A stretch of DNA of 64,000 nt from Podarcis gaigeae. Taxonomy: Eukaryota. The notes under the pieces were generated by a model that made no database searches, had not been told where the DNA came from, and saw nothing but the letters and a program-made list of their open reading frames with translations. Shown one piece after another: positions 1 to 64,000 of the stretch (within the stretch, counting starts at the first letter, position 1; each line of letters opens with the position of its first letter). The stretch lies in the NCBI GenBank assembly GCA_964106915.2, contig OZ066918.1. The stretch is one strand, 5' to 3'. A program made the translations under genes and the position numbers.

Positions 1-123
1 ACCCAGACCATATGCCTTTTTGCAAGGGAAGAGTTAACTACATCACCCCATTATATAAATTTGCTCTCTTGGTTATGCTTCATCTACAGAAAATATTAGC
101 AGACACAAAAGCGTTAACTTGCT

Positions 124-168
124 TAGGATACAGGGGAACTTTACAATGGAAAGTTCCCCTGTATCCTA
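124..168. repeat. Perfect 19-bp inverted repeat with 7-nt loop
   Basis: taggatacaggggaacttt (124-142) / aaagttcccctgtatccta (150-168). Confidence 0.95.
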
Positions 169-393
169 CTGCTTCCAAACTACAGAAATAATTGGCTAAT
201 CTGTGACCTCAGTGCTCGCCCCCAAGGGTTAAATCGTTGAGATCTTCCAGTGTGCTGCGAACCTCGCTATTAAGGAAATCTGTAGAAAAGTCCTAATAAA
301 ACATATTTAAATATGGTGACACACAAATACATGGTAGAAAAAAAGAGACAGAGATTCCCACTACACTCAAAGGGGTGAAACTTCTTTACTTAC

Positions 394-418
394 CAAAGTA
401 CTTTGTCCAAAACTCCAG
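394..418 (-). CDS. PROC: PROC aromatic-stack micro-exon
   Basis: tttcag|CTG GAG TTT TGG ACA AAG TAC TTT G|gtaagt; 25 nt, LEFWTKYF; the typical size in Gla-protease genes. Confidence 0.93.
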
Positions 419-2118
419 CTGAAAGAAACAAAATCGAGGTTAATACTTGAAATGGAGTCTTCTCCATGATTCGACATGGATTCTGCCACACAACATTTCG
501 GTGCAGATAGGAAAATCAACCTCCTTGGAACGAATTATTATTGGAGACCACCTACGCAATTTGGCACAAAAAACATGACAGCTGAATAGATTCAGCATTT
601 GGGGAAGCATATTACTGCTTTACAGGGGTGGCCGACCCATTAGTTTCAGTGAGGCAGTTGCCTCAGGTGGCAGGGCAAGCTGGGAGGGGCAGGAGATCTG
701 GGCCCACAAGGAGCACACCGCTGCAATTTCCTGCATTTGCCATTCACAGCTGCCACTTGGAAAAGCGAGGCCACAGCTACCGCCACCTGCACCTCTCCAA
801 CCTCTTTTTTTCTCCCCCACTGCCTACAATGTGCTGGGGCTTCCCTGGCCTGCATCTAGTCACCTCAGGTGGCAACGGAGGGGGGAGGAGCAATGGAGGA
901 GGAGGTGGCAGTGGCAGGGGACGCCATTTTCTGTTTTACCTCAAGTGGCAATGGGATTCAATGCTTAGTTCCCAGTCTTTAGCAATAACTTACTGTTGCT
1001 TCCTTGGTTTCAAATATTTCACTGGCTTCCTCAAAATCACATACTTCCTCTCGGCATTCCCGTTCCAATGAGCCCTGCTTTAATTCTTCCAAAAAACTAT
1101 TTGCCCGCTTCTGGATTTTCAGCACTTGATTTGCTTCTTGGCTGCTATAAAATACTTCAGGCAGAAAACAAAACAAAAATATCCATCTGGGCCATTTATA
1201 GCAACATCATGCTATCTGCAGTCACTTATTCACAGTGTATTCCCCATTTATTTTATATAATGGATGTAGAGGAGAGGGAGAAGAGTTTTTAAAATAGTAA
1301 ACACTAAATACTGAGGGATTACTAAAACTTGGAAAGGAGAAAATAATGTTGACTTTAGCAGTTTATTTATTTATTAGTCACTTTTCAGGGTTAAACCCTC
1401 ACAGAGAAATGTGACAGCAATCAGAGTATGAAGCACTGAGTGAATGGAGTCAAATAAACATATGTAAGATGCTGAATTAGATAACCAACATTCGCTTAAG
1501 GGAAGTCAACAGTGAAAAATGTTTTTAAGGTCTTGGATGCCAGACCTGAAGGGGCCAGGGAAATATTAACTGAAAAGATGTTTCACAACTGCAGGGCCAA
1601 CAGCAGGAAGGCCCTGCCTCATGTGTTCACCAACATAACCAATTTCACCAGTGAGAAGAGACATATGGGTAAAATAAATCTTCAAAATAATCCAGTTCCA
1701 AACCGTTTAGGGCACCAGCACTCTGAACTAGGCCCAGAAACACACTGGTAGCCACGGCTGCCACTAAACTATCAGAACAGTGTTGATGAATACTGGGGCC
1801 TACCTAACAGTGCTTTGCAATCAGATATACTCTATTGTACACCCCTCCTTGCCCAGACTGGCTTCCATGTCAAGTGAAAGCACCAACATTCTAACTCCCT
1901 ATGTAATCTGAAACTATTTTGAAGAGAATTCTATAGAGAGAGAATGCAACTGTCTCTGGGGCTTGTGCCCTTACTATCGTACCCATAGAAATTTCATAGG
2001 ACACAGTGTATTTGATAAAGAGTAATGCAGGAAAGAGGAAGGATATACCTGAGCCTTCATGTCCACTAGGCAATATGAAGGCAGCTGAAAACACCGAGAG
2101 GGTAAAGATTCTCCACAT
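394..2118 (-). CDS. PROC: Vitamin K-dependent protein C, 5' part of spliced CDS (continues left of the window)
   Basis: Signal, propeptide/Gla and 25-nt aromatic-stack exons. KR|ANSFLEELK...CDFEEA..IF....TLEFW pattern and promoter both fit protein C. Confidence 0.93.
622..960. mobile_element. Degenerate GC-rich non-autonomous repeat in a PROC intron
   Basis: GC-rich block with cctcaggtggca repeated; starts cagggg; family not determined. Confidence 0.45.
994..1154 (-). CDS. PROC: PROC propeptide/Gla exon
   Basis: 161 nt; [54 protein letters not shown]; aag|...|gtaagt. Confidence 0.95.
2049..2118 (-). CDS. PROC: PROC signal-peptide exon (coding part)
   Basis: 70 nt from ATG; [23 protein letters not shown]+G|gtatat, phase 1. 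The upstream acceptor is unresolved (2191 or 2160). Confidence 0.85.
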
Positions 2119-2657
2119 TGCACAACACATCACACACCTAAGAGAATAACCACCGAAGATCTGACCATTTGTTTTAAGGAAATACAAGCTCCTATAACAC
2201 TATATATTTGTATTAAGATTTAATGCAGTTCCACATTTATAACTGTTATAGTTTACACAGGCATATATATCGTATGGTGGACAGTTTCATACTTATATTT
2301 AGACCTATGTACTCTACAGACATTGGAACATTTTTTCCACAGCCACCACTCCTGTTCCCATTATATATTTAACTAAATTATGTTTAGCCTTCACAGTAGC
2401 ACATTTATCCTCCTAAAAAAAATTCTATGCAAAACACAAGTTCTTTACTGTCTTTAATATTGTGTGTTCCCAAAGCAAAAAGAACACCACACTCATGTAT
2501 TTGGGGGAGAACGCCACACTAAATGTACTGCTGATTCTCTTTCCAGATTTCCCACTGTTATCTCTCCCACTTTTTACCTCTTCTGTTTTTGACTAGGTTA
2601 AAAAAATGTTTTAAAAAAGAGAATTAGTACTGGAAAAAACCCTTCCAAAAGACTTAC

Positions 2658-2705
2658 TGATTTCACCAGCTGAATCACAGTTGTCTACTTTTCTGCCATC
2701 AGACT
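2658..2705 (-). other. PROC: PROC non-coding first exon (TSS approximate)
   Basis: Short segment between the conserved promoter element and the donor TCA|gtaagt at 2658/2657; human PROC also has a short non-coding exon 1. Confidence 0.7.
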
Positions 2706-2714
2706 CTGAGAATG

Positions 2715-2745
2715 CTAGTTAATCCGTAACCTCAAATATTTACTC
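2715..2745 (-). promoter_or_regulatory. PROC: PROC proximal promoter: overlapping FOXA/HNF3 sites plus HNF1/HNF6 site
   Basis: Minus strand GAGTAAATATTTGAGGTTACGGATTAACTAG versus the recalled human AAGCAAATATTTGTGGTTATGGATTAACTCG; contains the HNF1-type palindrome GGTTA-CGGAT-TAAC. Confidence 0.85.
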
Positions 2746-3289
2746 AGACACACACTCAGAGAGCCTTTGTTTCAGTCAAACAAAAACTGCTTCTATGGTA
2801 TTTCTACAGAGCATTAAGGAAGACCAGGAATCACTTGCTTTCAAACATTTCTCCCCCCTCTCTGGCCTTTTTCTCCAATTAAAGTAAATGACTAGCTGAA
2901 GTAAATGTTAGCATTCCATGAACACAGCTATGCTCATAATCCTTGTGGGATTTCCTCCTTCTTAGAAGAAAGAAACCTAATCCACTTCATTTCCATTTTA
3001 ATCATTTGAAGTTCCATCTTTATCCACCAAGCAATTTCAAGTTGAAACCAGAAGGGAGCACTAGAGAGCTTCCTTTCCCTCCTTTCCCTCAAGGCATTGG
3101 AATGGCACCCATGCCTGTGAAAGGATGTTGGTATACTGGTCTCTATTTTGTCCTTCTACCCTCTCCTGGTGTTTTTATTGCCTTCAAAACAATTTACCAT
3201 TTTATTTTGGTTCTCCTATCTACCATGTTCACTTGTTCAGTGTTTCGGCAAAGGAAAGCCCCGTTGAATTTTCACACAGCTCTTCTCAC

Positions 3290-4040
3290 TAGTAAGCTGA
3301 TCTTAAGTGTTTAGCCAAAATCTGTCCCTTTGCAATTTCCACCCATTGGTTTTAGTCCTGCTCTCTTCTGCATCACAGAACTTCAGGTATTTGTAGGCGG
3401 CTATCAGGCTTCCCCTAAAACTCATCTTCCCTGAGATAAAGATAACCTTCTCCTTCAACCATTCCTCACACAACCTTGTTTCCAGAACCCTCACCATCCT
3501 GACCATTGTTAATGTTCTTCTTTAAATGTGGTACTCAGAACTAGACATGGTTCTCTGGAAGCAGGCTGGCCAATGCAGAACAGAGTGGAAATGCTACTTG
3601 GGATCTGAATACTGTGCTTCTGTGAAGGCAGCTACATCATATTGCTGGCACCTAGATCCCTTTCACATGTACTGTTACTAAACCAGATCTGCTCCATTCT
3701 ATACTTGTGCCATTGACTTTTGATACCTTTTACATTTCTCTCTGTAGCGTTTAATCTTAATAGTTTTGGCCCAGTGTTCCAGCCTGACAAGATTATCCTG
3801 AATGTTGGTTTTGTTTTCTATGGTGTTAGCTATACCTCCCAGCTTTGCATCATCTGCACAGTTGGTAAGCACCCTCTCTACATCATCACCATTTGATGTT
3901 GTGCAGAACAGGGCCAAGGATTGAGCACTGTGGCACTCCATTCAAGACCTCCCCTCCCGGCTGATGCAGAGCCATGAACACTCACTGGGAATGGTTGTTC
4001 AATCAGCCTCAGATCAACCTATAAGTAATACTGTCCAGCC
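3290..4040 (-). mobile_element. CR1 LINE ORF2 3' fragment (degenerate)
   Basis: RT remnants ADDAKLGGIANT..IQDNLVRLEHWA and KTNGWKLQRDRFWLN. Confidence 0.9.
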
Positions 4041-4051
4041 TACAAAGATAT

Positions 4052-4405
4052 GGGATGCGGGTGGCGCTGTGGGTTAAGCCACAAAGCCTAGGACTTGCTG
4101 ATCAGGAGGTTGGCAGTTCAAATCCCCGCGATGGGGTGAGCTCCTGTTGCTCGGTCCCTGCTCCTGCCAACCTAGCAGTTCGAAAGCACGTCAAAAGTGC
4201 AAATAGCTAAATAGGTACCACTCCGGCGGGAAGGTAAACGGCATTTCCGTGCGCTGCTCTGGTTCGCCAGAAGCGGCTTAGTCATGCTGGCCACATGACC
4301 CGGAAGCTGTAGGCCCGCTCCCTTGGCCAATAAAGTGAGATGAGTGCTGCAACCCCAGAGTCGGCCATGATTGGACCTAATGGTCACGGGTCCCTTTACC
4401 TTTAC
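4052..4405 (+). mobile_element. Sauria SINE
   Basis: GGGATGCGGGTGGCGCTG head, (ACCTTT)n tail, TSD acaaagatat. Confidence 0.92.
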
Positions 4406-4879
4406 TAAACAAAGATATAACAGGAAATGCTTTACTGTTCTCACAGTATTGTTGCGCGCCACCCCAATCTCCAAGTGCTGTTAAGATTTCAGAGGTTCCA
4501 GGCACTTACCCAGGGTTCGTGTTTCCTTTTGGAAAAGAGGCAGAGTGGAGACTGTGGTGTCTTTATGATATATGGAGGCTACGATGGAGGAGCTCACAGC
4601 ACCAACACCCCAAGGAGGTCTTGTTTCTCCCAAACATACATCAAACTTCGCTCTTTAACTTTGTTCTCCTATCTCTCCAGCTTGCTGCTTTCCTTCCTAG
4701 GTCACATAACTGCTCTTCTCCGGCTTTATCTGTTGAGTGGCCCCCACCCATTTGCTGTCTCACACTGAGCCCCTTAATACCCCTTAATGGCCCCTCACCC
4801 AGGTTATCACCCTCAGCAGGCAGCTACCTTGGCCGTTCCAAAAATTAAAAACCTTGATTAAATTCTAACACTTGCTTGA

Positions 4880-5050
4880 TCCAAGGAATAGGAGAGCCTG
4901 GCACACATCTTAACAGCCCAAACTTACAACACTATTTTCACTATCTACTAAACCTGTAAACCTTTCTTTAAAAAGAGAGACAATAACATTCATTGGGCAT
5001 GACTTATTCTCGATCAACCCATGCTGGCTCCTGGAAATAAATGCATTATT
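4880..5050 (-). mobile_element. CR1 RT fragment
   Basis: Minus-strand QHGLIENKSC resembles the CR1 QHGF..KSC motif. Confidence 0.65.
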
Positions 5051-5739
5051 TTCTATATGCTAAAAAAAACCCTCAATTTGTTTGTATTCAATGATGGAAG
5101 CAGGCAGACAAATAGAAGTGGGTACTGAAACCGTTGCAGTCAGGAGAAACAAATGGTAACCAACAGGATAGTGGATTTTTAAAGAAAGTATTGTCCTAAA
5201 AATTGAAGTGAGTGAATTACTTGGTACAACCAGTTACATCTATATAATGATCCAGTTACTAATACTGGATCCAGGGTAGGGTTATGAAAGGTCATACTCC
5301 ATCCTGGACTGCATGGAAGTCTTGCTTTGCTAAAGAGCCATAGATGCAACATCTGGAACCAATGGTCAGATTGCACAAGGCATCCTCACTCATAAAAGGG
5401 TTGCTCTTGACATTCGGTGACCATGGCATGTAGGAAAAAAAGTGAATATGCATTATGCATCAGTGAAATGGCTTGCAGAAGGGAGCTTCTCAGCAGTATG
5501 AGACACATTGAGCCTCAGGAGTGACATGCCTCATCCCAGGACATTTAAGAGTGACGAAGAGGAATCAAATGAAGCACCTTGTGATGATGGCCCAAGTATA
5601 AAGCTTTGCCCTTGGCACTCTCTCCTCCAGTCACATGTTGAAAGCAAGGGTGTCATAGGAGGCGGCAACAGCTCTGTCCACAGAATGGTAAAGTCAGATT
5701 GCACAATTGACTCTTGGCTCTACTTATAACAGCAGCTCT

Positions 5740-6095
5740 CCCAATATCAACCACCTCACATCCTTCAACTGGTAGGTGAGGCCTTGTGGGTGGTGCTACC
5801 ACTGGGGGCTGCCTGGTTTGCACTGACCTGTGAAAGGCTTCTTACGTGGTGGTTTCCTGCTTGCCAGATGTCCGCCTCCATTATTGACTTGCAGGAAGAA
5901 TTAGAAAATATTCCTGTTTACCCAGGCATTTGATGGCTGAAAAGATACTGTTCCTGAAAAACCCTGAAATCACTGGCTGACAGAATGCAATTATTTGTAA
6001 ACTGTTTAAAGACTGTTTTTAATGATAATTGTTTTAATGTGTTTGATGCCCTGGATTCCTTTGGAAGGATGGGTGGGATTTAAATAGGATACATA
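5740..6095 (+). mobile_element. Degenerate L2-like LINE 3' end
   Basis: Same architecture as 23660-23890 and 45110-45400 (...ccaggcatttga..T-rich..gggcggg.tataaat-type tail). Confidence 0.5.
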
Positions 6096-6789
6096 ATAAA
6101 GTGGGGTGCATCTTATCGCATTAAGATTTTGGTATATATCATTCTTAAACTTTGTAGTTCATTGTTGAAAAACTGGCTTAATGCATCAGTGCTGTCCCTG
6201 ATTACTCCTCAGAAGAGCAGGTTCCTGCTACAGTGCATCATAGCAAAAGTACACAAAAAGCTGTCCAAGGTAGGTCAAAATGAGTCCTAATGAAGGTAGT
6301 TAAATGTTTATGGACAACTTGCAAATCCTCACCTCATTCGTCTTGTTGCTATTCATGACTTACCTCAATTTTGTTTGTCATAATGCATCTCGTATGATGG
6401 GCAACAGTCACAAGAAGAGAGGGATATGCCAGCTCTCACTTAACAGAGTCATTCTGTACCTCTGTCTACTTCTCACTGTAAGTGCAAATTGGCTGTATGT
6501 TATGGCTGCAGCCCTTGTAAAGACAGAGATACGGAATAATATTTATTGGAGATTTCTGTGTATCCTAACATCTCAATTCCCAGTTTCCTGGGGTGGTGAT
6601 GAAAAAATATGAAAAGGAGGGGAAAGCCTTAAAGAAAACAAATGTTTTTGTATGTGTCTTAGATAGTTTCTAAAGAAGGAAAAGTTCTTCTGAAACCTAT
6701 TGGGGATTTTATACAATAAACCTTTCTTTGGGGCACTTGACAACCCCTTTCTCATCTGTTTTATTGATATGAAAATACGGAATATTGAG

Positions 6790-6906
6790 GCTTTAAAGCA
6801 GAGGTTGAATAGCCATCTGTCATATATGATCTAGTTGAGATTCTTGCGTTGCAGGGTGTTGGACTAGATGATCCTTGGGGTCCCTTCCAACTCTACAATT
6901 CTATGA
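6790..6906 (+). mobile_element. CR1 3' end
   Basis: ...ggactagatgatccttggggtcccttccaactctacaattctatga. Confidence 0.8.
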
Positions 6907-6919
6907 GTCTTTGATTCAT

Positions 6920-7115
6920 GCCAGTGTGGTTAGTGTTGGCCTAGGACTGAAAAGCCTGGGTTCAAATCCTTGTTTAGTCATGAAGTGCTGTGGGTGGTAT
7001 TAAGCCAATGACTCCTCTCAGCCAAACCTATCTCATAAAGTTGTTGTGAAGATAAAAATGGAGATGAAACCATATATGCTACCTTGACCTTCTTGGAGGA
7101 ATGGCAGGGTATAAA
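6920..7115 (+). mobile_element. Old tRNA-derived SINE (MIR-like)
   Basis: B-box ggttcaaatcc, core-like middle and gggtataaat tail. Confidence 0.6.
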
Positions 7116-7549
7116 TCTAATCTAATTAATAAAGAGAAAACCCAAAGGGACAAGATATACTCTCAAGTTCTCTGTTTTCTGTTATGCAGAAGACTACCAA
7201 AAACTACTAAAATCAGAATGGTGGTTTTATGGTTTTGACCATGAGGTTTTAAACATATAAGAGTTGTATCCAATGTTGTGAGTAGACCCTCTGAAACTAA
7301 TGAACATTGTGAACTTGAATTCATTAATTTCAATAGATCTGTTCAGAGTAAGATTTAGTTGGCTGCAACCCATATACTACCAATTCAGCAAAATCAACTG
7401 GATGAAATATAGCTATAATACCAAACACAGAAAATATATTTCTTCACTTGAAAATAAACTCCTCCTGCACAAAGTTTGGGATTGGTCTCATTTTTTTACA
7501 AGCTGCTATTAAATTCTACTCCCTGCTTGATAAATATAGCAACAGATCC

Positions 7550-10500
7550 ATTATTGATAGGAAGCTCGGAAACAGGATTTTCTTTATATACAAGAACAAT
7601 ATATTTACAACAATCAGCTGCAAAATATGTACATACAAGAGGTGTCTCCATGGTAATCACTGTATAAATTAAAATAATAAATAGCACATTCTATTCTTAA
7701 GGCACGAAACCTTCTTCCCAAGACTGTACAGGATTGAAATGCCTCCCTATGCTTTTGACAGATCACCGGAATGGTTACAACACCCCTGAGGGAACAGTCA
7801 TCAGTGGACAACAATACAGACATCAAATGACTTATAAAAACATTTTTCTTTCTTTTCTTCTTTTTTTTTTTACATCACAAATATCTGTTAAGATACAAGG
7901 AGTTTTGTGTAAACAGTATTTAATTTACCACACATACTATATTCACCTTTAAATAATACTCAAAAAAACAATTTTAATATGATATAGGTGGTCAGAGCTT
8001 TTCTTTTCAAGAGATACTGGCACTAAGTGCCTCTTTACAGTTCCTATCAGAGATGCAAAATCTAGTGGAATTAATATTTCTTGAGTGTCCATAGACTGAA
8101 AATGTGAATATATCCCACTAAGATTAAACAGAATAAATAACTCTGGCTACAATCATCCTATGCACATTTACTTGGAAGAACCATCCGATTGAGCAGGACT
8201 TATTTCTGGAGTAAATATGCATAGGATTGTACTGGACATAAGTCTAGTGTTTAATAACTGCACTGAGCTAAAGATGGATATTTTGGGCACTAAAAAGTAA
8301 TGTCAGCTTTAAAAAAAACATACTGAACCATGCTATTAAGATACAATCCCTTTTTTTCCAAAGGAGTTCAGGATTAGCACTTTCTTAGATAAATTATTTT
8401 ACATATATTCAATATACCCTTAATGAAATTTAATGGACCCAATACAAAACACTAGCAGGTATGATTCCAGTGTAGCGCCAAGCAAAATAGGCATTAAACA
8501 CCCTAAGTTTTGTATTTTTCCTCCATGTCTTGTTTCCAACTCAAAATATTTCAAAGATGTAAAATGTCTGATGACCAGATAGTAGGGTCACCTAACGCCT
8601 CAAGTGTCATCGTTTACAGAATCATAAACTATATAATGGAAGTTCTGAATTCTCACAGGTGAGATATCTAGCTTGCCATGCCATTGTGAACAGTGTGCCT
8701 TTCCTCCATAGTCTTTTCATAGCATTTGCTTAACTAGCAGACACATCTTTCAATAAATACAATCTCTCTAGATACCAGAGGCACAACTTTTGGTAGTTAC
8801 TCATTTTGCCAACCTGATGCACTGACATTTTTATAAAATGTCTGGGTTCCAGGACTCCTGTTTTGCACAAAGAGACCACCATATTTCCAGTTGCAATTAA
8901 TAGAGTTAGAATGTGTCTTGGAAGTTTCTGAGCCTTACACCCAAAATGTCAAGTGATCCTTACAAAGAAATGCATGTGCTGAAGGGGCAATACAAGTGCA
9001 GAAAGTTAATTCCTTGAGAGCACTGCAATGATGCAATCCAGAACTCCTTGCAAATATAGCTCTTATCAAAGGGTGATGACACCTGGCTGCAATACAGACT
9101 GCATCCGAGTCAAGGGACTATAGCCAAGCTGGTCCTCTTAAGCCATTTATCTACTCAGGAGCTAATAACGAGAGCATCTTTGCTTCTACATGAGATTTCT
9201 AGAAGCACAGACACAAGCACTGTAGTTCATCCACAACAAAAGAATAGAAAATATCCATTTGTTTTGCTGCATCTTTCTCCCAAGTTATCATATGATGGTT
9301 TTGCTCCCTGAGAAGTTCACCAGGAAATGAAAGAGGCTTCCATGTGGTTATCACCATTAATAAAGTGCAGGAATAATTTTTACTATCTTCTGTTTGATGA
9401 TGGCAAATGCACACCTACATTAGCATAATAGAAAATGAAAGCACTGGGAGACTGAGTTTTCTGGTGAGTGAATACCTGTGTGCCTTGCAATTTACAATCC
9501 TCCAGATTCAGTACAGGGAGAGTAATCTACACCATTAAGGCAAACTGTATCTGCAAAACTGTGGTAATGGAACAGAGCCAGAGATGTAGAACCCAGGTTC
9601 AAGATTTCCTCTGTAAATCGTATTACAAGTTTGTCTTCTTTATAGAAAGCTATAGTCAGTGTTCTCCTGTACTGTAAAAGAAATGGCCCAAAAGAAGCAA
9701 GACTTGATGGAATGATAAAATAACCACATAAGGGGGAAATCTGTAAAATTCAGTGGATCTACATCAGAATTTGGCAGTGGTTCTCCTAAAACAGAGAAAA
9801 TGTTATGTATTGTATATCTTAAGCAACGATACACTGGCTTTGCAAAGTCTGGGAAACAGTGATGAAAAAAACACATTATTTTACCCTGCCTAAATCTATG
9901 CACAGAAACTTCCTTCATTGTTTCCAGAAGTGAGAATCCTATTATATGTTTTAAAAACTTAGTAGAATCAGAGTCAAAGCAATGTCATAAGGAATTAGTA
10001 TATTCTCCCATGTTGGATGTACTTTTGAGATTGTTCAGTATTTCTAGGCACTTGATGTTTTAAGCCAGAACAAAATGCAATCCCACTCCTTTGGCATCCA
10101 CAAGCATTACAGAGCAGGAACACAGGAAACTGAGAATTTTTTTGTTTAAGGATAACTTATATCCTTGGAAAGGAAAAAAAAAGACTCTGCACTGATATAT
10201 CACGCCACTATATCTGGCACCACTGAAAGAGCACAGACTGAAAAAGAATCTTCCTAATTTGAGGTTGTCCCAAATAGTTAGCTTACAATCTTCTCAACAG
10301 CTGATTTTTATCATCTTGCATGCACGAGTGCTTTCATAGCTCTTAATATCTGGCACAATCCTTAGATCATAGGGTAACATTTGCTTCTGTGACGGTCCAC
10401 AAAAAGTTTTTGGTCCACGGGCTAGTATACTGGGGTTGGCTGAATGAAGTCTAGCATGCAGTGAGTGTGCCCAGGCCTGAGTAAAGGTGTTGAGGAGGTG

Positions 10501-10726
10501 GTTGTTAAGGACAAAGTAACACTGGCTTTGAATACAAGGTACCACTTGAGTGGATTGTGGTGTACCCCACATCAGAATGGTAGCACCAAGAGAAGTTGGA
10601 TATGAGCTCTGAACACTGCTAGCGTTTGGCTGATCCCTTGAGACGATTCTGATCAAGTCTGCTCTGTGAGGTGTCAGTTGTGCAGACATCAGGGGGAATG
10701 GTAGATACAGGCTCTGAAAACAGAAG
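7550..10726 (-). other. DGKD: DGKD 3' UTR (distal end approximate)
   Basis: Repeat-poor, AT-rich sequence after the stop codon. U-rich tracts, Pumilio elements and miRNA seed matches cluster at 7580-7920. Only variant poly(A) signals were seen (TATAAA at about 7583-7588, ATTAAA at about 7973). Confidence 0.6.
8148..8232. mobile_element. Short palindromic MITE-like element in the DGKD 3' UTR
   Basis: atcctatgcacatttac ... gtaaatatgcataggat; same family as the interrupted copy at 51795-52090. Confidence 0.65.
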
Positions 10727-10816
10727 TTAAGCCTCGCTGGCAGGAATATTCCTGCTCAGTTCCTTGATTCCATGTAATATCCTCTTCATATGGCCCACTT
10801 TGGTCACTCCTAGGTC
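10727..10816 (-). CDS. DGKD: DGKD last coding exon (SAM end, stop TAA)
   Basis: 90 nt; [29 protein letters not shown]. Confidence 0.96.
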
Positions 10817-13305
10817 CTGAAAAAGAATGCGAATAATAATCTTAGCCCACAAAGAGCTAGTCAAGAGCAGAACACTACACAGCTGAATATTAAAAATGGA
10901 ATTCGAGATAAACGACAACATGACAAATGTAGTACCTCAAACACGAAGCAGTAAGGTCATAGAGCTTGACATTGTAGCAAATAATTATGGAATAAGCTCG
11001 AAGCAGCAAAAATCATCCAGACTACACAGACATTCATAGATGCAAAACTCAGTTACTAGCTTTGATGATTTGCACAAATCTTAGAAATAAATCCAGCACA
11101 ACCAAAAACACAGGGCAGTAGTCAACTAAACAGTCCAGTCAGCGCAAGTATGACCAGTACTGCAACAGGACTACGCCACACCCCCACACCACTCCCGGAT
11201 ATGCTCCAGAATGTTGGGGGGGACAACAGTCCATTGTACAAGGAAAAATCCTTGCGCTTAGAGCCACACTGAATACAACCCACAATTCAAAAAATGTATT
11301 TTAAAATACAGTTTCTCCTGTACCAGAGACACATGACAGATACAATATACAGTTTGTAATTACACACATCTTCCATTAGACAGTTCTACTTCCACATCAG
11401 AAGGGCATCACGTTAATCTCCTCTAGCAGAAACAGCATTTCCCCAATGCTAGATAAAGCTTAGCAGAGAATGCTTCGTTGGACCCAGTGTTGTATCGCCT
11501 AAAGTTGTGTCTGCAGTTTTTGCTGCCACTGCTTTATCGTAAGCAGTGGAAGCAAAGCTTGAAAAGGTATTTTGATACTGCAGAGCATATGGTCCACACA
11601 ATTCCTGAAACCATCCAGATCCTGGAACAATAAATCACATTAGCAGTTGTGCTGGGCTGCTGTGTGGATCCTGCTGCTTATGCGGGTTCGGTTGAACTCT
11701 GCATGCATCCAATCTGAAACTGTTCTACATAAGAGGAGCCAATGGCCCATCTAGTCCAGCATCCTGTTCTCACAGTGGTCAAAGAGATGCTTGGTCAAAC
11801 AGAGTGGTCAAGCAGGCTCTGAGCACAATAGCACTCTGTCCACCTGTGATTCACAGCAACTGTATTCAGTGGCACACTCCTTCTGACAGTGGGTGGAACA
11901 TGACCATTGTGCCTAGTAGCTATTGACAGCCTTATGCTCCATGAATATCTCCAATCCTTTCTTAAAGCCATCCAAATTGGTGGCCACCACCTCTCCTGTG
12001 GGAGTGGGTTCCATAGTTTAACTATACACTGGCCGTAGATTGCACTAGTGCAGGCACTGCTGGCTCCAATGCCATGTATTTCCTCAGTTCACTCAAAACT
12101 GTATATGAACATTTATGAACGAAGGCCAGAATATTGTTATCTTTCAAGTAACAGTATTCAGAAGTTCAAATCGCATAATTCAATGATTAACTGCAGGCCT
12201 TGTCTACAACTTTAGAAGGCTTGGTTTGTGGATTTTAAAAGGCTTGGGTTCTGGATGAAGAGTTTTCCTGTCTGATCTGACCCTGCTAGCCCACAGCTGT
12301 AAAATACTCTTGTTACTCTTGTCTAAAGCCACCTAGAACGGAGAGTACGCAGACCAGCTCCAAGCACAGTCAGCACAGACGGCCATGCAAATGTAGATGG
12401 CTATTCTTGGTAAGTCGCTCATGAAGTACCTTGAGGTCTCTCCGTTCAAGATGCAGGAGCTCAGAGCCCCGGACGTCATGCCGGATGAAGATATCCTTAT
12501 ACTCACAAAGACTGAGGTGCTCAAGCCAGGCCGCAACCTCCTCCGTTCCCCAGAGGTGAACTGTCAGAGATGGAAAAGCAGGAGTGTGTTGAGTACCCAA
12601 AAGCCCAGAGGAGAGAAAAAAGGTGATCACCAGCAAACACCGAAGTAGATCAAAAAGAGAAGGGGAAACAATACTAAACCTCACAGTAGAAGGAATGACA
12701 AGTGATTCAACAATTCCAGAGCAAGAGAAAGGAAGCAAGATTACAAGCCAAGACGTGGTTTTAAATGGAGGCTGGATGTAGTGGAAGCTGTTTTTACCTA
12801 GGACTCATTTTATGCTACTGATAGTATGCCTGAATGGACGCTTGCCACACGGTCTGACCAGCAACTTAACAGGATAAAATGTGTGAATGTGAACTAAACT
12901 ATCAAGTAATTCAGCTAAGGTGAATATCAGTTTGCCACAAGACAAATCTGGACATTCACAGAAATAGTGCAAAATCCCATCTTTAAAAGCTGGGATAAGA
13001 AAAAGTCTTTTGTCCATGAATATAGCCCCTTCCCCTTCCTTTGTAGCATACATAAATTAAATATGGAAACTGAACAGGGAAACTATGGCTACCAGCTTTT
13101 GAACAAGCCAAGATCTTAAACCAATTCCAAACTATGGTTCAGATCCTGGCTTGTTCCAGAGATGGTAACTATAGTTTCCTGGTTAGAACAGATGCTTCCT
13201 AATTAGAAGCTACAGTCAACTGGAGACTTGGGTGTATTATTCTGGTGTGCTGTGAAGGGAGAAGAGAAGGGACTGCATGCATGGGGAAAGGGATCATTCA
13301 CACAT

Positions 13306-13350
<45 letters not shown>

Positions 13351-16300
13351 ATTACGACAAGATACAATAGTCAGAACCCAATCCATCTGTTCCCTAATGC
13401 CATGCCCATGAATAAAGGAAATAGAAACCCTGATACTTTTATCACTTCTTTTCAAGGCAGTAAGTCTTGTTGCACATATTCTTGGTTAGCAAACTCATTT
13501 GCGTCCCTTATAGGCACAGTGGCAATGCCTTTTTGTTCCTCTAAAGGGAAAGAAGTTTTGTCATGATCACACACAGCCTCTCCACTAGCCTCGAAATAAG
13601 AGAAGAGCAAATAGAACCTTAAAGTCCAGAGGAAAGCGAGAGAATACGGATATGCCACAAAATTAATGGGAGAGAGGATGGTACTATTAGCACCATGGAA
13701 CCAACAGAATTTACAGATGTAAAAGCCAGAATGTTTTCATAAGAAAGAATATAAGTCAACAAATCAACTAACAGCTGGAAAGGAAGTATTCTGATACCAT
13801 TTGAATTGTTGATTTCAAGGGGCTATTTTTAATATCATACCAATCAACAAGGATTAAAGCTAGGGATGCACCAGTGATGATGCAGAATTCCCAGACATTT
13901 AGACATGAGGACTTGATTGAAGACTGAGAGTGAATCAATGAGAGAAAATCATTAACCAAATCAGTGAGTATTAGCAGTGGGAGATCTGGAGTTATGCGGA
14001 CTTGGGCTCCACAGTCCTTTTGCTATCTAAAGCTACAAATCCTTGAATGAATTGCCTTTGAAAGTCACTGAAGGTCTCTTTGAAGGATGTTCTCAGTTAT
14101 TTTTATATATTTTAGTGCTGTACATTTTCTAGGAGAGAACCCAGCAAGTGTGTTATTTTGCTTGGGGATAGCTACCTGATAAAATAAATGAAAGAGTCAA
14201 ACACAAAAGAGTGTGGGAGGAGAAGTAGGGAGTGTTCAGAGAGAGGCAGAAGAGAAGGGTTTTTGCATTTAGTGGGGGCGCAGATGTGCAGGTGCACATA
14301 TGGCTACATGTGTGAAGAAGGGCGAAGAGGAAATACACAGACTGGCGGTACCCGGCAATCCCAAGCTGCTACGAGTTTCTTTATTCTTGTTGTTCTTCTC
14401 CTTTTTAAACTTTGTCACCAGACGAAATTTGCCGCTCCGGCTGCGTTTAGAATAATCCAGCATTTGGTTCTGCAGGGCGGGGAGAACAACAATATAGATA
14501 TTTCACGATAAGGAATGTCTATGAGTAAGGTTTTTTTAGGAGAGAGGTGAAAAATTGCCATCTCAACTAATTAAGTTCAATTCAATTTAGTTACATTAAT
14601 TTTATTTAGATTAGCTCAGGATGCTTTGAAAGAGGAAGGCACCAAGCCGATTATTCTCACATTCCTGTGCTATCCCAATAACAAATCACAATGAAAGGCT
14701 GCCAGTAGCTTTACCCTCCTCATCTGACGTTACCTCTTCATCACTGGGTTCCATTAGCTGCCACAGCCAAGGAATGTCTGCTAGCTTCCTCATATGAAAG
14801 TCCATTTCTGCCAGCGCTGCTAGGAGCTGCTCCTTCTGTGGGGGATCCAACTGCTGCATCAGAAAAAAAGCACACAAGCACACCTAAGAGCTGCACAGCT
14901 TAATGGAGAACTAACCACTATCAAGACAACCAGAAAGTCCCTAATTAACTGTAATTTCCTATTTTGTCTAAACAAGGGAAAATATGGTTACCAGATTCAA
15001 ATACCCAGGATTTTATACCAACTTCAAGATCAGGCTTGTTCAAAAGTTGGTAACTATAGTTTCCTGGTTTAAACGAAACAAGGAACTATAGTTTAATTGC
15101 ATCTTGTGTGAAGGAAGGACTGAAGGAGCTCTGTGCACAGGCAAAAGCCTTATTCACATCTTAGCCAAGATATGATTGTCCAAATGTTAGCACACGAACT
15201 CGTGCTGTAATTTGGCTTTTTAAAAAAACACCCTTCTACTCTGTCAAGCCCAATTACAATGGAGATGTTATTTTGCTGGGTGAAGGGGTGCTGCAGCAGC
15301 TGGGTTAGACTTTCCCTTCCCCAGCTGTCATCCCTTCTTCTGGACAAAAGACACTTCTGCCACAATTAGGCTTGGAAGCTTTCTTTTGTTCCAATAGAAG
15401 CCTAATTGTTGCAGGGTGTGTAATCTTCCTGGAGATTGGAATGGAGGAAAGGTTAATTCTGGACTTCTCAGCTACGCTGTCCAAGAAGATTACTCCTCCA
15501 CTACACTACATTTTGCAAAATACACACCCACTGAACCTAACTTCTGGCAATGGGAGGAATACATGTGGTTCCAATGTGTGTGTGGTGTGTACACAGTTTC
15601 TATGGTTTGCAAATGCGCCCATGGCCCAAAAGGGTTAGCAATGAATTCTGACAAATGGAATTATATTTCTAGAATATATTAGTATCTATTCTTCTAAAGA
15701 GCTCTAGCATGTGCTGGCTGCATCATGGAAGATAAAACCATGGATCTAATGTTGCTAAATTGCAGAAATAGGAAACAACAATATTTAGGGACTGGATGAG
15801 GGAGGTAAAGGCACTGTCAACTGTGTGAGTGCCTAGCTGTGGACTTGAAAAAACAGGGAGAATTATGTTCTCAGCAAGGGCAAAAAAGTAACAGAAATAG
15901 CTAGCAAACACCTTTCCTAATATTTATCCCTTACCAGGGCCATTTTGCCAGCCAGGAGCAGTTCTGTTTCATTATGCAGGGCTTTAATATTATTCGCCAT
16001 CTCTACAACAAGGTTGCAGTTCAGGCCCTGTGGAAAGACAATAAGTGTAAGGACTGGAAGTCTGAAACTCCAAACCAATATAAAACTAAATAAAATAGTC
16101 ACAGAGCCCAAGCTACAGGAACAAGTTGGGTTCAGGCAAAGAGAAACCTGCCCATACCTCTGTAGACTTGGACTTGGCATATACTTTGTCCATAGACTTG
16201 GAGCTAGCATTGACTGCATGAGCAAGTTCTTGTTCCATGTCCTGGTACGACTGAGCTATTTCCCGAATGCTGTGGGTGGGAAGAGGAGAGGTGAAGAAAG

Positions 16301-19300
16301 CAATAGCATCTACTTTCTGGGCTGTTGTCTCATTCTGGCACCACCACCTCCAAAAGAACCCGAGAAGAAAAGAAAATGTCCTCACCTGTGAATCAGAGTG
16401 CCCGCTGCTTGGCAAAACTGATTGATCTGGGTGGACTCTTCTTCAGATATAATCTCTGGATGCAGGGAGAAAGAAGCAGGGCGGGGCAGCTCACATTTTT
16501 GTTTGTCTTCCCAGGACTTTAAGGTGCTCTCAAATGCCTGGAAAAAAGGAAGGGAGGCTATCACTATTCCATGCCATCTGTGATTATTTAGGAGAAACTG
16601 GTATCTTTATATTATACTTTCTGCATGCACAGAAACATTTCCTCCCATCTCTGTAAAATCTATCATGATTTTATTTACCAGATTTTTAGACCAAACTTCA
16701 TCACATGTAGTGATCTCAGGGTAGTTTCTAAAATAACTTATTCTATTCAGCACAAATATATTACATTCAAGAACAATAATATGCAATGCTTAAAACCAAT
16801 CATTAATAAAATACTACAGGAAAAACCTAAAATATTAGACAGCATCCACTAATTTCCCTTAAAGGCCTGGGAGAAGAGATAAGCTTCCATTACCAAGTGA
16901 GAACATAGCAAAACTGTTTCCATCTACACTTCCATGGGAAGGGAATCACACAATCAGGGTCCTCTCCCTCAGTATCACACAGCAGGCCAAACCCACTGGC
17001 AGGATGACAAGAGCAGCCCTCCCAACCACAGAGTCCAGGACTGACGATATTCCACATCAGCCTTGGAGTGGAGGAGCTCAGATTTCTCTTTTGCTTTGTA
17101 GGTTCATCTCGCAATGTATAAGAAAGTTCCTCTTACCCTATCTCTGGTTAGTGTCTGTGCCCTGTTTTTATGAACAATCCAAATATATCCTGGAGGTTGG
17201 ATCCAGGCCTCTCCATCAACTTGCACAGGAACTCCTTCGTCTCCCAAGATTGCTATCTTCACTGTCCGGCACTATGAAAAATCCTTGTGTTAAACATATC
17301 CTAAATCATACAGCATGCCATGTTTTGTTTACAGCAGCCCAAGTATCTCCCTATGTCCCACAGTAACTAACAGTTTCCCCAGCTTGTTTCCTCTGGTGCT
17401 GCTAGATGAGAATTTGAATTTGTAAGTTCTACCCAGCTCAGTGCAATATTGAGAAACCAGCCTATGCTGAATGCTGTTGATCACTGCCTTTATTAGCCTT
17501 GAACTATATCAACCACTGAATGCAGAGTTATAGGCTATATACTTTATGGAACAGATAGTAACTTTTTGGTTCTCTCAAAGAAAAACAGGTAATGTGCAAA
17601 ATCACGTGTGAACCGCAAGCCGAATAGTAAGCAGCATGGACTGGCTGGATGCAGAGGCGGGGTGGGAGTCACCAGCAGGGGAACCCACAAGGGAACCCTA
17701 GAGGAAGAAGGCTCAGAGCCAGGAAACTGGTGGTGGGACAACAATGAGTGGTCAGAGGGAGAAGAAGGGGCAGACTAGGAGAAGGTGGTGTCAGAAGCTG
17801 AAGAGGCAACAGGGTTTAGTGAGCAGGAAGAGGCTGGGGCAGAGATCAGTCCAGAATCAGAGGCAGGACAGGAGGGGGGCCAGGAGACAGATATGAGGGA
17901 GGCTGCGGAAGAATCCAGGGAATTTCTCCCTCCTGCTCCCCTCCCCTCTGGTCTCCTAGAACACATAGAGGAATTAAGAAAGTGGAGCAATGAGAGAATA
18001 GATAAAGGAGCCTGAAATTTCTTTGGAAAGACCCGAGGGAGGAAGAGTCTTAAGGAGCGGTAGAAAGGCTGGGACCTTCAGTCCTCACAACTCCCTCCTT
18101 AGGGCAAGTCCTACTGGGAAGAGTTGCTGTGATCACCAAGCCTGCACTCTTTTGGTTTCTTTGAATAAAGAGCTATCTTCACTGACACTGGGCGTTTTAT
18201 TGCTGACCTATGCCTGACTCCCGCTCCTGACAGATACCTGGGCAATTCGGTGATGCTGTAGGTTAATCACACGTGAGACAGCCATTTGCATACTACCAAA
18301 CACTGCTACCACTTCCAGGATCTTGTCATCGAAAGAAGGAGCTGTAAATGTCTAAGAGAAACAAAGAAAGAGAAATTAATTCAGCTTGACCTTCAGTTAT
18401 AATGGCCTCCTTTGCTTCTCACTAATGTCAGGGCAAGATACAGCTATATATCCTCCTGACATCCCTCTCTTCCCACACCCCATCCTAGTTGCTGCTAGTA
18501 TAGTAATAAATCAAGTAGTGTTGCTGCCTGGTAGAGAATAATAATAGTGGAGTAGAACGAACATATCAGCATTAAAAACCAGGAGACCTTTGGCTGGACT
18601 GGTGAATATATTCCCCTCAATCTGACTCATCTTGTGGAGGCAAGTGACAGTGTGCCTGTACATCCCAGAATCATCTGCCCCAACTCTGATGACATCTGTG
18701 GATGTTACACACACTGAATTACTGTATATTCATATAGGGCAAAATCGTGCAACCAATTCCTCAGGAGAAAAACAACATTTGTGCAATCTTAGCCCATCAT
18801 CAGAGATAACATTACAATGTGGCGCTCATATTAAAACAAACATGTATCTAAAACCCTCTAGCTATGAGTGTTTCATCTGAAGGCTTTTGGTACAAAGAAG
18901 AATAAATGGAAGGTGAAGGACACCTTCATTTGCAAAAAATTTAAAGTACTCACATCATCTTCCTTTGTGCCCCCCCAGAAGTTGGTGCCTCCTGCATAGC
19001 TGGGAATGTTGAGTACGGCAATTCCCTGAAGACTGGGCAAAGGAATTGGACGTCCATCACACTGCATGATATAAATAAATTTGTTTATAGTATGTAAGAT
19101 TCCACAGGTTTCAAGGATCAGTAGGTTACTAGCCTTTAAAAGTGCAATTAATCAGAGTTTATCTCAGGGTGAGAAACCTCTTTCAGACACAGGACCTCGT
19201 TTTCTCTTAGCCAGCCTTTCAAGGGCTGCGTGACAGTGGCTTCTGTTGCTTAGACAAAAGTGGGTGTGGCCAAACTTCCCCCAATGCATAGGGATATACA

Positions 19301-22300
19301 CACACAAAGTGCACATGCCCACACATACCACCCCCTGCCCCCCAGCAATTAGACTTGAAAAAAGCATGTATTTAGAGCATTTGGAAGCTTTTTAAAGCTT
19401 AATAGCAAGGGGGAATATTGTTAGAAATTGCATCTGGGGGTGGTTATTCCATCCCTTCCCAGCTGTATTATTCAAGAAGAACCTTCCACCTGCAACAATT
19501 AGACTTAAAAACCCCTTTTTGATTGCAGTCAACAGAAGACTTATTTCAGACCCAACTGCAGTTGGGGTAGGGTGATCTGGGGTTCACAACTGGAAAGGGA
19601 TAATTAATTCTCCCCTCCTCAGCTGTGACCACCACTGTCAAAACAGCTCCTCTACCATTACAATTAAACTTGAAAGAAACCTTCTACTGCAGCGAATAGA
19701 AAGGATTTTTAAAACCTAATTGCAGTATGGGGGTTTGGGTGTGTGGGTACACAGATGGGAAGAGTTCACAAGCAACAGGGAGCCCCAGCTGATGAAGTAT
19801 CAGGGCAAGTTAAACAACCAAGCAACAAGGGGCTAAATAACACCCATTCAATTATTTAATTAAAGCAGCTCAGACTAGTAAGAGAACAGTGAAGTTGCTG
19901 TGCTAGCAGACAAATCCTGTAATAACTCATAACTCAGGAGCTAAGCAGGGAAGCATGAATCATACAAGTTAGGCTAATGGTGCATGATAGCAAACAAATA
20001 ATTCCATGTTTGCATAAACCAAGGAGGTTAAGGGCTACTCATTACCTCTAGCAAAACTTTTTGTTCTAAGTTTTTGTAAGTTCTGTGTAGCAGCTCCTTT
20101 GTTCCAAGAACTCCGTACCACATCATGTTCTTCGTACGACTTCTGAAAATGGAAAGCAAAGAATCAAGTGGTGCAATGGACCACAAATTGCACTGTAATT
20201 TATACTATGATGTTCAGATGAAACCTCACTGCCTGAAAGAAAACAAAAGCCAGACACTGAAATACTTTATCCACTATCCTACAGCAAGAAGTATTAAAGG
20301 AGCAAAAAATGTGGTAAATTTTAATTGGTTTCTCTGGAAATAAATAACTTTGAAAAAAAAATGTTGGACCTAGCAACACAAATCATCAAAGCACTCAGCC
20401 TATGGTTTGCAGTTCTTTAGAAGTAAAAGTGGCCTTATAAGCACATCTGCCAAAGCAGTTGTGAAATAAAAGAAGTGCTGCATCCAATTCCTATCAAAGC
20501 CTGCTTGTTATGAAAAAGATGAAGAAACAAATTACCCAGTATGCAGAAATTTCTTTTTAGTTAAATGCTACCATTGAATGATGCATTGACACAGTCAAGT
20601 AGCATGATGAAATGTGAAGGAGATTTATAACTGTAGTTGACACAACAGGATACAGGTTTTTAAAATGTATAAAACAGCTCCACAAATGATTGATTACCTG
20701 CACTTTTCTGGATGCTCGTCACGCTTGTTGTTGAAGTCCAAAGAGATCTTTGCATCCAGTCCGATTCCAAAATAGTTATTCATCACACATTTCTCTACGT
20801 AACAATCGCTATAAAGAGCAAGAGAGACACCTTTGATGTAAAGTGGTGGGATATTTCAGCATTCTCCATATGCCCCTGTGCCCAATATGGCCACTGTATA
20901 TGAATGAGCTGTCCACCTGTGCACTAGGAATAAAGCCTGTCAGAGGGGGCCTCTGGATTATGTCTCCTATTTCAATAACAAATGACTCAAGAACCTAAAA
21001 CAAAGAGAAGCAAAATAAAATTCCTTTCCATTTCCTTCTTGGGTACAAAAATAACTGTATAGCTCAGTTGGTTAGAGAGTGTGGTGTTGATAATACCAAG
21101 GTTGAAGGTTTGATCCCCGTATGGGACAGCTGCATATTCCTGCATTGCAGGCGGGGAAATAGATGATCCTCAGGGTCTATGATTCTAGGAAAAGTTTTAG
21201 AAACCCCTCAGCCAGAAGAACATAGCCAGCTTTCTCATCACAACTAGCAGTTTCTGTCACTTAAAAAAACCTGAAACATATTACAGGCAACTCCTTATAT
21301 ACATGCGCTCTATTTTGTGTCCTCTATTTGTGAAGAGGGACGCGGGTGGCGCTGTGGGTAAAACCTCAGTGCCTAGGACTTGCCAATCGTAAGGTCGGCG
21401 GTTCGAATCCCCGCGGTGGGGTGAGCTCCCGTCGTTCGGTCCCAGCTCCTGCCTACCTAGCAGTTCGAAAGCACCCCTAAGTGCAAGTAGATAAATAGGT
21501 ACCGCTTTATAGCAGGAAGGTAAACGGCGTTTCCGTGTGCGGCGCTGGTGCTGGCTCGCCAGCTGCAGCTTCGTCACTCTGGCCACGTGACCCAGAAGTG
21601 TCTTCGGACAGCGCTGGCTCCCGGCCTCTTAAGTGAGATGAGCGCACAACCCTAGAGTTGGACACGACTGGTCCATACGGGCAGGGGTACCTTTACCTTT
21701 ATTTGTGAAGGTGTCCTCTTTGGGCTCTGGGGAGGGTCTCCGCACAAGCCAGAGGGGCAACAGGGCTTCCTCAACTGACATGCAGGGAAGTGGCAACTGT
21801 TGCTGTGCTATCCCTCACGTCAGCTGTTAGGCAGTGAGGCTGAGCAGCTCCACAAAGCCCTGCTGTGCCTCCAGCTTGTGAGGAGACCCACCTTGGAGCC
21901 CGAAGAGGCTCTGGGGTGTGTCTCCTCATGAGCCACTAGGACTCTCCAGGGTGCCCCTATTATAGGCAGTTTTGTGTATGCTCATGGGGGACTGGAACAG
22001 AACCCACACGTAATGTTTAATATGAGACCAGCCATCATGATGGAGGGAGACTTTACTAGAATTCAGATAAGCATGTTAGTAAGTGAAGTCATCTCTTTTA
22101 AAAAACAGGGCTGCTTTCAGTGTTACCACTTTCTGCAAAATCAAAATACTAGACAAGCTTTGTAGAGACTGTCTTGCCTTGTCTACATTGTAAGAAAAAT
22201 GTTCCACTTGCTGTTGAAATGATTTATTCCTCAGTAATACAGTGGCAAAGGGAATCAATTCCCTTCACTCTTATTTGAATACTCACAGATTTTCTGGCTC

Positions 22301-25300
22301 AGAGTTAAACGGGTCTGCATTGATCAACAACCGGCTGATGACAGAACCTCCAGGTAGAGAACCAGATGCCCCAGCACGGATATCTGTCAACAGAATACAA
22401 AACTTACAGGAAGCTGCAAGGAGTTTATGAAGCACACAGCACACAGCATATTTTCAATTGGCAAAACAGGATCTATTTTACCTCCAAAATCAACAGGATG
22501 TCACTTCTGGAGCATGAAACATTATCTCACACTTTCACTGTTGCTGAACAATGAGGAAAAAACAGGAATTTAGACCTATGAGTAACTCCAGCCTTAGTCC
22601 TTAAATCCTACACAGAAGCAGATTCAAGCAAATAAGTTTTCTAATTCCTATGAACAATTTATGTGTGCCTGAGAAGAAACAGAACTTTCCTACCATATAT
22701 TTTGATCTAATGATATCAACCTAGATGTGATATTAAATACGTATGTTGTTTACATTTAACATGCATATTTTTTGAAAATTTAGATTGGGGCAGCAGCTGA
22801 TGGGGAAGGGGGAGTTTAACCCTTTCTTCTCCAACTGTGGTCCCAACAAAAATAATTTTCAAGCTGCAATGGGGGGGAAAATCCTCCGCTGGTGCCAATG
22901 GTAGATTTCCTTCCAATACATATAGCAACTTCAAATGAAAAAATTTCTTCAAGACCACAGAAGGGACGAAAGGGTTAACCCCCGAATGACCCAAAATCCT
23001 TGTATGCTGCAACCCACATTTATCAGCCACCTTCCCTCTTCAGTAGCTATCCACATTTTTAAATGCACATTAAATGCAAACACAAATTTAAACTTACATC
23101 TAGTTTGGTTAGAAAGCTAGGAAAAATATGCTCAAAATTTTGTTCTGAAGTGGGACCCACTCAGCTTCCCAACTCCTATAAGGAAAATCCTCAGAATTTA
23201 TATGGAAGTGCATGAATGTGGTCCCAAAACAGAGATGTAAGTAAAATGGGCCACTATAAAGCAGAGCTTGTAAATATTGCTTCAATCCTGCAGTTATTGG
23301 CATGTGCCTCTAAATACTGAATAATAGACCTCATTGTTTGTATAGCATAGCTCTTGTTCAAAACCAGTTGGTTTACTTTTTTCTCTCTGAACAACAATTA
23401 GCTCTCCTGGTGATGATCAGTTCATCTTAGGAGTAAGATTTTGGAAATCTGGAAGTTTTAAGCAGTATACCCCAATTTCATACTTGTTCTCACAGATGGG
23501 CTTTAGCTTTACCATACATGCCCCCTTTCCAATGGTAGATAAAAGGAGACAATACAGAAAAGGAGACAATACAGAAAAGCTAACAAAGAAGACAGATATA
23601 AAAGGAGCAGGGGTTAAGTTTGAGAGAAAAGGAAAAATTGGAAAGTAACTTATTTATGTGCCCCCTCCGCAAGAACAGGCCTTTTCTGCAGTGGCTCCCC
23701 ATTTGTGGAATGCTCTCCTTCATTACATATCTTTAGGCACCAGGTGAAAACATTCCCAGGCCTCTATGGTCTTTTAAACAAAAGGGAGGGGGATAACTGT
23801 TTGTTTGTTATCACATTATGTATTTTTGTGTTTTTATACTGTAAACTGCCCTGTGATCCTTGGACGAAGGGCGGTATATACATTTAATATATATATAATG
23901 AATATATAAATAAAATAATAATAAAGAGAGAGAGATGCTGTACTGGGCAAGGCAGGGAACAAACTGGGAGCAGAGTCAGCTAACCTAGTCTAGGACCCAA
24001 AAGTTGGCTATGTGTTCCCTGCCTTTCTGGGGTGGTAGAAGGAGCTAATTTATCAGTAATGTATTACAGAAAAACCATGTTATGTCCTCAGTGCCAGAAG
24101 AGGTCATCTCTGGTTTAGCTAGACGGGAAGAGTGTTGTTGCACTCACTGGGGTAGATGATCTTTGCATTCAGCATTGGCAGATTATCCCGATTTCCTGCC
24201 TGGGGAGGAAGAGAGGCAGAGCTTCCCACTGATAAAGTTCCTTTACTTATTAATCTTTCACAAGGAGACTTGATAACTACAAAATACAACAAAAATCACA
24301 GGTACCATTAGAATGCTATGAAACGATGAACAGAGAAAACTTAGGTGTAGTGGGACATACTGTTTGTTAGTTACAAATTGTGCTATGAAAACCAACATTT
24401 TCAGCTAGGTACTCTTAATCTGGGCAGATTCATTATAGGTTTTTATATTGTAGCCAAAGATCAAGCCTTAGCTGGAATAAAGATGTTCTGAAGTGCTCCC
24501 AGTTCGAAATATAAAAGAAACTTAAACTAACAAATACTATGCAGTTCTCTCTGCCATAATTTCCTGTGCCCTTCTGTTATTTTCTAACATATTCTAGCCA
24601 ACACTGAAAGTGTTCCAAGAAAGACCCATCATGATGTTGAAGCCAATATTAAAATACTGTATATTCAATCTAAGAAATCGTTGTCATAATTAAAATATCT
24701 GAAAGTCCAAGGAGATCTGTAAGTATATGGAATTGAGGACAAGCTTCTATTAAAAACTAAATAATGGGTTCTTTTGGAAACTATACTAAGTTATGCTTTT
24801 AATGAAACAAAGGGACATATGAAAGAACTATTAATTACTTAAGTTTGTTATAAATATTTAGAATTCCACAGACTTTGTGAAATTTTGATGCTTTTGAAAA
24901 GAAGCTTTTTCTAACTTCTGTAGCTTCCTTTGTCCTACTGACCAATGCATTTTAAAATTACTTATGGTTATTCAGAATAAAGTGAGTCAATAGTATTTCA
25001 GGGAGAAACACAGCTGAGCTTATTAACAGCTGCTACTAAACTATGTACTGCAAATCCTGGATCCTAATAGCTTAGCTCCTAGCCCTATACCTAAGGTCAT
25101 AATAACAACTACAAGCTGGTTCAGGAAATCAGGCTGAGATGATCTATTGCTAAAACAGCTGAGAATTTAAACAACTGAGAATTTAAAGATGTATGTCATC
25201 CTTTGCTTATCTCACTATCCAACTGATAAGGGATGGTGTAACACTTGGAGCAAGATCTCAGACCCAGGGCTATGGAAATATTACAAATTCCAAGAAGGCT

Positions 25301-28300
25301 CCAGAAAGACACATATAAAGATGTTGCCTTCAACAAAGGTTAACTAAGGTTTTTACCTTTCCGATGGCTCCTCCCTTTTGGAAATCCATAGTTGCCAGTG
25401 TGCGAAGACTGTAAGGAGATTTTATTTTCATTCCTTAAGTCCTTTCCCTCTTCAGCGGTAGAGAGACCCAAGAGGAAGCTCTCCTGCTCTTGGGTTTGAG
25501 CATTCTGTTCATCTACAGCTAAACAGTAAAACAGTAACAGAGTCAGACAGACTTGCTAGGTATCACACTGCATTCGGGGAGGGAACTGGGTAAGTGGAAG
25601 ACAGCAACACTATTACATTTCATCCTAGAACCTTCATCAAATGGCTTTCCCAGATTCTGTAAACATCAAAACACACAGGCCACTGCTCATCTCATTTTTG
25701 CAACACCTGATGTAAAAAACAACAGGAATTCAGCTGACTTGCACATTTCACACTTGTAGTTCATGCCCACAAACTACATCCATGTTCAAGAATGAAGATA
25801 AGGAAGACTTGAAGGAGATAGGAGCCTTTCTAATCAAAATCAAAATGGTTCAACCAATGTGGGAAAAGGTGCAATGGTTGCACTTCCAAGGATATATTTC
25901 TCATGTGACCAAACCATTTCCAGAAGACCTGTCTTTATTTGCAAGAAGCATTTGGTAACCAAACAAATGATACTAAAAATGGAAAACAAATAAAGGACAC
26001 TAAAGGAACAAAAGGATTTATTCTGCTTATTTACCCTCTGTGTGATGACAGAAAAAGTCATGTGAACCTGGTCCTAAGCCAAGCTTAGAAATACAGTTCC
26101 TTAGTTTTCAAATATTTATTGTTAAGGTCAATGACCATCACAAAACAAAAGGAAAATAAATAGGAAGCACTTAAACACATACTCCAAATATGTAGAATAG
26201 AGTAAAATAAAATAGACTCCAAAAAACCACAGAGCATGGTTTTAGCTACAGAAAGCCAGCATACAAATAAAATTATGCATGTATGTATGCACATCTGAAA
26301 GAAAGAAAAAACCATAAGCACTAATTCACATGTTACAATAAACTCTTGGTTTGTTACTCCCAATTTGAACAGAGTGAAATGGGAGTCATTCAGCTGCATG
26401 CACTACCATGCTGCTTGTTTATGACTTAGCATGACAGGTGAACATGGTCAGTCAGCTAACATGTTCGAAAACGTTGATCTGATAAATGTTTTTCTTACTT
26501 CTGAAAAGCTTTTGACATCAGAAAAAATGGCAGCTTCATGGTGAAAACCCTACAGTCTACAGAATTCATTTCTGACTTTTGAAAGAATTATACGGCCTAT
26601 TTAAAAACGCAGTAGTTGAATCCCAGTTCTTGTATGTCTTGATAATACAGTAGCATATTTCCTTGTCCTTACCTTTTTCTGCATGCTCTATAATCTGACG
26701 AATAGCTTTTTTCAGACTGTTGGCTCTCAACATCAATTGCTCACGTGGACGAAATATCTGAGGACGGGCAGTGCAAGAGGAGCCTACTGAACGCTCACTA
26801 GAAGAATCACAAGCACTGCCTGAACCGTCACCATCTTCTGTCTCTTCTGCTATGGTAGGAGGCGGGTTTGGCAAAGATGACAAAGCTTGAGATTCTTCAT
26901 TCAGTGTTTTCAGAAGGGAGTCGAGCTTCTCTTTCAAAACAGAGCACTACAAGTACAAAGCATAAAGTTTTATGGAAATTGTATAGTGTGTGTGTGTGTG
27001 TGTGCGCGCGCGCGCGTGTTGGAGAGAGAGGAAGGGAGAGATAGATTTGAATTTCCTTTCCCCCCCCCAATACCTTTCGGGCCATGACGTCTGACTCCTC
27101 AGAGCTTTCCGGTGCTTTTTCGTAGGCCTTCCCTACTCGAGCCACAAAATCCTTCACAGTCTCACAGAGCACCCTAAGTGAAATAGAACAGGTAAGCAAT
27201 AATTATTTCCCCAACAAGCATAACATAGCAGACTTCTTTATACCACTTCTCTCTGGAGCACTTACTTGGCTGATGAAATGACCACTGAGTGTTGGTCGGA
27301 TGTCAAGATTTTGGATAAATGAGCAGCCACAGAATCTTCATAGAAGAGAATCTGCTGCACCTTGTCATGGTTAGAAATGGATAATTGTTATCACCTCATC
27401 TGGACTTGCACATCACAGGATCAACATGGAGCAGTACATGCTATATTCTTGGCTCCCCATAAAGGTGTAGCCATGATTTCAGTTTACTCTACAGTGAGCA
27501 CTCACAAACCATACAAACAAGTCAAGCAACTTGGTACATTATTCACTTCACTGTGGCTTCAGACAAGGGAAATGATTGCAGTTTGTTTGTTTGAGCTATG
27601 AAAACAATTAAAAATATTTTTTAGCCTCTCTTGAGTCCTTTCTACATATCTGAGTATAGAAGCCATGCCTCCCCTTAGAACTATTTCCCCATGAATCTAT
27701 CCCATAGGAGTTTTGCTCTGCTATCATCTAACTTTTTAAAGTTCATTTTCATAGTCCCCCCGATATATACAACTACCTCAGAATCTTCACTGAAATCTTC
27801 AGTGACTGTAGAAGCAGATGCTTGTCGAGGAAGTTTTGTTTCATACACCATAATGCTCCACCTATTGAAAAAGAGACATCACAGCATTTAATACAAATTA
27901 GATACCCTTAAAAGGGCACACATGGTTTATGAAGAAGCAACAGGAAGTGGATGCTTAAGGCAGATGATGCTAGAAAGAACACACTTTTCCTTCTTACATC
28001 TCTGTATTAAAAATGAACAGAGGAAATTGATCCTTTTGACTTTTTTTTTGTTGTTCAGGTGCAACATGTGTAATGAGGCAGGGCCAGCAGGATGCCTTCA
28101 CACAGAGACAAACCCCATCTCTTCACACTCACAAAAATACTCTTAAATTATTGGGAAGGAAGGAGAGCAACATTCCTGAAAAAGCAACTCCTCCTAAAAT
28201 TAGGGAATCCTGGGATACATAGGAGGAACTATTCAGCATAGTTATTACTATATTGACTGATACAGAAAACAGCTGATGTTAAAAGAATGCCATACAAAAA

Positions 28301-31300
28301 TCTTTCAGAGATGCCTTCCTCATTTCCACTGCTTTATCACACAGCTCGTTAAACACCCACAACCCATTAAACAGACCCAGGGCAGAGTAAAGCAGATCCA
28401 CTGACAAAAACCTCAGACTTTGGGCCATATCTAGCACTGAAGCTCCAGAAGTGCAAGGGACTTCCATGTGCACATTTGGTGATTCTGACTATCACTGTGT
28501 TAGGGAACAGGACCAGAATCATAGAACAGCACCTACCTGTCAAGCATTTTGGTACTGGCCCTTTCCAGCTTTTCCAGTATCTGAGGAAGTTGAGTGTCAT
28601 CATCACAAGCAGATCCCCAGCCTAGCACACGGGCAAGATCATTGCCTGTGCCCAAGGGCAACACTCCCAACTGGCACTACATAGGAAGGGGAGAGAAAAA
28701 ATAAGACTAGCCCAAAGGGATTCACTGCCCACACCAACTCTGACCACTGAATGTTTTCTAGTTGATTTCTCACAGTAAAGACGATGTGAGAAAATTACAC
28801 AGTAAAGAGTCCAGTTAAAAAGAAAATATGTCGTTAATATTTCACCCATATTGTTTCACCATTTTCAAATTATTTTGTTGTTTTATTTTTTGCAGATTGG
28901 AGTCCCCCCACCCCAGATCCTTATTTAAGAATTCCTACCCATTAAAAAAAATATATTTCCCCAGCTTTCCATTACAAGGAATGGTGGCTTATTCCTATTC
29001 AACATCTACAGGTATTTTTTTTTAAAATAAGGAGACCCACTGTGTATGTTGCTGGAGTTTACAACAATAACAACAAGAAGGATGCAATGTAGGGATGGAA
29101 ACAGTCAAAAATAGCTGATAAGAAATCTGTTTCTAAAAAGTTAAAGTGTGAGAAACAAGAGTTCAATTACAGCCATGACATTGAACAATAGTTGCAAACC
29201 TTGTTAAAGATCAGTATTTCAGTCAACCACAAAGTGGTGCTATTGCCATTTTGAAACAAGAATTATTTGTTATCATAAAGGCAATACTTCCATTCCAAGC
29301 AAATAGCTATTTCAAGAACTAGGCATGATTTATATGATCAAGTATCAGCCCAACGATAACTTCAAAACTGCCTGCACAGAGGCTACTCTACATGGTTTGT
29401 GCCATGAAACTGTGAATTGGAATGAAGGGTTGGAAGACTGCAGTGGCATAGTGAAAGCTGAAAGTTACGCATGGTGAACATCTACACATGAATGAGTTGC
29501 TATGTGGAACAGTTGCTATGCTAGACTTAAACAGGGCCTTGTGAACCAGCCCTAAACAAACAAATACATAAAAGACTATACCCTTTAAGACTTCCTGAGA
29601 CCAGAAAGATATTTGGCTGGGGGAAGATAATGTGATATCTTCCCCCAGGTGGGGGAACACTAGGTGGGGGCAACACCTACTGCTGCTCTCTTGCAAGTGA
29701 ACCTTACTCACATTCAGTAAACACCGAGTTGGGAATCCCATGTTTGTCATGCAAACTTTCAGTCTTAGATATTTCGTTATTTTAGGCAAAATTGTATTTC
29801 ATAAGGTCCTCCTTGCTCTCTTTTGTCATTTAGCCAATCCACATGTAGAATGGCAACTTAGAGAAATTACCTGTTTATGGAGACTAAGGCTGTCAATTTC
29901 AGAGAGAACCCATCCAACGCTTCCATCCCCACCACATACCAGAATTCGGAAGGTGTCGAATTTCTGGAATAAACGTAAACTGCACAGGAAAAAAGGTATA
30001 TCTGCTATAATGTATTATTAAAATATGAGAGAGTTTAACAACTAAAATCTATTCGACAGGAGTAATAAAGGCTTTTGTTGGATTTCAAATTAATCAGAAT
30101 CTGTATTTGCAGGGGCAAAGTAACAGCAGTGTACCAGTTAGCCATCTATGCAACACAAAGACCTAAGTTTGGGTACTAGAGTATTTGGGGTTTTTTAAGC
30201 AGATACTTTCTTCCCAGAACAAGAACCACAGAGAGTGGTTTGCAATTCAACAAATAAACGAAAGGTTCTATGGAGCTTCATAAGGGGTACCATATCCCTG
30301 CAGTAAATGTAACAGAATGAACACATACATTCTGAGACCATAGCTAAGTGGTTGAGCATGTGTTTACATCAAGAGGTCTCTAGGCTCACTCACCTGGCAT
30401 CACCAGTTAAAGCAGCAGACAGCTGGTAATGTTAAGGACCTATGCCCCAAATCCTAAAGAGTCACTGCCAGTCAGAGTAGGCAATAGTGGATTAGATGTA
30501 CAAATAGTCTGACCTAATAAGGCAGCTTTCTAAACTTTAAAGGCGTTCTTATTCAAAGACACAGAGAAGCATAAATTACAGTAAGTCTGCAACTTGTGTG
30601 CATTTAACTTGTGGACATTCAGCTGTATGCGCATGGCAAAAAAACAAGATTTACAAAAAAACAACCAAGGCGCGGCTTCCAATTGGTTGCAAGAGCTTCT
30701 TGCACTTCCGCTTGAGTGCAAGAAGCTCTTGCAACCAATTGGAAGCCGCACCTCGGTTGTCAAATGTTTCAGAAGTTGAACGGTCTTCCGGAACAGATTA
30801 CGTTCGACAACCAAGATTTCACTGTATACACATTCTTTTTCTCCAGTATTGCCACATTATATAAGCTCATGCTCTGTCCCTCATGCCTGGGGCCACTAAG
30901 TATTTGCAGGCATCTGTACATCAAGAGAGCATCTCTTACCCGAGGTGAGGTCCTCCATTCATAAGATCAAAGACCTGTGCAGGATTCAGCAGTTGTTTGA
31001 ATCTTCGTAGGAACTTTACTCCCTGGTTGTCTCCACTTTTTGAGTTAACAAAGACCAGCAAAGGGCTTGTGCAAGAAGGGGGACAAGTGGCTTTCCAGAA
31101 CCCTGAGAGGGAAAAGCAAAAATTAAGAATAATTGAGCTCTATTACCACAGGGTGGCTAACAGTCTGCAGGTCTTTAAGTGATCTTTAACCAGCATATTA
31201 CATGGAACTACATGGCTGTTTAAATTTACTGTTTTTTTAATTCCTTTTTAAAAAAAAATCAAAATATTCCAACGGTGACATTTTAATTCTGACTTTTAAG

Positions 31301-34300
31301 ATTTGGAGAATGGGTTCATTATTAGCATAGTGGCTGCACTAGGTTGCATTTAGTACAGAATGTTGCAGCACGATGGCTGATAGGATTGAGATTCTCTCAG
31401 CATATGACATTCCTGCTCAAAGATCTGCACAGGCTGCTGCTTTGTTACTGGGCCAAGTTCAAGGATTTACTAATGGCATATAAAGTCTTTAACGGTTAGT
31501 GGTCAGTTTACTTGATGGATTGCATTGCCCCAATGTGGTTATTTGACTGCTTTGATCTGCGGACCTTGCACATTTACAAGTACCTAACAGTTGTTCCAAT
31601 ATCTTGGTGTGACAACACCTATACTAAATTTGAGCTCTACAAATTTGCAGTCTAGGTCTCCCGTCTTTGTGAATGTAAGAAAGAAGATAAGGAACGAAAT
31701 AAGGAAGAAGGAAAGAGAAAAAGATTATGGTGCACATAATGAGTATTAGGCACTATAATGAGAATAACTGCTTTATGTGTTATGCCAACATTGGTTTTTT
31801 GAGCTATTTGCTCGATTGGCAAAGTGTGAAACAAACACTGAAAAGCATTAGCTGATACCTACCATCCGAATCAATGCTGTTGAGAGCTGTAGGAGGGATG
31901 ACAGAAACTTTGCAAAGGCCAAGCGGGCATTTGGTTGGTAACAAGTCTCTGCATGAGGTATGTACCTGGGGGAAAAATATATTAGCTAAAGTTTTGCTTC
32001 TATTCAGGTGTTTTAATGAAGAAGAAATTCACAGGAATGGAAAGGAAAAGAAATATACACTGAAATCACAAACTAGCTTAATCTTGGGAGTCCAGTCCAT
32101 GATCTGTGAAACACAGTGGTTACAAGTCCAAAATTAAACCACAGTTTCCATTTGGGACATAACACAAAACCTGCCAAAGCAAGCCCACAAGGAAAGGAGC
32201 AGGGTGGGAGTTCCCAAAGCAGGGCCATTACATCTGAACAGGCTTTAGCCCTGTAGTGTTTTGTTTGCATGCATTTACAAACCTGTGTGCATAATACAGG
32301 ATGAAATAGTTATGTCAACCCTTAGTCTATCCAGCTCAAAGGAATATAAAATCATTTCCCTTTTTACAATACTTGGGACCCTTGATTCTGAAAGTTGTAT
32401 CCTAAGAATACTGACTTACAGATCAAAAGATTGGTGAAGAGTAGGTTTGTTAAACTGGAAACACTGATGAGTAAACAATAAATTCTACAGTCGGCAAGAA
32501 TACATAATGAGAGCAGTACCTAAAACAATGGGCACAAAAAAGCAACTGATCTTTCACAAAGGCCCAAGATTTTTTCAAAAGTTTTGTAGTTAATTGCATA
32601 TCATTTTCCTTAAATAATTCTGTGAACAACAATAAAACGTCAGAGGTCAAATGGTTTATCTGGACATCTTACGCCTCTCTGGCTATTTGCTTACATTTCA
32701 AATACATTTTCCACACACACTCATGTGCATGTAGAATGCCAAGAAATTCATTATCCTTAGGATTTACACTTAAGAATCAGTGAAGTATCCAAAATAATTC
32801 AGTGCTATTCTGCTTGACTGTCAAGGAAAGGCAGGCCTTGCCAAAATAATATACGGCTTGTTAATAAGCGATTCCCAGGATACAAGAAGAGCATATATTT
32901 AGGACTCTATATTCTGCATCAGAAAGATCTGTAATACATTTATTATTGCTTTCAGATGTGACCTTTATTTTCTGGCAAAGGACCAGTAAGCAAGCAATCT
33001 CTATTAATCTAATTCTGTTTATTCAACATAGTGAAATTTCCTTAGGCTGCTGTGGTAACATCATGACAGATCACCGACATTTCTACCCATCTTAGAATCA
33101 GTGGATAAAGAGCCTATAGATGGCTACACATTTTGCTATGCTTATCCACGACTATGTAAAAGACTGGTAATTGGCAAAAGCAGCATAAAATCTTTTAAAA
33201 ACATCTAACAGCTGGCTTATTTTAGTTGAACTCTAACTAGCAAATAAATAAATAAATTCAGTGGGATGCCTTTGAAACTTTCTGCTTACATAGTAGCATT
33301 ATCAGAATACACAGGCACAGTGCAGAAAAGGGAGTAAAATTGAACAGCATTGCAACATTAACTGACCATTGCTTTGCACCAGAGACAGCGCCAGTCTTGC
33401 AAGCGCAGTACACTGCCACATGTTTTATCACACACTGTGCATTTGGCACTCACAGGCAGGTTTCCTTCAAGCCACTGGTGTGGCATTGAAATCTGCAAAC
33501 AAGCAGAAAATAAATCACTTTCATTATAGGGCCGTTACTAGACTCTATGCCCTCTTTGAAATATAGAGCAACACTCACCCTTCCCATTGCTTTATTATTA
33601 TTATTAATATTTATTGAATTTGTATACCGCCCTATACCTGGAGGTCTCAGGGCAGCTCGCAGAACAAAATCAAAATATAAAACCACAAAATATATAATCA
33701 AAATAAAAACCACAACCCAATAACTCCCCCCGTACTTTAAAAGTAAGTATACATGTTCCTCTCTGAAGTCTCTAAAGAATCTAGAGAATCTTAGCAGAAG
33801 CAGAGGTGTATGTGAAATGCCTTCTATATGCCTGTTAACCTTCCCTACATGAGAAATGGCCTCATACATACCCCGTCTTCATCCTCAATGATATCCTTCC
33901 CAATAGATGCTAGTGTTGTCCATTTGCAGTTATTAGTTGCCCGGACAGCACACCTCTTGTGGGCTTTAAATTTGCAGACTAGAAAAGCCAGGAGGAGAGG
34001 GAAAGGAAGAAAGAGAAGAGTAGATATGAGGTGAGCTGAGCGAACACTCCATTTATATCTACACGAAACTCAGTGTTACAAAACCTATTTCTTTTCTTCT
34101 GCTTTTAGCATCACTAACCAATCTAATCTAAACAAGGCATGTACAGGAAATCTTAAACCTGTTCTAATTAGGAATTAATTATCCTCAGGAAACATTACAT
34201 ATACATTACCAAATTACAGATTATTTTATTTGAATCAGACATATTTTCTGAAAAATATTCTAAAACAAGCCAGTAGGGAATAGTTACCGTATTTTTCGCC

Positions 34301-37300
34301 CTATAGGACGCACCGTCCCATAAGGCGCACCTAGTTTTTTGGGGGGGAAATAAAGGGAAAAAAATTATTTCCCCCCCCCCCAGGTGTGGGGCTGGGGTGG
34401 GGGAGGCCCGAGCTTCCCCCGCCCCAGCCCCCAAACAGGCAGCTCTCTGCAAGCCATGGGAGCCCAGCGCTGGCTCCCGCTGCTTGCGGAGAGGTCCGCG
34501 AAGCCTGGACGCGCTGAGCTCAGCGCGCACAGGCTTCGGCATGCAGGCAACTCTCCGCAAGCAGCGGGAATGCTCCCACTGCTTGCGGAGAGGTCCGCGA
34601 AGCCTGCAGAGCGAGAGGGGTCAGTGCGCACTGACCCCTCTCGCTCTCCAGGCTTCAGCGAAAGCCTGCATTCGCCCCATAGGATGCACACACATTTTCC
34701 CTTCATTTTTGGAGGGGAAAAAGTGCGTCCTGTAGGGCGAAAAATACGGTATGTTGATGAATTACCTGCAGAGAAAAAATAATTCATGTCATATTTCTAA
34801 AATGTTCCTGAATTTAATTGTGGATCTTAGATGTATTTCTCCCCTTATATCATATAACGCCCTCTAAGGATCTATGTTTATTAAAAAACCTAACCTAAGA
34901 GAGGTTGCTGACCACAAAGCCCAATCACAGTTATCTTTAGCAGCCAGGTTTCTGCAACACGCAATGAAGATTTGTGAATGTTATATAACATTAACTTAAA
35001 TGTTAGATGAAGGTTTTTTGATTACTGATTTTATTGTACTAAACCCTCCTGGAATCTTTTATATATGCCAACAAAGTTGAGATAATTTAAAAAAGAAGAA
35101 GTTGTCCTTCTCATTCATAAGGTTCTTTGCTCCTATAATTTGACAAAAGTTATGAAGCACAATAAATATAGAATCAAACCTAACCAGTTTTATTTTGTAC
35201 TGTAGCTAATCCTGTTTTGGTATAATTTTTCTCAGTCATTGCATAAGCAGGATTTTTAGATCAAGGCCTATTTCATTTGCAAGATGTCAAAATCTGGCAG
35301 GGAACATTTCAGGATCATACGGTTATTCCCGTCTTGGAATGGTGACCAACCAATGGGATGCGAGTCTGACCAATGCCTTCTTGGAAGCCTAACAGCTTTA
35401 TGTTCCAAGCACAAAATAATGAAAGGATTTTACCTTCGCAGGAGAGTCCGTGGGACGTGACTCCAGATAGTGCCTCCCGACACACATTGCAGTATGTTGG
35501 CCGAGCATGCGAACAGGCGTACCAGTTATGCATCCCTGAGAAATGGTCCATACTGTACTGTGTAGACTGAAAATGAATTTATGGTAACCAAATGAAGATG
35601 ACATCCCAATGGGGCACTGATATAGATATTAAATTGTGCTAACTATATATTTCTGAGGCAGAATCTACACCTGTATAATCTGTGGAGCATTGTAACCACG
35701 GAAGAACAGAGGAACAAGAATGCCCTGCTGTATGTGGGGGGGGGGGGAAACAACAATCTGAAAAGTACATCAAGGGGTGAAATGGTAAACTTCATCCCAC
35801 ACAGTACAAGCACAATGAGAGGAATGTACTGTAGTCTGGGGGCTGTAAGAAATGTAAATGAAATGCCCACCAAGCATTTTTGCACAGAACTATGGAGTAC
35901 AATCGGCTTGAAATGGTCTGGATTGGTAATTCAAAAATTTGCCAGCTGCAAGCGAGAAAGATAATAGAATCATAGAAATGTAGAGCTGGAAGGGACCCAA
36001 TCCAACCTCCTGTGATGCAGGAATAGAAGCTGACAGCTAAGTCCACCACCTTATCATTAGAAAGTTCTTCCTAATCTTTAGTCGGAATCTCCTTTCTTGC
36101 AAATGGCAGGCATGAGGGCACCAGTCCTGACATGTACTGCATAGTGGGGCAAAGGCACCTAACCCCCACATCAAGGTTCTGAAATGGATCAGGTACTCTG
36201 CACCTGCAATTTGCTAATTGCATGCATGGAGTCTTGCCTAGTTTTGCCCTTATTAATAGTGATAAATGGCATCAATACATAATATTCAAATACTGTATTC
36301 TTTCTCATACACATTAAACATTTTTACTATCTTAAGTATTTTAAGATCTGAATTCTCATGGCATTTATCTGCTTGGAGTTTTTTGTGTGTGTTTACTGTT
36401 TTTTAATTTATGTAAATTTAATTTTTTATGATTTTTTTTATTTATCAATCTATATTTTTTTTCACCGAGGACACTCCAAAAAAACAGCAGTCATTACAAA
36501 ATCACATCTGTACCTTACAAGTGGTGGTTTCCAAAATAAAAATAGTACTTTTGAAGTTCTAACTCTTTATCATAACTGTACTAATCACAGTCCACCTAAT
36601 TTACTGTTTGTACTCTTGCAAAATCAAAGACATCACTCCACGTAGTACTCACTTACGGGAAAGTGCAACTTTCTTTCCTGATCTTGGATTACTCATGATG
36701 ACAAGGCCTGAATGACTAAAGTGAGCAATCACTTTAAATTCAGACAGTTTATATACATGTTCTGATGACCACTGACTTCAGAGAATATATAACTGCTGAA
36801 ACAAGCAGCATATAGGAACAGTAAACAGTGTATGCGTTGGGGGTGAGGCTGTCACTGCATTTAAAAATAAAGGGCAGATATACATCTCTACCTAACCTAT
36901 TTCATTACCTCAAAATGTTCACGATTCTGTACAGTCTTCAGTGCTGCAATCCAGTCCTCCATTTCTTTTCTATTATCTGCACACAAGATGAGTTTCCGAC
37001 ATGGAGTAATGACCTGTAAGGTAAGAGAATAGTCTGGTACTCTTAACTCCCTGAGATACTAACAGAAGAGGAGGATAGCAAAGAATGACTGTTTCATTCT
37101 GACTTAAAGGTTTCTGGAGACATGAGACTACTTCAACAGATGCAGGAGAAGGTAGAGAACCAAGCTTTGCAGTTGAGCAACAAAAGGGAAATAAAACCTA
37201 GGGCCTTTCCAGGTGACCAAAATAAAAAATCCTGTGCCAGAGACCACATCTTCCAAAACACTTTAAAAATGTGTAATGGTTCTCTGTGCTTTGATGCTAT

Positions 37301-40300
37301 GTGGTTTATGAAAATTATGAGTACTGAAGGAGTCTATTCAAGTCTTCCAGATGTCCTAACTTTGAAACATTATTAAAGTTCTTAACTCTAGCACAGATTT
37401 CCCCAACCTTGGTTCCCCAGATGTTGTTGGATTACAACTCCTATAAACCCTGACTACCAACTCTGGAGGCTAAGGATGACGGGAGTTGTAGTCCAGAAAC
37501 ACCTGGGGAATCAAGGTTGGGAAAAGCTACTCTGGGGTAGTTGAGCAACTGAAGAACTTGCCATAGGCACATTATTCTCCTGATGTTTCTTAATCTAAGA
37601 CAATGCAAGTTGGACATCTTTATTTCATAGTTACGCTGCATACACAGTCAACCTAGGATATTGAGCCAAGTGATATTAAGAGCTCTAACAACAGATTTAT
37701 TTTGATTTGTTCTAAAATCTATCCATCAGTAATGCCACTATGGGTTTTTTGTTCTCATTTAATGAATGGGAAAGCATTAAAACAAGGCTCTGGTTAGATT
37801 AGAGATTGTGCAAAATGTCCAGACTCCTAACTGCAAACAAATCTTTCAAAAAGCCAATGAGAGAGTTCTTGTGAACTTTCTCAACACACTTTATAGTTGG
37901 TAGCATTCATACTCTGCTGAGAAGTTTATTTCAATATTTTACAAAATTAAATGTCTTTTCTACCCAATATGAAAATGACAAGTTCTAAACAGCAGTTTTA
38001 TATACACTGAAAGCTGAAGCTTTCTAGCTCTTGGGTATGATTGCTGCTGTACCAAATGCCTAAATTTATAGGTCTGAGATGCTATGCAATTAAAAGTCCC
38101 GGCCGTTATGTGGGACAAATTGTCCAGTGTGGCCTAAGGAAGCATGGCTAGTTGGAGAATTAGTTAGAGAAGATGCCTTTTGTGTAATATGTACTCACAA
38201 CATTCCCAGCTGTCCTGTGTCTTTTGTCCCATTCCTCCCCCAAGTGCCCAAAGCTTTCCCAGCCATTCCGAAGACAATTGGAGGCTTGTAATTAGCTGGA
38301 GTAGAGGTGCCTATTACACTTTCAGCTAAAACAGATTTAAACTAACAAACAATGAAAGAGGGGAAACTGTAATTGTGTAGACCTAACTAAAAACAGCAAA
38401 ATTAACAGAGTAACTGAATTATCAGGAACACTAAAACAATACAATTAATTAACACCAGCTATTATTGATAATACGGGAGGCTTCATATGGCAGGGAAACC
38501 ATATACAAAAATACACTAAAAAAAGAAGAAAAAATGTATTGAGGATATGGTGTTAAGTCTGCATGCAAAGTAAGTGATCTACTACTAAGCTATTCTTCCT
38601 CCAGTGAGATATACTGGTCCTTTATAGGGTAGGGAAACACAAAAACTGTAACAGTCCCCATATTAGCTGACTTGAGTTTAGTTTTTTAAAGCACATTAGG
38701 TACAAAACCCAAAAGAACCAAAACAGAATCGTGTGACCTAGTGGCTGGAGGAGTATGCACTGTACCCCTCAAACCAGAAGTGAGCAGACTTCCGGTTTGT
38801 GGACTTTTTCCTTTATCTTTGCCACATGAACCAGGATCCACGAAATGCCAATCAAAGTTACCTGATCACAATGCAGCAAACCAAATCCACATCTCTGTTA
38901 ATACAGATTAGAAAAGTCACACAAAACTTGGTCATAGGCAAACAAGTAAGACTATCATTTCATAGGTGCAGATCACCAACACTGAGAGATAAATGTTAAA
39001 TCAAAGCCAAGAACTTAATCCATGGCAGCAGCCGCCCCTCTCGCCATTTATTTTTCCCCCAGCAGCATTTTAAGTCAGCACTCTTATTTATAACTTAACA
39101 AAATAAAAACTGTTTATAATATCATGCAAAATATTTAGTATTATGGACATGTTTCTTTTTAAAAATTTGTTGGGTTTGGATGGAATTCTCAGCATCTATG
39201 ATAGGGCATTATGGGTTTAGCAACATCATTTTAGCCAAGTATGTTGAATGAAACCATGGCTACGAAAGGCAGACTAACACTTTTCACAACCTGAATTAAA
39301 GCAGCTACTGTTTCTTTTAGAGCTGTTAATGGGGTAAAGATAAGATAAATCATTGGAAGGAGTAGGGTAATAAATGCAAGGAAAGGAGAATACCTCTACA
39401 AACATAAGCAAACAACTCCCATACAAAGGGTTACTAGTGCATATTGTGTGCCTGCTGCAGTAACATTACATTGAAAACTGAATAGAATGAAGACAAGGGG
39501 AAATGGAAATATGCTAAACCACAGCCTGGAGAAGAGCAACTCTGGCCACAAAATGCCATCCACATAAGTACATCAGACCTGCACAATCAGAAAGCAGGAT
39601 AATGCATACAGAACTGTATTTCTGTATAATACAGAATCATAGACTTGTAGGATTTGAAGGAACCACGGGGATCATCTAGTCCAGGGGTCCTCAAACTTTT
39701 TAAACAGGGGGCCAGTTCACTGTCCCTCAGACACTGTTGGGGGCCAGACTATAGTTTGAAAAAAAATATGAATGAAATACAGAGCTACAAAAAGAATATA
39801 ACAGCAATAATGACTAATAGTGATGATGCACATTAAACACAGGGAAGCCCATTTTAAAACCTGGTCATGGCTTCTAAGAGGAGTAGTATGTGCTTCAAAT
39901 GTACGGTACTTTAAAGGCATTGCACATGGAGCTGAGAGACATTTAAGGATGAACAACATGCATAGGTGGCCCAGACCAAAGCCCTTTAAAGTCTCATGTG
40001 ACGAAAAGTCCTTAAAGAGAATTTACATCCTCAGTTTGAGGGTCCAGGGACCCAGTGCTTGCAAGCGGAACAAACAAAAGGGGGGAAACCCCCACTGAGT
40101 TTGGACATTGTGTGAAAAACAGCTTTTAAAAAAATAGTAATTCTGGGAAGCGAGGGAAGCGGGCTTGGTGGGTAGAAGCGTATACTGATGACGGGAAATG
40201 GGAGAATGAAAAACAAAATGTGGCGCTCAAAACCAAATGACTGTTGAGGGAATAGTTGAGTAAGAAACTGCCTTTGCATAAGAAAGACGAAGAAAAGGAA

Positions 40301-41514
40301 ACCGGGAAAAGAAAGGGAAGCAAGAGGAGAGGTTTTTTGGTTGAAACTGCCAGGAAGCAAAGCGGGGAGGGCAGGAAGTACCAAGTGGAGAAAGGAGCGT
40401 GGAGTGAGAGAAAACTTCGGGGCTCAGTCCACAACAGCCTCGCTGCTCCTGGGGCTCCTCCATACCTCGTCAAGCTAGAGCAGCCTCTCTCCCAGCCGAT
40501 GGGTCCTCCCCTTCCCCAGCCCTCTGGACCCACGTGTTCCCTGGCGCCGCCCACCATGTTCCTGTGCCACTAAAGTTTTGGGCCAAGACCCATTAGACAG
40601 TGGCAGGTTCTGCACTTGGCGGGCGGGCTGGGTTCAGGACCCTGGTGGGCCAGATCTGGCCCACAGACCGTAGTTTGAGGACCCCTGATCTAGTCCAACC
40701 CCCTGCAATGCAGGAATCTTTGCCCAATGTGGGGCTCAAACCCACAACCCTGAAATTAAGAGTCTCATGTTGTACTGACTGATCTATATGGGGCTATATG
40801 CATATAGCCAATGCATATCATCACAGAATTCAGGACAAAAAACAAATTTTAGGAAATATTTTCCTGCTTTACAGATATGGAACTCTATGGCTGAGATTAC
40901 TCTCAACGTCAGCATGTGAATCTATGATAGAAAACTCAAACATAAACATAACTGCCCTTTATCAGTATTCCCACTCCTATTTTCAGCAGACATCACAGAC
41001 ACAGGAAACACAGAGACACAAACATTCTGCAAAATAAACACAATCCAAAACTAGCTGAAACTATCAAAAAAGGCATCGAAATAATCAATCCTATAATAAT
41101 ATAAATTATCATAATTTCCAAGTACAATTAAAATTCCAACCCTGTCCTGGTGTGTGCAGTAAAATTGGTGGGATGACACACTGTCACCTCTCCCACTCAC
41201 GAGCCACTGCTGCAGCAGTGTGTGAGCAACGCACATGCACACACAACACACTGATGAAGAGAGCTTACTCACTGTTTTCTTTGCCACTGTCTAGTTGCCA
41301 AGCTGCCGCAGTTCTCTTCATTACTAAAATGTCCAGAAATAGCTCACTCTCCACTCACCGCTCACCCTGGCATCACCAATCACAGATAAGGAAGACAAGC
41401 CCACAACGCCAATCACAGACAAGGCAGCTTGCAGACCTGCCCAGCTATTGCTACCACCACTGCCACTAAGCTCAACACAGTATGTATGTGGGTTCTTCAT
41501 GCAACCATATATGA

Positions 41515-41560
<46 letters not shown>

Positions 41561-44500
41561 CGTATTTCACTTTTCCAACCACAATATTGATCTCAAAGTG
41601 GCTCACAATAATGCCAATAGCATTTGTTGCAATTATCTGACTCTTGCTGTGTCTTTGCAAGGGTCGGAACTCACATGAGATCAGATTTAGGACAGATCAC
41701 TAAGCATGATATGAGAGCTGCATTTAAGGAAGGGTCAGCAGTCTACCACAACCCGTCCTACAGTAAACCAGTGGACTGCCTTGCCCCTGTCTTAGGCAAA
41801 GTCCTGTCTCTCTAGATGGTGCCCACAATGAACTAATCTTCATAAATGTATGCACTAACAATTTGATTTTCTCACTTCTCCTGGCTAGTTGTTATCTCTC
41901 AGTATTAAGACATAGCATCCTGCTCTTGGCAAAACTATTCTCATGTTAAAATAAACAGGTTAAATGATCTGGATAACAACTAGCGAAAATAAGGAATATG
42001 GTAATTTTACTTAAGAGCAGAAAAGGTATTCTTCACCAATGAGCAACTGCAAGCATGAAAATTCATGAAAGCAGCTGTTTTTATTCCAAAACATTAAGTA
42101 AATCCCCACGCTTCAATCTCTCTGGTATGTGCTACCTTTTCCTTCACTCGTTTTTGCTATGCTGTTTATATTAATTTCCTCACTTGATTTATATCAAAAG
42201 GAATCCTTACCCATTGTTGTCTCCAGGTCTTTCCCAACATTTTTCAGCTGCCCTGAAAACTCTCAAAATGAAGCAGTGACTTTGGCCAAGCATGTAGTGA
42301 AATGTCCTTTTATCAGAATAGATGTCACATTGACCACAACAGACAGAAAAATAACTTAATGATACACTGGCTGGGTTTTAGATTAGCTTGAAATACACAG
42401 ACACATACCAAGAGATAGAGGTGGTCTCAGCACATCTGCTAAATATAGCTATCCTGATGCAGCATTCTTTTGCAAGCAGCCAACACTGGAGTGTGATAGG
42501 GACTGATAACTATAGCTGTTTCCTCTTTACTCACATCCTGCTTGAAAACAGCCCTATGAACAATTTGTCAACCTTGAGCTCCCCAAGAGACTGTCAAGTA
42601 TTTATAAACAGCAAGAAGCATAACGGAAGCTGCTTATTTGTGTAAAAATAAAATGAAATCAGTACATATATCCCATTAATACTAATAGGGCTGAAGAGTT
42701 TGTTACTACAAGGTCAAAAACATATATATATATGACAAAGCACTTTAATATCACTTGGGAAAATTTGCAGCTTCACTTAACATCGTGCAAAAGTTATGCT
42801 TTCAATTTGAATGCACCCCACTAAATTTAACCTTGATGTTTGTTCATAGCTGGTCTGGACTCTGACAGAATCCTATAAAACTGTGTAATATTGTCTTTCT
42901 GTATTAACTACTGTTCCTAGCAATGCAAAGCAATGGCAAGCACTGTTGTCACAGATAGAACTTTTATTCACAGGTGACATAAAAATCACATAGCTACTGG
43001 CGGATTTAAAAAGATGATACAAATACAATTAAACTGAATTTCTATTTTCACAAGGCATGCTAACAGTGGATGAGACATGCAAGAGTTCTTTAAATAGCAT
43101 GTATGAAATCAGTATTCAGTTCAAAATTTCACTCACTTTATGTTCCAAGAAATATCAATCAGTTGTAGCGCTTAGATTCTTTCCCCCACTCCTGTTCACT
43201 TTATAGGCCACCCCTCTGTGCTACCACGGCACAAACCCTGATCCAGAACCTGTAGCTTGAGAACTGTACAAACGTAATGGGAAAGAAAAAAGGGGAGCCT
43301 GGCTGTGTCTGTGGAAAAGCCAGATACGTCTGTTTTCCTGTTTTCTAAATACAGCTGCTTCCCTGGTTCTACGCAAGTAAAAAAACTGACCATACCAATT
43401 CACAGGCAGATTAGTAGTGTGTTTTACTAGAAAAGATGAAATAAAAACAGAAATTAAAATATAGGAGAATGGAAATGGCAGAGCATTTCTCAGTGGAACT
43501 GGATAGCCTGGATTGCCTCATTCAGGTTCAGTGATAGATACATGCCATTCTTCGTATCCCACCTAAGGTGGAGGCACTGCTGGTGTCAAGGGTCTTTTCA
43601 GTACTTGTCCCATATTGTGGGACACTTTGCTCCATGAAGCATGGATGCTCCCCACCCCCACTCTGCCTCTCCTCCTTTGGCTAAGATTTTTATTCTGGCA
43701 AGCTAGCTTGCTAAGGTCATTTGCAATCTCTGCTGTTGTCACTTTCAAATTTTGTGCGTTTTATTGTTGCATTTTAATTTTTTTATTGCATCGCGATTTT
43801 AAGTTATTGAACAGATGTGTGCAATATATAGTAAGCCCACAGTGTGTGTACATTTAAATTGTGGGCATTCAGCTTTATGCATGTGGGAAAAAAATAAAAA
43901 TAAAAAGGGGGGAGAGGTTCTGGGGGAAATGACTTGGGCAATCCCACCCGCTATTTAACCCAATGTGTATACGTGATTTTGGCTTTAGGTGCAATCCCCA
44001 GACTGTAACGCCCATGCAAGATGTGAGCTTACTGTAAAAATAAAATAAAAGTAGAGGAAAAGTAATATTGGGAAGGATCCAGACCAGGGCATGTGGTCAT
44101 TCTACTTGTGGGCAAGAGGCTCCAAGCTGCCTCCTCTAAGAAGCAGCACCCCACACCTCCTAAAAAGCCTTCACAAAATTTGGGAGGCCCTCCAGAGTGG
44201 CATCTCATAAAGGATGTTATTGGTAGGCACCCGGGCCTGCACTGAGTGAAGAAGTGTTTCTGCTTGAAATGAGATCTCTCCTTATGTTACTCATCATTAT
44301 TTATGTGGTAAGTGCTAGCTAACAGGTGCCCACAACAGCTTTTACACACATCTATTTCAGCACTGCTGACCACACACTGCTGCGAAGTAGTTTCATTTTT
44401 TCTTCAAGGCACTGTTTGAAATGCTGCATAAACTTGCAAAACTGGTTTGACTGAAAATATGGCGGGACAAAGGGGAAATGAATGTTTGAACAGTAAGTAA

Positions 44501-47500
44501 TGAGGGCTGCACAATGCTACCTTCAGGTCTCTAAAAGTTCTGCACACTGGCAGAAAAACAAAGGCAGTTTTCTTAAGACATTCTAGGAACAAGTGAAGTA
44601 ACTTTATGGTTGCTTCCCTTGCTAATATTTATATGTCAGTCATGTCCACAGATAAAGTTTATATTCCATCTTGCTGTCTCTGTCTCTTTATCTTTTCTGA
44701 GGTTACCGTGGAACAGCTGACACGAGACTGCTTTCTCTGGGAAAAAAGTAATCTCCCAACCCAGGGTCAAATTCCTTTCTCCATCTGGAAGTTTATTCTG
44801 AACAACTCAGAATTTCAACAAATCCAACAACAGATTCGTATTTGCAAAAGTGCAATGAAAAGTGAGAAGTTAGCAAAGCAAAAAAAGAAAAAAAAAAAGC
44901 AACTGCACTGTTCCCTATCCATGGAAACTAAAATTTCATTTTCAAGTCCCCAAACTGTATTTTGCAACTCAGTCTGAGTAACACAGACCAATCAGGTTTT
45001 TTTTTTAATGGACTTAGATGTGACATATTCATCATCACACTTCATAAGCATCCCTCCTGCAGTCTCCTTTTAATCTCAGCCCTTGACCATGAGGTGGCCA
45101 CCCAGACCGGTGATCATAATCTGAGGTCCTTCTTCTTGTGCAACACAAGAATGGGCCTTTTCTGCAGTGGCTCCCTGCTTGTGGATTGCTCTCCCCAAGG
45201 AGGCTCACCTGGCGCCTTTGTTACATATCTTTAGGCGCTAGGTGAAAACATTCCTCTTCTCCCAAGTGCTTGGCTAATTAAACTATCAATGGCCTTTTAA
45301 ACTGTGGGGGGTATTGTTTTTGTTTGTTACTATGTTTTTCTTGTGTTTTTATATTGTAAGCTGCCCTGTGATGTTTTGGTGAAGGGCGGTATAGAAATTT
45401 AATACATAACAATAACCTATTGCTTCCAGCATTCATGGCCAGCATTATAGATCACTGACATTTGCTTTGTACTTCCTAGGACAATGATTCCAAACCACTA
45501 GGCCACAGGATCTTAACAGATGAAGTCCTCTGGTACTGGTTATAGAAGGTTGCCTGCTGTGTAAATCAGGCATAACCAAGTGCTAGCAACTGTTGTTGAG
45601 CTATTGAAAACACTTTCACTGTCAGCACAGAGAAGCCGAAGCTCAAACATCACTACCGTTCAAAACAAGAGGTGTTATGGTATCTTAGATGTATCTTTAA
45701 CTGGGCATCCTTCTTATGGGTAGTAGGTTTATTTGAACAGAAAATGTGGCAGACATATTTAACTCCTAAAATAATAACTCAGGACCTAATATTTGGGTTT
45801 GTGGGCCAATGGAGTATAAATGAATAGGTGAGAATGCAAAACAGACAATAGATAGCTGAAATGTGGAACATGAATATGGTATGTAACTTCAACCAAACTT
45901 TTGCAACAAAAACCACTGGGGCACGGCATTTACCTCATTTGGACATAACTGTAAATAATTGTTTAGAGTGGTGATCTCTCTTCATTTACTCCATCCTGCA
46001 TGGCCACAAGAAGATCAATAAGCATTTACTTCCATTTTCAACTGCTCAATTTTATGTCCAAACTGGGAACTGCAGGTAGTACTTACTACTGTTTATCTGA
46101 ACAAGCCAGGATTGTAAACCAGTTTGAAGCTGGTTTGTTCAGACAAACCTTAATTAAACTAACAAAAATATGTTCTTGTTTGGAAATATTAATAAAATGG
46201 GGTTAGTTGAAACCAGGAAGCAAATGCTTCTGATCTCCTTTCCCTGCTTTGCTCAATCTTGTATTTTATGTAAAACTTTTTGGAAAAAAGAGAAATCCAT
46301 TGGCATCATTGTAGCATTTCTGTCTCAAAATTCTAGTTGTTGCCTAATGAAAGAACTTCATATTTTCATCACATTCACCTGTTCATATAAGCAAACAATT
46401 GGGACCAAATGTTTTGAAAAACTGAAGTACATTAAAGCATTTTATGTTGAACATAGGTTACCAACCAGCCAGCCATGAACAAAGGCAAAGATTGGGTGTT
46501 ACATTATCTACCAGTAGAACAACTTTCCTTTCCAAGAGAACAAAATCTTTCTACAAACAATCTCAATCTCCTTTTCCTTCCCATTTCTTTACTCAGCGAT
46601 GAATAACCATGATCCATCTCTTCTTCAGTTTGATGGTTCCTGAAATGTGCCAGAATGGATGATTCTGAGTTGCAAGTTGGATATGCATTCATAGTAAACT
46701 GTACAGAAACACCCTTTCAACAGTAAATAATTCCATAAAGTACTATTGTCAGAGATCTAAAATAATCCGCAGAGCAATTCTTTGGTAAATACTGATTAAA
46801 TATTTCAACCTTAACTCATGAAACTAGAATATGTTTACCGAAGGTCTGCCTCTTAAGTTACACCTTCAACAGAAACACTGAGCTATTGAGGCTATGCAAA
46901 TGATAAAACAATATATAGAAATACTCACATTTACCAGAATCTAAGCCACTTGCACTGAAAACAGTGTAAGATGAAGTCATCTATTTCTAGCCCTATTATT
47001 TATAGACGACAAAAATATTGTGCATATCTTACTACTGAAGTTGTTAATGCTAACATCAAGGATTACCAACTTGGAAATCAAGTCCACATCCGAAGGCAAT
47101 TTTCTGTGGTTCCCAGTGGCTCTACTCTTTTTGAATTAAAGCCATTTTTCAGGTGGTAAGCAACTTTGCTGTTACATCCATCTTTCAAATTTGAATGCAG
47201 CAAGTTTGTAATACGTAAATATTTTTATTTTTAGGGGATGCGGATGGCGCTGTGGTCTAAACCACAGAGCCTCTTGGGCTTGCTGATCAGAAGGTCGGCG
47301 GTTCAAATCCCTACGACGGGGTGAGCTTCCATTGCTCGGTCCCAGCTCCTGCCAAACTAGCAGTTCAAAAGCACGCCAACAAGTGCAAGTAGATAAATAG
47401 GTACTGCTCCAGCGGGAAGGTAAACGGTGTTTCTGTGTGCTGCTCTGGTTTCGGTGTTCTGTTGTGCCAGAAGTAGCTTAGTCATGCTGGCCACATAACC

Positions 47501-50500
47501 CAGAAAAACTGTCTGCAGACAAACGCCAGCTCCTTCGGCCTGTAAACCGAGATGAGTGCTGCAACCCCAGAGTCGTTCAAGACTGAACTTAACTGTGAGG
47601 GGTCCTTTACCTTTTCCCTTTTTATGTGTACACAATGCTATGCCTTACCACAGAGGCTCCAATGGCATCAAATTTATTATGAAACCTGGTCATTTTTTAT
47701 TATCCCTCCCCACACTACAGAGGGCAGAATGTGCTCCCATCCAAGAATCTATAACCTGTCCATTACTGTTCTATATAACATTACCATATTGTGAAAACTA
47801 CCTTACATCTTCTCTCTTTCTCCAGGAGAGACTATAATATATATTTTCTGGGGATAAAACACCTGAATGTTATTTTCACAGGAGTTTTATTTTCAAATGG
47901 AGAACTATTTTATGGACTTAAAAAGGAACAGGAAAATGTAAAAATGCCTCTGGCCTCTGAACAGCAAGGGGCCACTTACTATCTCTACACTCCCAGAATC
48001 AGGTCAATTCACCAGCCATCTCCACCCCCTTCCCTGCTCCCCAATAATATTTCCGGAGTAGTAAAACAAGCAGTTAAACAAGCAAAAATCTTGTTTCATG
48101 GTGGCAGAGCCGATATTTGAGTCAAATAATACTTCCATATCTATAGGTACAGCCTGGTAAACAAAGCTAGGTAAAGGTAAAGGTACCCCTGCCCGTACGG
48201 GCAAGTCTTGACAGACTCTAGGGTTGTGCGCTCATCTCACTCTAGAGGCTGGGAGCCGGCGCCGTCCGCAGACACTTCCGGGTCACATGGCCAGTGTGAC
48301 ATGGCTGCTCTGGCGATCCTGCACCAGCGCAGCACACGGAACGCCGTTTACCTTCCCACTATAAAGCGGTACCTATTTATCTGCTTGCACTTTTAAGGGT
48401 GCTTTTGAACTGCTAGGTGGGCAGGAGCTGGGACCGAAAGACGGGGGCTCAACCCGCAGCGGGGATTCCAACTGCCGACCATACGATCGGCAAGTCCTAG
48501 GCACTGAGGTTTTACCCACAGCGCCACCCACGTCCCTAAAACAAAGCTATTCAGGAGTAAATTCCACGAACTTTGTGCCAAACAAGCTGACCAAAACCTG
48601 CCCCAAAAACAGTTTTGCTGAAGCCTGTCAACAGTGTGATCCCTACTCACCATTCTCCCTCGCAACAGCCAAGGTATTGTAGTGGTTAAAATTCACTGGG
48701 TGGCCTTGCATAAGCTACTAACCTACCTCACATAGTAACCCATAAAGTACCCTAAGCTACATTATAAGGGAGACTAAAATGTTACTATGAGTTCCTTGGA
48801 AAAATGGGATACAAATGTAACAATAAAAGAAAAGAAAAAATGTAGTATGTATAACCTAGCATAAACAACGAGTGTACTAATTCGTACAGAAATGTGCTCT
48901 GTTTGCAAGCCTGAAAGCAAATTATCCAGATTTGCCAGAAACAATGGAACAAATCAGAACTTAATGCTCAGTGCTGCTATTTAACATAAAGAAAGAAACC
49001 TTCAGTATTTGATTTCTCTTCAAACAAAGCAGAACATATCCATTTCATCAGAGAAGTAGTAAAGACCAAGGTCTAATTCAAATGTCAATATACTATATTG
49101 CCTACCTCATCCTTACCCAGTTAAATTACATTCAAGATAAGATAAACAGTGAAAACAAAAATGCCCAAGTCCAAGAATAAAGCAATATATAACTTATTCA
49201 AGATAGGGAGAAAGTAACAAATTTGATTGCTACAGCCCCTTACGCAGAACTAAAACTATGGCTACTTAACAACAAATGTGCAAAACAAAAGCAGACCCTC
49301 ACCAAATAAGTGTTTGAACAAAGCCAAGATTCTGAAATTGACAGACGCAATGCCTACCCCAATGTAGGAATAAATTAACACAAAAGTAGTCAAACAGTCA
49401 GACACCAAGGAAATAGCCTAAGTGTCACCTCATTGCTTATTTTTAGCATTTGTGAGTCATTTTGAAAAATATTTTCAAAGTGACATGCAAAAAGATAAAC
49501 TAGTAACATTATATGATTAAAATACTAAAAATCAAGCATTATATAACTAGGAAGGAAGGAAGGAAGGAAGGAAGGAAGGAAGGAAGGAAGGAAGGACCAA
49601 TTTAAATAGCAAACAGCAATCCAATCAAGAGTGGATATTAAAAAGCACTAAAACCCTAGATCATTAGGGGTCAGTTAAAAGCCACATTGAACAGAAAATC
49701 TAGTGTCTAAATTAAAAGAAAAGAAGGTACCTCACAGATCTGTTCAGGAAAGGGTAGGGCAGTTCAGCAATATCGGGGGGTGGGGTGTCAAAGCCTACCC
49801 GACTCTGATTTATAAGGTGTCATCACTGAAAACAACCTCTCCGTAGTAGCCACCAGATCAAGTGATATATACCACTGATCCCTACTTCTTAGCAGGTATG
49901 GCTACTTAAGAATGTATTTTCTCCATATATTACAACAAGTGGTTATAGGTACCAGTATAGCTTTTGCCTCAGCCTGTTTCCAAAATTTGTTTCTCTCAGA
50001 TTTCTCCCTATACTGCCCAGGGACTGTACATTTTCAAGATTATTAAGTGGGTAACTTACCAAGTCAAGGACTACTGATTGGCCTCTTAGCAGATTTTGCA
50101 GAGGATGAGGTAGGAAACTCAAGCTCAGGGGGTAGTGATTCAATGGTGTGGGTGTGTTTCCTTCTTTTTCTACAGAATATGGAAGTCAGCTAAATGCTGT
50201 TGAGATTGACTGGCTCTGTAGGCCGGAGTGGTAATTCTGCAGGAAGTAGAAATGCACGCCCCTCCCTGTTGGCAAACATACAGGTATTGGAATGTGCATT
50301 ATTCTTCGGTGGTGTACAGGATGTGGGCAGACTGAAGGATTTCGGTTGAATGGCAACACCTAGAATAAAGAATTTAGTATTCTGGCAGACATGCCACTTA
50401 TATTAAAATAGGGCAAATTGAATACTATGGAAGTGGGTGGGTTCCCAATTGTTTGGTAATAATGGAGGACTATTATTCTATCACATGTTACAACTCTTAT

Positions 50501-53500
50501 CATCTACCCCACTTGATGAATGTTGGGATTGCTTTCATTGCTGCAGTGAGATTTGGGCATACTGAGGCAAGCAAATTCTGGTCCAGATTTATACTTGAGT
50601 GCCATTGGTGACAGGTAAGGGGGTGAAGCACCTTATAGAGAATGAATGGCTAAGCAAGACCTTTCTTCCTCCATGTATCTTTTGAGGACTATTCCCATGC
50701 ATACCTCAGTGCCTGGCTCTGTCCTAAAGGGTCCAGCCTCAGCCACATTCAGTTGGCATTTATGCTTAGAAGTTGTGGGCTAGGATATCAGTGGTATTCT
50801 AAGATGCCCTGAGCCCACTTTGATCTCCAAGATAACCAAGCCCCCGAAATGCAATTTCATTGCCTTTCTGCAAATATACCAATATTTTCCTACAGCAAAT
50901 GGTTAAAAGCCCTGAGTATACTCTCATACGGTGAAAGGTAAACACCCCTGGACAGTTAAGTCCAGTCAAAGGCAACTATGGGGTGAAGCGCTCATCTCGC
51001 TTTCAGGCTGAGGGAGCCAGTGTTTGTTCACAGACAGCTTTCCTGGTCATGCGGCCAGCATGACTAAACCGCCTCTGGTGTGACGGAACACCATAATGGA
51101 AGCCAGAGAGCACAGAAACACTGTTTACCTTCCTACCACAGCAGTACCTATTTATCTACTTGCATTGGTGTACTTTCAAACTGCTAGGTTGGCAGAAGCT
51201 GGGACAGAGCAACAGGAGCTCACCCCACTGTGAGGATTCAAACAGTTAACCTTTCAATCCGCAAGCCCAAGAGGCTCAGTAGTTTAGACCACAGTGCCAC
51301 CCGCAAGTAGATAAATAGGTACCGCAAGTAGATAAATAGGTAAATGGCATTTCCGTGCGCTCTGGCACTTGTCACTGTGTTCCGTCGCACCAGGAAAGCT
51401 GCCTGTGGACAAACGCCAGCTCCCTCAGCCTGAAGTTGAGTTGAGCGCCACACCCCAGTTACCTTTGACTGGACTTACACGTCCAGGGGTCCTTTACCTT
51501 TTTTACCTTACTCTCATAGGGAGAGACTGACATGACAGTTTTTTAAGTCCCAGTGAGAGTAGCAAGGCACATAGCACACCCTATATTTAAAGCAGATAAA
51601 TTTTTAAAACTAAGTCAGGCTTATAGTAAACAAACAGTAACAAAGATATCTGTATCCCTTCAAGTTTATTTTTAAAAAGGTATCGTACTTAACATTTTTG
51701 AACAAATAAGCAACCAATGATCTTGACTTCTTTTCTGCCACTAATGCATTATTAACACAATGCTACAGGATCAGGTACTTCCAGAAAACTCAGGCTGCAG
51801 TCCTATACAGTGGTACCTCGGGTTACATACGCTTCAGGTTACAGACTCCGCTAACCCACAAATAGTACCTCGGGTTAAGAACTTTGCTTCAGGATGAGAA
51901 CAGAAATCGTGCTCTGGCGGTACAGCAGCAGGAGGAGGCCCCATTAGCTAAAGTGGTGCTTCAGGTTAAGAACAGACCTCCAGAACAAATTAAGTACTTA
52001 ACCTGAGATACCACTGTACATAGTTACCAGGGAGTAAGGCCCATTGTTTACTTGGGATTACGGTCAAGTAAACATGCATAGGATTGCACTCTCAGAGAGT
52101 GAAGTACAGAGTACTCACTCACTAGCCTCGTGGGGGAGGGAAACGAGGGACGGGACACAGCATGTCAAAGTACAGCTTCAGTTTCAAGTAAGAAAGCAGA
52201 TATTTACTTGCAAGGCAGATATACCCACTTCTAGCACCACTAAGATTGTGGCAGACATTTTGTTTACTAGATTAAAGATAATGGGAAGCCTGCAAGAAGA
52301 AAGCAAGGGAGAGCAATTCCAGAGCAGGACCAACTCTAATGAGAAAATACTAATGAGAGAAAACAACAGCCACATGTTTTTCCTTACACTTCTTTCCACA
52401 AATGAGGAAGCTCTCTCATCCCCAAGACTCTGCTATTTTATAGACACTTTCATACAACTCTAAATCTATAAAAACAACTCTTCTACTTTTATCTCATCTG
52501 TATGAGAGAAGAAACAAATAACACTGCATAACCACAGTGTTACATTATGAGAGACCCCCAAACCCCAAATCTACAACCTTCCTGTGCTGGAAAATATGAC
52601 AACATTTCTAATTTTACCTCGGGCAGCAAGGTCTGTTCCTGTGTACTTTCAGCCCAGAAAAACATTTACTTATGCAACTGTACAGAAGAGTGAAATGTGT
52701 CTCTATTATTAACTTCACTACAAATAAACAGAAAAGAGTCAGAAAGAGCCTTATCAACTTACTCTAAAGTATCTGAATTTCTGACGGTTTCTAATAATAA
52801 AGAGCAGTTGCAGTCTTCAGCAGCGTCTGGTGGAGTACTTTCAGTCCACTTTTCTCGTCTTATTTGTTACCATCTCACACACAGTCTTTTTATAATCCAC
52901 ATGTCTGACCTCATCTATATCTCCTCTTCTTCACAATGAGCAAGTTCCTCAGAATTTGATGCAGGTATTAATAGGATTATTCCTGCATTCAGCCAATTTT
53001 GAGGAATTCTGTGCAACTCCCCACAAGCTGATTAGCTGTCTGCTTAAGGAGGAGCAGGGACAGATTTGCTCCTACTGGCAGCAAACTCAGGAGACAGGCA
53101 CTGACTGTGAAAACATGCTGTTTCCGGTCTGCGGTAAAGCTAAGAGGCACTTCCTAACTCAAAGAGGGTGTATGGAAGTCTCCAGGAGTCTGAACTCCAC
53201 CTCTTCACCAACTCAGTATTTAGAGAATAGGTCTAAGGTAAGAATTATGATTATTGACAGATCTGCTGCATGCCATGCATATGCAAACTCCAAATAGCAC
53301 AGGAGTACCAAGCAAACTATCCTGCCCACTCACTTACTACATGTCTCAGTTTTTATCTGGGAACTTTCTCCTACATAATCTCCAACATCAGAGAATGTAA
53401 ATGTGAAATTGATGTTGTTTTAAAATAGTTTATAATGGACAGTAAACTGCATTGCAGACAGTATGTTTTGCTGAATTATTTTGAAGGAATCATATTTTAG

Positions 53501-56500
53501 AGTGATCGCCAAAAATGATTATTTCAGATGAGGATCTGATGCTGGATTAAATGATCATCTGGTTCACCCACTATTTGTAGCAGGTACAAATATCTTATAG
53601 CTGGAAATATATTTAGCTGCACAAAGGTCTCCTGTTCTCCTAAACAAACTCTGCCCATTCCTCCATGCGGTCTCTTTTAACTAGAACTCCTTACCCAGAA
53701 CACTTATGTGGTGCCACTTCTCACTTTGAATCCCAGTTCAAGAGTCACAACTTCTGTGAAGCCTTTAACCTACATCAGTGCCAAATGAAATGAAACCTAA
53801 CTACATCACCCCCCTACTAAAGAAATCTAAGAATGGCCTTTATTTTAGTCATTTAAACATATTTATATGTTACCTTTCTTAGTGTAACTTTTGCGATACA
53901 AAGCATAAAACTGCTGCCAACATCCCATAATCAATAAGCTAGCAGTAAAACACATTTCTATCATAATAAAAAACACACAATTGCCACAATATTAATAGTT
54001 AGAAAACATCACAGTCAAGTGGATTCACTAAGACAGCATTCAACTTCCAGAATCTAGAAGGGGCTGTTTAGCATGCCCTATAAAGCTGAAATCCAGTGTT
54101 CTAATTTATTTTGCTAAGCTCACTAGTCAAGAAAAAAAGTAAGCTTGGTATCTTCCCCTTTCTCTCCACCAACAATTACTTCTAAGAGAGTCCCACAAAG
54201 TCTGGGTGAATAAATATGTTTTAACATGATGTGTAACAAAGGCCAAAATTGAGAGCTGTTTAATTTAACTTGCATGTTCCATGAACTTCAGTTTATTGGC
54301 CTTCATCCAGCCCATCACTACCTGCAGACATAATTCAGCACCTACACAACCTCTCCTGAATGGCATATAAAAGAGTGATAGAGGTGAGTATCATCCCCAT
54401 ATTGACAACACATCATCCCCATATTGACAACACATTGTTTATGTTTTATAAACAAATAATAAATACATCTGAAAGGGTAGAAGCTTTTTACAACGTGGGT
54501 GAACAATATGATGATAAATATGAAGAAGCAGGAAGTGATAGTGATAACTCAGAAAAATAATTTGTAAATATTGTCTGAATAAAATTAATATTTAATATAC
54601 CAGAGATAATTCCATGCTAAACTAATGCATTTTATGTTCCTAAAGTAACAAAGTGACTTTCTGTATGTAAAGAGTACAGTATTGCACTTTTTCATCCCCC
54701 CCCAAAAAAGCTCCATTTTTTGGGGGGGGGGGATTTTATATTGCTAAAAGAAATGTTATCAGCTAGCAGTAGTTATCCAACTAGTCTTGCATGCTTCCCT
54801 CAAATAGGAGAGAAGAGGAGGAGGAGGAGGAGTTTGGACTTGATATCCCGCCTTTCACTCCACTTAAGGAATCTCAAAGTGGCCAACAATCTCCTTTCCC
54901 TTCCTCCCCCACAACACACACTCTGTGAGCTGAGTGAGGATGAGAGACTTCAAAGAAGTGTGACAAGCCCAAGGTCACCCAGCAGCTGTATGTGGAGGAG
55001 CGGGGAAGCGAACCCGGTTCACCAGATTACGAGTCCACAGCTCTTAACCACTACACCATGCTGGCTCATTCTCTCCCTCCATGAGGTTATTCCCCATCCC
55101 CTGGAGCCACCCTGTAGTCAGCTCCTCTATGCTAGATTTCAAAACCCAAAATTGCCACCCTATCCATATAATCAGGCTACAGCAACAGCAATTGGTTCTA
55201 TAGACTTGAACCAGATGTGCTCTAGACATGTCTTCCAGGTATGCATCAGCTTTGGTGTCACAGTTTACCAACAAAATATACTAACAATACAAATGCACAA
55301 TGCCATGGTCTACCACAGGATTATAGAAAAACAGGCCTTTGACTTGAATAAACTATCCCTTAAGTATTCTTACAATATACTTTGGTCTGTGATCCTCCAA
55401 AATTCTACATACTATAAAAATAGTTCCATCCATCATCCTTTAAAATACATATATACTGCACAGATCCCAAAGACATGCAGAACATTCAAATGCAGCGGAG
55501 ATAAAAACAGAATAAACTAAACCAATTTCCTGCCAGCATAAATGGAAACTAACAATATGACCATATTGAACTGGCTGGAAAAATTCAAGTACCTTCTCTT
55601 TTTCTAGCTTATGCTGCTTACATTTGGCTATCTGTGGACACCAAGAAACTCCCAGAGATTGTGGCCAAATGGGATTGGTATGTTAATTTATTTCTGTCTC
55701 TTGCACAACCCAAGAGGATACATCCAATATTTGCTGCAACAGGAAATGATGCTGTCCTCTTACAGAAGTGAACATCAGTAATATCAGTACATTTTGGCCA
55801 AGCTTTTAACTCTTTTTATATCACATAAAATCATCTGATATGTCACACTCAACATGCAAAAAGTATTATGTAAAATTCTTTGGAATTCAAGTCTATCTAT
55901 TTGGAGTTAAAGACTTCATAAAGCATGGTTTATCATCGCGAAAATGAGCTTAGCCCTCCTCACTCCTCTGGCATGGCCACAAGGAGTTTGAAAGCTTTCA
56001 CTTTTGACTTTCCAGTTATAGTATGTCCAAATCCTAAACGATGGTAATTTTTACTACAGTTAGGTAAAATAAGCCATTTTCATAAATGATGGCTTGAGGT
56101 TAAGCTTGCTTTCACTAGCCATTGAGCTGGACTCATTTTTGCAATGCTAAAATGTGGTTTAGCATTGCACCTGAACCAGAACATTCAGTGACACACACAG
56201 AATTCCAGCTCCCATGCACCAAGTGGAGGCCCCAAGTAATTTCCAGGGGAGAAACAGCAGGTGTGTACTTGACCCTGGCTCATCTACTATTTTTTTCTTT
56301 GCAACTCTCTGCCCTAACCACTTTCCCTACCATCAAGTCTAAGTGTTTATTGATTAAAATTGGGAAAATTAGCTGGGAAAAGATGTTGCACAGGGAAAAT
56401 CTTCCTGTTTCTCCTGAAATGCTACCCCCTGTTCCCATTCTGCACATAGGAGGCAAACATCAATATCAATGCCACTTGCTCCTACTATCTCCTATTCACT

Positions 56501-58712
56501 CTAATAATATTTGCCCATTACAGCTTCATATATTATTATATTATTTACTTTATCAACAATGGAATTATTGTGAACAGAACTGCGATACTTTTATAATTTC
56601 ATTCCACAAAGTGATGAGTAATCCTACCGTGAAGCTGTTGTTGACATTTTTAGTGCTGGATTCTGCCACGCTGGCATCTGTCAGATCCACCTCATCAAAA
56701 ATGATTGACTGGGAAAAGGAAAAATAAATGTAAAACTTCAATTAGGTTGTTTGTTTATTTCATAACTGTTACAAATCATATATATATAATGAAGGGTTAA
56801 AAGAACTGCCTCTGGTGGTTGGTGCTGGCGAAGAATAAGATAGATTCTGCAAGACAAACAATCGGAGCTTCCTCAAAATCCTGCATGGTGTGTGTGGATG
56901 AGGGCAAGGCGAAGAATTTGCACAGCATCTCCCATAGAGGCAACCTATAACACTCCATTTCCCTGTCAAGCCACTGCCGTATGGGGAATTCCGGACATGA
57001 CTCCTGCACTTCCCAAATTGCACAGTGAAGGTGCACCTTTTTACCCTGACCTCTGACCTCATTATAAATATAGTTTTAAACTGATTTTAATATTGCATTT
57101 TTAAGTAGCCGTAACCCACCCTGGGACCCTGTGGTGAATGGTGGGCACGAAATTGAAGAAATAACTATTCATTATTCCACAGGTACTCCAGAAATAAGCA
57201 TCTGCCAGATGCTTTTAAGTACAAAGAAGCCCGTTGATTAAAATTAAATTAAATTGGCTATGTAATTTTTGATCTGGGGGCATTATAGGAGATTAGGAGA
57301 TGTCTATTTCAAGCATGGGGAGCCTCCACCCCATGGGTCAAATTAGGCCTGGCAAGCATCCTGATTTGGCCTGTGAGGCCGTATTCTCAAAGGCACAATC
57401 ATCTGTTCCCCATTAGACATACATGATGTTAGGTGTGAGACAGGTAAAGACACAGCTGAAGTAGACCAATGGGGAGCCTTCAAATGTGCTCCTGACAGTT
57501 TGTTGGTAAGCAGGGTTTGCATTCAACACCTTTTAAATTTGGTGCCAAACACAAGCAGCCCTTGGTGCCAAACATGCAGGCAACCCCTACTTGCAAGCAG
57601 GGCTTCTTTGTAAACATGGCTTAAACTCAACCTGCATGTGCAAATGAACCTTTTCCCTTGCATCCTGGCTTGAACTTAAGTCACACTGCAAAGGAGAAGC
57701 AGGTGATCTGACATAACAGTAACATCAGGTGCTTGACAGGTGAGTCAATATGACCTACCAAGGGAGGGAGCAGGGAAAATCTCCTTCTGGCTGAATCCTA
57801 ATCCTCACCCTAATCCTCTGCTACTGAGGATCTCTGCTGAGAAGATAAAAGCAAGGGGCAGAAAATAAAACAAGAGAGAAAGCAGCAAAATGATCCTTGG
57901 GCTTGGTAATGGACACACTTGGTATACATAGTTTTGGCTGAGGCTCTTTTGAGTACTAACTTTCTCAGGGAAATCCATGTACAGTATATCAAGTGCTTTC
58001 ACTATCCAGTCACAAGAGACACCTATCCTTTCTGATCCTATGGGTGTTAGGATCAGTGTCAACCAATGTCATGTAGAAAAAAACTTTGGGGAGATCCAGC
58101 CCCCTTTAATATATGTAGAACTTCTACTACATATAGAAATGTGATGCCAGTTTTTATTATTTAATCATATCTTTGTAATAATTTTGGCATCAATGTTCTG
58201 CTCAGCGGTAAAGCATCTCTTTTGCATTCAGAAGGCACCAGGCTCAATCCCCAACATCTCCAAGTAGGTCTGAGAGAGACTTCATCTGCTGTCTGTCAGG
58301 GTAGACAACACAAAGCTAGATAGTCCAATGACTTGACTCTGTATAAGGCAGCTTCCTGTGTTTCTACCCCTCATGGACACAAAGAAAAACAATCTATCAG
58401 TACTTAAGTAAGGGATAACCAGTTCCTATTTTAGAATAGTTAATAGTTTTACCAAAGTAAAGCAACAATTATGAACTCCTGAGTAGCAGGTTTGTGAGCG
58501 TAAACACTCTTAGTAGCTAGTAACCGTTGTGCTGTAGTCATACAAACTGGATGATTCCTATTCCTTATTACCCTCCCATAATTTCATGGAGAGCCACATA
58601 CCTTTGCTGTTTTGGCATAGTATAGAGTTCGTCCTCGCAATTTGAAGTAACGTCTCTTCCAGCGCTGAAATGAGCTGGTCTGTTTCATCAGCATGCCCTC
58701 TTTTATAATAGT
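10727..58712 (-). CDS. DGKD: Diacylglycerol kinase delta, spliced CDS span (exons equivalent to human 2-30; 5' incomplete)
   Basis: 29 GT-AG exons with consistent phases, 3501 nt in total. PH (TIIKEG...YYAKTAK), two C1 domains, catalytic GGDGSVG and [10 protein letters not shown] motifs, accessory domain, and C-terminal SAM ([14 protein letters not shown]). Residues match delta as recalled, rather than eta or kappa. Confidence 0.97.
11728..12028 (-). mobile_element. CR1 3' fragment
   Basis: cataagaggagccaatggcccatctagtccagcatcctg, the reverse complement of a squamate CR1 3' end. Confidence 0.75.
12430..12560 (-). CDS. DGKD: DGKD exon 29 (SAM)
   Basis: 131 nt; [44 protein letters not shown]. 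Confidence 0.96.
13307..13347. repeat. (TC)n(CA)n microsatellite
   Basis: Seen directly. Confidence 0.95.
14352..14469 (-). CDS. DGKD: DGKD exon 28
   Basis: 118 nt; [39 protein letters not shown]; weak donor G|gtaccg, phase 1. Confidence 0.93.
14734..14853 (-). CDS. DGKD: DGKD exon 27
   Basis: 120 nt; [40 protein letters not shown]; tandem CAGCAG acceptor. Confidence 0.94.
15935..16027 (-). CDS. DGKD: DGKD exon 26
   Basis: 93 nt; [31 protein letters not shown]. Confidence 0.95.
16158..16269 (-). CDS. DGKD: DGKD exon 25
   Basis: 112 nt; [38 protein letters not shown]. Confidence 0.95.
16386..16537 (-). CDS. DGKD: DGKD exon 24
   Basis: 152 nt; [50 protein letters not shown]. Confidence 0.95.
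17137..17271 (-). CDS. DGKD: DGKD exon 23
   Basis: 135 nt; [45 protein letters not shown]. Confidence 0.96.
17630..18232 (+). mobile_element. Probable solo LTR (Gypsy-like); left boundary unresolved
   Basis: About 600-bp purine-rich block, AATAAA at 18164-18169, ends ...ctcctgaCA; no TSD identified. Confidence 0.6.
18238..18351 (-). CDS. DGKD: DGKD exon 22
   Basis: 114 nt; [38 protein letters not shown]. Confidence 0.96.
18954..19061 (-). CDS. DGKD: DGKD exon 21
   Basis: 108 nt; [36 protein letters not shown]. Confidence 0.96.
20046..20142 (-). CDS. DGKD: DGKD exon 20
   Basis: 97 nt; [32 protein letters not shown]. Confidence 0.96.
20698..20808 (-). CDS. DGKD: DGKD exon 19 (accessory domain start)
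   Basis: 111 nt; [36 protein letters not shown]. Confidence 0.96.
21058..21188 (+). mobile_element. tRNA(Ile)-derived SINE with CR1-like tail
   Basis: tagctcagttggttagag...ggtttgatccccgtatggg followed by cctgcattgcagg...ctatgattcta. Confidence 0.75.
21337..21700 (+). mobile_element. Sauria SINE (young, CpG-rich)
   Basis: Full head and tail; TSD tatttgtgaag. Confidence 0.93.
22287..22383 (-). CDS. DGKD: DGKD exon 18
   Basis: 97 nt; [33 protein letters not shown]. Confidence 0.95.
23660..23890 (+). mobile_element. L2-like LINE 3' end
   Basis: ggccttttctgcagtggctccc...ctgccctgtgatc...gaagggcggtata; paralogous to 45110-45400. Confidence 0.65.
24148..24276 (-). CDS. DGKD: DGKD exon 17
   Basis: 129 nt; [43 protein letters not shown]. 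Confidence 0.94.
25357..25518 (-). CDS. DGKD: DGKD exon 16
   Basis: 162 nt, phase 1-1; [54 protein letters not shown]. Confidence 0.93.
26673..26946 (-). CDS. DGKD: DGKD exon 15
   Basis: 274 nt; [20 protein letters not shown]...[21 protein letters not shown]. Confidence 0.96.
26986..27019. repeat. (GT)n(GC)n alternating purine-pyrimidine tract
   Basis: Seen directly in the 127-nt intron 14. Confidence 0.95.
27074..27173 (-). CDS. DGKD: DGKD exon 14
   Basis: 100 nt; [33 protein letters not shown]. Confidence 0.95.
27266..27360 (-). CDS. DGKD: DGKD exon 13
   Basis: 95 nt; [32 protein letters not shown]; acceptor is aag. Confidence 0.95.
27777..27861 (-). CDS. DGKD: DGKD exon 12
   Basis: 85 nt; [29 protein letters not shown]. 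Confidence 0.95.
28537..28676 (-). CDS. DGKD: DGKD exon 11
   Basis: 140 nt; [46 protein letters not shown]. Confidence 0.96.
29871..29979 (-). CDS. DGKD: DGKD exon 10 (ATP-binding GGDG motif)
   Basis: 109 nt; [36 protein letters not shown]. Confidence 0.96.
30340..30530 (+). mobile_element. Old tRNA-derived SINE
   Basis: catagctaagtggttgagcatg...ataaggcagcttt; related to 58195-58360. Confidence 0.6.
30578..30826. mobile_element. Tc1/mariner-type MITE (possibly composite) with an internal 35-bp perfect hairpin
   Basis: TA-cagt...actg-TA ends; arms at 30672-30706 and 30715-30749. Confidence 0.75.
30940..31102 (-). CDS. DGKD: DGKD exon 9 (catalytic domain start)
   Basis: 163 nt; [55 protein letters not shown]. 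Confidence 0.96.
31863..31965 (-). CDS. DGKD: DGKD exon 8
   Basis: 103 nt; [34 protein letters not shown]. Confidence 0.96.
33367..33492 (-). CDS. DGKD: DGKD exon 7 (C1B)
   Basis: 126 nt; [42 protein letters not shown]. Confidence 0.96.
33872..33978 (-). CDS. DGKD: DGKD exon 6
   Basis: 107 nt; [36 protein letters not shown]. Confidence 0.96.
34285..34751. mobile_element. Young Tc1/mariner-superfamily MITE
   Basis: TIRs ccgtatttttcgccctataggacgcac / gtgcgtcctgtagggcgaaaaatacgg (1 mismatch), TA TSD, CpG-rich internal direct repeats. Confidence 0.92.
35434..35566 (-). CDS. DGKD: DGKD exon 5 (C1A)
   Basis: 133 nt; [44 protein letters not shown]. Confidence 0.96.
36909..37013 (-). CDS. DGKD: DGKD exon 4 (PH end)
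   Basis: 105 nt; [35 protein letters not shown]. Confidence 0.96.
37394..37530. mobile_element. Palindromic hAT-type MITE
   Basis: ccaaccttggttccccagatgttgttggattacaactcc / ggagttgtagtccagaaacacctggggaatcaaggttgg. Confidence 0.75.
39633..40790 (-). mobile_element. tRNA(Lys)-derived SINE with CR1 tail, split by a hAT insertion
   Basis: The head at 40720-40790 matches tRNA-Lys(CTT) (catgagactcttaatttcagggttgtgggtttgagccccacattgggc). The tail lies at 39633-39681 and 40688-40715. Confidence 0.85.
39682..40687. mobile_element. Non-autonomous hAT transposon with OC1/OposCharlie-like ends
   Basis: 16-bp TIR caggggtcctcaaact; 8-bp TSD atctagtc (39674-39681 and 40688-40695). Confidence 0.9.
41201..41236 (-). 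CDS. DGKD: Candidate internal first exon of DGKD ([12 protein letters not shown])
   Basis: ATG plus 11 codons, then CTC|gtgagt in phase 0, in frame with exon 4. Tandem CCAAT boxes lie upstream. Confidence 0.4.
41516..41560. repeat. (TAA)n microsatellite
   Basis: Seen directly. Confidence 0.95.
45110..45400 (+). mobile_element. L2-like LINE 3' end
   Basis: Paralogous to 23660-23890. Confidence 0.65.
47235..47614 (+). mobile_element. Sauria SINE
   Basis: gggatgcggatggcgctg head and cctttaccttt tail. Confidence 0.9.
48170..48536 (-). mobile_element. Sauria SINE
   Basis: Reverse-orientation head and tail; TSD aaacaaagcta. Confidence 0.92.
49551..49596. repeat. (GGAA)n microsatellite
   Basis: Seen directly. 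Confidence 0.95.
50930..51304 (-). mobile_element. Sauria SINE, left arm of a head-to-head composite
   Basis: aaaggtaaa tail at the left, head ...cagtgccacccgc at the right. Confidence 0.9.
51304..51508 (+). mobile_element. 5'-truncated Sauria SINE, right arm of the composite
   Basis: gcaagtagataaatagg...ggggtcctttacctt. Confidence 0.88.
51806..52018. mobile_element. Tc1/mariner (Tigger-like) MITE nested in an older palindromic element
   Basis: TA-cagtggtacctcgggtta...taacctgagataccactg-TA. Confidence 0.88.
54807..55067 (-). mobile_element. tRNA-derived squamate SINE with (CTC/CTT)n tail
   Basis: gagccagcatggtgtagtggttaagagc head on the minus strand; near-identical to 61539-61825. Confidence 0.85.
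56628..56708 (-). CDS. DGKD: DGKD exon 3 (PH)
   Basis: 81 nt; [27 protein letters not shown]; ag/gt boundaries. Confidence 0.96.
58195..58362 (+). mobile_element. Old tRNA-derived SINE
   Basis: gctcagcggtaaagcatc...ggctcaatcccc...gtataaggcagcttcct. Confidence 0.65.
58602..58712 (-). CDS. DGKD: DGKD exon 2 (PH domain start)
   Basis: ctag|ACT...AAG|gtatgt; 111 nt; [37 protein letters not shown]. Confidence 0.96.
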
Positions 58713-58736
58713 CTAGAAGTCAAGAAGATAATCAAG

Positions 58737-59185
58737 TCATAGAATCAAAGAATTGTAGAGTCAGAAGGGACCCCAAGGGTCATCATCTTGTCCAACTCCC
58801 TGAAAAGTAGGGATCTCAAGTAAAGCATCCAGGACATAGGGCCATCCAACCTCTGCCTAAAAACCTCCAATGAAAGAGAGTCTACCATCTTACAAGGGAG
58901 TCCGTTCCACTGTTGAACAGCTCTTACCGTCAGAAGGTTCTTCCTGATGTTTAGTTGGAACCCCCTTTCTTGTAACTTGAATCCACTGGTTTGGGTCCTA
59001 GCCTCTGGAGCAGGAAAAAACAAGCTTGCTCCATCTGCCATGTAGGAGCCCTTTAGATATGTTAAGATGGATATCTATCTCCTCTCAGTCTCCTCTTTTC
59101 CAGGCTACCCAGCTCCCTCAACTGTTCCTCATAGGGCTTAGTTTCCAGACCTTTGATCACCTTGGTCACCCTCCTCTGCACACAT
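58737..59185 (-). mobile_element. CR1 LINE 3' end (ORF2 C-terminus plus tail)
   Basis: RTQTSGFKLQERGFQLNIRKNLLTVRAVQQWNGLP..SLEVFRQRLD and an attctatga tail. Confidence 0.92.
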
Positions 59186-59744
59186 GAAGCATTTCTTTAA
59201 GAACAGCCAATTTTTCTGATTTTACCCCTCCCCAACCACAAAAAGAAGGAAAGTACTGGCTTTGATATCAATATTCTTTATTGTTTGACTGCCCTCTGCT
59301 GGAAATATCCAACACATTCATAAAACTGAGCTGCTGATCTTATCTATACCCAAGTGCAATAAACAACAGTCAAACACACAGTGCAGAGATTCCTTTCCTG
59401 TGTGAGAGAGATATTATCTTGGTGTGAGGATACAATTCTTCAAACTAGTCAAGGTGATCTTATCAAGCTTTGATGAAGATACAGGAAACATTTTAAGAAA
59501 AACCTCAGTGTCTGAAGTCAGAGCTCTGTCCTGTCCAATTACGGCTCTGATCTCACCTGTTTGACTAAAGTGAGCACACAGCAGCCTGTCTCCTGTAAAG
59601 CTATCAGCATCTGACTACCACAGGAAATGGTCTGCATATTTAAGGGAGTGTGGAGGGCAGTAATAAAAAGACAGGAATAATCCTTCCAGCTTTTATATTT
59701 GGTTTGTTTTTTTTCAGATACTCTTGGCTCTGACTCACTGCTTA

Positions 59745-59746
<2 letters not shown>

Positions 59747-59775
<29 letters not shown>
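59747..59775. repeat. (GGCT)n microsatellite
   Basis: Seen directly. Confidence 0.9.
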
Positions 59776-61538
59776 CCATTTCCCAAGGCTAAAGTGCCAA
59801 GTCTGTCTACACACAGTTCTGGACATTTTCTCACTGCTCCACATCTAGCCCCACACACTATCATTCACATAATATGCATATCCAGGCTACAAGGCTATGT
59901 TTAGCTGACATTCATTTAGTTCCTCTTTATGATACACATTTGTTAGCCCAGCTGAAGAACATAATAAATTCCAAAAGATACATTAAAATGCTACCAACAC
60001 AGAATCTTAACAATAACTGAAGGACTACAAAACGAAAGCAAAGGTTAGTGCTTTAATTCACTATGAATACATAGCTCCTGCCAGTAGCAAGTGTCATAAT
60101 ATGGGGTTTTAATGCTCCATTTAATACTCCCCTTTTCCAAGGAAAGCACCATCTACAAGTACTTTAAGTAGTTCAATGTAGGAAAACATCATTAGGAGAA
60201 ACTGCTGCAGGGATATCATAAAGCTGTCTGTTAGGTCATTCTGTAACCAAAGGCTACAAAAGCAACATACTGTATATAGAAAACAGCAGTGTTCTTAAAT
60301 GTATTCACTGGAAGCCAGTACGACAATCAAGATACAATAATAACCTTGTTATACAGTCCCTACTAACTTAACATCCCACTTGAGTGATCTGAAAATTATT
60401 CAAGAGATATTAAAAGCTGAAGTACCTAAGTCTGCTGAAAATTCAGATTGCTCCCCAAAACCTTTGTTAGTTACTTGTTAGAAATCAAAAGTCAAGTTTT
60501 TTCCCACCTTGCAAAAGTTTTCCTTCCTAGCTGGTCAGAGGCAATTCCTGTTCACCATAGATTATTAGGCAAATGTCTATTTGCAATCATAGGATGTTAT
60601 AACTTAAAGTGCCTGCCCTCCCTAACAGTTGCAGATTTATTTATGCTTTTTCATATTTTCCTTTGCCAAACTGCTGTTCATCAGCAAAATGCTATATGCC
60701 AAAAAATGTCATCTTGGCCTAGCATGGAACTTCTCTCTTCAAAATCAGAATGACCTGAACTATCAAGTGAAATTGCGAGAGAAATAATTACTGTTTTCCT
60801 ATGACTTTCAGTGAGATTCAACAAATATACAGTGAGGAAATAGGAAAGGTTTGGTACAACACACTCACCACACACTTTACAGAGAAAAATACAAAACAAT
60901 TTGCAGACAAGTAAATTCTGAAATAATATAGGAAAATAGAACCAATAATCTCTGGAGGATGGAATCACTCAATATTGGCACCTTGACTGTGGAATGCTCT
61001 CCTCTCACATATTTGACTAAGGTAAAAGTAAAGGTACCACACCAACCCAAATAGGTTTTCAGTGTCAGTTAACAACTCATTTATCCATCCAGCCTGTGGC
61101 TAAACTGGATGTGGAGCTGGGCAGCTTGCCCTCCTTGATTTACTGAACTACTCTATTTCATTATAATGCTATACTTTTATAAAGCACTATCCAACTAAGT
61201 CATACTCAGAGCAGTTCTGCTGAAATCAATGGATTTAAGTTCACTGATTTCAGTGACTCTACTTTGAATGTAACTAATGTTAGATATCAATCCTTGTGTA
61301 TTATGTATTTACTTTTATATTATAACCTGTTCTGGGATTATTTTAACAAAGAGTGGACAATATATTTTGTATAAATAAATAAAATCACTGGAGTCCTCAA
61401 AATGTTTTAGCATAATAATTGGGGTAAATAAATAAAGTGTATCAAAGCATGGTTTCCATACAGAAACGTTCTGCCTCCATCCCCCACAGCCTCAGGAATT
61501 GATACTTCAGGACCTCGCAAAGCAGAAATCCAAGAACT

Positions 61539-61825
61539 GAAGAAGAAGAAGAAGAAGAAGAAGAAGAAGAAGAGGAGGAGGAGGAGGAGTTTGGATTTGA
61601 TATCCCACTTTATCACTACCCTAAGGAGTCTCAAAGCGACTAACAATCTCCTTTTCCCTTTCTCCCCCACAACAAACACTCTGTAAGGTGAGTGAGGCTG
61701 AGAGACTTCAAAGACGTGTGACTAGCCCAAGGTCACGCAGCAGCTGCATGTGGAGGAGCAGGGAATCGAACCCAGTTTACCAGATTACGAGTCCACTGCT
61801 CTTAATCACTACACCACACTGGCTC
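61539..61825 (-). mobile_element. tRNA-derived squamate SINE with expanded (CTC)n(TTC)n tail
   Basis: Same family as 54807-55067. Confidence 0.85.
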
Positions 61826-62963
61826 AGCAAACTCATCTTCCTACCTCCAGTGAAAACTGAAAAGGATCAAAAAGGATCATAAGTACCTCCCACAAGTCAG
61901 TCCACATAATGGCATGCCACAATCAAAGATTGGGTGCTCTACAAAAAAACCCAGCTGCATGTGACTCAAGCAAGGGAGTGAATTGATGCACTACAGGGAA
62001 GAAGCAGAAGAACAGCTGAGCTTAACCATACCTAATTTTCCTATACCTGTCTCAAATCACTCACAGCATGGGAGAAGAGTTTCACAAGAGCTCTACAATA
62101 TCAAAGACGATAAATAAAATTAGGGAAAGTCCTAAGTGATCAGGAGAGTTTGTGCCTTCAAACTGCTACTCCTAGAAAGATAATGAGCTGAAAGTAAATG
62201 AAAGAACTGAAAAAGTGGCAGTGATGGACTCTACCTCAAAGAATGAAAGTGATAGGCTACTGGAAGTGGAACTGCCATTTTGTGAGTTCCGTGAGGTATC
62301 AGGTAAGTTACCGAGATTCTACTATGGCAGGTTTGAACACATCTCCTAGTTCATACTCTAAACCCATGAAAAAATGGATATCTTCCAGAAAAGAAAAGAA
62401 AAAACATATTGAGAATTTTTATTGGTGAGAGCCTGTGAATATGCAGCTTCAGGAAATTATGCAAAGAGTCCCAAACGTGGTCTGCAGAATAAGAAGATAA
62501 ATGCCACTGAGGCTCTTAAAGAAACAACTGAAAATTATTATCCAATAGTCCAAAGACTTAAAAACAGGCTAAATATAGGCAAGGCTTGTGTGGTAAACAT
62601 GAATAATAGTTTGAAGAACTACTGGGAGTACAACTGAATGGTTCATGATTTGATGAACTAAAACAGAAACAAATATCAGCCCCCAAAAGGGTAACAACAG
62701 GTCCTAAATTATACAGTTTAGCTTGTTTTCTGGAACTTTCCTACCAACGCATCCTGATCAAAGAAATATTTCAGGCTCAACCAGCAAACTGCTGGTTTGA
62801 TTTTGTATTTAATCAACCTGCAGTTTAAGCACAAATTTGTAAGACTGATGCTCTGTATTCAATTCCCATTCTATTCTTTTTATTCATATATTTGTGAACC
62901 GATACCCCAACCCTGTTTCCAGTCTATTCAGGGACTGAATTCACACCTACAGAACAAACTCAC

Positions 62964-63128
62964 CTGTGCAAATGATGAGCACTCCTCCATCTCTTTTAAA
63001 GAATGCTCTTTCAAAGAAAACACCACCACCCAAAAAGGCTGCCAACATTCTTGTCCCCCAAAGTAAACCAATGCATTTTCCTGCATTAGACTATCTACAG
63101 GAACCTCATAGGTACACGACTTAAACAT
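62964..63128 (-). CDS. DGKD: Candidate alternative first or cassette coding exon of DGKD (55 aa)
   Basis: ATG-initiated ORF of exactly 165 nt ending at a consensus donor CAG|gtgagt in phase 0, matching exon 2. TATAAATA lies about 135 nt upstream. Confidence 0.6.
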
Positions 63129-63259
63129 GAAAGGCTAGCAAAAAAAAAAACAAAAAACCTGACATAGATGTTGGGCTGCTTCTCACACAACACAGATGCT
63201 GCTGGGGGAGAGAAAAAGCCTGTAGTTTACAGCTGCCCATCTCTGCAAGAGAGCTGCTT

Positions 63260-63270
63260 CTATTTATAGG
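63260..63270 (-). promoter_or_regulatory. Candidate TATA box overlapping a MEF2-type site (CCTATAAATAG)
   Basis: Motif match upstream of the candidate exon; a GC box (63302) and GATAAG (about 63319) are nearby. Confidence 0.4.
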
Positions 63271-64000
63271 CAGCCAGCTTAGTAAAGACTTTGGTGGGTT
63301 TGGGCGGAAAGGGCTTGAGATAAGATCAAGATGACTTTATAGCATGTTTTCTTTTTCAAGCATTGCTGCTTTTCTTTGGCTTGATGTTCACTTCCCAGCT
63401 AGCATATTGCTCAGTCCTTTTGATACTGGTGAATGCTTCTGAGCAATGAGATCTGATGAAATGGTAACCGTTGAAAGCAACGTGACATGTTCCTTATCCT
63501 CCCTTTACAATCCTTACAAGAACTTAGAATCTATCTTCAACATCTGGTCATGTATCGTTACGTGAACAGTGATCCATAGCAAATGGCTAAAGGGAGAAAT
63601 CTTACTCTGCCTCCTCACACAAAAATAAACTGTCTTATTATAGGAATTTATTCTTAAATCCCATAGCAACCAGTCAGTCATATGAAGCAATGATATTTTA
63701 ATTATCTGCATCATTACCGGGAATAAATGCATGTACCAGTCAACTAAAAGTTATAACAATTACCAGGAATTAATTTGGAATTCTATAACCTCACTTCCCT
63801 CCCAAAGGATGCAATGACTCCTTAAAAGAGGAATGAGTAGTTGCAAAGAGTTGTTCAAACTGCTTTCTTTCCCCTTGCTGGCAGCTGAGTGTCCTATGTG
63901 AACCAAAAGACAGAGGCTGCATGGGATTTGTGCCTTCTACCACTTCCTGACAATGCTCAGGATCTATGGTCGCTTCCTTTATTTTATTATTGCAGGTTCA

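Follow-up and report, generated by a model that had tools for sequence, protein, structure and literature searches.

Sakane et al. 2002 is said to be the source paper for mammalian DGK-delta1. The human delta1 and delta2 proteins are given as 1170 aa and 1214 aa, respectively (PMC12673472), and delta2 is described as carrying 52 proline-rich residues at its N-terminus (PMC4308931). By arithmetic on these published values, delta1 has eight residues of its own. A selective, PH-dependent recruitment of human delta1 to the membrane by phorbol ester is described (PMC12673472), and PH-dependent translocation of delta1 to the plasma membrane, induced by phorbol ester or glucose, is also reported in a review. 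DGK-delta is described as strongly expressed in skeletal muscle (PMC7555651). For human DGKD, 14 Ensembl transcripts are given, at least five of which are coding (PMC12673472).

Here, a candidate exon in DGKD intron 1 of the lizard Podarcis gaigeae is compared with these systems. A sequence-only reading of this DNA had proposed that the exon provides a new N-terminus of 55 aa and could double as an in-frame cassette.

Results

Structure of the DGKD locus

The window, i.e. the whole stretch of 64,000 nt that was analysed, corresponds to G000:C9:61380001-61444000; another 200 kb past the window end were also examined (264 kb in all). Using tblastn with six DGKD proteins, DGKD was located on the minus strand of the window, with about 30 exons from 58712 down to 10730. 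The PH exon, the C1 domains, the split catalytic domain and the SAM exons were collinear with the orthologues. The canonical delta2-type exon 1 lies at G000:C9:61455498-61455331 (flanking segment L003, 1498-1331), about 12 kb upstream of the candidate exon and 16.6 kb above exon 2. It is GC-rich, comprises 56 codons and ends in KVSTSGQIRQK/gtgagc, and a comparison by eye found its peptide nearly identical to that of Podarcis muralis X4 (P0135). The resulting intron 1 of 16,618 nt contains the candidate exon (Table 1). Exon 2 opens with ttctag/ACT ATT ATA AAA in phase 0. The TAG of this acceptor (58715-58713) is in frame and rules out, for this genome, an N-terminus encoded by a 5' extension of exon 2.

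Table 1 Features of the candidate exon, its surroundings and its predicted splice partner, as positions in the window
Feature	Position	Strand	Evidence
DNA common with Varanus	63347..63481	-	N-terminus of KAF7254194.1 (P0005), 44% identity, E 8e-7
GC-box (63307-63302) and GATA-like motif (63324-63318), both located 5' of the TATA-like element	63302..63324	-	predicted function
CTATAAATAG, overlapping TATA-like and MEF2-like decamer	63260..63269	-	motif match, predicted function
Acceptor-like T-rich tract and TAG (putative); the TAG is the in-frame stop bounding the ORF	63135..63158	-	rank 6 of 623 YAG sites by pyrimidine count
Open stretch of 48 codons ahead of the conserved ATG; contains two weak in-frame ATGs (63128 and 63086)	62991..63134	-	open frame, intron-like score
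Conserved coding core MEECSSFAQ, nine codons, ATG 62990, donor CAG/gtgagt	62964..62990	-	match to bird isoform starts
DGKD exon 2, start of the PH domain, predicted splice partner	58602..58712	-	100% identity to bird and Varanus DGKD proteins

Several other elements were observed at the locus. Two likely repeat fragments lie on the minus strand of intron 1, at about 59180-58730 and 61830-61540. The former, just above exon 2, is presumably a CR1-like 3' end and the latter presumably SINE-like, closed by a (GAA)n(GAG)n tandem tract. A second element of intron 1 shared with birds, at 59864-59704 on the minus strand, aligns with the N-termini of the parrot UniRef entries P0013 and P0014 (E 5e-7 and 2e-5), and the white-eye model P0019 carries the same peptide. 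In the lizard, a (CTGG)8 repeat shifts its frame relative to the bird peptide, and a 96-codon ORF from the ATG at 59844 reaches a donor-like CAG/gtgaga at 59557. This element could represent either an enhancer or a further alternative first exon. The N-terminus of the stork protein KAM7108193.1 (P0018) aligns at about 7850-7780 of segment L003 on the minus strand (59%, E 0.003, with a stop), 6.3 kb upstream of the canonical exon 1, and possibly marks a further upstream exon. Five lizard and bird RefSeq isoforms (P0127, P0134, P0138, P0139 and P0141) start at the exon-2 methionine (MLMKQ), which implies either further non-coding first exons or the absence of exon 1 from those assemblies. Just downstream of DGKD, a vitamin K-dependent protein C-like exon was found at 1191-985 on the minus strand, with 79% identity to the Pelodiscus protein P0157. 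This exon is also matched by the C-terminal part of P0131, a DGKD model of 1839 aa from Crotalus adamanteus. The model looks like a fusion of DGKD and a protein C-like gene, which would account for mixed protein clusters.

The candidate exon and its conserved core

The minus-strand stretch 63134-62964 is open throughout and gives the translation PFMFKSCTYEVPVDSLMQENALVYFGGQECWQPFWVVVFSLKEHSLKEMEECSSFAQ, which comprises 57 codons, or 55 aa from the ATG at 63128. The splice sites had been read correctly: the donor CAG/gtgagt at 62964 is in phase 0 and 4,251 nt before exon 2, and together with the acceptor-like site at 63134 it defines a frame-preserving unit of 171 nt. The length of the ORF is unremarkable. 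Of the 47 GTRAG sites in intron 1, three are preceded by an in-frame ATG at a distance of 55 codons or more, one of them as a mere extension of the canonical exon 1, and 7.8% of 144-nt intronic segments contain no stop in a given frame. At the sensitivity of the search, both the DNA and the peptide of the exon are single-copy in the genome (second match E 0.5, with stops), and a transposon origin is therefore not favoured.

Because searches with the 55-aa peptide gave no real homologue, DGKD and DGKH proteins were collected through exon 2 instead (best 120 of 1600 and best 120 of 1346), with at most 15 members considered per cluster. Among the cluster members listed, at least five distinct full-length bird DGKD proteins have a 9-aa MEEC peptide joined directly to exon 2. 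This set covers at least eight NCBI accessions from at least seven named species (Corapipo, Neopelma, Lagopus, Tympanuchus, Cyanistes, Porphyrio and Spheniscus), e.g. XP_027517776.1 (Corapipo altera X3), XP_042741319.1 (Lagopus leucura X3), XP_023789087.1 (Cyanistes caeruleus X2) and KAM6257999.1 (Porphyrio hochstetteri), all of which are computed annotations and were compared at the protein level. The bird isoforms start with MEECRSCAE, MEECTACAE, MEECMSCAE or MEECTSCAE, to which the lizard MEECSSFAQ is identical at five to six of nine positions. Nine residues from the methionine to the junction, an invariant MEEC and Ala8, and the phase-0 join to exon 2 are shared, whereas in the lizard Phe stands in place of the second Cys and Gln in place of the last Glu, and another 46-48 open codons precede the core. 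The lizard exon thus has the layout of a bird MEEC-type exon, with an ATG nine codons before a phase-0 donor, a peptide of the form MEEC..xA. and a location between exons 1 and 2. Two kiwi UniRef models start with MEACRSCAK followed by V-S, equal to a read-through of GTG AGT in the lizard. Squamate and turtle proteins with a MEEC start were absent among the members listed (15 of 176 in one cluster and 15 of 103 in another).

The match at 62990 stands out from its surroundings. MEECSSFAQ has the highest bird-peptide score among the 10,225 stop-free 9-mers of intron 1, and its score of 30.3 is also the highest on both strands of the 264 kb, followed by 29.3 for a site on the opposite strand without an ATG or donor. 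When only sites combining an ATG, nine codons and a GT were considered (n=19 in intron 1), the runner-up reached 8.2. Scored against the five distinct bird peptides, 1000 Markov resamples of the intron all stayed below MEECSSFAQ (best 27.8 vs 29.8). This conservation supports the donor at 62964 and the last ATG at 62990 as real, and the candidate exon is likely the orthologue of the exon of the bird isoforms, judging by nine residues and position.

The exon could instead be unused in the lizard, or the bird match could stem from non-coding or splice-enhancer DNA that is conserved without being translated. Splice enhancers are purine-rich, as is the ATG GAG GAG stretch, and there are many upstream ATGs, which would both fit such an explanation. 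However, the ATG, the length, the frame and the donor have all been retained between lizard and birds, and the upstream DNA is conserved with Varanus, which makes a relic or a chance match highly improbable.

MEGCSFCFQ starts in marsupial UniRef models (Sarcophilus) have M, E and two Cys in common with the bird peptide but were not counted, since several models share residues upstream and the start therefore looks like intron read-through before exon 2. A single match, without similarity to the locus, came from a degenerate-pattern scan for host DNA among metagenome contigs.

Coding potential of the upstream codons

The 46-48 codons upstream of the core behaved differently from it. For the proposed 55-aa peptide, a search of 5.8 billion sequences gave one candidate and none at E<=1, which is weak evidence by the tool's own note; a search of 1.84 billion representatives gave two matches, both unrelated repeat proteins, and Pfam gave nothing meaningful. 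The first 200 aa of the other 396 proteins compared share no 5-mer with the upstream 46 residues. In a 3-periodic coding model, trained on 25 exon cores of DGKD and therefore on 3 kb only, the upstream 48 codons scored -0.112 per codon, whereas all 25 true exon cores scored at least -0.044 in leave-one-out evaluation. With 38 of 67 stop-free intronic stretches scoring at least as high, the upstream codons are at the level of the intronic median. The only in-frame ATG in the strong context G-3/G+4 is the one at 62990. The context of the ATG at 63128 is T-3/T+4, and two uORFs, from 63240 and 63165, overlap this ATG.

These results bear on the claim that the main product starts at 63128 and has a functional N-terminus of 55 aa, with the hydrophobic patch WQPFWVVVF binding a membrane or a partner. 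This ATG is the first in-frame one past the TATA-like element, its frame is open, and a start of 46 aa is annotated in the equivalent exon of the gar. Against this, its context is weak and two uORFs overlap it, the bird isoforms begin at the last methionine, and the upstream 46 residues match no retrieved protein and score like intron. A functional 55-aa N-terminus is therefore very unlikely, and the case for the patch falls with it. The stretch 62991-63134 is likely 5' UTR and possibly an N-terminal extension or the body of a cassette. Minor extended products of 55 aa or 41 aa may arise from the weak upstream ATGs in the lizard lineage, but they are probably not under selection.

Cassette use and comparison with fishes

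The possible dual use of the exon was assessed separately. In this scenario, the 171-nt unit is ancient and serves both as a first exon with its own promoter and as an in-frame cassette between exons 1 and 2, where it would add 57 aa of free sequence as a spacer ahead of the PH domain. The unit has an acceptor, a donor, a length divisible by three, an open frame and phase 0 at both ends. Its acceptor is among the ten strong ones of the 623 intronic YAG sites, is the most T-rich of them, and alone opens a stop-free, frame-preserving phase-0 exon. In addition, the alligator-gar (Atractosteus) model MBN3314679.1 (P0318) has a 57-aa insert at the same junction, with a methionine at position 49 of 57 as in the lizard, and the spotted-gar (Lepisosteus) RefSeq isoforms X1, X3 and X5 begin inside the same gar peptide with a 46-aa head ending in MDLRSCSGE. 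Long starts are thus annotated as well, from what is apparently the same exon. Compared with the lizard peptide, the gar peptide ranked first of 180 N-termini, narrowly (29 vs 27 for unrelated ones).

Nevertheless, several observations argue against this scenario. The gar and lizard 57-mers were compared with three matrices, locally and globally, and their similarity was never significant (local p 0.07; upstream 48 vs 48 residues p 0.26; BLASTP E 0.58). The length match was noticed post hoc in a single gene model, and the upstream codons score like intron. Among 175 proteins with exons 1 and 2, an insert of more than 1 aa is absent in 173; the two exceptions, a 96-aa insert in a Muraenolepis model and the 57-aa insert of the alligator gar, are both single gene models and neither is from a sauropsid. 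Cassette use is therefore possible but unproven, and we consider the dual role as a whole unlikely.

Short alternative starts of the form M-E/D...Q/E before exon 2 were also found in fish RefSeq isoforms. Teleost heads comprise 7-9 aa, such as MDMELYSDQ and MELCSDQ in catfish, METHSEQ and METFSEQ in characiforms, and MEALSKQ in Alosa. The gar and teleost N-termini resemble the lizard one in their junction, their phase and a methionine 7-9 residues before exon 2; in sequence they show no significant resemblance to the lizard peptide, and the homology is positional and unproven. The match of the gar insert in length, phase and methionine position, noted post hoc in one gene model, suggests an origin of the exon before ray-finned fishes and tetrapods diverged. 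That a dual-use exon of 171 nt kept its length, phase and methionine position from gar to lizard for more than 400 million years while its amino acids drifted is a stronger claim, and a decidedly unlikely one.

Promoter-like region

The sequence-only reading had placed a TATA/MEF2-like decamer, a GC box, a GATA motif and an E-box upstream of the exon. The first three are present, the decamer being assigned by the TATA and MEF2 consensus motifs, but the E-box CAGCTG at 63235-63230 lies downstream of the TATA-like element and not upstream. The window has four MEF2-type decamers, compared with an expectation of 1.7 +/- 1.2, and 8 of 100 shuffles reach four; taken alone, the motif is thus not enriched. 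The alignment with the Varanus protein runs into a stop in the P. gaigeae genome where the match ends, and this block is likely conserved promoter or enhancer sequence. A second TATA-like element, TATAAAG at 63341-63335 on the minus strand, is located 73 nt upstream of the first and just past the Varanus-matching block; it could mark an alternative TSS, which would include the strong uORF ATG at 63240.

Expression of the exon in muscle is plausible, given these motifs and the skeletal-muscle expression of DGK-delta. DGKD goes unmentioned in the main text of a preprint on CAGE in human muscle. In three runs of another organism, guessed to be RNA, 0.22-0.27 of the words were found, and three more runs gave lower values; this is a lead only.

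Discussion

The bird-isoform match of MEECSSFAQ in combination with the phase-0 donor, at a site separate from the canonical exon 1, points to an old alternative first coding exon of DGKD. We consider it probable that this exon is driven by the TATA/MEF2-like promoter, is spliced to exon 2 and starts at 62990. As proposed, intron 1 thus appears to provide a third DGKD N-terminus distinct from that of the delta2-type exon 1, with a conserved donor and last ATG. Its claimed novelty did not hold, as RefSeq and GenBank isoforms of birds already carry the exon. It is likely a real, conserved exon with a conserved product of nine amino acids. Neither a paper on a MEEC-type exon nor the name DGKdelta3 was found in the open literature searched.

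In the proposed mechanism, the internal promoter (TATA/MEF2-like decamer, GC box and GATA-like motif) would initiate a transcript at a predicted TSS near 63235-63240, and the first exon ending at 62964 would be joined to exon 2 by splicing. Scanning ribosomes would skip the weak ATGs and initiate at 62990, thereby exchanging the 56-aa Ala/Pro/acidic delta2 leader for nine residues. A TSS near 63238 would place up to seven ATGs before 62990, and an out-of-frame ORF from 63048 (A-3) overlaps this ATG, both of which would lower its use. The short form may therefore be poorly translated, or the true TSS may be nearer to 62990. With its Met-Glu start, the product would be expected to undergo N-acetylation, and Cys4 of MEECSSFAQ is a potential S-acylation site.

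If these predictions hold, non-mammalian vertebrates likely use a dedicated internal promoter to produce a DGK-delta with a short head. This is a modest result for gene evolution and annotation, in which 62990 is the candidate start codon and the hydrophobic patch no longer plays a part. It would gain weight if the gar-lizard length match proved to reflect a conserved cassette, or if a human counterpart were found among the less-studied DGKD transcripts. Were the dual use true, a muscle-type first exon and a cassette spacer would together form a third, undescribed membrane-targeting switch of vertebrate DGK-delta, which would predate mammalian delta1.

The short first exon is best compared with the two mammalian forms, whose delta1/delta2 switch it parallels with a different exon. 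Relative to DGK-delta2, it belongs to the same gene and uses the same exon-2 acceptor in phase 0, with the canonical exon 1 being separate. Like mammalian delta1, it places a short N-terminus directly before the PH domain in exchange for the Pro-rich delta2 leader. By analogy with delta1, the MEEC form may be the stimulus-recruited one, its exposed PH domain mediating recruitment to the plasma membrane upon stimulation. Unlike delta1, whose own peptide has 8 aa, the 9-aa lizard peptide is encoded by a separate exon 4.25 kb above exon 2, and a 5' extension of the lizard exon 2 is blocked by the in-frame TAG. The mammal-type read-through P0092 (...MFLYFQ/TIIKEG) passes from the intron into exon 2, and its residues before exon 2, which we take to resemble delta1, suggest that delta1 derives from DNA contiguous with exon 2. 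Since the lizard codon at this position is the acceptor TAG, the MEEC form is probably an analogue and not an orthologue of mammalian delta1.
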